64,000 nt of DNA from Camelus dromedarius (lineage: Eukaryota): the NCBI RefSeq assembly GCF_036321535.1, contig NC_087436.1, positions 58,530,001 through 58,594,000 on the forward strand, given 5' to 3'. Of this stretch, positions 1 to 64,000 are shown one piece after another. Positions within the stretch are counted from its first letter, which is position 1. Each line of letters starts with the position of its first letter. The position numbers were made by a program, and so were the translations under genes. Under the pieces are notes generated by a model. The model was not told where the DNA came from. It saw only the letters and a program-made list of their open reading frames with translations, and did no database searches.

Positions 1-630
1 CATTAGATTTACCATTTACTGACAGGATTTGTACCCAACACTGAAACATACTACACAATCCCCTTTTAAATGTTCTAAAATACTATAGATAGAATTAGCA
101 AAATTAAAGGACATGATTCTCAAAGTTGGACAGCATTCCTGTGAAGCAGTTAACACTGCTGTATTATATAATTTCTAAGGCCTGTTTCAGACCATTATTT
201 TCAAATGTGAAAAATCATATCTATCATTTTGGTTTGTTGTGTTAAAGAGATAATGCCTATACACTATGAGTCATAGCTGACACACAAGAAATGTAAAATC
301 TGCTCACCTCTGAGACACTAGTAGTTCAGTGTCCTTGGACGTTACTCAGATTATAGATGTAATTCTGAACTATTTCAGCCAGTTCTTGGTTAAAGGCCCT
401 TTTACTGTTTCTACCTAATACATTTCAGCTTTAGGACAGAATTTATTTCCTGGTTAGGTTGTGACAAACCTTTCTAAGAATTCCAGGCAATTCTTTCTAT
501 TTAGAAAGATTTCACAAAGCATAGTCTCTATTAAAGGGTATGAGGACTTCCTTTGACATTACTGAAATGTGTATCTTTCTCAGAAATGAATAAAAGTTTG
601 CATTACCTTAATGCTTAGTGATTGGATTAT

Positions 631-2150
631 TCTTTTTATTCTTTTTATTAGGAATAACTGACATATTAGTTGAAGGTGTACAATATAATGAGTTGATATT
701 TGTATATATTGCAAAATGATCACAATAGTCCAATTAACTGCCATCACAACACATAACTCAAAAATGTTTTCCTTTCTATAAGTCTTCAAGATCCACTCTC
801 CTAGCTACTTTCAAATGTGAGACACAATATTATTAACTATAGTCACCATGGTGCATATCACATCTCCATGACTTACTCATTTTATTACTGGAAATTTGTA
901 CCTTTTGACCCCCTTCACTCATCTTGTCTACCCCACAACCCCTGCCTCTGGTAACCACCAATCTATTCTCTATATCCAAGAGTTAAAGTTTTGTTTTTTG
1001 GTTTTCTGATTTTTTATTCCTCATATAAGTGAGACTATACCATTTTTATCTTTCTGTCTGACTTATTTCACTTAGCATAAGGCCCTCAAAGTTCATCCAT
1101 GCTGTCAGAAATGAAAAAATCTCACTTTTTTTTATGGTTAAATGATATTCCACTGTCTCACATTTTCTTAATCCATTCATCCATAGATAGACATCTAGAT
1201 TGTTTCTGTATCTTGGCTATTGTTAACAACAACAAAAAAATAATGCAAGGAATACAAGAATGCAGATATCTCTTCTCTTAATGTTTCAAATTTCTTCAGA
1301 TAAATACTCAGAAGTAGAATTGCTGGATCATGAGGTAATTCAACTTTTAACTTTTTGAGAAAACTACATACTGTTTTTCACAGTGGATGCACCAATTTAC
1401 ATTCCCACCAACAGTGCACAATGTTCCCTTTTCTCCACATCCTCGCCATTATTTCTTGTCTTTTTGATAACTGCCATCTAACAGGTGCTACCTCATGTGG
1501 CCTTCATTTTCATTTCCCTGACAGTAATGTTGAGCATCTTTTCATGTACCTGTTGGCCATCTGTATGTCTTCTTTGGAAAAATATCTACTCAGATCCTAT
1601 GCCTATTTTATTTTTAATCAGATTGTTTGCCTTTTTCCTATTGAGTTGTATGAGTTCTTTACACATATTAACTGTTAACCCCTAACCAGATGTAATATGA
1701 TTTGAAAAAATTTCCTCCCATTCAGCAGGCTGCCTTTCCATTTTGTTAATGATTTCTTTGCTGTGCAGAAGCTTTTTAGCTCAATGTAGTCCCACTTGTT
1801 TATTTTTGCCTTCGTTGCCTTCACTTTTGGTGTCAGATCCCCAAAATCAATGACAAGACAAATATCAAGGTGCTTATCATTTATATTTTCTTCTAGATAT
1901 TTTAAGGTTTCACGTCAGAAATTCAAGTCTGTAATCCATTTTCATTTAAATTTTGTGTATGGTGGAAGATAATGGTCCAGTTTCATTCTTTTGCATGTGG
2001 CCATCCAGTTTTCTTAACACCATTTATTGAAGAGACTGTCCTTTCTCCATTTTATATTCCTGGCTCCTTTGTTGTTAATTGATTGTATATGCTTAGGTGT
2101 ATTTCTAGGCTCTCTCTTTTGTTTTATTGACCTATGTGTCTGTTTATTGA
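631..2150 (-). mobile_element. LINE-1 3' portion (ORF2 C-terminus + 3' UTR), old L1MA/L1MB-type, degraded
   Basis: T-rich tail at ~631-648 followed by recognisable antisense L1 3' UTR and ORF2 text (e.g. 'gaagtagaattgctggatca', 'accaatttacattcccaccaacagtg', 'gctgtgcagaagctttttag'). The + strand ORFs 1355-1678 and 1485-1685 are antisense-L1 translations. Confidence 0.92.
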
Positions 2151-3199
2151 CATAGTGATTGAATATTATCTTTAAAATTTAAAATTTTAATTACTTTTGG
2201 ACTAGATTTGAAGAGTTCTTTTTCCATTCAGTGTTAAAATTATAGAGAAAAATGTTTGCTTCTGATTATTTTTTAGTCATTTTGGAAGTTTTGTTTGGGA
2301 TTTTTTTCATTTTTTAGCTAATAAAGAGAGAAACTTAGTGTTCTGAGAAAATTCTTTCCCAAACTCAAGGTCCACAACCAATTATAGCTCAGAAAATCCA
2401 TATGGAGCTTTAGCAATGCTAATGGGAATCTATCTTTTTCTAGCATCTTATTTGGTTTAAAATTTTGACATCTGTTTTTATAAATTTATAAATTTTAAGC
2501 AAAATTTTAATATATCTATGACATCTGTCTGTGCTTTCAGTAAGGTCTGAAATGTACTACAACCTATAGATTCTGTGTATGTACAATGAGATCTCCTAGA
2601 CTATAAGGAAATCAGTGTCTCCTTTATTTATATAATTGCATTTCCAAAATTGTATCTTATGAAAATAATTGAGCTTTCACTATTATGAAAATAATTCTAA
2701 AAGCACTTAAGTTTTCCCTGACTAAGCCTTCTCGGGTTCACTTTATTACCTTCAAACATCTCTCACTCTTAATTGCCTTCAAAAAAAGAAAAAGTATAGG
2801 GACCTTAAACCTAGATTTAGTGCTTTCTCAAAAATATTGTATTTTTCTCCTGGTATTTTATTTTTATTTGTTTCATTTTGTTGATTTTACTGTTTGTTTA
2901 ATGTGCCTTTTTCCTATAATTTTTCTCATGATCAAATATCAACTAGATTAACCCTCCTTCTCACTGGATTGCTCCAATACAGGAAGTGGATGTTCTAAAC
3001 AAAAACAAAAAAAAACTTTTGATTTCTGCATCTCTTGTTTCTGAAAATAGAAAACAAACCAACTTGAAAAGAAAGTATTTTCAAAGGGATATGTCTCTTT
3101 GATGAGGAGTTTTCTTAATGGGTTAAGGTGTACTAATGGGTTAGTACACCTTAACAATGACTAAAGATTTTTAGTAAGTGCAGTTTCCAAAACATATTA

Positions 3200-3430
3200 G
3201 GTAGTGGGCATGGGCTTTGATCTAGGATACAGTACCAGTTCTGCCACTTTCTACCAGCTGAGTGACTTTGGAAAAGTTATTTAATTCTCTAAGTTTTCAT
3301 TTTCTTATTCAAAAACCAACTAAAAACAGCACCAATTCAGGGTGATTAATGACCAATTATATTAATTAGCCAATGATGAAAGCCTTAACATGGTAAGTAG
3401 TATATAATAAGTACTCAGTAAATGTTAAAT
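3200..3430 (+). mobile_element. MIR SINE
   Basis: MIR core 'tctgccactttctaccagctgagtgactttggaaaagttatttaattctctaag' and 3' end 'taagtactcagtaaatgtta'. Confidence 0.7.
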
Positions 3431-3979
3431 AACAACATTATTTGCATCTCCAGAACCTGACACAATGCCTATATATAATTGTATTTCAATTTGTGTTGGG
3501 CAGATGGAAGTAACTTACCCTCTTAGTTTGGATAATAGCTGACATAACATTCTTATGACACTCTCTTATGTACATACATTGTTGATAATCTAGCTTTTCT
3601 TTGGCTCAAGTTTTCATATACTCATAAGTAAGTTTGCATTTCACATCATTAATGCAATTTTAATATGACCATTCTAAATCACTCATTTCCAATGTATATT
3701 ATGCTTAAAGGGCTTCTAAAATATTACTTATTCAAGGTAAAAATTATTCAATAATTATTCAATTATTCAAGGTAAAAATCTGGCCTAGTATTATAGATGC
3801 TAACAATTTAGAGAATGGAGAATAAATTTTAAAAGTTAAACACTGGTTTAACAGAAAAATAAGTTTAACAGAAAAAAGGGACTTGAAGTTGGGAGTGAAA
3901 TATAGAAAAAAAATATAGAAGCAAAAATCTGAAAAATTCTTAAACAACAAAAAAAAAGGAGAAATTATTTTTTAGAAAA

Positions 3980-4590
3980 GGATTGATTCCATATCTTGGT
4001 TATTGTAAATAATCCTGCTATGAACACTGGGGTACATGAATATTTTTGAATTACAGTTTTCACCAGATTCATGTCCAGGAGTGGAATTGCTGGATCACAT
4101 GGTAATTCTATTTTTAGTTTTTTGAGAAACCTCCATACTGTTCTCCATAGTGGCTGTACCAACAGTCCAAAGGGGTTCTTTTTTCTCCACCCACTCTCCA
4201 GCAGTTTTTATTTGTAGACTTTAATGATGGCCATTCTGACCAGTGTGAGATGATAGTTCATTGTAGTTTTGATTTGCTTTTCTATTTTTTCATGTGCCTA
4301 TTGTCCATCTGTATGTATTCTTTGGAGAAATGCCTATTTAGGTCTTCTGCTGCCCATTTTTTTATTGGGTTGTTTGCTTTTTGTTGTTGTTCAGTTGTGT
4401 GAGCTGTTTGTATATTTTGGAAATAAGGTCCTACTGTTATAGCACAGGGAACTATATTAAATATTCTGTAATAAACTTTAAAGGAAAATATGAAAATGAA
4501 TATATAACTATAACTAAATGACTTTGCTGTACACTAGAAACTAACATTATAAGTCAACTGTACTTCAATTGAAAAAATTATTAAAAAGCA
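3980..4590. mobile_element. 5'-inverted, truncated LINE-1 (antisense ORF2 end 3980-~4425 joined to sense 3' UTR ~4422-4590)
   Basis: Minus ORF 3965-4162 ([28 protein letters not shown]...) is the L1 ORF2 C-terminus. From ~4422 the + strand reads the cetartiodactyl L1 3' UTR 'aaggtcctactgttatagcacagggaactatatt...tacttcaatt' plus an A-rich tail. Confidence 0.88.
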
Positions 4591-5949
4591 AAAGAAAGGA
4601 AAATAAATTTAAGTTCATTCAAAAATCCTTAAAGTCAATGAAAATCTAAATGATAAAGAGAATACAAAGTGTTTTATGAGGATGTCAACATTTGCCATAC
4701 AGGATCTTTCTTTTGTCTATATTGTCTATTGCCGGATAGATGTAAATTAATGAAATTTGCAATTCTGTGTGTTTATTATCACATTTATAATTCAAGAATT
4801 ATGCAAATGTGTTAGACGCTTTTCACATTAGTTGAAATCAGTAGAAAACTGAAATGATCTCTGTATTAACATCTCACAATCTCATTATTTATTCTATTGG
4901 CACCTAATTTAATACTAAGACCAAACAAAAGGACATGTCAAACAAGATTTTCAACAAATAAGATTATGCTGTCTTATAAACTGCAAATGAACATTTAATT
5001 GGATACTTCTAAAAGAGAAGATCCAATTAGAGGAATATAAACTCTTCAATGAAGACTTGGATGAAATTACAACGAAAGTACAACATTATTCACAGCCCTA
5101 GTAGTGTTTTTCTTGCTGCTGGTGAATTATAACACCCTATGTAAATAATTTTTCTAATAGGCTTGATAATACCAATGAGCAAACAAATTAAGCAATCTGG
5201 TGAAATGACACTTTATTCCAGGATTGTGGTATGTTCCTATTTTGGCATATATGTAATACCATTTATTTCAAAATGCTGTTTAAAGAAAAGTGATTGACAT
5301 TAGTTGAGTAAAGTCTTGAGTTTGCGTATTTTCTCTCTGCCTGATATTTCCCTTACCTCCCTCTCTACTCCTTTTCTGACAAATATTCCTACTTACCTTT
5401 CAAAACTGCACTGGAGAATTTATTTCTTTGAAGCACTTCCCTTAACTTCCTATGAGAATTTGACACTTCTCTCTGATTTTAAACAAACCAATCATTTTAA
5501 TATTTATGTGCTTACATTTTTGTCTCCTATGAGACTATAAGCTCCTTGAGATCAATGATCTCATCTCTTTCATTTTGGATTCCTTGGAGCCTAACACACA
5601 CTATCAAATACTGGCTATACTGAATATGATATACTGAATTTACACATTACCTTTTTTTGAGGAGTTCTGACAGTTTTTAAACTTACAAATGGTGTTAGTG
5701 GGCATTATATTGTTTTGTTATCAAAAGAAAATAGTTAATTATCCTAATTCACCTATACTAGAAAGTGGGCAGAACAACAAGTTAATTTACCTACTAAAAC
5801 TCTTCTGCCATGGAAGGCTGTAGCTTTATCTATAACATTAAAGAGAACAGTCTTTCTCTTAACTGAACTGAGATGCTCTGGAACTTTTGTTTGAATTGGG
5901 GTTAGGATAAAAGACAATATGGTAAAAAAAAAAAAAAAAAAAAGCCTTG

Positions 5950-7950
5950 TTGTTGATATGATCTTAATGTTGCTTGTATCTGATCTCAACATTTTATCTC
6001 CAACCCTAGGTTTCCACCAGTCGTCTACAGACTCCACATGTGTTCTCTTCCTAAACTGTTATTTTTTACCAGTCAGCAATCTTTCAGATGTTGTTAGCGT
6101 GGTATAGCATAGATTTTTGCACTGAAAATTCCAGGCTCCTGTTCCCAATCTGCTTGTTTTTATGCCTGTGTTAGATTTTGTGTATCCTAATGCATGTATT
6201 GGTTCTGTTAAACTGGTTTCATTGCTATTAGAACAATTAACCTGTGGCCTAAATTCCTAATACCTAGATGCCACATCGTATGTTCTCTTAATGAACATAT
6301 TACTAGTAAAGTTCAAAGTAGAGTAAATAATTTTTTGGATGGGCCACCATAGTTTGGTTGATGATTATGTTGTTTGGCACCTCATTACATGGAGATTCAG
6401 CATAATTTAATATATTGTAATGTATTGATGGCACTATTGGATTGATGTGTGTTTTGTTATAGTATCAAAATAATTGTATCCCTTTAATACAGTTATGAAT
6501 GGTCCTATATTGTTGGGCCCATAGGAAACATTAAGTACAGATTCTATCTACATTGAAGATGGGCATATAGCTACTTGTTATATTTTACTTGGTCATGCCT
6601 CATTCCTCGTTATTGCACCATTATTTTGTTCAAGAACCATTAGTCATCTCTCCAGTGACAAAACTTAACTATTTGAGTAACCTCTGTGATACTTACATGT
6701 ATGAGAAAAGCCACGTTTATATGTTTCATAAGTTAGATTTCTTGGTACCAATGGAAGAATTCCATGGTGCCAGGGAATTCAGAATATGATAGAGAATCAA
6801 TGTAGGGTTTGAAATAGCTAGGTTATAGAATTCTGTGCCAGATGTGGCAATGGTTGTCTCGTGTATAAATTACCATAACAGAGCAGGTTAGGCCATTCTG
6901 TGACATGAAGTTTAACCTCTTTGGTATTATATTCCCATGGGAACCCCTAAATAGAGATTCTCTTTGTATGAAAGTGGAGCTAGTTGTAGTTTCTTTCAGG
7001 TACTTTTCTGGTGGACTCAGTAGGGTCCATTAAATATGTCAACTGGCATGGTGGGCATCTGTGGGGTCTGTCTGGTGGTTTTATTTTCTCTGTAGTGTAC
7101 TTTGTTTCCTCTTTCTTATAATCATAACAGGCTTCTTTACAGTCTCCTACTTGTCCTATACCCATATCCATTGCCACATGGCCAGATGATATAGTCCTTT
7201 AGATGAGGCCTCCAAGTACTAATTACATGACCTATGTGTTTCACGTTGTGGCTCTATATGTGTCATTAGAATTGTCATCTTTTGTCCTACCAGTTGGTAA
7301 AATCAACAAGCATCCTTCAAGGGTGAAGCATTGCTGCATTTCTATAAGTGCACTTTTTGGGTCTGTGTATAGAGAGAACATATAATCTCTCATTTTTTGA
7401 TATTTAGAGTATCTGAATTAGCCCCACCAGTATAGTATTTGGGAGGGAAGTGGATGATGTCACAAGTGTTGGAGTCATATCCTGACCAGAGAATGGTATT
7501 CCAGTTTGGAGAGACTGCACAACTGCAGTTGTTGGTGCTATCTGTGGAGAATCCATAGCTGCAATGAGTCTGGTATCCAGTAGTATATAACAGGCAAAAT
7601 AGTGTGGCCGGTAGGCAGCATGCTGCACCACCCATTCAGCAGTATTTATAGGGTTCAAAATGCATAGTGGGCCTATTCCTGCAAAATAGTGTCCTATACA
7701 TTTCTAATTCTTTCTAGTTGTTCTTGCTCCTGAAGGAAATCCATTACAGCCATTACTGTCAATGGAGCCCCAAGCCTAATTTCCCTGCACCACGCTAGGC
7801 TAAATATTAGGCATCTAGTAATGATGCCATATGAAAATGTGTCCAGCTATCATATATAGAGTAAACATCCATATTTTTAGTACCTACAACCAATGTTGAT
7901 ACAATAGAAGATGGTGTTTTATATACTTGAAAATTTTATAGAGACGTCAG
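5950..7950 (-). pseudogene. env: env-like gene, SU N-terminal/central part (inverted segment), many stops and frameshifts
   Basis: Lies directly downstream of IN. Cys/Trp/Pro-rich frames (WGSIDSNGCNGFPSG..KCIGHYFAGIGPLC; GGAACCLPATLFCLL..NNCSCAVSPNW; GDCKEACYDY..PHRCPPCQL) with N-glycosylation sequons (NCS, NVS, NFT, NET). The frame continues into the + segment through the duplicated junction. The start position is approximate. Confidence 0.7.
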
Positions 7951-7999
7951 ATTATTTTCTTTAATTTGATGTATTAAGCTTTTTCCTTTAGTCAGTAGT

Positions 8000-8447
8000 A
8001 GGTTTTATTATATATAAATATATGTTTATATCATTATGTTTTTTGATTAATACCTTTCCTTTTAATTTAGATTCTGGGGTTTTCTTAGTGCTAATTCTTA
8101 TTCCTGTGGGTGCTTATGATATTAATTGATTCGTAGGAGATATTTCATCCCTTCTGTACCTGCTGTTTACAGACCTTGCTGCCTCCCAGATTGCTTTCAT
8201 ACCTAGACTGTTAGTAAGCAACCTAATGTTTTGCTTGAGTAAGTCATTATACCTTTTAGTTGATTCAGAGGCAGTTGAGTTGTAGGTTAAATAGAAGTTC
8301 CAAATTATGCTGGGTCTTCTATTTTAATCTTGCATTATTTTTCCTGTGAAGTGGCTTCCCTGGTCTGATTCTGTGATGATGGGGATATTGTAGCAAGCCA
8401 CACAGATTTCCAGTACTCTAATTGGTAATTTTTTGATCACTTTCCTG
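8000..8447 (-). pseudogene. pol: Retroviral integrase catalytic-core fragment, class III type
   Basis: One frame reads CYNIPIITESDQGSHFTGKIMQD*NRRPSIIWNFYLTYNSTASESTKRYNDLLKQNIR, matching the class III pattern YGxPxxIESDQGTHFTG..QQW....I.W.FHLPYNP.AAG.IERxNGLLK. Confidence 0.9.
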
Positions 8448-8516
8448 CCATGATATAATAATCCTATTTGTGACCAATGGCAACTTACAAGATTTATCTT
8501 AAGAAACACAATAACT

Positions 8517-10392
8517 TACAAGCAACATTAAGATCACATCAACAAGAATTTACAATTTGGACTTCTAGGTATCTTACTGCAGCCAAGGGCAATGATGATG
8601 GTTTAGGGATAGAAATAGTCACTATACACCCTCACGATGATTCATGGACTACTATATCATTGAACATTCATAGACCCGCATTAGATTATCTACAATACCC
8701 ACAGCTTACACTATATAACCCATATTCACCCATTTAAAAGTTAACTGTATAACCATGGACACTATATCCTGACTTCAAGAAACAGAAAAAACATGTAAAG
8801 TAGCTAGAGAACACATTGGAAACCTAAAATATAATACTTATTATTAACCATGGTGCTATACCATGGGCTTCTATCTCATCCCTACTTCTCTGACTCCCCA
8901 AATATGGGAACCTATTGTTCATTAAACCTCTTACTGTTAGAGCCCAGTACAGTAGCATATACTCTTAAAATTCAACACACAGGATTTAGAAGCCAAATAT
9001 AGATCTTCTAATTGTGCTCAATTTTATCTATCCAATTTTATGCCTAACTTATAAAATATGCCAAAGACTGATTCATTAAAAGTAAGAAAATCCCTACAGT
9101 TTCTTGCTGAACTTATGGGGCGAATACTTGGAGGCACAATGGCAGCAGACTTTTCACAAATTCAAATTGACCAAATCACTTTGGACTTTAAAAAAAATAA
9201 TAAACAATCACAATTTAATATGCATGCGATGGCAGCTTTATTACGATTGGGCACACAGATGAGTATGATTAGCAGTGCCCTGCAAAACATAAATGATTTT
9301 CAAGCAGAAACAGGGCACTGGATGTTCTGAAGAAAGCATTTGAGAATAATTGCAAAAACAATGAAATTCTAAGAAACAATATAAAAGATGTTTGAAGATT
9401 GACTGTCAAATATTACAATTGAGGTTGGAAGGTATGTAGAATATACTTGAAGCAACAATAATCTCTAGACAAAATTGGACACCTGAAATTGCAGATAATC
9501 CAACTAGGACTAGAGTAGATAGCGCACAACCTAAAGGCTGAGATTCCTTGGGGAACAGTGAAATTAGAATTATTAGCACGTAAAGGAGGAAACACGACAC
9601 TGAGTTACCACACTTCTGTGGTTCCCCAATATCAAATGAGAGAGTAGAAACTACAGGCCATAAAAAGCCTCCTTACAATATAAGGAAAACGTGTTTCTAA
9701 GGATATGTTGGTGAAATAAAACCAAAATACCTTTATCACTACTAGTCATTTGGATATGCTTATGATACCAGTACCCGCGACTACTTTATATATACAGTAT
9801 GGAAAACTGGAACATGATAGAATCCTCTAAGCCAAAACTAACCCTAACCTATTGGAGTCAAGGATGAAATAAGGAACACAACATAACGGGATTTGTAAAA
9901 ATAGAAGAGATAATGAATGTGATAATAGAAGGAAAAAGATATTATCTGAGGTCAATAGAAGATAGAGCAACCATTAAAATAACCAGAGAAATATTTCACT
10001 TTGAGGCTCCTAAAAGTAATAAATGTAAACTATTAGAAAAATTAAGACAAGTAAAAGAACATCTGGAAGATGAGAATAATTAAGTAAAAAACAACTTTGA
10101 AAGAACTGGAAAGAGAACAAAAACATGCATTCCGTAAAATAATGATGTCATGGCACCTGAACATGTTTGTGCTTGATAGTGCTTAAGCCTGAACTCCCTG
10201 AAGCTTCATGAAAATGACTTTTCCATGGAAACGCAATTGTCAAGTAAGCTTACAAGGTTTAAGAAACTTAATTTTTGGTTTTTTGGTGATTGGATCCAAT
10301 ACCATATTAAGGAAATCTCTGTTATGCTTTTGCCAATAATATAATGAATTTATTTAACAAAGCCTGCAGTAACAAAAATAAGGGAATTAAAT
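8517..10392 (+). pseudogene. env: env-like gene, SU C-terminus + TM subunit (direct segment), degraded
   Basis: Basic cleavage-like site KVRK (9079-9090); apolar/Gly fusion-peptide-like SLQFLAELMGRILGGTMAA; helical heptad-like region; late coiled-coil-like LLEKLRQVKEHLEDENN; Trp-rich NFWFFGDWIQ (~10270-10300); hydrophobic ISVMLLPII**IYL anchor. Position is immediately upstream of the PPT/LTR. Confidence 0.78.
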
Positions 10393-10512
10393 TAAAGGAA
10401 AATTAGATTGTAAATAATGTAGAATCATGGTGAATTGATACTTTGTGAACTTAAATGTGTACAGGGCATTAGGCCCTTCAGATTAATAAGTGTATAAATT
10501 ATCTGAAATCAC

Positions 10513-10520
10513 AGGGTGGA
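10513..10520 (+). promoter_or_regulatory. Polypurine tract of the class III ERV
   Basis: 'agggtgga' + t + TG, matching the ERV-L/ERV-S type PPT-LTR junction (…GGGGTGGAC-TGT). Confidence 0.8.
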
Positions 10521-10521
10521 T

Positions 10522-11275
10522 TGTTATGTATTTGTTTGTTACCATTTCAAATCCACTTGTTTATGGCTTAAGTGAGGTTGTTTTGATCTAAGGGTGAATT
10601 TTGTCTGCCTTGGAGAGGCCCTGTCAGGATGACATTAGCAAAACTGTTGTGCTACTGAACGCTTATCAATAGGAACACATGGAGGAGCAACTATGATTTA
10701 ATGGACATCATAATTTTAAGTCCTAAATACTAAGAATTTCTGAGGATTTACTGAGAGTGTTCAGTCTGGGCATGGCTACTCTTTGCTGATCTAAACGGCT
10801 CTCCAAAGACATCAGAACAATAGCTCCTGCCCTGGCAAGGCTACTCTTTGCTGGCAGTGGTGAACGCTGTGCCGTGGCCCCTGAAGGAGATCATCTAGCC
10901 CACCAACCCTGGCACCTTCTTTGTACTAGCATCGTGCTCTAGCAACATGGGACTTTCTGTTTACGCTGGCAGCTGGAAATCAGCTCTTGTTGGCTCAGCC
11001 AACTCTCCTGAGAACAAACTCATAGAAAGGTACACCTCAACTAAATTTGGACTTTATATCTTTCAATCTCTCCTTTTCCTGGAACAATAGTGTGATTAAT
11101 CTATCATTGGGTTGGGGTATGTTATTTCTTTATTGACTTATTAAGAGTCATTATCCTGTATGCTATTAGCTTGTGAAATACTGTTATAAACAATAATTCC
11201 CACTGTGAACCTGTGTTAAATAAACTACTGGCAATGACAACCTCAGTCTCTGAGCATAATTTGCCAACCAAAACA
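10522..11275 (+). mobile_element. 3' LTR (~750 bp) of the class III ERV
   Basis: Starts TGTTATG directly after the PPT; composition shifts away from the A-rich env; internal 20-bp direct repeat; AATAAA at 11219-11224; ends ...aaaaCA at ~11275. The family is not assigned (layout recalls the MER74/LTR53/MER54 group, unverified). Confidence 0.8.
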
Positions 11276-11276
11276 A

Positions 11277-11433
11277 AGAGTAAATCCTAAGAGTCCTCTT
11301 CACAAGAGAAATACGGGTGTTAGCTGTGGTAATCATTTTACAATATATGTACATAAAGCCATCATGCTATGCACCTTAAACTTATACAGTGATGTATGTC
11401 AATTATTTCTCAGTAAAAATCAAAAAAAAAAAA
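11277..11433 (+). mobile_element. LINE-1 extreme 3' end (L1MA-type) with poly(A)
   Basis: 'gagtaaatcctaagagtcctcttcacaag...tgtggtaatcattttacaatatatg...caccttaaacttatacagtgatgtatgtcaattatttctc' then A12. Confidence 0.85.
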
Positions 11434-13599
11434 TTAAAGAACCATATACTAATGACCTTTAACAATTCATAGAGATCTTATAAAACATCAAGCTATTTTT
11501 ATTAAACATAAATTATATGGTTTATTTTACAATGTTATAAACTTACTTCTATCTCTTAGATATACACGGGTTTCCATGGAAATCAAAGTGAAAATCAGTC
11601 CAAATTTGAACCAGAGAAAACTGTGTCCCTCATAATAAGGATGCATCTGTTTTTTCTGGTCTTTTTGGTCCTTAATAGGAAGGAGAACTTTCTCAGACAT
11701 CACAATATACTTGAGTAGCTGTACATACCTGCACAACAGGTCACACTGGTTTTGTTTCCTTGTAAGACTTCAGTGGTACATTGAGATTGACCTAGGAGTG
11801 TCCTGTGGCAAGGAATTCACATTATTTTACTTTTTTCAAGCAAGATAATTTAATGGTTTAACTCAAATTACAAGAAAATAACTAATTTAGGAATATATTT
11901 TTGTCAGGGAAGCCCTTAAATTACAAAGGAAATCATGTCCACAAGTAACAAGCTATTTTCCTTATCCTTAGTCAATTTCATTTACTGAGTTTTCAGAAAA
12001 TAAGAACAAATACATTTTGGTGTTGAATGGTGACCTTCAGCATGAATTGAAAACCTTAACTTTATTACTGATGCAAATTATATTTCTGCTTCCAGCCAAG
12101 GGTTGTTTGCAAAGAAGTCAATAGCCACACCCTTTCTAATTTATCATATTTTTCAACAAGGACATGGTTGAAATGAAGTTGACTCTCTCCCACTATCTAT
12201 GCCCAATAGCAGACTCTGTGCTAAGAGTGGTCAAGAATACTGCTTGACTACAGTACAATCAAAGGGTAACCTTTTCTCCTTGCCAGACTGTAATAGGTAG
12301 GTAATTGCAGTCTTTGACATTAGCCATAAATACGATGTGGGAATTTTGAGTTGTAATTTACAGAGTAAAAGCAAAAATCTGTTTGCTTTGTGCTTTAAAA
12401 TCTTTGGCCAAGAGCCCTAAAGGAAGTATCTGTTCATAAATTAAAGTGCTATACATTGGAGCAATGCTTATTACTACTTGGATATACAAAAATGTTTAAT
12501 ATTTTGTAATGTCAAGTAGAGAGCATTCTATTTATACAGCGATTGCCACAATACACAAAAATTTCAGCTCTAGAAGATGTCACATAATCTCAGTGGTACG
12601 GTTGAATAAAACTTAGAGAGTTGCATTAAACACTTCTAAGCTGATGATCATCTTCCTTGGGAATAATACCTACACATTCTATACTAATTTAGCATGAGAA
12701 GGTACTCCCCTTGGAAAATAATCACTGGGTCAAATCTGCTATAATATATTGGAAAAGATGAAATGACTATTAACTTTCAGTTTACACTGTGACCATATCC
12801 CAAATGTAAACAACAGTCAAAAACAAACCATGACAAAGAACCATTCCATAGCTTCCTTGGAATGAAAAAGTGTATATACAACTAGAAATCCTATGTAAAG
12901 CACTTAAAGAAGAGACTAGCCCTTAATTTGAGTTTAATATAATTGGATTTAAAATTTTAATATATCAACATGAAAAACAAAAGCAACTTCAAAAATATCC
13001 TGTAAGAAGTGTGTGTCACAGATAAGGAAGGAAATAAAAGTTTAGGTTTTATGTGTTTCTTGGAGGAAAAAAAAGTATGTTATCACTAATATTCATATTT
13101 AATCTATAGTTTTATAGGAAGTAGCTGTATGATCATCTGAATGAGCATCTGACCTCGTAGTGAAAATATATCTGATGGTATATGAAATCATTCCTTATTT
13201 CAAATTTCTTGGACTTTTTTGGTTTAAAAAGATGACAGTTATACATGATTAAATGTTTTAGTTTAAAAACATTTTTTCACTACCCTGTTAATAATATTAA
13301 GTGATTTGGCTTGACAGATACTTAACATACTACTCTCCTTGAGTGAGTTCAGTAGGAAATTCCACAAGATCAACTCTACCCTACCTCCATAACTAGAAAG
13401 TAGAGATGAATATAAGAAGTATGCTTGTATGCATAAATACTTGTTTGTAATTATCTGGGTAAACTAGCGTAGGCCTTAAGACTTACCTCATGTAATTTTA
13501 ACTAAAATATTTAGGAAATATTATTTTAACACAAACTTGAAAACTGGTGAAAGTTTTTTGAAAGTCTCAGTATAGAATGAGATATGTAGAGAACATTCA

Positions 13600-14000
13600 C
13601 TAAAATATTACTTTTACAAAGCTATGCATACAGAAATTCCGGTAAAGCTGTGAAAACTATTTATATTAGAATAAATTAGAAATGACCAAATGTACATCCA
13701 GAAGACAATGAGTTAATTGTTCATGATTTATTTGTAAAAAAAATTTATACTCCACTGCAATGAAAGTACATAAACCAGACTTATGTATATAACAATTGCA
13801 AACATCAAAAAAAGTTAAATGACAAAAGAAAGTTATATAAATTCATATGTACCCTATATAATTTATATAAAAATTTTAAATGCAAAACAATAGGTAGATA
13901 TTTATGATAAACACATATGCAGCAAGATAGCCAGATATTATGAGTAAGGAAGGAAAATGGATACGGGTGGTATGTATACTGAGCTTCAAAAGTTTCTTTC
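13600..14000 (+). mobile_element. Ancient L1M (L1MC/ME-like) 3' fragment
   Basis: Degenerate L1 3' motifs ('aaattagaaatgaccaaatgtacatc', 'ctgcaatgaaa', 'aaattttaaatgcaaaacaata'). Confidence 0.45.
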
Positions 14001-14780
14001 ATGCAACACTCTTTTCTAAAAAGATGCAATTATTAAAGTGCTAATAACTGAAAAAAAGGCTGACTGATATGCACTATTATTCCTAGATTATTTTCTATTC
14101 TTACATCAAATGTTTAAAAAAACAATTAAATTTACTAAATTCAGAAAAAAAATTTCAGAAAAATTATTTTAAATTTAGAGTTCAGAATTTCAAATGAGCC
14201 CTGCTTATTCTAGGAATTTGAAAACTTAATATAACTCTATTTCCACTAAATGTCTGAATAAGACAAGAGAATGTAAATATAGCATCAGTAAATGTAAAAA
14301 TTATTTTGGAATTAAACTTAATAACTTATGAATGATCATAAATTACAATCATAGAGTTATCTAACCTGGAAGTCAATTCTTCTTTATTACAGATGAATTA
14401 CGTCACTAATTCTCAAATTTTACCACTTAAATCTTACGGAACTTTTAAACCAATATCTGGGCCTGTCTCCATGGTGTTCAGGAAGAGGAAAAGTAAGGAG
14501 AGGCTGCATAGTCTTTTCTGAGAATTGTAACACAGTTCAGGGAATCGTCTGTAAATAAGACTACTGAGTACTTAACTGGCCTACATATTCACACCACTGT
14601 ATTTTGCTTCTGGAAAAATACCTACTCACTCTATAATTTTGATCGTACTGTATTTGCCTTTTTAGTATCTACATCATTATATCATATCACATATTAAACT
14701 GAATGATTTTCTGGCTTGGGGCAAATTTTTTAGTTCAAAATATTATAACATGGTCAGTACCCTACAGACTTTAAAGCACT

Positions 14781-14823
14781 CAGATTAGTCAGATTTCTCC
14801 AGAGAAACAGAGCCAAGAGGATG

Positions 14824-14889
<66 letters not shown>

Positions 14890-15250
14890 ATACGGAGAGA
14901 GACTTATTTAAGAAACTGGCTCACTCATTTGTGGAAGCTTAACAAGTCCAAAATCTGCTGGGTATGCTAGCAGGCTGGAAACAAAAGTAAAACTTGCAAT
15001 TTGAGTCCAAAGGTATCTGCTAGCAGAATTTCCTCTTCTTCTTTGTAAGTCAATCTTTCCCTATGAAGCCCTTCAACTGACTGAATGAGGCCCACCCACA
15101 TTTATTGAGGCTAATTTGATTTACCCCCAAATTTACTGATTTAAATGTTAATCTCACCCAAAGATGCATCCCCAGAAACATTTATAATGTTTGATCAAAT
15201 ACCTGAGTCTTATAACCTCATTACATTGACACATAAAATTAACCATCACA
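14781..15250 (-). mobile_element. MLT2-family (ERVL) solo LTR
   Basis: 'attagtcagatttctccagagaaacagagccaa', 'ccttcaactgactgaatgaggcccacccaca', and end 'ttgacacataaaattaaccatcaca' (reverse complement of the MLT2 5' end TGTGATGGTTAATTTTATGTGTCAA). Confidence 0.92.
14827..14887. repeat. (CA)~30 microsatellite inside the MLT2 LTR
   Basis: Perfect AC run seen directly. Confidence 0.98.
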
Positions 15251-15929
15251 GGCAAATATACATTTCAATTACCACAGAATAAAATCTGTGGTAGGCAAAG
15301 TGTGTGAAGTCACATATTTGGTAGAATAAAGCTCAAAGCTTATAGAAAAAAAGAATAGAATGGCAAAAAGACCAATTGCAATGGGTAACCAACAGAAACC
15401 TAAGATTCTGGAAAGCAGAAAAATGGCCGTTTATATTTCTTTTTTCATACAAGAGTACTTTTTCACTTTGAGGTTGTTCAAGTAAAGGCAGATTGCGAGC
15501 AGTGTTTAGCGTGTTTAAACATTACCATTTGACACTACTAAGTTATTCTAATCTACAGTACATTCAAGAGCATTCATGTGTTCATGGATATGGCACTTGG
15601 ATACTGACATACACATTTATGTAGTGAATTAGTTATAGCAATTATATCCATTTCCATTTTTATGCTTCCATCATCACAATCTCTGTGCTTCGTACAACCT
15701 ATGGGCTTTAAGTTATGTGGTTTAAGGCTCTTTTTGTAAAGGCTTTTTGCATTACAATCAGTAACATATAAATAAGTGAGGATGTTTTTTAAATAAAATG
15801 TTTTCAAACATAACATTTCTTCAGGCATTTGCTTTAAAATCAATAGTCTTGAAATTAAAAGTGCTTCAGTTCCAAAACAGAACGTGCTATCACTGGAATT
15901 AAAACAAACTTGCAGCAGTCTGCTATCAT

Positions 15930-16175
15930 GGCCTCTTCACGTGCCAGGTGCACGAAGCACATGAAGCATGTTGTTCCAGCACATGAGTCATTTTATCCAC
16001 GCTTCTGGCACAACACTCACCACATGGATTTTCTTCTCCCTTAGGTATTTGCGTATTTGTCTTCCCCACCAGGTTTTGAACTCTGTGGCCCCTGAATTTC
16101 CATAACAGACACAGACAGTGACATGTAGTGAACTTCTCATACAAATAAATTTTTGATGAGTGAATAAAATGAACA
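15930..16175 (+). mobile_element. L2 3' fragment
   Basis: Pyrimidine-rich L2-like text ending 'aaataaatttttgatgagtgaataaaatgaac'. Confidence 0.5.
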
Positions 16176-16479
16176 AACTGATAATTATATTTACCTGCCA
16201 CTATCCATGCTACCTAGAGAGGTAAAAATTAAGATTATTGATGTATGAAATCCATGAATGATTCAATCCAGAGAACTATTTTTATGTTGCTTTGGTTTCT
16301 GCCACAAAACATATTATAAAGGGCATTATAATATATAATGAAAATAGAAGACAAGAACCAATACTAAAACTGCTGGTGCCTGGCACACTAGGCCTCTCCT
16401 TCTTGGCAAGTAGTTCCTAAAGGGACTCTGTGAGCCACAGAGACTCCTCAGAGCAGGTCAAAAAATTATGATTAAAGAC

Positions 16480-16600
16480 TAATCCTCAAATTTTGCAAAT
16501 AAGATTTTGGAGGTAGAAAGCATTTAGTTGGATTGACCAAGATCACAGATTTAATTCAGTGGCTGACCCAAGACTAGAACTTGAGTCATTCAATTCAGCT
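16480..16600 (-). mobile_element. MIR fragment
   Basis: 'attttgcaaataag...gaccaagatcacag...ttcagtggctgacccaagactagaac'. Confidence 0.55.
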
Positions 16601-17379
16601 TTATCGGAATGTCACTATTCTAGCATAGAGACTATCAGTTTTGCAAAACTTTGCTTCCCTAAGTGTTTATTCTGGAAATAAAATGAAAAAAATTAAAGGC
16701 AGAGCATTTCATTTCCATGCTAAAAAGAAAAGACATGACCATTTTTTAGCCAGAACTTTTTGGCATACATAGCTCAAATACACAAATTGTGCTGAAAGAA
16801 AAGTCATTCAGGCTTTTCTACTGCACAGTTCATGACTTATTTCATCACTTCCCTTTCTGTCTTCACTTCGTACTGAAAAATAGCTTAATTTATTCTAGGT
16901 GCTGAAATTATTTGCAAAAAACAATATTACAAGGCAGAAATTATTATTTCTCATTTCATAGCAATGGAAATTTGCAGTAGAGACATTTCTTTAAGAGGAA
17001 GGGGCAAGAGTTTAACATAAACTCCTTTATACAGACTGATAAAGGCTCATCACAAATAAGTTTTGAAGTTAATTTCTTTTATGTTTTCTGCTTATGCTCT
17101 TATGTCTTTTCTCTTGAAAGCAAATGCCACAGTTCTCAAAAAACTCAGCTAAAGTTTCATATCAGTCTTGAATTCACAAACTACACACATACTGTTCCTA
17201 ACAAAGCCGATCCTTAACAAAAGCCTGTGGAAAAAAAATTTAATGAATGAATAAGCAAATTAATACTAATGAAACACTCCTTCTTCATATCAACTAAATA
17301 CTCAACCTGATTTGTGTATATAGATGAAGTCTGCATTATCCTGATGCATATGGAAGCAATACATTTTTACACTTTGTAT

Positions 17380-18010
17380 ATTTATTCATTAATTCTATGC
17401 ATATTTACTATACAAGGCATTGAGCTAAATGCCTCAGACATAATCTTCTCCTTCAAGTTCCTTATAATCTAGCAGACAGACAGAAATAATGCAATAGAAA
17501 ATGTGATAGGTGCTATAAGAGAAGTATAACTAATGTATCATAAAGAATTCTCTGATGAGAAAAAGACAATCACTTCCCTTGAGGATAAGCAAAGAACTCA
17601 TGGAGTTCAAGTCACTTGAACTTGGCTTTAAAGAATAGTCTGAAATAGGGGTGGTAAAGGAAAGTAAACAGAGGGAAAATAAAACAACAGAGCAGGAAAA
17701 ACAATGTGATCAAAAGCCTGAAGGTAAGAAAACATGGAATATATACAGACAGTAGTGGGAGGTTCACGTCAGTTAAGAGAGTGTGGAAAATAAGCCTAGA
17801 AAAATAGGTTGAAGACAGGAAGATGTATTAATACCTAACATATAAGATAGAAGAGAATTATTAAAGGATTTTAGGTACAAATCTTGCTTAACATAACTGT
17901 GATTTAAAAAGAATAACTAATGAGTGTCTAATTTAGGTAACAGTGAGATAAAAGAAATTGAATGACTAGTTAAGGGTTAGCATAACAAGCCAGGGTAGAG
18001 GTAGTGAGGA
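17380..18010 (-). mobile_element. L2 fragment
   Basis: Antisense L2 3' end 'ttattcattaattc...aggcattgagctaaatg...cttataatctagc' followed by purine-rich antisense L2 body. Confidence 0.7.
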
Positions 18011-19044
18011 AAGGAAACTGAATCTGTATTAAATGTATGTTATTTTACATATTGCTACAATTTACAAATTGTTTGTTATTCCACGTGTAAGTTATAAATG
18101 TTAGAACATGACAGAGATCCCAAAAGTGACACACAAACTAGATACTTTTCTTTAGAGCCACACTTCACACATACCTTTCCTTTTTCATTAATGTAAGGTG
18201 ATTTTTGGAGATCTCTGTCTGACTTTTTCCTCTGAGTTGCATTCTCCTGTGGAGAATTCTCCTAGTGTATTCAGTGGGCACCAATATTGTCAGTTTTGAA
18301 TTTAGTGGAAAGAAAAGATTTCATAATCAAACCCTACCATTCTCCCACTTATTAGGTCTCATTTTTAAAGTAGATTTCAAGCTGATATATACAATTTCTC
18401 AAGATTTTTCAGTGTAGAACTGGATGTTAATGCCAAACTTGTTATGGTAGCACCTTTTCCCATTCTTAAAGAGCCACAAAATCCTAAAGGTATTATGGAA
18501 GAAAACGTGCTTCTCAATACACACCATATAACATTTCATATAAGCCTCTAACGTGAGTTTATTTCAGATTATTTATAATTTTTCCCTGCTCATTTCCAAA
18601 AATGCTAGAGGGATAATTTTTTTTTCTGGGAGAGCTGCCAAAAAAGTTCATTTTATTGCTTCCGTTGAGAAACACCTTTAGCACTTTAGAAAGAAAACTT
18701 TTCATTGCAATATAATCTAGGAACTTGGAAAGATGGGAAAAAGTTCTAAATTTCTGATGTATCATCCACGAACTGATGTAACTCATTTCCAAGTCAATAA
18801 GATAAGTGAACTATGCAAAGGATACAATTTTTATAAAATTGCTCACTAAGAATTTTTTAATGTATGAGGTGGCAGCAATTTGTTGTTAAAAAGAAAAAAA
18901 TATATATCTTATGTATCATATATAAGAGCATATAATTTACTATTACATTCTGGTATCAGAAAGTGACCTAAAGGTTATTAAGGCCCCCAAGTATAACAAA
19001 ATCACGTGAAGTTTACTCTTAATTAGTTACACACATTCAGAGAC

Positions 19045-19525
19045 GCCCTACCCCTTTCTCCAGCCTCATTTCTCGTCGTTAGTGCTAGCTATCGAAGCCC
19101 CAGTCACAACGGTCTTCCTCTTTTCCTCAAGGATGTTCTTACATTTTTCTATTCCTTCTCACTGAAACACTCTTCCTGCACTGCTTCTCCTGCTGTTGAC
19201 TTCTCATTCTCCAGATTTCTGCTTCAACACCACGCCCCCAAGAACACCTCCTCTGGTCCAAGAGTAGGTCTAGTTTCTGAATTATAAGCTTTCCTGACAT
19301 CCTGTATTTTTCTTTCCTACGTACTTCCCAGCTGCAATTAAATTCAATTCTGTGTGTAGACTGCTTGCAGAATATGAGTACTAGAAAATAAACTTTTTTG
19401 GTTAATACAATACTGGAATACAAGTTTCACAAAGGCAGGAAAATGTTTCTATTGTTTACCTAGAACTAGTAGATAAGAAGTATTTTGCCTGTAAAACTCA
19501 TGAATCCTTGTTGAATAAATGAATT
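19045..19525 (+). mobile_element. L2 3' fragment
   Basis: 'tctccagcctcatttctc...' through to 'ttgttgaataaatgaat', the typical L2 terminus. Confidence 0.65.
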
Positions 19526-21020
19526 AAAATATTACTCCAAATTTTTAAAATGAGGTATGATTTTTTTTCCTTCACAAAAATTCCAGTGCCCTTCAAAGAA
19601 ATGAGCTCTTTCAGGCTTTTTCTACTTGTTTTACTGACTATAACAAAGAAATAATTTCCTTCAAAGTTGTTTCAATTAATAGATATTTAAGGTAGTACCA
19701 TAAAAAGCAGCAATAATTTTCATTCCTTAATCATGAAGTTGTAAAATATTGATGGCTAGAAGCATAGTGGAATCTAAACCATTTAGGAAAAAATATATTA
19801 AATGACATTTAAAAGTCAACATTTTAGAAAGGATTTACTTTGTAACACCATCATGCTGTGTTTTGTGAGGTTTTATGTAACCCACAAAAAATGTGAATAA
19901 CTGAAAAGTGATCCAGAGACACTGTAGAAGTGCAGATTCGATGTGAATGTTCCCCATGCTATATGAAACTATGGCATCTGTGTATATAAAAGACTCATGT
20001 AACTTTTTCTTAGGGATAAACATAATAGACTTTTAGCTATGCTTATGCTTCTCTTTACTAATAAAACTATATTTCTATGGAGAATCACTAGTTAGGTTCT
20101 CAAAGTTTGAAAAAATTCATATCAAGAAACATACAAGGTACTGACCAAATTTATTGCTGTGCCTAATGCCCACTTCCACCTGCTCCTCTCTATATCAAGT
20201 AATAAGTAACAGTTAGGAAGTCAGGTGACCAATAAGTGGAAAAAAGACACAAACTATTTTTGTTGTTGTTTTAATGTACAAAAAAATATTTTTATGACTT
20301 GTCTAAGTCACTCTAATTTTACTACTACTACTAAAGAATACATAATTTGCCATCCGCTATATTCCTCAAAGTCACACCATTTATATGCTTGTGTACCATT
20401 GTGATATTAGTACTGCTTTTCTTAAACACTTGGATGTATTTCTGAGAAACCTAATTATGTTTTGGTTGTGGCCAAAGTGTGCATCCTGTAGCTTAATGCA
20501 TACATATTGGCAATTATATTCAGTTCTGTAATATTGTCTTTGGCTCATAATCATTATTTTGATTTCATTAAGCAAGAAACAGTCAGTGGTCTTAATTTTT
20601 GCAAGGGCAGTATAATTTAGCTTTGCAAAGTTATGGAGTATTAAAAAAGGCTCCTATACATATCTTAAATATTTTCTTCTTATAAAAGATGAATTAAAAT
20701 TTGAGAAGAACATTAAACTATAAGCTGTAACATTTCATTTCTGGGTGCTAAAAGTCATTCACAAAGACTAGGTAATTGTCTCCAACAATGAACTCAGCTG
20801 GCCGTTACTGTGTCTTTATATCCTTTGATATAGGAGATAATGCTGTATGAAAATCTTAACACATTAGTAAAAAAAGATGTACTAATAAAATGTATTCATT
20901 AAATATTAATACTCAAAATATTCATTAATAATTCATTTTGAGGAAATACATGTACATTTTAAAAATATTTGTAGACACACATACATATATACATATATGT
21001 ATGTTTATATGTATGTATTT

Positions 21021-21488
21021 TGTGGTATCCATGAAAATGCACCTCCAAAATTTCCTGCCATTGGGACCATGTGACCAACAGCCCCACTGCAGGGTTCTAG
21101 AACCCACCGCTGTATTTTTGCTGAGGCCATGATACCCATGGACTAGTCTCACCTAATGACTGAACAGGGCAGGATTACTAAGGCAGGCCCTTTCCTGAAA
21201 AATGCAAAACCCCTTGTGACAGGCAACTTTGGTACAAGGACTCCCCAATGATCTGGCTAAAATTTTCTATGAACTCTACTGCATCCAAAATTCTGCCAAT
21301 CGAACCCTTCTCCCCTTCTCTTTCCTTCCCTTCTTCCTTCCCAGGGATCATACCTGCATCACGGTCTGATAGTTCTCCCCACCTCCTCTGGATTATTTCC
21401 CTTCTTCCTTTACAGGCATTTCCCCAATAAATCTCTTCATAACTAGTTTGAACATGAAATTTGCTTTTCAGAGGATAATATCTAACAT
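21021..21488 (+). mobile_element. LTR16C-like (ERVL) solo LTR
   Basis: TGTGG start; 'aatgactgaacagggcaggattactaaggcaggcc', 'aggactcccc', 'acctgcatcacggtctga', 'acaggcattttccccaataaatctctt'. Explains ORFs 21178-21660 and 21248-21430. Confidence 0.88.
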
Positions 21489-23429
21489 ATACGCATACAA
21501 ATACATATACCACATATTCACAAGTAGACAGACAAATATATAGATAAAGAGATGAACAGATATATATATACAGCTCTGAAAACTGCTTATAAATGGGTAG
21601 GTAGTAACTTGCAAAACATGACATGATTAAGTACTTCCTCTCTATGTGTTTTTCACACATTCGTGTTAATGTGTATTATTCTTAATTTTATATTTTAAAA
21701 TCACACAGAATGCTTCATTAAAACTTGCAATAACAACCTGGAGAAACAAAGGTTAATTTACTCTTATTAAATTTGCTAACCAAAGCATGTTCATAAGGCA
21801 ATGTTGATACTGTTAACAAAGAATATTTCCAGATGTGCTACAAAGGACAGTTATGTGACACAACCATTATTATTTCTATTAAAACTTTCACTTTCAGGGT
21901 ATCTACATTTGGTAGCCAAGGATATAAAAGCAGCTTTCTACTATTATAAGTTCCATGAGAGAAGACTGTAGCTGTCTTTTGTACTACAAAGTCCTTATGG
22001 CAGATAACAGTTATGAATAGATAATGAACTGAATGAATGAATACAAAGAAACTCAATCATGACTAGTAGAAGTCTCACATTCACAGAACAACATGGCTAC
22101 AAAAGTGAGAAAGCAGAATACAAGATAACTTAATCCTGGCTTTGCCTTAGTACTTCATCTGTGGTTATACTAAAATCCAAACACCTCTATCTCATCTTTC
22201 TAGGCCCTTCCAAGGCCTAATTTTTCAATACTTAAAAATAAATACTTCAGCTATTTTTAAATTTGAGACAAATGGAATTATTCTGAAAATATATTCCTCC
22301 ATATCCTAGTTTCCATGAATTAACTGTCTTTTTTCAACCTGGAATGCTCCAGATTGCCAATTAAGTCATAATTTAAGCCTGAGACCAAAGTTGAGCTCCT
22401 ATATAAAATGGTCATTCATGCATTTGCTGAAATGGATTTCCTCTTCTCATAACATGGGCAAGATTTGCCTCCACTTTTACTATACATTTATCAAATTTTA
22501 TATTTTAACATAATTTATTATTTCTACCCTGAGTACATCATAAAAACTCAGGAAGTGACTGCACCTTATTGTAACTCTACTACATGCATATGTCTATATG
22601 TTGTAAATGATTTATATACTTTACAAAACTGCAAATGCCTACTGGCCAAATAATTTATTTCATTCGATTTTATCTTTCAAAATATTGGCTCCTACTTTTT
22701 CTGCCTTCAAACCTCTAGATGAATCCCTCCTAAATCCAGAGTGAACATAGACAAGTTTTGATAACATAATGAATATCATTAATACTCAGAAGAATCTACT
22801 TTCATGACACACCCAGAATTCATCAGTCTGACTCAAATACTTATTCTCCAATTACCTGGAGGTGCTGTGATCTGGACCACTATCCATTCTTTCTTTGTCA
22901 GCTCCAAAGTCATGTCAGTCTCTCCAGTTCAAGTCTCTCTAATTCCCAGAAACCAGAATTATAACTTCAGACTTCTTTGAGCTGAACCTATATGAATTAT
23001 GATACCTGGCAACTACAAAAGTGCACTGTATACATGGTGCTGAACATATGCTTGATAAAATGTTTTTTTATGTGTGGACTGAACAGAAAGGAATTCTTCA
23101 TTTGAATTACACTACAAATCTGGTTACACTAACAAACTTAAATAATTTTACTTTTCACTTTCAATTTTATAGAATCTTTTTCCCCCATAAAAACCTGATT
23201 AACAGATCAAAATAAAGAAAATAAATATTTATAGGAAATTCTTCTGAAAAATACCATTAACAAAATATTAAAAAGTAATGAAACTACCTAGAGAAAAATC
23301 AAGTAAGCAAAAATGGTCTCACTGAGCTAAAACTCTGCCGTCAAAGCCTATCTCAGGACAATCACAGTTTAAAATAAAACACAAAAGTAAAACTGAAAAA
23401 ACAGAGAATAGACCACAACCAAAGAACAG

Positions 23430-23551
23430 AACACAACTCAATGAGCAGTGAAAATCAATGAAGTAAAACTGGCCTGTCCCTGAAAATGAACGAGGTGAAA
23501 ATGGACCATTTTTTTGCCTTCATTGATTTTCACTGCTCATTGAGTTGTGTT
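23430..23551. repeat. Perfect 34-bp inverted repeat with 54-nt spacer
   Basis: aacacaactcaatgagcagtgaaaatcaatgaag (23430-23463) is the exact reverse complement of 23518-23551. Confidence 0.97.
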
Positions 23552-23788
23552 TGTTCTTTCCAGGGCATATCATTTTCTTTCTATTTCTTTTTCAACTCCT
23601 AAGCAAGCCTTTTTGCAGTCCTAAAGGTATTGTGAGGAAATGCTTAATGACTTCTCACATTTTATTGTAGGAAATCTAACCATTCATTCTACAATTATAG
23701 ATTCTGCACATGTCACGCACCAACATAGGCGAAGTAGAAAGTCAAAGTATAAGACATCAATAGAATATAACTTTATCCTTGATGAAGT

Positions 23789-23811
23789 TGTGTGTGTGTG
23801 TGTGTGTGTGT
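23789..23811. repeat. (TG)11 microsatellite
   Basis: Seen directly. Confidence 0.95.
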
Positions 23812-24299
23812 ATAATAACTCTAAAATTACTTCCTCTTTCAATATGAGAACTTAACTTTTGCTTCTAAGAAATAGTGACCAAACTTAGCAAAGCTGAAAA
23901 CAAAGCTGAAATTATTTTTCTTATGTGACATATTTGATACCCAATGATGGAAGATTAAAAACTCTGAATCAAGATGAATTATGTTTTACATGCTCATACT
24001 GTGAGCCAAGATCCTAATTTTCCTTTAATCTAATTGCTTTCTTGAGACTCAAAGCCAGCTTTGATCCAAATGCTTTGATAAAGGTGCTTTCCCACAAGGA
24101 AACAGCTTTTCTCACTGACTAAATTACATCCACTAACCTTTGGCGCTCTGAAGCTGTGACTCATAAAATTAAATATAATGGTAGAAAAGAGTTAATGAAA
24201 AATTTATAGATTTCTGACTTCTCTGATATAGCAATGAATTTATGTTAAGTTACATATTCCAGCAAAAAAATACAGAAAGATGAGATCATACTATAAGTA

Positions 24300-25080
24300 A
24301 AATCTTAAGTACAATAGATCAGTGAAAATAATAATAAATAGGAACAATATTTTTGCAGTTATGACAGATAAAAGGTTGTTATTTTATAAAGAGTCTATAT
24401 ATGATCAGAAAAATACTAAAATTCCAATTGTAAAAACCAGAAGAGCATATGCAAAGAAATTTTGCACAAGACAAATACAAATGGATTTTCCACATATGAA
24501 AAAAGTTTTCAACACTAATCTCCTCTAGTCCAATAATTTATATTTTACAAAAATCTGAAAAACAATGAAGTATCATATTCCACATCATTAAACAATGAGC
24601 ATCAAATACTAGTAAGTTTGGGAACTAGGTGTTTGTCTCTCTTTCTAGCAGTACTATAAATTAAATAAAGCAATTCTGCATTATAAAACAAGAAACTTAA
24701 AATTGTCTAGCCTCTTCAACCTAATAGTCCAACTTCTGGTTATCTTTCCTAAGGAAATATTCTAACATATGGCATAATACCCTAGAGATATAGATCTCTA
24801 AAACAGTCCTATACATAATAGCAAAATCAGAGAGGAAGCTATATATAATAGAGAATTGTGAGAAGAATAACTAACTAAATCATGTGAACTATTAAAATGT
24901 TGCACAACAACTTACAATTATGTTTTTAAGTAATAATGTGGAAAATGTTTATGATAAAATCTCAATTGATAGAAAGGGACTACTACCTGAGCATTATGAC
25001 TGCAATAATCTTTGCAAATAAACATTATAGAAGAAATGGAAGCCCAGAATTTTGGCAATGGTTGAGCTTAAATGAGATTG
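24300..25080 (+). mobile_element. Ancient L1M (L1ME-like) fragment
   Basis: A-rich degenerate ORF2-end/3' UTR text ('gacagataaaaggttg', 'aaatacaaatgg...catatgaaaaaag', 'aacctaatagtccaacttctggttatctttcctaagg'). Confidence 0.55.
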
Positions 25081-27464
25081 AAAATTATTTTTATTTACTA
25101 TTTTGACATAAAAATGTTCCTTGATGTCAATTTAAATGTTTAATAAAATATGTAAATATGTTTATGTTAGTTTTTCACTCAACTAAACCTTACATAATTT
25201 TTACTACAACTTTTATTTGATTTCAATAATTCTGTTTATTTTAGGAATTTCTCATGTTTTAATTTCTCTCCCATTCAAGTAAATTTTTTTAAGATGTTGG
25301 TCTTCATATTGGATTAATTACTAATGTACCATTTTTCTAACTAGTCAGTGCATAATCTGGTAGGGGTGTAGTAAAGTAAATCTTCAAAATTATTTTACTA
25401 AAAATTAAAATCAATATTGCTGTTCCTCTGAGAAGTCTTATCCAAACACAACTGTGGACTAGTCATTCCATATAAGTTTACTTGGCCATGAGGTCCCAAA
25501 TTTAAGAAATGTGTTATTATTTGATTATCTTTCAACAAGAAGTTAAGTGGTATAAGAAACAGCTATTTATAAAGCAAGATGGGAAAATAATAGGACTATG
25601 TGGGCTAATGGAAACAGCAACTACTACTTGGTTTGGAAAATAAATATAAAAGGACTCTAGTGTGACTCACTTTAGACCCTTTGACACAAGGACATCTGAC
25701 AACCTTCAGCTGACTTTCACTCACATAGATACACACAATCTGCCATTAGCTGGTCTACCAACAGTTTGCCTTGGGAAGTATTATCATAGAGATTTCTAAA
25801 GATAATTCCACTATCTTTTTTTTTCCCCTAAGGGGTCATAGCCCTTGACTCAATTTACTTCACTAGCAGAAAGAAACCATATCTACAAAACAAATCTATC
25901 TTTGAGGTCTTGAGGCAACATATCATTACATAAATACGAACTGCAATATATTTTAGGCAAAGTTATTTTTGCAAACTCAATATATTAATATCTGAACTTA
26001 TTATGGTTACTTTTAAATATTAAATATAATATCACAATCATAAAAGTATTTCATTTAAGGAAAATAAATAATATATGAAATCTTAGGATTGTAAGTACTA
26101 TATAGTAATCCAATTTACTGTTTCTAAGCCCTACTGACCAGCTGAGGTGTTGTAAAAAAATAAATAACAAAACATTCTCAGGATTTACAGGTCTGCTGAA
26201 TAGAAACCAAAAAAGGGTGCTACAGAAGAAATCTAGGACTCTCCATTAATTTAAAAGTTACCAGGCAAAATTTAAGAACCTCTGCTTTATGCAGAGATTT
26301 CTATTCTCTGCATCTCACCCAAGTGGTCCCTCAGTCTTTGCAAGGTATTACTGTGGAGCAGCGTAAACACCGACAGTTGTCATAGGTTAAGTTTCCAAGA
26401 GTCAAGTGAACACAAAATGTAGCTGGGCTAAGGTCACTAAATGGTACATGAGATGATACCCAAATCAAGGAGGTTTTGAGGGTACAGCTATGAGTTTCCT
26501 CTAATGAAGGCTAGCCTGGATTCAGAATGGGCCTTCCATATCAGAGAACTTTATAGTGGGGTACATCTAAAGAATTCACATTGAGGCTCAGGAGAGAACC
26601 ACACACAAGTTTTCAAAGCAAAGAAAGAACAATAGTAGCAACTGTTGAATAAAGATACACTTAGCACTTTCTGCTCTCTCCTCTCTGAGTTTACACATTG
26701 GAGTAGTTATACCTTAAAAATAAAGAGGGAGACATGTATCTCAGCCCATGATCTACCTCCTTTCCACTCTAAGCTATCACTGTCTCACTTTAAGGCCACA
26801 CAGGGGAGAGGGAAGAACATACAATTCAAATCAAATTTGAGAATAGAGTTTTAACTGAATTTTAATAACATAATGGATTAGAAAAAAATGTAAAATTTAT
26901 ACAAATGGCATTAAAGCATGGGAAATGATTATCAGAGCTAAAAATATTAATTGGGGAAAAATTCAGAACTATGCCCTAACAAGGTAAAACTACTCAATAA
27001 ATCAAGTAAGACATTAATGCAGCCTATCTAACGTTAAGTTGACCTTTTTGGGAACTAAACCACAGTAGGGCTAGCCTCTATTCAAATCCCTAAAATGCAT
27101 GACTTGTTCCTAAATCAGCTCTTCCTTATGTTCTCCTTGTTTCTTGGTTGACTGGATTCAATCATAGTACCTTATATTTATACCTGTTACAATTATTCTA
27201 GGATTTATCTCATTTCTCCTTTTGTATCCCACATCTGTCACTTAACATATCAACTTTTTTCTCTCAGCTTTACCCTTCAAGTATGATATAAGTTCCTTCA
27301 ATCTCTTCATGACTGATAAAGATTTCAAACAAATAAGATAATATTCTGGCAAGAGCTCTAAAGCTCCTAACAGCAGTCTTCCTCCACTTTTATATGCTGA
27401 TATGGCACTTGAAGGGTAAAGGCAAAGATTTCATGGCATCCAATCACTATCAATTGATTGGGAT

Positions 27465-27670
27465 ATAATATTGTGGTTAAAATCCTGAATTTGAGGGCCA
27501 GACAATCTGGGATTCAAATGACCTACCTGCTATTTTTGGCCTGAATTTACTCCATACAATGAAGAAAATAATATCACCTACTTCATAGAACAGTTGACAA
27601 GATCAAATAAGTTAAGAAATATGAAATAATTAGAAATGTCAACTACATAATAAGCCTTTTATAAATATTA
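27465..27670 (+). mobile_element. MIR fragment
   Basis: 'gtggttaaaatcctgaatttgagggccagacaatctgggattcaaat' and 'atcacctacttcatag'. Confidence 0.6.
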
Positions 27671-30600
27671 GATATTTTCAATAGATGATGAGCAATCACA
27701 TCTTGCTAAAGTCTAGATATGTGATGTTGACTACATTTGCTTAAAAACCACAATCCTATCATTAAAAAAAAAAACAAATAAACAAAGAAATAAATGAGGT
27801 GTAACAGATATAACTTACCTTTGGTTAAGCCAACTCAGATTCTGGCTATTACTGTTTCTAACAATTCCTTACAGACTTGTCTGAAAAAGTTAGCCATCTT
27901 CACGTTTTTGAAAGAATATCTACTTATGTGTTTAAATAGCAGAAGTGATACCAAAAATGCATCAATCAGGTAAATAAACTCTCCAACTGCGCTGAATTTT
28001 TTTAAATATATTCTGGCATTCAGCATTAATTATGTTGACATAGAGACTTTGGTAAAGGTGTTCAAAAAGAAAACCAAAGGCTCCTTTTTTCATTAATCTT
28101 CATAGTATAAGTGGCACCTACATTTGAGAGGAAGCAGAATATGCTATGAAGCTCTCTTAAACTATTGGCAGTAAGACGAAAACCCATTTTACTACATTTG
28201 GGTGTAATTTCATAAGCTACTACATGAATAATTGCACTGCACTGGAAATGCTGTTAAAAGAGCAAGGTTTTAAGTATTTAAAGATCTTATTGAGGATTAC
28301 ATCAGAGCGAAGAAAATAATTCAGAAATATTTAAATATTAGAAAGCACCGCTGGGGTTTTTCAGTGAAAGTAAGACATTGGTTAATTAGGTAGCATAATA
28401 GCCAATGAAGAGCTGGGACAATCAGCATGAACACATGCCTGGAGCTAAAATAACAGATACTAAAAAAAAGAAGAAAAAGAAACAGAAAAGTAATCTGCCA
28501 TACAAATGTTAGACTGTTTCATTTATGAAAATTATGTAACACTAGAATCCTACCAGTACAAGGCTAAAATTGATTTTGATAGCTTATCAAATACATATTT
28601 TGAAATAAAAACAAAGAAAATTCCAACAAAATGAATGTCAGATATTAAGATAAAAGGTCAAGGTGTATGGGCACACAGAAGTACGTGCAATAAGGTGATA
28701 ATCAATCACTGCATTTAGATTTCGGCTCCAACTTCCTGGCAGCCTGATGTTTTATGACAAATACATCATACCACTCCCTCGGCCCCATGCTTTTTTTTCC
28801 CCCTAAGCTTAAGTCACAAGTGTGTGAAATAGTTGGTCTAGACTGTAGACTGTAGAAACACATAAACTGACCAGCTGATTTGATTTTGGCAATGTCTATA
28901 ATTGTACCCTAAATTTAAAAAAAAAAAACTCAAAACACTGCTGACATCAGCATGAATTTTTGTGTTATTTCTGACATATGTACACATAAAATGATTACAA
29001 TACCAAATATGAAAGTTGTGAATGGCCTGAAAATAACTCAGGCAATCATTATATGGTGTTGTACATTTGCAGGAAGAAAAATAAATTTCAAAAACAAAAG
29101 CATATTAACATGGTTCAAGAGAAACCAATACTAGTAAGGAGAGTTCAAAGAAAAACTCCAAGGCATTGAAATTCATATTGAGGTATAAGACATTTTAATA
29201 AGCAATAAAACATCTAAGTAATTTTGCTTTCTTTATGTATTATTCTAAAGGTGGTAGTTTGCCTTGAGCCCAAGCAATTCAATTTAATGGAGCCTCAATT
29301 TCCACAAGTTGACATGTATATGCAATATGCAGAAAGGAGGAAGAACAAGTTATTAAGTTTGCTTTGATGTCTGACTAGGATAGTCTACATGTTGATTTTG
29401 TTAGTAAAATGTTTGGGTTAAGCAGAAAAGGAAATATGAATAATCAAGTATCAGAAATATAAAGACATTTCCATTCCAGACCATTCAAACATTTATTAAC
29501 AATATATTAAGCATTCCTGGAGAGACATTACTGCATTGTTTTTTTCAAATCATTCAGCAATGAAGGGTTAGTAACTGGTCAATACTGTAAAACATCAGTG
29601 CACCAATATTTTTACACATCTGAATTTTAAGCCTCTTATTTCTTAATGTAAAATTTATTTTTAAAAAGTATAAGGTCCACATGATTTTAATACAAACATC
29701 TTTGTCAATTATAGATAGGTACTTATAAAACAAACTAGAATATTTCCTTCAATATTTAATCACTTTCCAAGCATTCATAATTTAGTCATGCACTAATTAA
29801 AAACTGCTACAGCCAACACTATAGCTAAACCAAGTTGTTTTATTTTATAGTACTATATTTAGTCCATAAAGCTTGCAACACCTATTATTTCATATGATAA
29901 ACACTAAATGCAAAAATGCATGACTTTAAATAAATGTTCTATATTGGGGACAAGAATCTATTATTTTTCTCAAATCAGTACATTGTTCCTTAAGAAATTA
30001 TCAAACACATGAAGTATTTAGGAGATTGTTTTCCTTTTGTCTTGAGTAAGAAATATATGTGGGTATATTTGTGTATTTATTTCATATATGTACATGTACT
30101 TGTATATATGTGTGTACTTACACACAACCTATAGAGGAATTCTATAATCAGTTATTATGCAGTATTATCTTTGTTAATCTTCCATTGGATTGTAATTGTT
30201 CAAGATTATTTGTACACTTCACAGTTAGAAATAGCAAAGGTATATGTCAATTAAACAAATAAATAAATGAAAACAAACACAAAAACCCAAGAGAGGCAGA
30301 ATAGTAGTGGTGTTTCATAAATAAAGTAAAATTAGATGTCCAGAAAACATGCATTGAATTTTGCAGCCCTGCAAAATATCCATTTCTCAGACTGTCATCT
30401 TGAAAGAGGATGTTACAAGATGTTTTTTTATTGCCACATCTTCAGGGTGCCAAGAAAATTTTAATTCATTATATATACATCCCTGAATTTTGGTCAGCTT
30501 AACACTTAGCATGTTCATATTTATTTATTTAAAAGTTTGTTGTCCATCCACCAAAGAAAAGCACTTTTATATATTAATGGTTACTTAAAGATATTGTCAT

Positions 30601-33600
30601 TATTTGTCCTCCAAGAATCATTCATTTAAAGGCAACTATGAATTTAATGCGATGTCTGCAAGTTCTGAATATGCTTTCATAGAGAGCAGGATCCATTATA
30701 TGTTAATTTTTTTCAGTATGAAGACATAGAAGATAGTCCAAATTCTCATTATTAAGAAAAATCTCTCTGTGAAGTTCCATATGAATCTTAGTATCTTCTC
30801 ACAAGGCACAGTGATCCCTATATTCCCCAAAACTATACCAAACAGCGTCAGGTACAACACAAATTCTATCATAAGGTCTAAAGGAAACCCAAGGATAAAA
30901 AGAACCCAGTTTATCAGGCTACTCTGATATAACCTCATTATGAAAATACATCCACTTGCTACTTCTTAAAGGAGCCCACCCTAGAACCAATCCTAGAGAG
31001 TTATTCCTCACAGTAAGTTGAGGGCTCCCTCATTACAACTTCATCCATGAATCCTAGGTCTCCTCTGCAGGGGCATGGAAAAGTTAAACCATCTTCTATA
31101 TGAGAGCTCTGCCAGTACTGGGAGAAAATAGTCAAAACCCTTTCTTCTCCAGGACAAACAACCTAACACCTTCAGCAAGTTTTCATACTTTGTGATACAC
31201 ATAGATTCACTCTCTGGTTTATTTTGCTCCATGCAGGAGTCAGTTTACCAAGTATTTCTCAGGAAGTATTATCTGACATAAAAGAAGCAGAAGGGAAATA
31301 ATACCTGCTCTGATTTAGATACACAAGCTCTCATGACAGGTATAGCATATTTCTGTTATTCACGTCATAAAATATCTCAATCTTCTTCGCATACTCGACA
31401 TTGTCTTTATGCACACTGCTTTCAGCTAGGTTTGATCCTTGTTTACTTTCTGATAGTTACGGCTTACTATTCTTTTCTGTCAAGAATTTTCTTGATCACA
31501 AAGCTACACTCAGGCTGAAACAATTTACATACTTTATAAGGAAATTTGTAAAATCTTCCAATGATCTCTGCAACCCTGTCAAAGATGAAAATACAAAGAT
31601 AACTTGGTAGTCTAAGAACGAAACAGTTCTGTAGGAAAAGTGCAGGTGGGGTATCAACTTGCAAATGGCTCAATAAATATAAAAATGGAGAAGTATATGA
31701 TCCTTTGATACAACATACAGAAAATAAACCTATATTATAAATATATAATATTCTTGGATATCAGTAAGTCCTTTCAGACTCTAGTTAGTTGCCACAGAAT
31801 TAAAGTAAGAATTTGAACTGGTGAAATTCCATCCCCATATGATCAACAACAGCAACTGATTTTCTACTTCTACACATTTGATCTTTCTACATTACTAAAT
31901 GGATTTAAGGGGGCTAAACTTTTATACTAGTATTTTCTATGATATTCAATAGAAAATACAGGTGATTTTCAGAGAAACCTATTTAACTCTATCTACATAC
32001 CTATTATATTAATTTCCTTGTTAGACAAAATTTTACCATTAGAAGATATTTTATTTCATTTGAAATCTTTTCCTAAAAGATAATAAATTTATGCAAACCA
32101 AAAAAATGACATATGTGAAAACTAAATAATACCAAATTACTCCATCTGAATTTTATTTACTTGGTTTGCATCCAAGTAGAGTTAGGATGTGTTCACATTA
32201 AGCCTTTGTCCTTTCTAATCTCTCCAACTTTCACTTAAATGTATCACACCTATCTTGTCCCATTCTGACGACTTTTTAAGTCCAGTGAATTTGATTTTAA
32301 CAGACTTTAAGTTCATTATAGACACAAGGTAGATAGTATAATCTTAATGCATTGTAAGCTTATATTTATTGATAATTTAGCAGTGAGGGAAGATTGCTTG
32401 ATGAATAAGAAGGCTACTCAAAGTCCTAAATATACATATACTCTTTGTTCTAACCAGGCAATCCCTCTATTTCACTTCACAAACTTCTCCATAAACTGCT
32501 TTTGCTGAACTATATTTTGCTATAATGCCATCCTAGGTTAGACAAGAATGAATCCATAAAATTCACTGCAGAATCTCCTGAAGAATGATGTTAAGAATAA
32601 TTTTATTATATTACAGTGTCTGGGAGAGCCACTCCACTTGGAAAATTTCTAGTCTGATATTACTATTGAGTACAGTTTTTCATTTCAAAGAATAATTGGT
32701 TGGTTTTATCTTGCGGGCACCATGAACTGATTAGATTTCCCTTTTAAATTTGGCTGCCAAAAAACTGATAGCTAAAAAACCCACCTTTGGTAAGCATATG
32801 ATACAAATTTTTGGTCTCATTTTAGGTTCCACTTGGGAATCCGCTGTTATTTTTTGCTTGCTTGCTCTCTCTTTCAATCTTCATTTAATATTTGTAAGTC
32901 AGTTTATATGGAAAGGGATAAATTAATTACTAAGATGATAAATTAAAATATTATTTTAACCATCACAGAAGTAGCATAGTAAAAGAAACAAAATAGTCAG
33001 GAGATGTAGCTCTTAGCTTCATATAATATCTGTGATATTCATGCTTTTCATCTCTAAAGTATGGTAAATAACTAACCTAGTGTACTTAGTTGTTCTTATT
33101 AGAAAATAAGATAACATGTAATATAGTATACAAAGTAAAAGTATTCAGTGAAAGAGAAAATTATTGTAAATATTATATTTCATTAATATAATGGGAAAAG
33201 TTTGTATGTATGTACCATCTGTCCAAAAGAAGAAATAAATTGATTATACTTATGTTCTCCTCCTTTGTTTCTCTTGTTAAAAATTTAGAAACTGTAATAA
33301 ACAAAATCATCTAGGGAAATGTCAGAAGTTAAAGGAAAGAAGAGAAGACAAGACAGTAAGAACAAAGATGAATTTATTGCACTGCTTCCAGTAAACTGTT
33401 TAGAAACTTGGAAAATAAATGTCAATCAAAATGCTATTCAAAAATATTCTGTTTTACCGGCAGTAATCAAATATTTAAAATAAAATAATAATCCTAATCT
33501 CCAAGGAAACACAAAGCACACCATTTCCTTCACAATAGCTTGATTTTTGATAAGCCTTTAAATATTTTCTGTTTATCAGTTAAAGCAGAAAACACACACA

Positions 33601-34732
33601 AGAAATTTACATTCATTAAGATAAGAAAATATACAAAACTAAATTATCTACTATAAAACTTTGCACTTTTAAAATTCATTTTAGCATTTAATTCAGTTAA
33701 ATAAACTTGACAATCAAATGGAACCAAGATAACTGAGGAAAAAAATACTAATCCACTATTCATTACTTTTTAAAAAATTAATCTTCCTGTGATGATCTCT
33801 TTACTTACATTTGCTTAAAAATTTAGTTTTCCATCATGCAGTTATATAAAGAATAGTAAGATAGAGAATTTAGAGATCATTCATTGTGCCAGCTTTTCTT
33901 AGTTAATCTTTCTTATGTTTTATATATTTAAGATAGACTGTGAAAACAAAGCATTTAACAACAACAACAAAATATTTTCTACCAATAAAATGGGTTTTGA
34001 TTTAGTCTGAAGTTGCACAAAACTATGTATGTTGTCTTTTGCAATGTTATGGTGCCATTTCTCCCATTCCACTAATTTCTTCTTTCATCTGTTAAAATGT
34101 GTTTGGGATACACTGTAGGGAACATAATAGATCAATATCATACAGTGTAAATACTAGCCCATAAATTGGGAGACACTAAAGAAGCTAGAATTGATATTAG
34201 AGAAAATAAGATTAACATGAGAATGAAAATTAAGTGTTATTTGGAGCATCCTTCTGATACTCTGTCAGAACACAGTTCAAGAAGTTATCAAGCCAATGAG
34301 AGTGCAAACAAATGAAAGACTGAATTCAGAATTAAATCTGTTGATTAGCAATTCAATATGAACTGAGACCCTACTAAGTGAGATTAAAAGGAAATTATAT
34401 AAACCCAGTGAGTTTAGATACCACTGGTCAAAAACCTGTGTCCAGACAGTAACATAGGCAGTTGTACCCACCTTCCTCCATTCTAAAACCCATGAGCCAC
34501 TGATTAGTTAACTGGCTTAATATTAATTCCATGTCAGTTGATCTCAGATTTCTTAGGAGGTGACTTTATTCTCTGTGAGCATATTATATAGGGAGAGAAG
34601 ACAGGCAACAAGGCCCCTTCAGGTCCATAAAACTGGGCCTAGATTACTGGAAGGACAAGGTGAAAAAACAAGGTGGATTATACATAATGTATAATCAAAA
34701 GTCTTTTAATCCTGAATATGGGAATATTGTCC

Positions 34733-34838
34733 ATATGTATATTCATGTGTGACTGAAGCATTATGCTGTATAACAGAAAATGACACAACATTGTAAAATG
34801 ACTACACTTCAATAAAAAATAAATATACAAAAAAAAGA
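34733..34838 (+). mobile_element. Young (camelid-type) L1 3' end
   Basis: 'tatgtatattcatgtgtgactgaagcattatgctgtataacagaaaatgacacaacattgtaaaatgactacacttcaataaaaaa' plus A-rich tail. Confidence 0.85.
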
Positions 34839-35489
34839 ATCAAAGAAAATAAATTTGTTCTTGTTCTTTGCTGTTGTATTTCCTTTTCAGAAAGTACTGA
34901 AATATTCCGATGTTATTGCACTTCACAAACCTGAGTGTCTTAACGAACACTATCTTCTGCATTCAACCTTGTCACACTGTTTTAACTGCTTTAACCCAGC
35001 ATTTACTTTGTCCAACCAGATTTCCATTTTCCTGGTTCAGTCATCACTCTAAAGCTCGCTCTTTGTGTATCATGCTATCACACACACTCTGCACATGTAA
35101 GTCCTAGGTATTTGTGTTATTCTCAAGTATTTCAATGCTGATTGGTAGTAACTACACCAGGGTCTCATTATTAGTTATAGTTTCACAAAATCCAACATGA
35201 ATTTTGGACATATGAAACTGATCAAATACATATGGAAACATGCAAAATATGTATCAAATATAAGTTCCACAGAAAAGCTGAACTGTATGTTTAAAACATA
35301 AAGCATTTATTGTATTTGTACTATGCATACACCAGTTGCTCAGCTGCTCAGTAACTGCTGAAGTGAGATGCTAAAAGGAAAGAAAATGAGTGGGATTAGG
35401 ACACATTTCAGAGGTTAAAGAGACTAGGACTAAGGAAAGCTAGTGAAGGTAGAGTACATCATTTCTGATCATAATAACACAAATTAAAA

Positions 35490-35706
35490 TAGTAGCTAAT
35501 ATCTATTCTGTAGTTAGATACTGCTCAATACTTTAAATACATTAATTTAATTCTCATACCCACCCTGTAAGTAAAGTGGCATTATGAGCCCCTTTTAGTA
35601 AATTATGAAACAGGCTGCATACAAAGAGGTTGATTAACTTTGCTGTAAGACACACAGCTGGGAAATGATGGAGCCAAAATTTAAATTAGGTAATCTAACT
35701 CCAGCC
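35490..35706 (-). mobile_element. MIR SINE
   Basis: 'tttaattctcatacccaccctgtaagt...gacacacagctgggaaatgatggagccaaaattt...ctaactccagcc'. Confidence 0.75.
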
Positions 35707-37789
35707 TTGGAACGCCAGTTAAGTCTCTCAATCCATGTAGGGAAACAAGCAGCTGTCTATACAGAATAAACTACAAACATACTAGTGGAGGGTTGGTCTA
35801 AATTGAAACATCATACAATACAGATTACCTGATGCATCAAACTGTACTCTCCAAACCTGGGAAGAAAGCATTAATTCAGAAACTAACCAATGAAAGCATA
35901 AAAGCTTAACAGGTGAATGATTTCGATGCAATTTAAATTTTTTCATTTTGTGATTATTAGTTCTTAGCTAATATGTGTATACATATTTACTCAATTGTGT
36001 TTTCGTGCTCGCATTTGAAATTTTTGGCAGTCTTCTTAATTAAGCAAAAGTTATCCCTGATTAATGTACTGTGAGCTGTTCCTAAAGTACTATAAATAAT
36101 ACAGTGATTAATTGCCATATCTAAACCAGCCACCCTTTAGCACACTTCAAAGACAGAATTTTCTTGGATAAATTTGCATTGTCGACTTAATAATCATACT
36201 CCTGTGGAAAAAATCATCTTCCTTACTTATTTTCTACAGAAACTTACATTTAAACTATTTGATATAAGATGCTTGTTTTGCTTGGTAGCCAAAAAATTCT
36301 TGTCATTATTAAAATAACCTCAAAGATTCTGCTAAAATCTGCACAATTGAAAATTTAACTGCCTTACTAAAGTGTTTAATAACAACTTAAAACTTAATTT
36401 TACCATTTGAAATACAGTTTAGATAGTCATGGGAATTGTGTTTTGTTTTCATTCATTAAGTTGTTTTATTTCTAGTAAATACTTGGTTATTAGCTTCTCT
36501 CTTTACAAGCAATTTTTGAGTCTTTGCTTACTTGTAGGAATATAAAAAATAGTCCATTTTGTTGTTAAACCTATTGGTGTAGGTGGACAATTTTTTGTTG
36601 AAATAGTAGAAGAGCTAGAAATGCATCCTTGTGTTTTCACTTAGTTCAAAAAATATTATTACCATGTAGAAATGGCGAGGAAATAAGATTAAATTAACTC
36701 GTACATTGATCTTGAGACTTTCTTTCTATATATTAAGTGGTGGGGGGTTTTGTTGCTATTTTAGTTAATCTTTTTAAAGCTATATAACAGGTATTCCCAA
36801 CTACTACATTTTTTTTTTTTTTTGCTTTGTGTGTTACTGGTCATAGGTAATTACTTCCAGTTTATCACTCTACTCATTATCATAAGCAGTTCTTAACCAC
36901 CAAAAAGTTTATCACTCCCAAGTTTGCAGCTTTAATTAAAAAGCCAAGTTACTTCATCAAAAGGAGTGGGTCTCCTTGCCATATCACACTGATCACAGAG
37001 TATTTTGAGTACCGTCCAATACTACATACAATACCCTAGTGATTATAGAAAAAATAGAATACATAGTGTCATATATAAATCACAGATGGCTAGGAATAAA
37101 AAGAGGTGCAGGTCTTTTGCAGAGAGGATAACCTTGAACTCTTCTCTCCAATCATCAAATCCTGGTTGAGAGAATTTTATGGAAGATTGCCTGAAATAAA
37201 TTAATTTTATCATGGATCAAGACAGACTACTAAAGAACTATGAACTTGTATCAGACTGCTTGGTCCCCTGTAGAACTATATTTATTGAATTTCATTTCAA
37301 TAATGGGACGTTGTAAGAAACCCAAATTCTACTTGCCACAGTGGGTACTATTATCTTGGACAATTTAAATGAAATGGTTTTAACACAACATGAAATGCAG
37401 TGAAGGCTACAGAGTCCCCCCGCCCCCAGTTATTTCCAGAGCAACTTATCCTTTTCAGCCTCTCTTCTTCTATTTTTAAATTTGTGAATATTATAAAACT
37501 CCTAATGTAATTATTTTAGTTTACTGTCTTTCTTTTGTTTTGGTTATTGAGAACAATTCGCAGCTCATCCCCATCCACATCTCTGTTCAAAAAGAAAGCT
37601 AACTTACTTTTGGCTTTATAATTCAATGACCCTGGATCTCACTTGCACTCAACTTCTGCATGTTTAAGTTTTTTTCTAAAGTATTGAACTTACTATTAAA
37701 AGTTAGCTCTAATATTTGTAAAGGAAAAGGGGATGTTATAAGATTATGCATAAGAAGTACTACCCTTCTGTTTAAACATATGCACCAAA

Positions 37790-38460
37790 ATATAACAGCT
37801 CTACCCTTTTTAAACTCTACATCATCTTTCCGACTGATCTCTTCCAGTATTTCCATCTTTAAATATATTATGGACTCACATAACTCCAAAATGTGTATCT
37901 CAAGTTCCACCTCTCCCCTGATCTCAACCCTCTTTTCTGTCATCGCCTAATCAACATAAAGTCTCTACTTTGACATTCAGTAGATCTTCATTTCTCCCCC
38001 AAACTCCCTCGTCCCATCCTTCCTCACCTGTGCAAATACCACTAAAATTCCACTTATTTGCTCAAAAACATCAGCATCATCCTTAACTCTATTTTCTTCT
38101 TTGAGAAGAAATAGTCAGTCCATCAGCAAATCTTGTTACCTAGATCTACCTATAAAAGAGATTCATGATATGAGCATTACTCACCACTAGGATGGCTAGG
38201 CTATCCTCCCAATTTGAGCTATCATCATTGTTCACTTAGACTATCACAATAGCCTCTTCTTCCATGTTTCTACCATTGGTTCACCACAATCTACTCTCTA
38301 CACAGCTTAATTATTCTTGCTGCACTTTCCACTGCTTGCAATTAAATATTTCAATTATTTTCTGGCTCTACCACTAGGATGTAGTCTATAAGAAGTCAGG
38401 AACTTTTTCTGTATTGTTCACTCACTACTGAATCCCTAGTATTTAGAGCAATACCTTGAA
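37790..38460 (+). mobile_element. L2 fragment (3' end interrupted by an LTR)
   Basis: L2 motifs 'actccaaaatgtgtatctcaag', 'catcatccttaactc', 'cagtccatcagcaaatcttg', 'ttgttcactcactactgaatccctagtatttagagcaatacct'. Confidence 0.75.
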
Positions 38461-38464
38461 GGTT

Positions 38465-38855
38465 TGTGATGCAGAGGTTCCCAGCAGATTCCAGCTTATC
38501 TTTCCCCTCTTCTTTTCTGTCAAATTCTTCTTTCCAACTAGTAACACTACTTGAACAACAGGAGCTTTGGGTCCACTTGACAGTGGGTGAAAGGAGATAG
38601 AGCTCACAGAAGCGAAAGCTTCTAACTGACCCCTCCATAAGTTCTCATTTGCAGGCCCACTTCAGCAACTGAGTATGGCTTGGTTCTTAGCATTCTCCTG
38701 TGAGCTCCTATGTCACCAAGCAGTGAGTGCTGTAGGAAGGCTGATTGGTGAATTCTCCTCAGATCTTCTAACTCCCCTCTCTATACCTTCATTTCCCAAT
38801 CTACTCCCACAACTGTATGAGTTCTAATTCCTACAATGTACTCCCACTATATTGT
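38465..38855 (+). mobile_element. LTR41-like (ERVL) LTR fragment
   Basis: 'gggtccacttgacagtg', 'agctcacagaagc', 'cccacaactgtatgagttctaattcctacaat' resemble the recalled LTR41/MLT2-group consensus. Confidence 0.55.
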
Positions 38856-41159
38856 ATTCAAACACAATACATGCAGAGGCACTCAGGTTACTTAATTAAT
38901 CAATATAAAACAGTTTGCACAGATCCTAGCACATAAATAGCATTCAATAAATATCACTTGTCATGTTTTGCATAATTATGATTAATAAATACAAATAAAA
39001 TAAATAAAAGATAATAATGCTCTCAGAGTTGGTCATGTGCCTTATTGAGGCATTTAGAAACAGCCATATGAAAGAATAAGTGATAGAACTGAAGAAAATC
39101 AAGCGCTGTTCTCATTCACCTTTTTTAGAGTCAATGCAGTAACTGGTAGAGAATACATATATAAAAAAATTGCTGTGTGAATGAGTGCCATGTCAGTGTC
39201 ATCTATTTGAAAAGCTATCATTTGCAAGTGGTAACCGATTAATGTATTCATGTACTGTGTGAAGGATAAAACTAGGGATTAAAATTAGTAGGAGGCAAAA
39301 TAAATATGAAAAAACAACACCTTGCATTCAACAAAAAGTATGGTATGTCCCATAAGCATGTGACCTCCCTTTATCAGCGTTGTTTTAAAAATGTCAACAG
39401 CTAGTAGTCAGGGATAAATAGATTCCTGTATTGGGTTGGAGCTTAGATGGAATAATCACAAAATTGTCATCAAGTTCTTTGATTCTATGCATTGTTTAAT
39501 AGTTACCACGTGCATAATGACACACACTAGTTTGTATGTTTAAGGTGATACTATCCAGACAGATACAACATACACATAATGAATTGATCCAGCAAAGTTT
39601 ACATTATAGTTTAATACTGTATATGCTACCTAGCAGAGCTATGGGCTCTGTCGAGGATGGGCTTATAGTCACTGCAGAATTCTCTAAGGCAAAGTGATTT
39701 TTCCAGTTGGATGCCTTTCGTGAAACTGATTTTATTAAGGAAGAGCTAAAGCCTCTTCAATGCAGACATTACTCTAAACTGCAAGAACTAGTTATATGCT
39801 AAAGCTATGTTTAAACAAATTCACATTTAAAAGTCCATGATACTTCAAAGTAAAGGCTAAGAAACTAGTGAAATACCCTTTTAAATTAAAAAAAAAAAAA
39901 AAAGAACAACAGCCTATTTTGAATTAGTAATGTAATTAAAATAGGAATATTTTTAGATTGTCAGTATTTCTTCACAGATGACCTTTGATTGTATAATCAA
40001 CCTTTATAGTGATAGTTCTAGAATGATTCTGGTAAAGCTCTTCTTCCTCAACTTAAAACTGCTCTAAATAAGTACTTCTTCCTGGAGATGATCTTTAAAG
40101 AAAAAAGCAAGGAGGAGGGTGTTTTGAAATTGTATGCTATCTTATTCCTCCCAAAGTTTGTTCATCCTCTTCCCTTTTCTAAATTCTGCTCAACTTTAAG
40201 AAGCAGCACAAGAGATATCACCTCCAAAGGGTTATTTTCTACTTGAACCTGCTACCATCACCAAACAGCATCAGATACTATTTCAATCTGACCCTTCAGC
40301 TCCTACAGTGTCTGCTGAATACACAAATATAATATCCATTTTGTTTAAATTTATTTGATATATTTTATCCTCCAGATTAATTTACCAGGGCTGATACTAA
40401 GTTGCCATTAGATGTTCAGATTTTTTTATTATTCATCTACTTCTCCATTCTCTCCCAAGGCAGTCACATCCATATCCACAGCTTCAATTATTCCTAGAGG
40501 CAGATTATCATTTCTTGAGCTGCAAGTAAAAGTGTTGGGGGTCTAAACCACATTCCTTTCCCCACATAGTTAAAAGCCAATTGAAAGACAATCATCTGAG
40601 AAAGACAAATGGAGGATTAAAATGTTAACTTTACTACAAGTAGCATGCTTAGAGTACAGGTTGTGTCTGTGACCAAACAGGCTTATAATATTATACCACA
40701 CATGAAAAGGACAGAGTGGTCTTTGTTGTCACAAGCAGGAAGGACAACTTCAAGCCTATCTCAAGCAGCAAAGACTCACCAAGTAAGCTCTTAGATTCTC
40801 TGGAGATAAGGATAAATACACTTACCCTACAAAAGAAAGAAAGAGAAAGACAGAAAGTGGACGAGAGGAAGAAGGAGAGACAGAATGACACAGAGAGAGT
40901 ATGCTTTGAGCAGTCTCTTCCTCCCAGATTATTAACCAGATAATCTTTCCACCTACACCACAGAGGCACGAGTGAAAATGTTAAGTCGAAAGGTTCAGCA
41001 TGTTATTGTTTAGGAAGTTTTTCCTCATAGAAATATGAGACCAGGGAAATGGAAGTTTACCACTAACACTACTTAGTTAACATGCCATTTATGGGGTCTC
41101 AATAAACATTAAACTAATGTCCTTTTGAGCTCAGGGGGAGTAGATCCAAACTCAGTGAA

Positions 41160-41925
41160 TGGTACCACCATCATCTAATTCAGTCAGTCAGAAATCTAGA
41201 TGTTATCCTTGACATAGTTTCTTCCTTGCTCTCTTTACAAAATCATTAGCAATTAATTTCTATCTTTTCCAATAATTAAACCAAAATCCACCTCCACTTC
41301 TCTCTGTTCATCATCGTTGTTCTTGACCACTCATCTACTTACATTACTATTAGCCCTCTCCAGTGTTTCCCCTATATTATAGCCAAAGTGACTTTAAAAA
41401 TGCAAATACAATCAGCTCACAGTATGACACTTCCACCCCATCCCTGTCCTGTGCCACAGTATTCAGTACCCTTTAGCAACCTAATGTGTTTAATAGTCTG
41501 TTCTTTACCTGTCATTCAGCCTCCTCATGTACCTTCTCCTTTTCATTCAGCCCACAGCCATTCTGGCCTTCCTTAACTTACTACATTCGCCAAACCCAGT
41601 CCTGCCATGGAGCCAATGAACATGCTCATTGCTATCAATTACATTTATTTTTCAGATTTCAACTCAGTCATTGCTTCTTCAGAGAAGCATCTCTGACCAC
41701 TAAGACTACCTTAGAATCCTCCATTATACAATACAGTAGCTCCATGTATTACTCCTTATCATATATAACGCAATTTTGTACTTTGTTAATTATTTGATTC
41801 ACACCCACCACCACGTATTAGACTACAGGCTCTACAATAGTGTTTAACATGACAACAGTAGAATGCTACTGTATCTAGAGCTTAGTACATACCTGCCACT
41901 GGAAAAAACATTTGTTGAATTGTTA
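41160..41925 (+). mobile_element. L2 fragment
   Basis: 'agaaatctagatgttatccttgac', 'ttcttcagagaagcatctctgaccac', end 'tacctgccactgg...atttgttgaat'. Confidence 0.7.
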
Positions 41926-44189
41926 TAATCACTGTACCTTTATCTTTCTACTACAATTATATACTCTACTAGAACGCGAGTTCCTTGAGTAGGTGTTTTA
42001 TTTTCCCTACTTGAATTCTTATTATTTCTCTATTAGAATTATTTATTACTTATCAGTCTTAATTCTGTCAGTAGTTGTTAATATGAAATACAATAAATAA
42101 AAACCAAAAAATGATAATAAAGCCATTTGTTCAAGACAATCTGGTGAATTGTCTTCATTGTAATGTTTCAGAAAATGTTATTCTCAAATCATTTTCGTAA
42201 GATTTATATATTCTCTATTATATATGCTTAGAATTTTCAAATGTATAATACATTTCAAATCCAATTTATATTAGTTATAGAAGCATATCATTGTGTATCC
42301 TTTTACTTTTATCAAAGGAACAATTTATTTCATTATCACATCGGCATTAATAAATCAGTTAACAATTATTTTTATTGACTCTTTCAGCAATAAAATGATG
42401 TATCTTTGCTATAGAGTTTAGGCCAATTTACTATACATGAGATAATGTACATTAAAGTAATTTATTAACAATAAAATGATGGAGGAAAGTGAGTTACTGC
42501 TAATAGCAACTATTTCTGGTAGGATATATCAGCAATGATATGTAAATAAATACATGAAAATGTTTATAAGTCAGAAATTGCTTTTTATTTGAAAAAAGTT
42601 ATGAAAGACAATGTTATGGGTTAAGGATGACTCACTTAATTTATCTTGTTCTTTCCCATTAAAAAATAAGGCAGGGTAAAAAGCATTCTCTGGCTATCCT
42701 AACAAACCTCTTGTCTATGATATCCTGATACAAACATGAATGAAAAAGGTTTTTATTTTATGAAATAATGAATCCTGAGACACAACATCATGACACTACA
42801 ATCAAACCTTGAGATTATAAATTTATGTTTTAATTGTAATTGGAAAATATAGCATTTAGTGAGTTTTTTCCTATATAAATATGAGTCTTGGACTTAACCC
42901 TATACATAGTTAATAATGAAAATAAATGCTAAAATAATATTCTACTAATAGAAACTAAATCTGAAAAGAAATCTCCATGCAGAACGTACATGCTTTAATA
43001 TAGAATTTATAACCCAGATGAACCCTGAGGACATCAAGGTATTTCTAAGGAGAAGTTACTTTCTAGATTAACTGTCCACAATCAAAAGTTTGTCTTTGTT
43101 CCAGCTTCCAGGAAAGCTCATAACTGTCACTGATACCATCAGCCACAGGATGAATTCAGCATTGACCTACCCTCTTGCTTGTCTCCAGCTCAGATTCCAT
43201 GTAGTGTTTATCCCTTCATTTATCTCAGATGATATCCAAACAATATGTTAACTCAACTGCTTCTTCATTTATTTTTTATTTTTTGCTTTTCTTTAGGTAA
43301 TATTTACCCTGAAAAACTCCAAATATGCATTGATATAATCATCTATCTTCCTACCCAAATACTGAAGGCCCCTGAAGAAAAATCACAAAAGTTTTGCAGA
43401 TTTGCATCCCACAATTTCAATGTGTCCAGCCTCATTTTCTGAATCTTCAGGACTGCCTGACAATCCTAGTATATATTCTAGTCAGCTTCTTCTTTTGTCC
43501 CAAAAGCAGCTGTTCTTAACTTTCATCATTCTAATAAAATCTTACCTTCACACTAGCTATTGTCTTGGATTGAGGCATTATTTTACACTTCACTGAGAAA
43601 AAAGAGAGCATGATACAGCAACTTTCTCAACTTATGTTCTAGAGTCTACAAATTTACTTTTTTATGATGTCAAGCTTCTGTTACATATTACCAGTCTAGG
43701 GGTAAAGCTATTCTACTTATCAAATGATCTGATTCCTATTTTGTTATATATTTTCAATCTTCCTCTATAGTTTTTTTTTTTAAATTGTGATCTTATTATA
43801 ACCAGTTTTTCATCTAACCTTAACAAGCCTTTTGGAATCCTACACAATCACTTTCCATATATAAATGCCTTAAATAGCAGCATCCTTCAAGATGTAATTT
43901 TTGTTTCTGTAAATTTTTTGTTGTTTTATCACTTTGGGTACTGTTTCTTCCTTTTTGATTTATGTTTCATGTCTTATCTTTCTCCTGTGGCCCACATCTA
44001 AAATCCTACTACAGACTTGGATAATGCATTGGCACCATAAACTCAAGGTCTTCATCTAAACTTCTTGAATTCTTCTTTTATCTCCTCCATCATTAGGGTC
44101 ATCAAGTCTCAGCCTAGCCGTTCAGTCTTCCCGTGAACTAGATCATTCTTTGCCTAATACACATAGTTTAATTTCAATCCAATTTATTT

Positions 44190-44700
44190 TAAACCCATTC
44201 ACAAACAACAAAAATACAGGGAATACTTTGTTAGGAATACAGAGATGAATGAGCCACATGCCTCTTCTCAAGAGACTAATATAAATTTAGTAAAATGTAA
44301 TGTAATAAACATAAAAATACACATGTGCGCAAGATAAAGAGAAAATACAGAAGAACATCAGAAGTAAAACAAAGAAATGTTCCCTAGGATTGTCAAGAAA
44401 ATAATGTCTGAAAGTAATGACCTTCAATTTGGGTTGTGAAGGTCACATAGGATTTGCTCCAGTGAACAAAGGAGAGGAGGACATTTATTACAGACAAAGG
44501 GAACACAAGTGTAAAGAAATAAACGTCTGAAATGCCAGGGTGTGTTTGTTGACCTATAAGCAATGCAGTGCTTCTGCCTTGTAAAGTTCAACAAGGTGTG
44601 TAGATGGGCTAATAATGATGCCAAATAGGATGGCAGAAATGAGTAGTTATTGTTATACAAATTTTCAGTTAATAAGGTTTAAGTATAATAAATCAAGCTG
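44190..44700 (-). mobile_element. L2 fragment
   Basis: 'aggaatacagagatgaatgagccacatgcctcttctcaagag' and 'acagacaaagggaacacaagtgtaaag'. Confidence 0.6.
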
Positions 44701-45752
44701 AAAGTAGAGAAGAATAAGATGTAATTAACTCATAAAATAACTTAGAAACAAAAATAAAATTGGTGTAGATGATAAATGAAAATCTTTTGAGGTTAAATAA
44801 GAGATATATAAAAATGGTAGAGCAACATAGAAAGCATTATCTAGGGCAGAAAAATGATGTAGTTCTTTTCTTTTTTTCTTTTCCTTTGCTTCTATATTTT
44901 CAGGATTAGGAGATTAAGAAAAACGTATTAAAATTTCTATAATTTATATGGTAAAGAAATAATTTGATTTTATGATGAAACACAAATACTCTTCTTAAAT
45001 ACATAATAAATTAGCACATAGTTTAGTTTCCAGTTTAGAAGTGGCTCTTATTTCAATACTGAACTGTAAGTAAAAATTCTAACATACTTCCTGAAAGAAT
45101 CAAAGTCTAATGATGGTTACTTTTCTAGGCTACCTCACAAGAGCCAATTTAAAACACACACACAAATAGGGCATTTTATATTAGCAATAAAAATAGAAAA
45201 TTGAGATTTTTAGTGGGTATATGATGGATACTGAATTTGCCCTAGATCTGAAAATTTGGAGGAAGCAAAGAGAATAAATATACCATACTATACAATGTAC
45301 AAATTTATTACATATAAAATGCCTCATTACATTTTGAAACAATAAACGAAAATCCTCACAACATAGCATGTGAAAAGTTTTCTTTAAGTAAACGTATTAA
45401 AAATCAAGAAAAGAAGGAAATTATGGTAAGATGAAAGACGACAGAAGAACAAGTTAAAAGCACTGCAAGTTTCACAAGCCTCTATCTTCTTAATGTTTCG
45501 ACAGAAAAACCCTCAAGGTCTATTTTGTAAAAAAATTTGAAGTGAGGTTTGGTGTCAAATGAAAGAAGTTCAGGTATACGATTTTCTGCCGAAATGGATG
45601 AGTCAGTAATTTTTTTACTTGCTAGAGAAATAGCCAAACTAATGCTGATATTAATAATAGATACGCACTCACCACATACTAAAACCTATGCTGAGAAGAC
45701 ATGAATTGCACTTCTTCAGTTCTTATAACAATCCTGGGAAGTAGGTAACATA

Positions 45753-46093
45753 CAGCTATAAATGCTGAGCTACAATTCTGAAATCCAAAAACAGAGTAAA
45801 AATCAAAAGTTGTTTCTGTTGTTTGTTGTTTTTTCATAAATCTGACACATAAGCCCTTTTGGTGGCAAATATTGACCTGAACTGAGGTAAGGCTATCTAT
45901 AATTTCCATTTATTCCACTGAGAGTGACTATCAGTATGTTTCTTTGCAAAATGTACAGGGTCCTGCTGCAGGCCTGCTAATGTTATTATATTTTGAATAG
46001 ATATTTATAATATTACCTTTCTAAAAATCCAATATTTCTGAATTCTGAAACATATCTGCCCCTAAGAGCTTCAGATAAAGGACTGTTAACCTG
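45753..46093 (-). mobile_element. Tigger-type (Tc1/mariner) MITE inserted in a MIR
   Basis: TA|CAG...CTG|TA ends; subterminal 'ttctgaattctgaaacatatctgcccctaagagcttcagataaaggactg' and 'caattctgaaatccaaaaa'; MIR halves on both sides. Confidence 0.75.
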
Positions 46094-46095
46094 TA

Positions 46096-46222
46096 TTGCT
46101 ATATGCATCTCATAAATGAAATGAGAGGCCCAAGATCACAAACCTGAAATGTGCTAAAGGTAGGATTTGAATCCAGGTGTGACTTCAGGGTTCAAGCTCT
46201 TAACCATTATGTATATTGCCTG
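46096..46222 (-). mobile_element. MIR (right half; left half at ~45715-45750)
   Basis: 'gcccaagatcaca...ggatttgaatccaggtgtgacttcagggttcaagctcttaaccattatg'. Confidence 0.75.
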
Positions 46223-47362
46223 TGTACAAAAATTGTGTCTCTAGGATTTCAGCTCTGTAAAACCAGAGATTTTGACTAATTCGTTCAAATTGGGTTTTCC
46301 AATGCCCAGAACAGTACTTGGTGATTCACTGCACACAAAATTGTTAAGCAATAAATGTTCATGGATGCAAGAATTATATCTCTCAATGGTGCTTTTTGTA
46401 GATATTGATGTACAGTAACTTCAAAATATAGTCCCTAACAAGGATAACCAACCTGTGTTACAGTTACATGCACTGCCCTGTTTTAACAGTCAATAAAGGT
46501 GATACAATACTAAATCTCAATGTGAAGCAAAGAGCCTAATGAGAATATATGCCCAAATAGAAGCCCACCTCCTACACAAACAGATGGAGCTGAAACGCTT
46601 TCGAGGATAGATCAAAGATGGTTCTCAGAAAGTCATGTGGGGTCACTGTAACACCTTAAGTTAATCAGCATGGCGCAAAGATATGTCACAATTAGCAAAG
46701 CCTGGAAATAGGCTAAAGGGCTATACAGGTTTGGATGTAACACTTGTATTTTCTTATAAAATGAATTTGAGGATCTAATAAATTAGAGTGGCCGTACACA
46801 GAACATGTTCTTATTATAGCCAAATCCTGCTTTTCTCTTTATAAGGGGTGTTGATGGGAGAGAAAAGCCAGTGTGATACCAAAGGGCAAAATGACACAGC
46901 AAAGGTTCCACCAAATGAACAAAGAAAAAGACCAGCACTGATTGTGATCAGGACACAGCCCCTTGAACAAATCCTAAGTATGCCACTGTAATTCTTTCCT
47001 TTTTCTCAGAATCTCTGCTAAACCTGAATATATAAGGAGTTTTATATTCACCTAAATAAATTATTGGATCAGTTTCATTTATTTTAAAACACAGACAGAT
47101 ATACAATATGTTCATTATGTGCATTTTTATCTTATGTTGAACATTAGGTCCCATTTTTACGTATTATTGATATTTTGCTATACTAGGAGTTCATATCTAT
47201 TAAAAATTCAAGTTCCTGAATGTTCTGTAGTCCCAATTTTGAGAAACTGTCTGAAATGGTGACTTGTAAATTCACCAACAAAATTAACAATTTCTCGTCA
47301 TGTCTCCACCATGAATTTTAAGATGAGTGATATAATGTTTCAGAATGCATTAAATATCCATA

Positions 47363-49726
47363 CAGATATATCTCATTTCATTATGCTTTGCTTTATTGTG
47401 CTTTGCTGATATTGCATTTTTTCACAAATTGAAGGTTTGGGGCAACCTTGCATAAAGCAAGCCTATCAGCGCCATTTTCCAATATCATTTGCTCACGTTG
47501 TGTCTCTGTGTCTTATTTTGGTAATCTTTGCAACATTTCAAGCTGTTTCATCATTTTTATATTTGTTAACAGTGATCTTTGATGTTACTATGTAATTATC
47601 TGGGGGCACCACAAAGCATGCCAGCATAAGATGATGAAATTAATCAATAAATGTGTGTGTTCAGATTGCTCCAATGACCAGCCATTTCCCTGTCTCTCTC
47701 TCTCTCTTTAGGTCTCCTTATTCCCTCAGACACAATGACATTGAACTTAGGACAACTAAGAAGCCTACAATGACATCTAAGTATTCAAGTGAAATCAGGA
47801 AGCATTTCAAGTCTCTCACTTCAAATCAAAAACTAGAAATGATTAAGTGTATTTTTGTACTGTACTGGTCAGAAGCTGAGGTAAGCCAAAAGCGAGGCCT
47901 CTTGCACCGGTTAGACAAGTTGTGAATGCAAAGGAAAAGTTCTTGACTGGAATTAGGAGTGTTACTCCTGCAAACACACAAGTGATAAGAAAGCAAAACA
48001 GTCTCACTGTTGATATGGAGAAAGTTTTAGTCGTCTGAATACATGATCAAACCAGCCACAACATTCCCTCAAACCAAAGCCTAACCCGGAGCAAGGCTCT
48101 ATCTCTTCAATTCCATGAAGGCTAAGAGAAGTGAGAAAGCTGCAGAAGAAAAGCTGGAAATTAGCTGAGATTGATTAATGAGGTTTAAGGAAAGACCACC
48201 TCCATAACATAGAAGGGCAAGGTGACGCAGCAAGTGCTGATGTAGAAGCCACAACAAGTTACGCAGAAGATCTAGCTAAGATCATTTATGAAGATGGCTA
48301 CACTAAACAACAGATTTTCAGTGTAGACAAAACAGCCTTGTGTTGGAAGGAGATGCCATCTAGGACCTCATAGCTAGAAAGGAGAAGTCAATGCCTGACT
48401 TCAAAGCTTCAAAGGACAGGCTGACTTGTCTTGTTAGAGACTAATGCAAATGGCGACTTTAAGCTGAAGCCAATGCTCATTTTCCGTTCTGAAAATCCTA
48501 GGGCCTCAAATTATGCCAAATCTACTCAACTTGTGCTCCATAAATGAAAGAACAAAGCCTGGATGACAACACATTTGTTACAACATGATTTCCTGAATAT
48601 TTTAAGTCCATGTTAAGACCTACTACTCAGAAAAAAATACCTCTTACAAAGGGTATTTGGAATGCATCTGTCAACAAAGAGCTCTGATGTAGATGTGCAA
48701 CGATATTCATGCTGTTTTCAGGCCTGCTAACACAACATCCATTCTTCAGCCCATGGATCAAGAAGTCATTTCAAATTTCAAGTCTTGTTATTTAAGAAAT
48801 ACATTTCATAACAGTAAAGCAGCCATAGAAAGTAGTTCCTCTGATGGATCTAGGCAAAGTCAATTGAAAACTTTCTGGAAAGTATTCACCATTCTAAGTG
48901 CCATTAAGAACATTCATGATTCAAGGTCAAAATGTCAATATTTCTGGAGTTTGAAAGAAGCTGATCCCAATATTCATGGATGACTTTAAGGGGTTCAAGA
49001 CTTCAGTGGAGGAAGGAACTGCAGATGCAGTGGAAATAGCAAGAGAACTAGAATTTGGAGCCTGAAGATGAGACTGAATTGCTGCAATCTCATGATAAAC
49101 CTTTAATGGATGAGGAGTTTCTTCTTACAGAGGAGCAAAGAAAGTGGTTTCTTAAGATGGAATCTATTTCTGATAAAGATACTGTGAAGACTGTTGAAAC
49201 AACAACAAAGGACTTAGAATATTACATAAACTTAGTCGATAAAGCAGTGACAATGTTTGAGATGATTAACTCCAATTTCCAAATAAGTTCTACTGTGGGT
49301 AAAATGTTATCAAACAGCGCATGCTACAGGGGGATGGCTCCTGTAAGGAAAAGTCAATCAATGAGGCAAACCTCATTGTTGCCGTTTTAAAAACCTGTCA
49401 CAGCCACCCCAACCTTTAGCAACCTCCACCCTGATCAGTCAGCAGCCATCAACATCTAGGCAAGAGCCTCTACCAGCAAAAAATTGTAACTCATTGAAGG
49501 CTCAGATGATGCTTAGTATTTTTTAGCAATTAAGTATTTTTCAATTAAGGTATGAACATTGCTTTCTTAGACATAATGCGATTTCACACTTAACAGACTA
49601 CAGTATAGTGTAGACATAACTTTCATATGCACTGACAAGCCAGAAAATTTGTGACTCGCTTTATTGCAACATTCACTTTACTATGGTAGTCTGGAACCAA
49701 ACCAGCAATATCTCAAAGTATGCCTA
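47363..49726 (+). mobile_element. Near full-length Tigger1 DNA transposon with disrupted pogo-like transposase
   Basis: TA-flanked degenerate TIRs (cagatatatctc... / ...aaagtatgccta). Transposase fragments include KSLTSNQKLEMIK (HTH), [26 protein letters not shown] (DDE domain) and [25 protein letters not shown]. Confidence 0.96.
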
Positions 49727-50277
49727 TAAATCAAATATGCTACCGACATAGAATATACTATAGCATTCTTGAAAGTTAATCTGCAGGTCTCTAGTATTGT
49801 TGGAGAGTGTGTGTAGCTTCCTTAGAGGGCCCTCCTTAAAAGAATGAGAAATATATTAAGTGAAACTGGAAAGGCAATTCTATGACAGCTAGAGGAAAGA
49901 AGGCTCCCTTGCTCTCTCCATGGCACTGCTCCTATAGCATACTTCCTTTTTGGCACAGTAACCACAAATCATATAATAAAGAAAAATACAAGAAGAATTG
50001 AAGAGGGAAAAAAAATCAAATAAGGAAATATAGTGTGAAGGAATGGCATAAAGACAAAATAAAGGTTAAAAAGAAATAATTAGATAGGAATAAGGGACAT
50101 AAAACCCTAAAAGATACAGACACTGACAGAAAAACTAGAGGAGAATGGGACAAAAGACATCCTCTAAAAGCAATTATGATATATTAAAATCACAAAAGTT
50201 GTCAAGACTAAGATAAAAAACTAAAATTCAGAAGATTTAAACTTGGAAAATTTTCACATTTAAGAGACAGAGGATTA

Positions 50278-50470
50278 AGAATGATAGAACTACCATATGA
50301 TCCTGCAATTCCCCATATGCATAGCACCATTATTCCCAACTGCCAAGATATGGAAGACCTCAGTGTCCATCAAAGGATGAATGGATAAAGAAGCTGTGGT
50401 ATATTTATACAATGGAATAGTACTCAGTCATTAAAAGGAATGAAATTTTGCCATTTACAGCAACATGTTA
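50278..50470 (+). mobile_element. LINE-1 ORF2-end fragment
   Basis: 'atagaactaccatatgatcctgcaattcc', 'gccaagatatggaag', 'gatgaatggataaagaag', 'gaaattttgccatttacagcaacatg'. Confidence 0.85.
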
Positions 50471-51134
50471 ATTTAGAAATTGAACTGATGAATGATTTGT
50501 CCCTATCCCTATCCTGCCAAATTTTTCTGATCTTTCATTTGTATTGTTTCCAACATCTCCTAGTTCCTCAAGGTTAAGTTAATAAGGCATAACAGAAAGT
50601 GCATTAGAGTAAGGGGCCGAGTGACGGACCCCATGAAGAGATCCAACTTTCCCACCTCATTAGAATACTGGGTCAGAGAACATAAAGGGGTCACATCTGA
50701 AGCTAAACCTTAGAGTTTGATGTGTTTCTCTGCCTTAAGCCCCAGCTGTTAATCTCAAAGTCCTTTTTTTCCTAGCCAAATCTTGGCCAGTATACTGCCC
50801 ACATCTGACAGTGATACTGTTCTTCACCCAAGGACTGTGTGTAGTGGTGGAAGGATTCAGGAGGGGACAGGAAAAGAGAAGAATGCCTGCTAAATGATAC
50901 AAAAAGGAGAAAAATTCAAAATTTATTTGGAGAAATATCCAACCCTCATTGCAGGAAATTCTTAATATTATCCATCTATTTATATGTTGGGTGATTGTTC
51001 AACTCTTATATGTAGGGTGGTACTAAGTAACTGCCCAACTGGCCTGCAACTTATTCAGGCTTTATCTTTATGTATATATAAGCAAATACAATCCACATAA
51101 GGAGTCATTAGTCATGTTCACTGAATATTCTCTT

Positions 51135-51137
<3 letters not shown>

Positions 51138-51181
<44 letters not shown>
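51138..51181. repeat. (CA)22 microsatellite
   Basis: Seen directly. Confidence 0.98.
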
Positions 51182-51185
<4 letters not shown>

Positions 51186-52414
51186 CCCATGCCCTTCTTT
51201 TGTTAACTTCTAGGTATGTTTCTGGAGGTAAAGAAATCTTGCTCAGGTGAATTATGAAGAATTCCATGGCTTTGCCAAGTTCTCGGTCTCATTAATTTAT
51301 GTTTCTTTTCAAATTACCAGCACTTTTTCTAACCAGCAAACTTCTAATGCCAGGATTAACAGCAGGTCAGTGTGTGCTTGGCTGTGAAAAGGGAGAAAAT
51401 TGTTCTGCTATCTTTTTAAAAAATTAAAGAAAATACAGATTTAATAACAATACATTATATATGATATGGAAACTTTGTGGATGCTAATCTATACTACTTT
51501 ATTTACATGAAAAGCTACTTAATTATGAAAGATTAGTATTGACTTCATTTGTTTCCTGAACAGAAAGCTTAGATGTAAGACTATTTGGTTGGAAAAAGAA
51601 GACCAGACAACCCTCTTACTTTTGAGGAAAGAAAGTTCTTCCCAAGGCAAAATATTCCCATCATTTGTATATAATGTTCTCCCTTTTTCTGTCTCAAGGC
51701 CAGGATTCTTGTGCACATTTTTAAAAATCTAATTATTATGCTTACATCACTGGGTGTTAGTAACACAACAATGATGGTGACTTGTTTAACTTTGACTTTT
51801 GAGCACTTCTAAGACAAAAGACCTGAAATTTACAGGAAAAAATAAGTCTTTATTATTTTGAAATTATTTAACTTATTATTTTTATACAATGTATAATTTA
51901 TATCTCCTTCCATTTCTAAAAAGGACTGAAAGTGCTCTACCAAATTTAGTGGAAATATAACCTCATGAAACATTTTCATATGCTGAAATACTTTCTGTAT
52001 CTCTGAATATAAGCTATGACTTACTTTTTAGTTGAGAGTCAGGGACATTTTTATCCTAGTCAAAATGCTTCTCCTTATATATTGCTATGCTGAAATTCTA
52101 CACATACTAGAATATGAACTATTGTACAGACATCTGAGACACTAAGTTAAAAAGACCTTGTACTCAATAGCACAGAGCAGAGAAAGAACTACATGAGTAT
52201 ACTGAATTACTTAATACCTTTTATAAGTTTTTTTTAAATTTTACTCTTTTCCTTTTCTACATATAACACTTATCAAAATTTATAATTATGTAATTACATA
52301 TATGGTTATTAGTTCAATGTCTGTCCTCTCTAATAGAAACATCAGTTCCATGAAAACAGTGATCATTTATAATTAATTGTATAAATAAATAAAACTGACA
52401 TTTTGTAGTCATTA

Positions 52415-52910
52415 AAAATGTACCAGACACAGTTTTAAGTACTTAAACACATTAACTCATTTAATTTTCATAACAGCCCTATTATCATTATTTGTACTTC
52501 GCAAAGGAAGAATAGAATGAACTTAATTAACTAACCCAAAGTCCAATTGCTGGGAAGTTTGGGGGCCACTCTTTAAACCTAGGCAATTCCCTAGCACTGT
52601 CATTTGTGTTTTTTTTTTTTTTTTTTAATTGGAATATAGTCAGTTACAATATGTCAGTTTCTGGTGTACAGTATAATGTCCCGGTCATGCATTTACATAT
52701 GTATATTCGTTTTAATACTCTTCTTCATTAAAGGTTATTACAAGATATTGAATATAGATCCTTGTGCTATACAGAAGAAATTTGTTTTTATCGATTTTTA
52801 TATATAATGGTTAACATTTGCAAATCTCAAACACCCAAATTTATCCCTTCCCACCTCCTTTCCCTCAGACATAGTAAACAATCATTTGTGTTCTTAACCA
52901 CTATGTTACT
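52415..52910 (-). mobile_element. MIR split by a young L1 insertion
   Basis: 'tgtaccagacacagttttaagtactt...aactcatttaattttcataacagccct' resumes after the L1 as 'tgtgttcttaaccactatg'. Confidence 0.7.
52611..52881 (-). mobile_element. Young (camelid-type) L1 3' end with 11-bp TSD
   Basis: Poly(T) to 52626; antisense L1 3' UTR 'ttgaatatagatccttgtgctatacagaagaaa'; TSD tcatttgtgtt at 52600-52610 and 52882-52892. Confidence 0.92.
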
Positions 52911-52924
52911 TGGCTTGTTTACAA

Positions 52925-53095
52925 GTGGGCTCTAGAATCAGACTGCGTTTTTGAACTCTAGCCCCACTCCTTATCAACACAGTGACTTAGGGAAAGTTAT
53001 TTAACCCTATGTTTCCTTTTGGAAAAAAATTATATAAAATATCTACCACAAATAATTGGTTGTAAAATTAAATGTCATTATTTAGAAATGCCCAG
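52925..53095 (+). mobile_element. MIR fragment
   Basis: 'gggctctagaatcagactgc...gtgacttagggaaagttatttaacc'. Confidence 0.7.
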
Positions 53096-53284
53096 CTCCT
53101 AATACCATACTGGCTTCATTGCATGTATCCAAAAAATATTTGTTGCATGAATGAAGGCAAAATTACTATATAAACTACAAGTAATATATCCTTCCTAGTA
53201 TATTTCTTTGTTTGCTTGCTCATTTATTTATTTTTTAACCTATTATTAAATTGCAATAATCAACTCCTTTGGGGAAAGAATTGT

Positions 53285-54370
53285 TAAAAACGTAAATGAA
53301 CTCCTAGAATAAAACACAAGAGTCAGTCTTTGTGACCTTAGATTAGACATCTGGTTTCTTAGATATGACAACAGAAACACAGCAACAAAAGTAAAAAGAA
53401 TTAAATTGTACTTCATACAAATTTTAAACTTCTTTGTATCTAAGGACACCAGCAAGAAAATGAAAGACAACCTACAAAATGCGAGATTATTTTTGCAAAT
53501 CATATATGTGATTAGGGACTCGTACTGAGAATATATAAAGAACTCTTAAAACTTAACAATAAAAAGTCAAATAATCCAATTAAAATGGGCAAAAAGTTTC
53601 AATATATATTTCTCCAAGGAAGATACACAAGTGGCCAATGAGTACATGAAAAGATTCTCAACACCATGAGTCTTTAGGGAAAGGCAAATGAAAACATCAA
53701 CGAGATGTCAGTTACCACACACACAAAGATAGATAATACTGGAAAAAAAAAAAAAAAAAAGCAAGCAGGCAACGACAAGTGTTGGTGAGGATTTGAAGAA
53801 GCTGGAACTTCTACGCATTGCTGGTGGGAATATAAAATGATCCATCCATTTTGGAAAACAGTTTGGCACTTCCTCAAAATGTTAAGCATAGTGTTCTCAC
53901 AATACAGAGTGATACAGCTCTTATGTATAATTCAAGAAAACTGAAAACATAAATTTACACAAAAACTTCCACACAAATGTTTACAGCAGCATTATTCATA
54001 ATTTCCCAAAGGGGAGAAAACAACCTAAATGCCTATCGGTTGATGAATGGATCCATACAATTGGTATGTCCTTGTGATAGAATATTATTTGGCAACGAAA
54101 AAGTAATGCAACAATGTAGATAAATCTTGAAAACATTTTACTAAATGAAAGAAACCAGTCACAAAAGGCCATATATTTCATGATTATATTCATGTGAAAT
54201 GTCTAGAAAAAGCAAATCTATGTAGAAAAAAAGTAAATTTGTCGTTACTAGAGACTGGAGGGAGGGGTGAATGGGAAGTAACTGCAAATGGGTATGGATT
54301 TTTTTTTTGGAGTTGTAAAAATGTTCTAAAATTAGATAGCAGTGATGATTGCACAATCTTGTGAATATAA
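53285..54370 (+). mobile_element. L1MB-type LINE-1 3' portion
   Basis: Sense ORF2 end and 3' UTR ('ttcttagatatgacaac', 'catgaaaagattctcaacacc', 'gaaagaaaccagtcacaaaaggccatatatt', 'gatgattgcacaatcttgtgaatata'). Confidence 0.9.
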
Positions 54371-56099
54371 GAAATTTATTCTATGTTGGAGAGCACTTTC
54401 TTTTATACCTAGTTTAGCCCATACAGATGATATAAATAATTTATTGTTCCATATTCTTGATCTTGAGTTTTTATATAGTAAATATAAAAAACTAGAGATT
54501 CCTTCTAACTATAACATTCAATGATTTCAGACTGAAGTCAATGCTAGGCTTGCTAACAGCCTAAGCTCATCCATTATTTCTCCAGTATGGAGAACCTGAA
54601 GATGGATAAATGCACACACACACATACACACACAAATTTTAATTGTCCTTTTAGTTATCTCTTTTGTCCTTCCTTTCAGTATAGCTGATAAGAGAGCTGT
54701 TACTAAGAACTTGTCACTTTTATGAGACATAAAAATTTTTAACAATATTTTACCTTGTAAGAGCCAATAGTAATTTACAGAAAGTTTTTATAAAATAAAT
54801 GATCCTTCTCAAGTTATCTATGATAATTATTACATTTTTCTGAATTTTATGTTTTACATAGTTATTTCAATGGGATTATATTTTTCATAATTATGCCTAA
54901 TGTTGGTTTTAAACTACTTGCATTATAAGAAGTAAGAAGTGATTTACTTTTCAACCTTTATTTTACCATATGATTCATTCTAATAGATTAATGCTTGATT
55001 TTATCATATTTCAAATAACTATAAAAATAAGCAATAGTTTGCTGTTAATGAATGGTTTGCCCATGCTTTAGGGAAACAAATTAGAGAATAAAATCATTTT
55101 ATTTAAATTGTTAATAGGTCAGCACTAGTGCATTTGAGTTCATTATTTAGAATTCATCCACAAGTAGGATTTGATGTGCTGGACCTTTTCTTACTTTTTC
55201 TGCTCTGCAGAACTATCTTTTAGATTTTGGCTTCTGCCAGATGATAATTAACAATAATGGGTCACAATCATTTCATGACAGCTAATTTCTTAACATACAC
55301 ATCCATAACAGTTACAGTTCATACTCTTATTTTGGCATTTCATGCTATCTCTATTGTTTTATGTATAGATCTTATCTCCATAATTAAGTTATAACCCCTG
55401 AGGTTAAGCCGCTGTATATGGTACATGCAGTTGTCTTTACAACAGTAGAACCTTCAGAATTACTGGCTGCAAATGATAATGCAAGGGACATTATTAATTA
55501 AATAAAATCATTAAGACATGTATATAAAAGCAGTTGGCACAGATATTGACACACACACAAATCAATAAATATTTATCAAATATCTTTATCAAATATCTTT
55601 GGCAAATATGACATGCAAGACACTCTGGGCCTCATTTTTCTTAAAAACATAATATAGTACAAGCTCTTTATTATTCCTTTAGCACTTTACTTCTATTTCT
55701 CCATTATCAAAAAAAAATAATACCTTACTATGGAAGTAAATGTCTTTGTCCTCTTGGATAAAATAATGCCAAATTAAAATGTAAATGTTCCTGGAATACT
55801 TCACCAATAGTGAGCCTAAATATTTCAGACAATATGTCAAGCCACTTAAGAAATCGTTTTTAAAATTAGTTTGGCTTTAATAAGTGAAACCAAAATGTTG
55901 ATAATATCTAATTCTTTTATCTCATAAACTGCATATGTTTAAGAAACCTAACAGTTTATTACATATTTCAAAAAGTATGGTTTCTGTGATACCAAGTATA
56001 TGAAAATTTTGTAAAATACAGTTTTCCATAAGTACAAATATTTTAAAAAAGCAGAAAGAGTCTGACTTTCAGATCCAGACTTCAACTTAAAAACAATAA

Positions 56100-56250
56100 C
56101 TAATGTTTATTGGTTACAAAACTTCAGTGTTCTTACCTGTAAAATGGGAATAATTCTACCAAAGTTCAAGTGTTTAGAGTGTTGCATGGAATGGAAATAA
56201 TATATTTAAAACATGGCACATAATATATACTCAGTAAGTGTAACTAGCTT
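56100..56250 (+). mobile_element. MIR fragment
   Basis: 'cttcagtgttcttacctgtaaaatgggaataat...ggcacataatatatactcagtaagtg'. Confidence 0.65.
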
Positions 56251-57478
56251 AATACAACTATATCCCATATCTTGTAGATACTGTGCTGTTCTATCTATAA
56301 GACATACTTCTAGTCTCATGAAAACTACACTGAATAAATATCAGGAGCAAGACAGACTGTTAATGGCAAGAACGAAATTTTTGAGTTTGAAATCCTGGTC
56401 TGAGCATCGGTTCTGCCTATTTAACATCATTTCCTGCACAAATCATTTCAGCTAATTTTTTCTTTCCAGAATAGTGAAAAGGTTAAAATAACAGCTATTA
56501 AGCAATGTAGGCTTTTGCCAAGTCAACAGGCAATATATTTGAAGACCTTTTTAAAGAGCTGTAAACTATTATTTTATTATATACCAGCATTTCTTCCCAA
56601 TGTATCTCTCAAGCTAATTTCTGAATAATTATAATAAACACTATATTTTAAATACAATATTACCATTGGCCATGTTCATTTGATTTAAAATTTGAAATCA
56701 CTTTGTAATATAAATATATGTTAGTGACTTTGTTAATTCTGTCCAAATATATCACTGATAGAATGAAGTATAGATTTCTTTCCATTATCACTTAACACGA
56801 AGAATAAACAACTGTAAAGTAAACTATTGGAAATCTAAAAGTAGTATCAGACAAATGCAAAACAGCAAAATCATTCTTTAAGAAGAAACTAAATTTTATA
56901 AAATAGTATGGCTAGCAAAAGGAAATGATGTGGAAAAATGTACACTGATTTCCACAAACAAATGTATTTCAATTAAGGATTGCAAATGGTAATTATATCA
57001 AGTCAAAATAAATGTTTATTGAGAGTACATATAATTACAGAAAACAGTAATAATTCTTTCAAGTTGGACTTGGAGAAACTGAGTAAATTTTAAGAATAAA
57101 AAAACCTATTATTCAGTGCAGAGACTCGGAAGTTTATGTTTAATCAGGCTTTATCTATAACTATTTTCATTCTTATGAGAGGTTGTTTATCAGCCTTGGG
57201 TCAAAGAACTTATATTACTCTAAGTTAAAATATCAGTAGGGAGCTTCATGCACATTGTAACCAGTGAACTACAGAACCTAAACTAGCCACACCACAGTAT
57301 CTAAGACAAGATTAGAAGTTTGGCCTCTGCGAAAAAAGTTTTCCAGAATTTATATATAACGTATAATACTAATTCTTGGAATTAAGCAACAACCCTATAC
57401 TGATCAGTAGATTATTTGGTAAAAGTATGGTGCCTTAATAACCATCAGAGCAACTCTCAAATAATATCAGTGAAAATA

Positions 57479-57514
57479 ACCACTTCTTCACTTTTTGGCT
57501 AAGGTCAAGTATAG
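57479..57514 (+). pseudogene. 3'-truncated U2 snRNA retropseudogene (first ~36 nt)
   Basis: accacttcttcactttttggctaaggtcaagtatag vs U2 5' end atcgcttctcggccttttggctaagatcaagtgtag: 28/36 identical by hand alignment, no gaps. Confidence 0.75.
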
Positions 57515-59182
57515 ATAACACTGAATGAAAAAAATTGAGAAATCATAACATGTTATGAAAAAATGTGAAACTGTTGGTGGTTATCTATATTACTACAAAT
57601 ACAAATAATGTTCTGGTGTTCTTCATTGAAACAAAAATTAAAGTTGAATAATTAGGCACTGAGGTGCTAAATAAAACATAGCAGATACTATAAAATAAAT
57701 CAGCGGTACTTCCAATGGCTCACTGAGTTACTGTGGACAAACCAAATCACCTTTTGTAACTTAGCTTCCTAAGTTTTGAAAACATGGTGACTCAAGCAGA
57801 TAAACTAAAATTGATCTTATTCAGAATGACCATCACTAACTGTAGAAATATATCTAATCAGGAAGGTATTCCATCAAATCACCAGATTTTAACATAAAAA
57901 TTCCATTAAGATGAATATACAAGTATTTTTATTCTGATACATGTTTATACTCAGTTGGCCAATAGTCTTTTTTTCCCCGAATGGACCATTATATATGAAA
58001 GACAATATTTTTCAGATAATTTTGTCTAGTTTTGGGTTTAGGTATATCTCTAATTATGAATTCAGGTATTATGAATTCAATTGTTCTGTTTCATCAAATA
58101 GCGTAAGAACTTGGTTAGTATACATTAATTATTAAGTGGTAGATGTCTTCTATAAAACTAAGCACTTAAATACTACTGAATTTCTGGGTTCAGATTATAT
58201 AACACTGTTCCAAAATGTGGCTAATCCATGGCACCTAGCCTGCCACTATTATTATTAAATGAAATATGTAGATAGAAATAGGAGATCTATGTCTAAATTT
58301 CCAAAGAATCTCCATGGGGAAAATTAATAAAAACGTTCCTCCTTTTGACACAAAATAATATTATGAAACAGGAGCAGTATCATATTTGTTTTATTAAATT
58401 CTTTAAATTCAAACAGTGTGTTATTTGTAGGAACTAATCACAAATTTCATAAAAAGGGAGAATTTGACCCAGCCAGTCTGATTCCAGGGATTATGTGAAT
58501 AAAACTATAATAACTGTTCAATTAAAGAAAATTTTAAAACATAGAAAGAACTGCAATGAAACCAAAACTTACACAGGACAAATATTTCCCTATATAATTA
58601 ACTCTCGATCACAAATAAATATGTTTAATATTCTAGATTACTAAATTCAGAAATACTCAGATTTATGCTAATTATAATGTAGGCTGAGTAAAATGAGGTT
58701 TAGGAAATAAAAATTCAGAAAAAGTAATTACCATTAGTGTGATGATGGCAGTTTCAAGACCAGTCACTCTACCTTTTCAACATATATTTTAATTCATTAT
58801 ATATTTTTGTGCTTGTATTTTTGGGTTTTGTTTCATTTTTTGCAAGTGTTCTCTCTCCTCTTTTTTGTTTTCGGTTACTGTATTTTTGCTTCTTCCTTAC
58901 TCTCACTAATATCGAATCATTATCTAAGCCTTCATTTGTATACTCCCATTCTTTATTCTTTATTTTATTCTTATATTTTATGTTGATAACTTGGGCTTTC
59001 CCTCCATTGTTTATCTTGATCCTCCTTCATATCCTCTTTTCAGATAAGTTCCCTGTCCCACTACCATTCTGTTTCTCCATCATGCCTTCCTCTTCCTATT
59101 GTATTGATTCATATTATGCTACACAACCTCATACCTGCAAAGATACACACGCAAACACACATATATGTACATACAGAATGGT

Positions 59183-59510
59183 AGACACATTGTAACTGAC
59201 TTCAATAAAAAAAAAATGTATATAACAAAACAGAAACAGATTCACAAATATGGAGAACAAACTAGTGGTTACCAGTAGAGAGAAGGAAATGGGAAGGGAC
59301 AAGATAGGGGTATGGGACTGAGATACAAACTACTATGTATAAAATAAATAAGCAACAAGGATATACTGTATAGCACAGGGAAATATATCAATTATTTTAT
59401 AATATCTTGCAATGGAGTATAATCTATAAAAATACTGAATCACCTTGTTATACATCTGAAATTAATATATTATTGTAAATCAACAATACTTCAGTTAAAA
59501 AATAATAAAG
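59183..59510 (+). mobile_element. Two abutting L1 3' ends (tiny young tail 59183-59217 + cetartiodactyl L1 3' UTR 59218-59510)
   Basis: 'gacacattgtaactgacttcaataaaaaaaaaa' then 'aaacagattcacaaatatggagaacaaactagtggttaccag...aaggatatactgtatagcacaggg...tacttcagttaaaaaataa'. Confidence 0.88.
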
Positions 59511-60819
59511 TAAAAACAAAGAAAACATTGTTTTGAAAACTGACTTTATTGGTGCTTTCTTTAGCATCAGTTATATTAAGTTATTGTCAGTCTTTCCAGA
59601 TCTGAGACTTAAATGCAGAAAATATTTTTATATATAATCATGTGTTACACTTAATGCACTTTACCTGCTCATTTGTCCTATTCATAGTATACAGTATTTT
59701 TTGAATCAAAAAATAGAGTAGGTCATTTAAGTAAATTTATAAGTAACTTTCAAAAGAAGAAAGCTGTTTGCAACTTCTTGTTCCTGGAATTATAGCCTCT
59801 ACTATGGTTTACAACTCTAATGGAAAATAATAACTCTGTTCATACTTCTGTCTTATCCTTTAACTGAGCTTTATCTGAAGAATTTAGATGTAATCACAAA
59901 CTACATTTTGTGCACTCTGGCACTAAAAGGATTAAGAACTATGGCATTACTGGTTTGACACAACATTATTTAAATCAAGCCATCAATCAAAAGGACTAGA
60001 AGTACACAGATGCATGATGACAACACTTTTAATGTTTTGTTGGTGCTCATCAAATGAAAGGTAGCAGTGTTTAAGGATGTATGCAATGAAACATTTTTGT
60101 CAGTGTTAAAAAAGCAGTAAACCAGACATTTTTAAAACATGATTTGGAAAACCATCAAGAGTATCAGTAAATTCCTTGAAAATATGTCTCTAAGATGCAG
60201 TTATTGAAAATAAGCTTTTATATTTTAAGATTTTTACTAGATATTTTCAATGTAATTACAGGATCTTATCTGACTATGTCCTCTGTTTTAAAATAAATAT
60301 ACAGATGTGTTCAAATGAAAGACTTCCATGGTATATTACTACCATGAAATATATTCTTTAATTATATAACTAAAGATACTTATTAATTAATGCTAAATTA
60401 AATTCACATTTAGAAAAGGAAGCAACATCTAAGATTACAAGATTTACATGCTCATATTACATTAAATTTTAACTCCACATTATAGTTATGAACAATTTTT
60501 GTTTAATTTGGGGTTACTGTACCTGCCTCTCTAATTTTTATGCAAGAAGTATAAATTTACATGAAATGTAATTTGTTCTATATCTAAAAAAAAAGTTAGA
60601 AATTTAAGAGAGAAGTCTCTTAAGATTAACAGGCATGATTCTACAGATTGCCTATACAAATGAGGGGGAAAAGATAATGATAAACATGACTATAATTGGC
60701 ACTATCTTCAAAGTAAGTTATTACCAAAAGCACAGTTTTCAGTAATAGAGGCTAGGAGTGGCAATAATGGAATATCCTGGCAAAATGATAATATTTCCAA
60801 AAATTAAAGTTTTTTTTTC

Positions 60820-61040
60820 TATACCTATAAAAGACATTACTGGGGAAAAACAACAATATTTGAATAATGACTATAGTTTAGATAATTAGTAAGGTATCAG
60901 CATTAATGTTCTAATTTGGTAACTACTGCAGTTATGTAAAAGCATAAGAGATTATCTTTATTTTTTCTGTAAATGCATACTGGAGTATCCACAATTAAAG
61001 AATTATTATGCATGCAATTTACTTTTCAATGGTTCACAGT
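60820..61040 (+). mobile_element. Ancient L1M 3' UTR fragment
   Basis: 'aaagacattactgggg...tttgaataatgactatagtttagataat...tgcaatttacttttcaatggttca'. Confidence 0.6.
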
Positions 61041-61399
61041 AATACACATAATTTTTTAAAAAGAAAAGCTTTTTTTAAGATGATAAATGCTCAGGCTAGA
61101 TAAATGAAGTGTGTTTTTAAGACAACCAATGTAAATCTGCAATGACTAAAGTCATACTGAATCTTATTGGTAGTTGTCAGTGGTATGTTTTCATAAAACA
61201 GAATAAAGTTTACCACAAAAAACTGTAGATTTTTCAAAAACAGAGTGAAGACAAAGACACCATGACAGACGTGCCATAGCCTGAAGGAGGGTCGTTTTTT
61301 AAATGGCTATTTCAGCATGGCTCTCAGCAGCAGATATCAGGGTGGGAGTCTTTTCACAAAAGGGAAGAAAACGCTGTAATGGGAGAGACTGTGCCAGTC

Positions 61400-61406
61400 T
61401 TTTATA
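61400..61406 (-). promoter_or_regulatory. Candidate TATA box of a minus-strand promoter
   Basis: gcTATAAAAg on minus, a CA initiator-like dinucleotide ~31 nt downstream, and locally higher GC unique sequence. Unverified. Confidence 0.3.
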
Positions 61407-62271
61407 GCAAAGCTGCCTGTGGCAACTCAACTGGCTATTATGTTCAATCCTTCCAGAGCAACAAGGGAAGCAGAGAAAAGGGGTTGTACCTAAAAAGACT
61501 AAAGTAGTGAGTGAGAAGAAAAAAATGGGTACAGAGACAATACACATTCCTCGAGAACAAATTTTTTTATCTTTATCTGTAATTCACTCAGTCTTCTCTT
61601 TATCCCAAATTCTAACACTTTGCTTCTTTATCTGAAGGTCAAAAGAACTATGGATTTTTTGGTCAAAACCCCAGTAAGCAGTTCTAAATGTTAGATGGTT
61701 GTTATAAACCTTGATATTTATTATTTTCAAGTAAACAGTTTGAGTAGTGAGTAGTCCTGATAAGAGTAACTACTATTTACTACTAATATTGATAATATTA
61801 TTTAATATTTATACTCACTTTACTACATACATTATAGCTTTTAATACTTTAAAATAATTTTCATGAGGTAGGTACTGATAATTTCAGATGAAGAAACACA
61901 AATCATAAAGTTGTGTAAATCCTTCAAGATGATACAGCTAGCAAGCAAACTGCTTAGCATTTAACTTCACTGCTCTCACACTTCTCTGAAACTGCTTGAT
62001 GACAATATGTGACATACCAATATATAAGATATTGCAAATTATATTCCATATAGACACTGATGGATTAATAATCATTATTGGTCATTATTTCTAATGTGAC
62101 TTTTAGAGAATCCAATGGTTCTTGACATTAAATTACATGAATTTTTGTAAATTTGTAAATTCACAAATTATTTGAATATTTATTTGATTAACAGTAAGGA
62201 AAACACAATTTGCTAGTAAGGAGAATGTTATTTGCTAGGATCAAAACTGAATCCAAAAATTTCTGGTTTGA

Positions 62272-62470
62272 CTTTTTTCATTCAACAAATTTTATTAGGA
62301 TGTTTATTTTATCCCAGGTACTGTTCTCGGCACCAGGAAAGGTGTGGTTAAAAAGACACAAATTCCTAACATCGTGGAACTTTTATATTAGTGAGAAAAA
62401 GAGACAATATACAAGATAAAAATATAGAGAGTATATCATAAGATAATAAGAAGGATAAAAAATAAAGCAG
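62272..62470 (-). mobile_element. L2 3' fragment
   Basis: 'ttcattcaacaaattttattagg...ccaggtactgttctcggcacc...aaaagacacaaattcctaacatcgtggaactt'. Confidence 0.8.
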
Positions 62471-62889
62471 CAATACATAAAAATTCTCTCATGTTGAATA
62501 AAATCTACAACTCTCCAGATTCCCTTCATTAATCCTAGTTTTTCCCTGTAGAGGCCAACAGAAGAAAAAAATCTAATTTTTCTGTAACATAATAGCTTTT
62601 GAATTTTGTTAACTCACCTACCACATCCTACCAGAAATTTTTCTTATTTAAAATAAAATACACAGAGTCAAACTGCATTAAATGCACATGATATGAAGTT
62701 ATTTTGTCTATTCTCCTCTGGACTTGATCCATTCTACTATTATCCCTCTGCAACTATGGCCAGACCTAAAAACAGCCACCAGTTGTGGCCAGATCAAGCC
62801 AGAGTCATCTTTTTCACTCTTTCTAACAGACTCCTGTAGTTTTACAACCTACTGATAACAACAAGTATTCTAATAGATTAGGGACTAAA

Positions 62890-63072
62890 GATCTGTTCTG
62901 ACACTTATTTGCTTAATGTTATGGGACAGGTTATTTTCATTTATTTAATTTTCTTTATTGGTATACTATGTATAGTACTTATGATCTCATTATTTTGTTG
63001 CTGAAGATAAATTACAAGAGTATATAAAAGCCCAAGGTACATATGTATTACACACTCAACTAACGTTAGTTT
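62890..63072 (+). mobile_element. MIR fragment
   Basis: 'gttctgacacttatttgc...gggacaggttattt' and end 'cacactcaactaacgttagtt'. Confidence 0.55.
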
Positions 63073-64000
63073 ATCTCTCCCTCCCACACTGAGTTCAGAG
63101 TCAAGTTAAACATGCATGCTGTAGTCAAATAAAATGTGTCCTTTTCTGTAATTGTGCACTTGTTTTTACTGATGTTAATTTTTTAAGGTTTTAGAGTTAA
63201 CTCTGTTAAACATCTGACAATCTCCGTCTAATATTTCAGTTTTTCCCAGTTTCTTGGAAATTCTATTTTGTAATTCAACATATTAAACACATTTAATATT
63301 CTTTCCAGCTTCATAGCACCTGCAAGTCTGAGAAATACTGTTTCCAAAATTCTTATCTAACTTAATGAAATTTTAGAATATGACAGAGTCAAGGATGGAG
63401 TCCTAAGACAAACCTTCCAATTACTACTAATCCATAACTCAGGGTTATCTGAATATGATCTTTCAACCAATTATAATCCTGCCTGGCTCTATCATCAGTC
63501 AATATTTTTCCATCTTGCCAACAGGGACATTAAAAGACACCTTTGAAACATCTTATTGAAATCTAGACATGTTAACTCTACATCTTTTCCCTTACAGTAT
63601 ATCTGAAGGACATTCTAATCATAAAGACTGTAGTACCTACTTGAGATAATCATGACATTCATAGCAATCCACTAAAATGGAAGTAGGTTCTATTAGGTAT
63701 TAAAACAAGTTCTTATAAACAGTGAAGCTGAACATGACACCATTTTAACAGTTAGTTCTCAAGGTTATTACCCTCCAGAGAAGACAGCCACATGAACTTT
63801 CCATGAAGGGAATCATATTCATGTCATATCAGAATCACTAAGTTTCTTTTAGATAAAGGAAAATAATTTAAAAAACATTTTATAAAGTTTTTAAATTTGC
63901 AAACTTCATGCTATTCCTTTCCCATCCCTCTGCTATGTATGAGAAGTACAGTAAAACCAAGTAAGTGATCACTTTTAATAAACCATAATTTCTATGTAAC

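Follow-up and report, generated by a model that had tools for sequence, protein, structure and literature searches.

Positions 5947-11275 of a 64-kb window of the Camelus dromedarius genome (the whole stretch analysed, positions 58,530,001 to 58,594,000 of contig NC_087436.1) are a broken, 5'-truncated and degenerate class III provirus, and the last part of it before the long terminal repeat (LTR), at 8755-10395 (1.64 kb), was an open reading frame (ORF) in the ancestor of the family. We consider it probable that a single account explains these observations jointly, namely a dead, 5'-truncated and inverted class III provirus with a class I-type envelope (env) gene encoding a very long transmembrane subunit (TM). 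Among mammalian class III endogenous retroviruses (ERVs), ERV-L and MaLR lack an env, others are reported with gamma-type envs taken from class I viruses, and the accessible text of Vargiu et al. 2016 (PMC4724089) gives the class III supergroup no known envelope of its own. Our literature search, with subscription journals and repeat libraries outside its scope, found no mammalian class III ERV with a non-gamma env. With an ancestral ORF that follows a spuma-like pol and encodes a non-gamma fusion protein with a long TM, there is a concrete sequence family in which to trace the original envelope of this lineage and to ask whether that envelope links the Envs of foamy viruses and lokiretroviruses with F proteins. 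If the envelope is native and foamy/F-like, the ancestor of mammalian class III ERVs would have carried a spumavirus- or F-type Env.

The provirus retains the 3' half of integrase, the pol stop, the post-pol region and the 3' LTR (Table 1), with ~3.9 kb from the pol stop (~7990) to the env stop (10393). The integrase remnant (minus strand, 8515-8114) aligns to the genomic copies C25, C11 and C4; its frame has no stop common to all copies from 8476 to ~7990, followed by three shared stops, and pol ends near 7990, ~40 codons past the integrase core. A Pfam scan of the window itself did not detect this remnant, while copy C25 yielded RNase_H (1.7e-7) and rve (E=0.0066, below Pfam's cutoff) and C11 yielded RVT_1 (5.3e-11). 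Of the two features recognised from the sequence alone, the integrase is confirmed by alignment to the copies and the LTR is delimited at 755 bp.

Evidence from reverse transcriptase (RT) comes from the sister copy C11, as the window copy retains no RT. Among solved structures, C11 RT matched foamy PR-RT best (7o0h 3.8e-20, 7kse 2.4e-18; we take the labels "Pr125Pol" and "Peptidase A9" to denote foamy virus), followed by MLV (2.3e-14), Ty3 (5.6e-10) and HIV (2.8e-7); a comparison of the RT piece with viral contigs gave 114 pattern matches, of which 0 were confirmed. The window LTR runs from TGTTATG to AAAACA, the same as in the C11 and C25 LTRs, and TGT...ACA ends are named as a class III feature in the accessible text of PMC8278194. 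Sister-copy RT and LTR ends support the assignment to class III (spuma-related) ERVs, in agreement with the sequence-only reading. The family is old and low-copy, and the 56 matches listed in the DNA search were mostly LTR. A dUTPase was looked for in all three sense frames of copies C25 and C11 and not found, and an element both spuma-related and dUTPase-less would therefore lie nearer ERV-S than canonical ERV-L. A tRNA-Ser primer site may follow the 5' LTR of C25, where, 3 nt after the LTR, 17 of 25 positions match the 3' end of genomic tRNA-Ser(AGA) (119 of 2000 shuffles were as good); the same comparison in C11 was not significant (1171/2000).

Table 1 Features of the camel provirus, in window coordinates
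Positions	Strand	Feature	Basis or remark
5947..5978	.	Left arm, 32-nt inverted duplication	Left end of inverted block; 94% complementary to 8517-8548
5979..7532	-	Copy-specific 1.55 kb ("U"), candidate SU-coding part	A-rich on minus strand, like pol and TM
7533..7989	-	Post-pol stretch common to other copies; candidate env start/leader	Homology to C25, C11
7990..8516	-	pol 3' end: C-terminal half of integrase core and short C-terminal domain	Aligns to C25, C11, C4
8517..8548	.	Right arm, 32-nt inverted duplication	Direct (+) part of element begins here
8549..8754	+	Copy-specific continuation past junction	No homologue found; absent from C25, C11
8755..9090	+	Putative SU C-terminal part, ending in basic site LKVRK (9076-9090)	P0028, P0003, P0012 and others; A6
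9091..9156	+	Fusion-peptide-like hydrophobic Gly/Ala-rich segment, TM N-terminus	A6; hydropathy
9091..10395	+	TM subunit remnant, ~435-445 codons	Shared-stop test, copy comparison; fragments back frame path
10009..10170	+	Second predicted helical (HR2-like) region	AlphaFold helix 46-73 of P0004, pLDDT 66-86; A7
10276..10392	+	Trp-rich stem, predicted membrane anchor (about 10315-10356), ~12-residue tail	A2, A7; hydropathy; AlphaFold
10396..10520	+	Untranslated spacer, short purine run just before LTR	Sequence
10521..11275	+	3' LTR, 755 bp, TGT...ACA	72-83% identical to many solo copies

The ancestral envelope frame

Besides the window copy, the genome holds two other env-bearing copies, C25 and C11, and the pattern of stops across the three carries the evidence for the ancestral ORF. 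Of the 16 stops that the window copy has in the env frame within 9548-10400, only 3 are common to all copies, compared with 13/24 and 20/29 in the other two frames. One of these three is the terminal stop (10393-10395), and the other two fall where the window copy has locally slipped out of frame, so shared stops are nearly absent along the ORF. Homologues from other DNA sources (37 at E<=1e-3, 15 at <=1e-10) map to 8755-10371, and all 37 are unnamed ORF fragments of 46-187 aa. The window's TM frame breaks near 9313, 9785, 10086 and 10267, the first of which is read straight across by fragments P0017 and P0043. Altogether, the ancestral ORF after pol comprised at least 546 codons.

Two further measures were less discriminating. 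The stop-minimising path, scored against dinucleotide shuffles, gives z -2.1 to -2.4 for the proven TM ORF and down to -2.9 for control stretches, and so cannot tell the two apart. Substitutions separating the copies displayed no third-position excess and so no sign of purifying selection; the codon-position test gives no information where decay was neutral. Nothing in the element is functional today, since stops and frame breaks abound in all copies seen.

Sequence features along the frame are those of a putative class I fusion glycoprotein: a basic site, a fusion peptide, two predicted helical regions and an anchor. The basic site, fusion peptide and first helix are conserved in alignment A6, and the second helix, stem and anchor in A7 (A2, A6 and A7 were used, while the single tiled MAFFT alignments A4 and A5 stacked unrelated tiles and were excluded). 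The mean 19-residue Kyte-Doolittle hydropathy of the fusion-peptide segment is 1.90 in P0038, and the mean for the anchor is 2.40 in P0041; AlphaFold places a helix with pLDDT >90 in the stem and anchor region. AlphaFold models of P0004 and P0041 from family alignments averaged pLDDT 69.9 and 57.2, with only the helices confident, and Foldseek found nothing for them in the PDB at E<=0.001. The basic site ends in K; furin sites usually end in R. On this plan, a surface subunit (SU) would be cut at the basic site from a TM of ~435-445 residues, ordered as fusion peptide, long helix, ~250-residue middle, second helix, Trp-rich stem, anchor and short tail, and in the live virus, as in other class I fusogens, the fusion peptide would enter the target membrane, with the two helical regions folding back on each other.

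Language-model neighbours of the fragment with fusion peptide and helix included CoV_S2 (0.93), Fusion_gly (0.90; a family present on 23% of members of its neighbour cluster), HA and Baculo_F. Neighbours of the C-terminal fragment were class III fusogens (Monjiviricetes_fusion, rhabdovirus G and gB; 0.91), which speaks against the class I reading; because they conflict with the class I neighbours of the first fragment, we take them as a general viral-glycoprotein signal.

As to what kind of envelope this was, there is not quite an even chance that it was a spumavirus-type (foamy) Env, akin to paramyxo- and pneumovirus F, that was the lineage's own gene and has decayed past what sequence methods can recognise. 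The RT is spuma-related, and a TM of ~440 residues with a short tail resembles that of foamy viruses (~415 residues, short tail). The named clusters nearest to the fusion-peptide-plus-helix fragment include CoV_S2 and Fusion_gly, fusogens of a type grouped in one subclass with foamy Env in the accessible text of PMC11468914. Against such an origin, PF03408 and PF00523 had no match in the window frames or 41 fragments, and profiles A2, A6 and A7 missed the solved foamy Env and F chains. Searches for other families gave the same outcome, with no Pfam env family in window frames, pieces or the 41 fragments and no PDB match by single sequence or by the three profiles. Across the genome PF03408 was likewise absent under a stricter filter, with which control genomes were equally without match. 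Local motifs may resemble those of foamy Env and measles or NDV F, and a relationship with foamy or F-type fusion proteins is no more than a lead.

The copy-specific stretch and envelope length

The sequence-only reading had proposed a degraded, Cys- and sequon-rich envelope frame of ~1,200 codons. Its downstream portion stands, with ~435-445 TM codons and ~114 SU codons (8755-9090), while the rest is statistically indistinguishable from non-coding sequence; only about half of the claimed length is demonstrable as once coding. Of the single long ORF expected between integrase (IN) and the PPT, the part at 8755-10395 was recovered as an ancestral ORF. Cys made up 2.4-3.4% of the sense frames of 5979-7635 (2.5-4.2% in the flanks) and sequons 0.7-1.4 per 100 codons (0.2-1.3 in the flanks), which are flank-level rates at odds with the claimed richness. 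For the claimed degraded frame, the stop-minimising path through 5979-7532 (z -1.4 to -1.6) did not outperform control stretches.

The upstream ~2.2 kb (5979-7532 and 8517-8754) was found in the window copy only. Stretch 5979-7532 has no second genomic copy by DNA or in three protein frames, and no database homologue; it is missing from both C25 and C11, whose homology ends at 7533 and 7529, respectively, by DNA (C11 at ~7505 by protein), just downstream, in the sense direction, of a hydrophobic segment at about 7570-7630 within the shared post-pol stretch. The env resumes at 8938 in C25 and 9548 in C11, and outside fragments cover 8755-8937. In C25, the copy-specific stretch is replaced by 385 bp that are single-copy and unlike anything in the window. 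C25 and C11 have lost different internal portions of the surface-subunit region, and most simply the ~2.2 kb of the window copy would be the part missing from its sisters.

A substantial, though lesser, chance attaches to an ordinary to moderately large env, in which the ~2.2 kb represents accessory ORF(s) between pol and env, captured or non-coding DNA, or an insertion acquired later. In favour of this, the stretch lacks homologues in genome and databases and shows stops, Cys and sequons at background; the points at which homology to C25 and C11 stops lie within ~30 nt of each other (7533 and ~7505), and the accessible text of PMC5210030 describes a 1.3-kb ORF between pol and env in fish foamy-like ERVs. 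Conversely, the sense strand of the stretch (A 0.36, A-T skew +0.16, GC 0.37) is composed like pol and TM and unlike the flanks, the stretch is single-copy and so no common repeat, and the sister copies demonstrably lack env sequence that other sources retain. Without the stretch, moreover, C25 has ~320 codons from pol to the cleavage site, too few for a leader and SU.

An env of 1,200 codons is only possible, because the upstream ~2.2 kb is copy-specific with stops, Cys and sequons at background, and the exceptionally long env is at the level of hypothesis. We regard as unlikely the full version of the native reading: a class III envelope fossil whose product was a class I fusogen of foamy/F-like type, its TM ~440 residues long and its leader plus SU ~800, and of which the inverted window copy alone is near full-length. 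For the earlier idea that this lineage had a large glycoprotein of its own, the long non-gamma TM ORF holds, and the ~800 codons before the cleavage site are a candidate env frame, of which the last ~114 are backed by homologues.

The inverted block

The left part of the element had been read as inverted, and this is borne out by two 32-nt arms, 5947-5978 and 8517-8548, which pair at 30/32 positions, and by a flip in strand composition at the junction. The inverted block (5947-8516, 2.57 kb) extends from the 3' half of integrase through the first post-pol part, and all sampled 31-mers of 5700-8800 were present in 20 of the 24 sequencing runs listed (8 studies). After integration of the provirus, the 2.57-kb block would have flipped, probably through a staggered double break that left the 32-nt inverted duplication. 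A plain inversion fails to account for the 5' truncation, because the rest of the provirus, including RT, was not found elsewhere in the 64-kb window.

That absence, together with a left flank that is unique DNA and terminates in an uninterrupted A21 run, would also suit two separate truncated family copies lying tail to tail, but we judge this very improbable, as it requires the end of one copy to fall precisely 32 nt past the start of the other, the overlap is 94% identical compared with ~72-78% between copies (binomial estimate p~0.02), and the minus-strand part includes a stretch found nowhere else in the genome. L1-mediated inversion (twin priming) was ruled out, as the LTR that closes the element at 11275 is complete; the A-run further on (11421-11433) is part of a distinct, short L1 3' fragment (11324-11433; 2093 candidate copies). 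No target-site duplication was found between the element flanks (463 of 500 shuffles were as good).

Gamma-type envelopes and the closest known systems

Gamma-type Envs have a short TM (~180-200 aa) with an ISD and CX6CC, and ~150 residues from fusion peptide to anchor. That a class III element snatched an ordinary gamma-type env, since decayed past recognition, is highly improbable despite a 4-residue LQNR/LQNI string after the first helix and the statement, in the accessible text of Vargiu et al. 2016 (PMC4724089), that every credible class III Env found in that study was of class I type, given that fusion peptide and anchor lie ~410 residues apart here, no CX6CC was seen by eye in A6 and A7, TLV_coat matched 0/41 fragments at E<=1 and 0 window pieces, GP41 was also absent from the 41 fragments, and gamma TM structures in the PDB were without match. 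The earlier description of the env as non-gamma-type is thus upheld by a TM of ~435-445 codons, well beyond the length of gamma- or beta-type TMs, with no gamma/beta profile match.

The nearest systems are ERV-S/HERV-S (HERV18-LTR18), HERVL32 and HERVL66, which share with the camel element a spuma-related RT, TGT...ACA, the lack of dUTPase and an env region; the tRNA-Ser primer site of ERV-S may have a counterpart in C25. Their Envs are of class I (gamma) type, as far as the accessible texts of PMC4724089 and bioRxiv 10.1101/2024.10.28.620668 describe them, whereas the TM of the camel element is ~440 residues long and lacks gamma hallmarks. Canonical ERV-L (HERV-L, MuERV-L) has a class III pol and old age in common with it, but carries a dUTPase after integrase and no env, where the camel element has an env remnant and no dUTPase.

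Spumavirus Env (PF03408) is comparable in host virus clade, long TM, short cytoplasmic tail and class I architecture, but has no detectable sequence similarity to the camel remnant. The part before the cleavage site would span ~850 codons here if the copy-specific stretch is counted, compared with ~570 in foamy Env, which has a leader peptide with a Trp motif and signal-anchor, and a second furin site. Lokiretrovirus Env and paramyxo-/pneumovirus F (PF00523) follow the same cleaved class I plan of fusion peptide, coiled coil and anchor; PF00523 had no match here, and the RT of the camel family is spuma-like, not basal. The accessible text of PMC7947760 lists lampreys, fishes, amphibians and reptiles as lokiretrovirus hosts, with mammals not on that list. 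Finally, XtERV-S of Xenopus is comparable to the camel element in its class III backbone and env and has a tRNA-Ser primer site, for which C25 offers a candidate, while its TM, according to the accessible text of PMC8278194, is gamma-like with an ISD and CX6CC, unlike the camel TM.

Arrangement and family of the element

The window has an AT-rich, mammalian-type composition with L1 debris (its parent assembly measures 2.3 Gb), and 5947-11275 is one degenerate retroviral element. Its left block is inverted, as the sequence-only reading had it: the two 32-nt arms are complementary, and composition flips at the junction. Retroviral sense is the minus strand between the arms and the plus strand from 8517 on, and the sense-strand A fraction is 0.41 in the pol part, 0.36 in 5979-7532 and 0.40 in 8938-10395, with no skew in the flanks, a flip per strand that agrees with an inverted block up to 8517. 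All sampled 31-mers of 5700-8800 were present in 20 of 24 listed public runs (8 studies), including 6 runs (3 studies) not flagged as possible assembly source, so by these sampled 31-mers the arrangement is not an assembly slip.

Coordinates of features in the window (frame n: the coordinate of a codon's first base mod 3 = n)
Feature	Position	Strand	Description
32-nt inverted duplication	5947-5978 and 8517-8548	inverted orientation	94% complementary
Copy-specific stretch	5979-7532 and 8517-8754	- / +	from where sister-copy homology ends (7533) to where outside homologues begin (8755)
Ancestral frame path, following the copies	8941-9313; 9315-9785; 9787-10086		frame 1; frame 0; frame 1
Ancestral frame path, continued	10088-10267; 10267-10395		frame 2; frame 1
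Basic site	9076-9090	+	LKVRK in the window, LKGRK in many fragments
Fusion-peptide-like segment	after basic site	+	22 residues, Gly/Ala-rich, hydrophobic, Kyte-Doolittle mean 1.90
3' LTR	10521-11275	+	TGT start, ACA end; similarity to other LTR copies runs out at 11275-11279

When staggered breaks are filled in, a duplicated segment is left, inverted, at opposite ends of a block, and such an inversion would account for the 32-mer at both ends here. L1 twin priming was considered as the origin and rejected. The arms differ at 2 of 32 nt, below the LTR-LTR divergence (a difference that is not significant), and the element may have integrated before the block was inverted. In the 64-kb window, gag, pro, RT and a 5' LTR belonging to this copy were not found; because the 5' two-thirds of the provirus are missing, a plain inversion would be insufficient, and an additional deletion or a more complex event would be needed for that loss.

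The left flank is unique DNA and terminates in a pure A21 run (5924-5944), 2-3 bp short of the left junction of the inversion, where no repeat ends. A short 5'-truncated piece of an L1 3' end, tailed by A13, lies 48 bp past the LTR (11324-11433); ~110 bp of it match a highly abundant repeat (2093 first-look candidates) at 83-90%. Two L1 ORF2-like fragments (1284-1602 and 3965-4533) stand in direct orientation 2.75 kb apart and are 77-81% identical, one of them with an ORF of 80 aa that is characteristic of the C-terminus of L1 ORF2, and a (CA)n microsatellite of ~40 repeats occupies 14814-14895.

A Pfam scan of the window's own frames gave no match, and a DNA search of the genome returned many solo LTRs and three related internal copies, named here by their contigs C25, C11 and C4. 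Two of them, C25 and C11, are ~8-kb proviruses with flanking LTRs, in whose sense frames Pfam recognized RVT_1 (C11, 5.3e-11), RNase_H (C25, 1.7e-7) and, weakly, rve (C25, E=0.0066, below Pfam's cutoff, on the stretch aligning to window 8446-7533) and no dUTPase. Among solved structures the C11 RT piece ranked foamy-virus PR-RT chains at the top (3.8e-20 and 2.4e-18), ahead of MLV RT (2.3e-14), Ty3 (5.6e-10) and HIV RT (2.8e-7). The integrase frame has zero stops common to all copies from 8476 to ~7990 and then three shared ones, so that pol ends ~40 codons beyond the integrase core. A possible tRNA-Ser primer site lies 3 nt past the 5' LTR of C25, where 17 of 25 positions match the tRNA-Ser(AGA) 3' end (equalled by 119 of 2000 shuffles); the corresponding match in C11 was not significant against shuffles.

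The RT ranking, the TGT...ACA LTR and the absence of dUTPase place the family, judged from sequence, in class III as first proposed, and closer to dUTPase-less ERV-S-like groups than to ERV-L. In one account (PMC8278194), ERV-L is env-less and has a dUTPase, whereas ERV-S, with no identifiable dUTPase, "has associated env sequences"; our family, dUTPase-less and with an env remnant, differs from the former on both counts and resembles the latter. LTR-LTR K2P distances are 0.155 (C25) and 0.21 (C11), corresponding to ~35-48 My at 2.2e-9 substitutions per site per year (a rate quoted in PMC7947760), and to older ages at slower rates. Three family LTR copies lie within ~75 kb at 14.54-14.62 Mb of another contig, C37 (14544758, 14604622, 14619594), and may represent a local duplication or cluster.

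A protein-coding env in the ancestor

The window was aligned to C25 and C11, and we counted, per frame, the window stops that every aligned copy shares. Over 9548-10400 only 3 of 16 stops are shared in the frame of 8401, versus 13 of 24 and 20 of 29 in the other frames; one of the three is the terminal stop at 10393, and the other two fall at points where the window has locally lost the frame. A single-frame reading of 8518-10395, searched exhaustively with phmmer against 1.84 billion representatives, gave 37 matches at E<=1e-3 (15 at <=1e-10, 0 at <=1e-30). All are short ORFs (46-187 aa, identities of 36-69%) that map onto 8755-10371; the ten looked up came from Logan or ENA contigs, none with a name. 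Fragments P0017 and P0043 read through the window's frame break near 9313, and P0032, P0019 and P0014 read straight through those over 9600-9900, giving independent support for the ancestral frame path. By these shared stops and fragments, the last part of the post-pol region was certainly a gene, of which at least 546 codons are demonstrated.

Alignments that combine window pieces with both sister copies and natural fragments (A6 for the SU end, fusion peptide and helix; A7 for the C-terminal part) begin with a conserved Cys-containing stretch, followed by the basic site and the hydrophobic segment. A long helix-prone region, ~250 residues of mixed sequence and a second helical region (AlphaFold helix pLDDT 66-86) come next, then ~45 residues that include Cys and, after a Trp-rich motif, a hydrophobic anchor with a Kyte-Doolittle mean of 2.40; a tail of ~12 residues precedes the shared stop. 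The predicted layout matches a cleaved class I fusion glycoprotein whose transmembrane subunit (TM) has ~435-445 residues, a length that bears out the ~430 codons initially placed after the cleavage site.

No CX6CC or ISD-like block was seen by eye in A6 or A7, and TLV_coat, GP41, Foamy_virus_ENV and Fusion_gly matched 0 of 41 scanned sequences at E<=1 and none of the window pieces, so the TM did not align to gamma/beta profiles. PDB searches with single sequences and with profiles A2, A6 and A7 found no viral glycoprotein, and Foldseek with two AlphaFold models, confident in helices only, gave no match. ESM Atlas neighbours of P0043 (fusion peptide and helix) were CoV_S2 (0.93, 188/256 features), a cluster with Fusion_gly on 23% of members (0.90), HA and Baculo_F, and those of the C-terminal P0004 were rhabdovirus-G and gB type families (0.91); both are leads toward a viral fusion glycoprotein, the former fitting the class I layout.

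Class III Envs have been reported as class I type (Vargiu et al., PMC4724089), which a 2025 preprint repeats for HERVS (bioRxiv 10.1101/2024.10.28.620668). Lokiretroviruses carry an F-like Env and are listed from lampreys, fishes, amphibians and reptiles (PMC7947760), whereas our element resides in a mammal and its Fusion_gly scan was negative. The remnant falls outside every sequence family tested, and its layout comes closest to the group of foamy Env, F and coronavirus spike, described as structurally related (PMC11468914), and kinship to foamy/F proteins is a lead. The element's DNA may already be listed in Dfam/Repbase as an unnamed internal sequence.

The copy-specific 2.2 kb and the length of env

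Upstream of the supported frame, a stretch totalling ~2.2 kb (one 32-mer copy dropped) has no second copy in the genome, searched as DNA and in three protein frames, and matches nothing in Pfam (both strands) or PDB. Its most open frame found no database match among short proteins, nor did its 99-aa ORF or the 73-codon open stretch at 8519-8737 find any, by word-index search, which is less sensitive than exhaustive phmmer. It may be the missing leader and part of SU. A degraded, Cys- and sequon-rich coding frame had been read through it, and neither property was recovered: Cys and sequon densities equal flank levels, and a frameshift-tolerant stop-path test (z -1.4 to -1.6) stays inside the control-DNA range. 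Of 563 codons in the best frame, 23 are stops, where composition predicts ~39 by our estimate; the antisense frames have 27 and 29. That the 2.2 kb was not one env frame is nevertheless somewhat doubtful, since its position and strand-specific composition favour the missing leader/SU part, it continues in frame into supported sequence at either end, and a C25-type architecture leaves too few codons for SU.

The ~3.9 kb from pol stop to env stop could geometrically accommodate an env of up to ~1,290 codons. The sequence-only reading of a long, non-gamma env is partly confirmed as an observation and partly supported as an interpretation: we show, at the level of sequence, a mammalian class III ERV whose env remnant is real, non-gamma and long in its TM, but the ~1,200 codons stay a possible length.

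Segment 8755-8937, absent from C25 and C11, is covered by outside fragments P0028, P0003 and P0012, which makes both proviruses deletion derivatives. C25 is without ~7533 to 8938 and has 385 bp of unrelated single-copy filler instead (L017 5495-5878 in its DNA extract, 384 bp, standing in for ~2 kb of the window copy), which resembles no sequence of the window or the rest of the genome; C11 has a different deletion, ~7505 to 9548. C4 (extract L019 3541-7585) has an LTR just 2.3 kb upstream of its integrase-homologous stretch and no env-like sequence within 2.4 kb after it, and looks like a heavily deleted copy. The C25 provirus also carries a ~526-bp insertion of L1-like 3' sequence between env and 3' LTR (L017 3441-3965) and is flanked on both sides by GT-rich simple repeats.

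Follow-up and report, generated by a model that had tools for sequence, protein, structure and literature searches.

The envelope (Env) protein of foamy viruses shares the fold of the fusion (F) proteins, as was demonstrated in 2024 (PMC11468914, accessible part of the article). According to the accessible part of the human-genome survey of Vargiu et al. (2016; PMC4724089), every envelope found on a class III endogenous retrovirus (ERV) was of the class I gamma type, dUTPase is a marker of HERV-L, and an original HERV-L env, should there have been one, was called unidentified. Reconstructed HERVL and HERVS Envs belong to a preprint (bioRxiv 10.1101/2024.10.28.620668) and could, like the Env lists of PMC4724089 and the lokiretrovirus sequences, bear on how new the present Env is. 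Lokiretroviruses, in the accessible text of PMC7947760, are described from lampreys, fishes, amphibians and reptiles; their Env carries an RXKR site and a detectable PF00523 match, and their RNase H groups with the RNase H of foamy viruses. Because the survey holds only gamma-type class III Envs, a non-gamma Env with F-like proportions on the element described here is notable. The literature searched, which left out most subscription journals, contained no description of a mammalian class III ERV carrying an F-type or foamy-type Env.

Within the window, i.e. the whole 64,000-nucleotide stretch of Camelus dromedarius DNA analysed here, positions 9091-10392 constitute the env transmembrane (TM) subunit of a decayed retroviral remnant, which ends in a long terminal repeat (LTR, 10521-11275). 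The window is AT-rich mammalian DNA with what we take to be LINE-1 remnants: old LINE-1 fragments at 1284-1602, 4051-4350 and 11300-11430 flank the element, the left edge of which is a poly-A run (5924-5943). Long (CA)n microsatellites are located at 14826-14886 and 51137-51181. A DNA search with the TM region revealed two more genomic copies (C11 and C25) at 71-73% identity, and protein searches recovered the same three copies and none further. C11 and C25 each possess two LTRs, gag-sized and pol remnants and an env. Reverse transcriptase (RT) was not recognised in the window, C11 or C25 copies; in both two-LTR copies a gag-sized region leads to the tether/RNase H without a recognisable RT (L005 4327-7136, L008 3600-5109). 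Non-autonomous spread of this env-bearing family is a possibility. The copies have primer sites, which we take to resemble tRNA-Ser as in HERV-S, and C11 is bordered by a 5-bp target duplication. The paired LTRs of C11 and C25 differ by K2P distances of 0.196 and 0.215. At mammalian substitution rates of 1.5-2.2e-9 per site per year, insertion would date to roughly 45-70 million years ago. Genome-wide, the LTR gave 54 matches from 40 scored of 101 candidates, and such an LTR-rich family probably has a repeat name already. Three LTRs of the family lie within ~100 kb of a betaretrovirus-like provirus (L017 1500-2150, G000:C37 near 14.518 Mb) with a 245-residue TM frame and a chance Pfam Fusion_gly match (E=0.09). 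The window locus itself lacks gag, a 5' LTR was not found near it, and it contains stops, frame changes and an inversion (Table 1); it is dead and cannot encode a product.

Table 1. Retroviral features in the window, with the evidence for each
Feature	Position	Strand	Basis
Probable SU coding stretch, inverted	5947..7516	-	Continues env leader; this copy only; inferred
Env leader with hydrophobic stretch, inverted	7517..7850	-	Common to C11 and C25, there oriented as TM; hydropathy 1.6-2.5; frame not settled
Integrase core and C-terminus, inverted	7851..8476	-	ESDQGSHF motif; orthologous C25 piece matches Pfam rve and PFV integrase (E=4e-8); trees
Remnant of RNase H-integrase linker at rearrangement junction	8487..8542	+	77% over 56 nt to C11 pol
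32-bp inverted duplicate of 5947-5978	8517-8548	+	94% self match
C-terminal part of SU	8549..9078	+	8938-9078 common to C25; P0006 and P0020 in frame from 8965 into fusion peptide
Basic site KVRK, presumed SU/TM boundary	9079..9090	+	Not canonical furin
Fusion-peptide-like Gly/hydrophobic stretch	9091..9153	+	Conserved in alignment A1
Long N-terminal heptad region	9154..9410	+	Heptad periodicity
Long inter-heptad insert (~200 residues)	9411..10010	+	Pieces P0058, P0048, P0054; second half predicted mostly beta
Second heptad region	10027..10160	+	Periodicity p=0.0015 (window), 0.01 (P0012, P0027)
Trp-rich pre-membrane region, membrane anchor, tail of ~12 residues	10270..10392	+	Sequence; anchor hydropathy
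Polypurine-tract-like stretch	10505..10520	+	Sequence
3' LTR (TG...CA)	10521..11275	+	~130 bp past env stop; matches both LTRs of C11 and C25

Integrase, env leader and TM are all in one orientation in C11 and C25, whereas 7517-8476 of the window is reversed relative to both. The minus strand runs 1.57 kb past the env leader to 5947 and closes there in a 32-bp inverted duplicate of 8517-8548. Like the TM, the stretch 5947-7516 is A-rich on its coding strand, here the minus strand (AT skew 0.167 versus 0.212 for the TM); it matched neither the rest of the window nor any of the 25 own-genome loci tested, and no second copy was found. The middle piece of the C25 env does not align with it. A part of the C25 env (385 bp, L007 8494-8879) showed no convincing alignment to the window and may represent a divergent surface subunit (SU) variant or an insertion. 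The inverted part of the window comprises integrase, env leader and, probably, most of SU, the assignment of 5947-7516 to SU being a probable one made from a single copy. If it is correct, the whole Env would comprise ~1,250 codons and SU ~800 codons including the leader. An 8-bp word is common to the pol linker and the duplicated piece, which suggests a microhomology-mediated rearrangement of 5947-8548.

The sequence-only reading had proposed a TM subunit of ~430 codons. From the basic site KVRK (9079-9090) to the stop codon TAA (10393-10395), the TM (9091-10392) comprises 434 codons, about twice the usual retroviral length. In the window the TM is frame-broken: following the homologous pieces requires four changes of frame, and the resulting five stretches contain 0, 0, 1, 3 and 7 stops. 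A phmmer search with the single-frame translation (stops as X) against 1.84 billion representatives yielded 31 unnamed short ORFs, and a profile search together with cluster look-ups enlarged this set to 68 pieces. These pieces map in order along the TM and tile the whole span except ~9461-9551, a gap in direct tblastn cover across which single pieces such as P0058 nevertheless extend. Segments 8938-9410, 9548-10588 and 9662-10706 are shared with the other two copies. Because these copies share the length and independent ORF pieces tile it, it is not an insertion in the window copy.

The absence of ISD-CX6CC, also stated in that reading, was confirmed: neither CX6CC nor ISD was found in any TM frame of the three copies or in any of the 68 pieces, the sole CX6CC match in the copies being located in a leader frame and spanning a stop. 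ISD-CX6CC was present in 18 of 19 gamma/delta controls, and the gamma/delta TM profile reached at most 2.6 bits. The cleavage site and fusion peptide had been placed at 9079-9153. A basic site and a Gly-rich stretch are indeed located there, but the site is not a canonical furin site in any of the 11 sequences compared (KVRK in the window and C25; KGRK in six pieces and KVRK, KKKK and KGRE in one each), so that cleavage at this position can only be presumed. The best profile alignment of 9091-9153 was to the pneumovirus cleavage site and fusion peptide and was not significant. A later cleavage site giving a TM of standard length was also sought, and none was conserved: R-x-K/R-R words occurred in 7 of the 68 pieces, scattered and never before a hydrophobic peptide. 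Concerning the two helical heptad regions, the second is clearly periodic in the window (p=0.0015), whereas the first reached p=0.002 in piece P0040 and only p=0.08-0.18 in the window's own copy. The middle piece P0054 had no heptad periodicity (p=0.9). For the insert between the heptads, which appears cysteine-poor relative to F (one cysteine in P0054), a low-confidence model gave nine strands. The peptides quoted in the earlier reading are present, as are the Trp-rich pre-membrane region, the anchor and the short tail that it described, with anchor hydropathies of 1.66, 1.94 and 2.58 across the three copies.

Membrane-subunit lengths were compared with those of pneumovirus F (n=5), paramyxovirus F (20 of 35 measurable), foamy Env (n=14), baculovirus F (35 of 41) and gamma/delta Env (18 of 19). 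The 434 residues of this TM lie close to pneumovirus F1 (436-438), paramyxovirus F1 (427-446) and foamy TM (412-423), which bears out the spuma- and paramyxovirus-like proportions originally noted; baculovirus F measures 448-543 residues. A gamma-type Env was excluded by length (176-201 residues in gamma/delta TM) and by the lack of ISD-CX6CC. Fusion peptide, long first heptad (HRA), insert of ~200 residues, second heptad (HRB) and anchor within a subunit of 410-450 residues constitute the class Ib (F-type) layout, and this layout is present here. With the F proteins of pneumo- and paramyxoviruses as well as of baculoviruses and errantiviruses, the TM shares subunit length, a basic site followed by a fusion peptide, a beta-rich insert flanked by two heptads and a suggestive domain II match. 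It differs from them in having fewer cysteines, ~70 extra residues between second heptad and anchor and a much larger N-terminal subunit. With foamy Env it shares the long TM, a long leader with a hydrophobic stretch, a large SU, an extended Trp-rich pre-membrane region and a short tail, and the nearest solved integrase is that of PFV. In contrast to foamy viruses, the element gave no sequence match to the 14 foamy Envs, has an unrelated RNase H and only ~130 bp between env and LTR, and lacks accessory genes and a canonical furin site.

Searches of Pfam and PDB sequences as well as hhalign gave nothing significant for the TM. With hhalign no F family was significant (best E=0.015, on the anchor), and the positive control, foamy Env versus pneumovirus F, a structurally proven pair (PMC11468914, accessible part), was also missed (E=0.35). 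Foamy Env (PF03408) gave no Pfam match, and a 14-sequence foamy profile at most 0.5 bits. The alignment A8 could be aligned end to end with pneumovirus F 337-448 (domain II region), a score also attained, with three parameter sets, by 1-3 of 300 alignments with shuffled columns; this was the best of 20 segment-family comparisons and was sought after a resemblance had already been suspected. The matching words GC, V/I-x-I-G-x-x-YY and I-x-GE are located directly before the second heptad, and A8 gave no signal against rhabdovirus G. We regard this profile match as suggestive. Position-restricted combined z values were 1.8 for pneumovirus, 1.6 for paramyxovirus, 2.7 for baculovirus F, 1.7 for foamy and -0.9 for rhabdovirus proteins, compared to 1.8-2.2 for the known homologues foamy-pneumovirus, 1.9 for the unrelated pair pneumovirus-rhabdovirus and 1.4 for reversed foamy sequences. 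Fusion peptide and first heptad together had a mean z of +1.2 to +1.4 on three F families versus -0.2 on rhabdovirus G. None of the F proteins rose above the background of 262 unrelated viral reading frames (best pneumovirus z 1.8-2.1; background maximum 3.2-3.6), and of 16 F-type comparisons only 4 placed the segment where expected, which is about chance. Two AlphaFold models of natural pieces were poor (pLDDT 51 and 36), the second being all-beta. Profile-profile comparison and structure prediction, which the sequence-only reading had recommended, thus gave a suggestive A8 match lying below the real-protein background and folds of low confidence. The kinship with foamy TM and F1 that it had raised holds in layout and proportions, but homology of the TM to F is unproven; as sequence provides only a hint, the F-type reading rests on architecture and length.

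Judged by RNase H and integrase, the carrier is a class III (ERV-L-related) ERV. The C25 RNase H was recognised by Pfam (E=4.4e-8) and scored 33-46 bits on eight own-genome ERVs, whereas foamy and gamma/delta pol scored below 0. Since these eight ERVs were chosen as the top matches of this same RNase H, it is the difference from the exogenous sets that carries information. In the integrase trees, window, C11 and C25 grouped together on long branches as sister to two ERV-L-like loci (support 98/91 and 99/92). The best tree excluded foamy viruses, and a clade of element plus foamy was not rejected (p-AU 0.134). A dUTPase follows the integrase in one of two tested neighbour ERVs (L174, E=5e-8; none in L170). 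In the element itself the env leader directly follows the integrase, and three frames of 7779-8200 gave no dUTPase Pfam match. The element, with an env and without a dUTPase match, is thus not ERV-L proper, which has a dUTPase after integrase and no env. With the ERV-L/HERV-S class III group (HSERVIII, accessible part of PMC4724089) it shares an RNase H and integrase grouping with ERV-L-like loci and, in C11, the 5-bp duplication, and with HERV-S, HERVL32 and HERVL66 of the same source the lack of a dUTPase match after integrase. It differs from HERV-L, described there without env, and from HERV-S, L32 and L66, described with class I gamma-type Envs, in its 434-codon TM without ISD-CX6CC. A foamy virus identity is supported neither by the RNase H, which does not match foamy, nor by the ~130 bp between env and 3' LTR, a distance that leaves no accessory genes. 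Lokiretroviruses, compared by their published description, share with the element a retroviral LTR organisation and an F-proportioned Env; the element differs in its mammalian host and in lacking RXKR and a PF00523 match (decay may have erased a weak match). Since lokiretrovirus RNase H groups with foamy RNase H and that of the element sits with ERV-L, this lineage is not supported either, and the foamy or lokiretrovirus identity hinted at in the earlier reading was not sustained.

Three other readings of the TM were considered. A real TM of ordinary length, made to look long by decay or by insertions in one copy, would agree with the rearranged and frame-broken window copy and with the gap in tblastn cover. 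Order and spacing are nevertheless the same in two further copies and in 68 pieces belonging to other records, and the scattered later R-x-K/R-R words offer no alternative boundary before a hydrophobic peptide; we consider this reading barely credible. A captured class III fusogen (rhabdovirus G or herpes gB type), its central helix being the first heptad and its fusion loops N-terminal, was pointed to by a language-model search (Atlas), in which P0033 scored 0.91 to the Monjiviricetes_fusion and Rhabdo_glycop clusters (175-180 shared features) and P0058 scored 0.85 to the same rhabdovirus-like family. However, shuffled proteins reach 0.9 in 4-10 of 100 cases in this search, and P0058 is a low-recognition piece whose matches disagree. 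All four segments had z below 0 on 14 rhabdovirus G proteins, the class III fusogens compared here (combined z -0.9), and 17 pieces gave no Pfam G or gB match at E up to 10. Moreover, a Gly-rich hydrophobic peptide directly after a basic site, as found here, is a trait of class I fusogens. Although capture of class III fusogens is known for some invertebrate retroelements, and a gB-type env has been described on retroelements (PMC13524379, accessible part), we regard a class III origin as improbable.

A class I envelope of its own architecture deserves more weight, unlikely as we hold it to be. It would possess an orthoretrovirus-like hairpin with a large unrelated beta domain in the inter-heptad loop, the F-like length being coincidental. 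No sequence or fold test links the insert to F above background, cysteines are few, and fusion peptide and heptads are generic features: the betaretrovirus-type env in the same genome matched Fusion_gly (E=0.09). Against such a coincidence, the length lies within a few residues of F1, the word-level match falls at F domain II, immediately ahead of the second heptad, and the gamma/delta TM profile stays at or below 2.6 bits; the foamy-F control was equally invisible to the same tests. On balance we favour, as rather probable, a decayed env of an ancient class III (ERV-L-related) ERV, the 434-codon TM of which likely folded as an F-type (class Ib) fusogen like foamy Env and pneumo- and paramyxovirus F; the F-type fold taken by itself is about equally probable.

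Such a TM would likely have functioned in the manner of the RSV, measles and foamy virus fusion proteins. Following the accessible part of PMC11468914, from which we infer the steps, cleavage of the precursor at the basic site by a host protease would release the Gly-rich fusion peptide. Once triggered, the protein would stretch its long first heptad into a trimeric coiled coil and insert the peptide into the target membrane. The beta-rich insert and strands of SU would form F-type head domains, and the second heptad would zip back to yield a six-helix bundle, joining the membranes. The large SU (~800 codons with the leader, if the inverted stretch belongs to it) would bind the receptor, as in foamy Env. 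A further proposal, that this Env is the missing native envelope of the ERV-L/class III lineage and an F-type fusogen descended from the same ancestor as the Envs of foamy viruses and lokiretroviruses, is tentative and in our view somewhat doubtful.

A mammalian class III ERV whose TM is non-gamma and F1-sized provides a concrete candidate for a link between the class III survey (PMC4724089, accessible part) and the F fold of foamy Env, and would allow a test of which Env, F-type or short-hairpin, is the older in retroviruses. Should the fold turn out to differ from that of F, this is still an Env type missed by standard retroviral probes and Pfam, so that surveys of viral fossils would undercount such envelopes. 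If it was the native envelope of ERV-L, the F-type Env would be the ancestral retroviral state, ERV-L would have arisen by losing it and HERV-S would have swapped in a gamma-type Env; a third kind of retrovirus, one entering cells by means of an RSV-like protein, would have infected mammals tens of millions of years ago.
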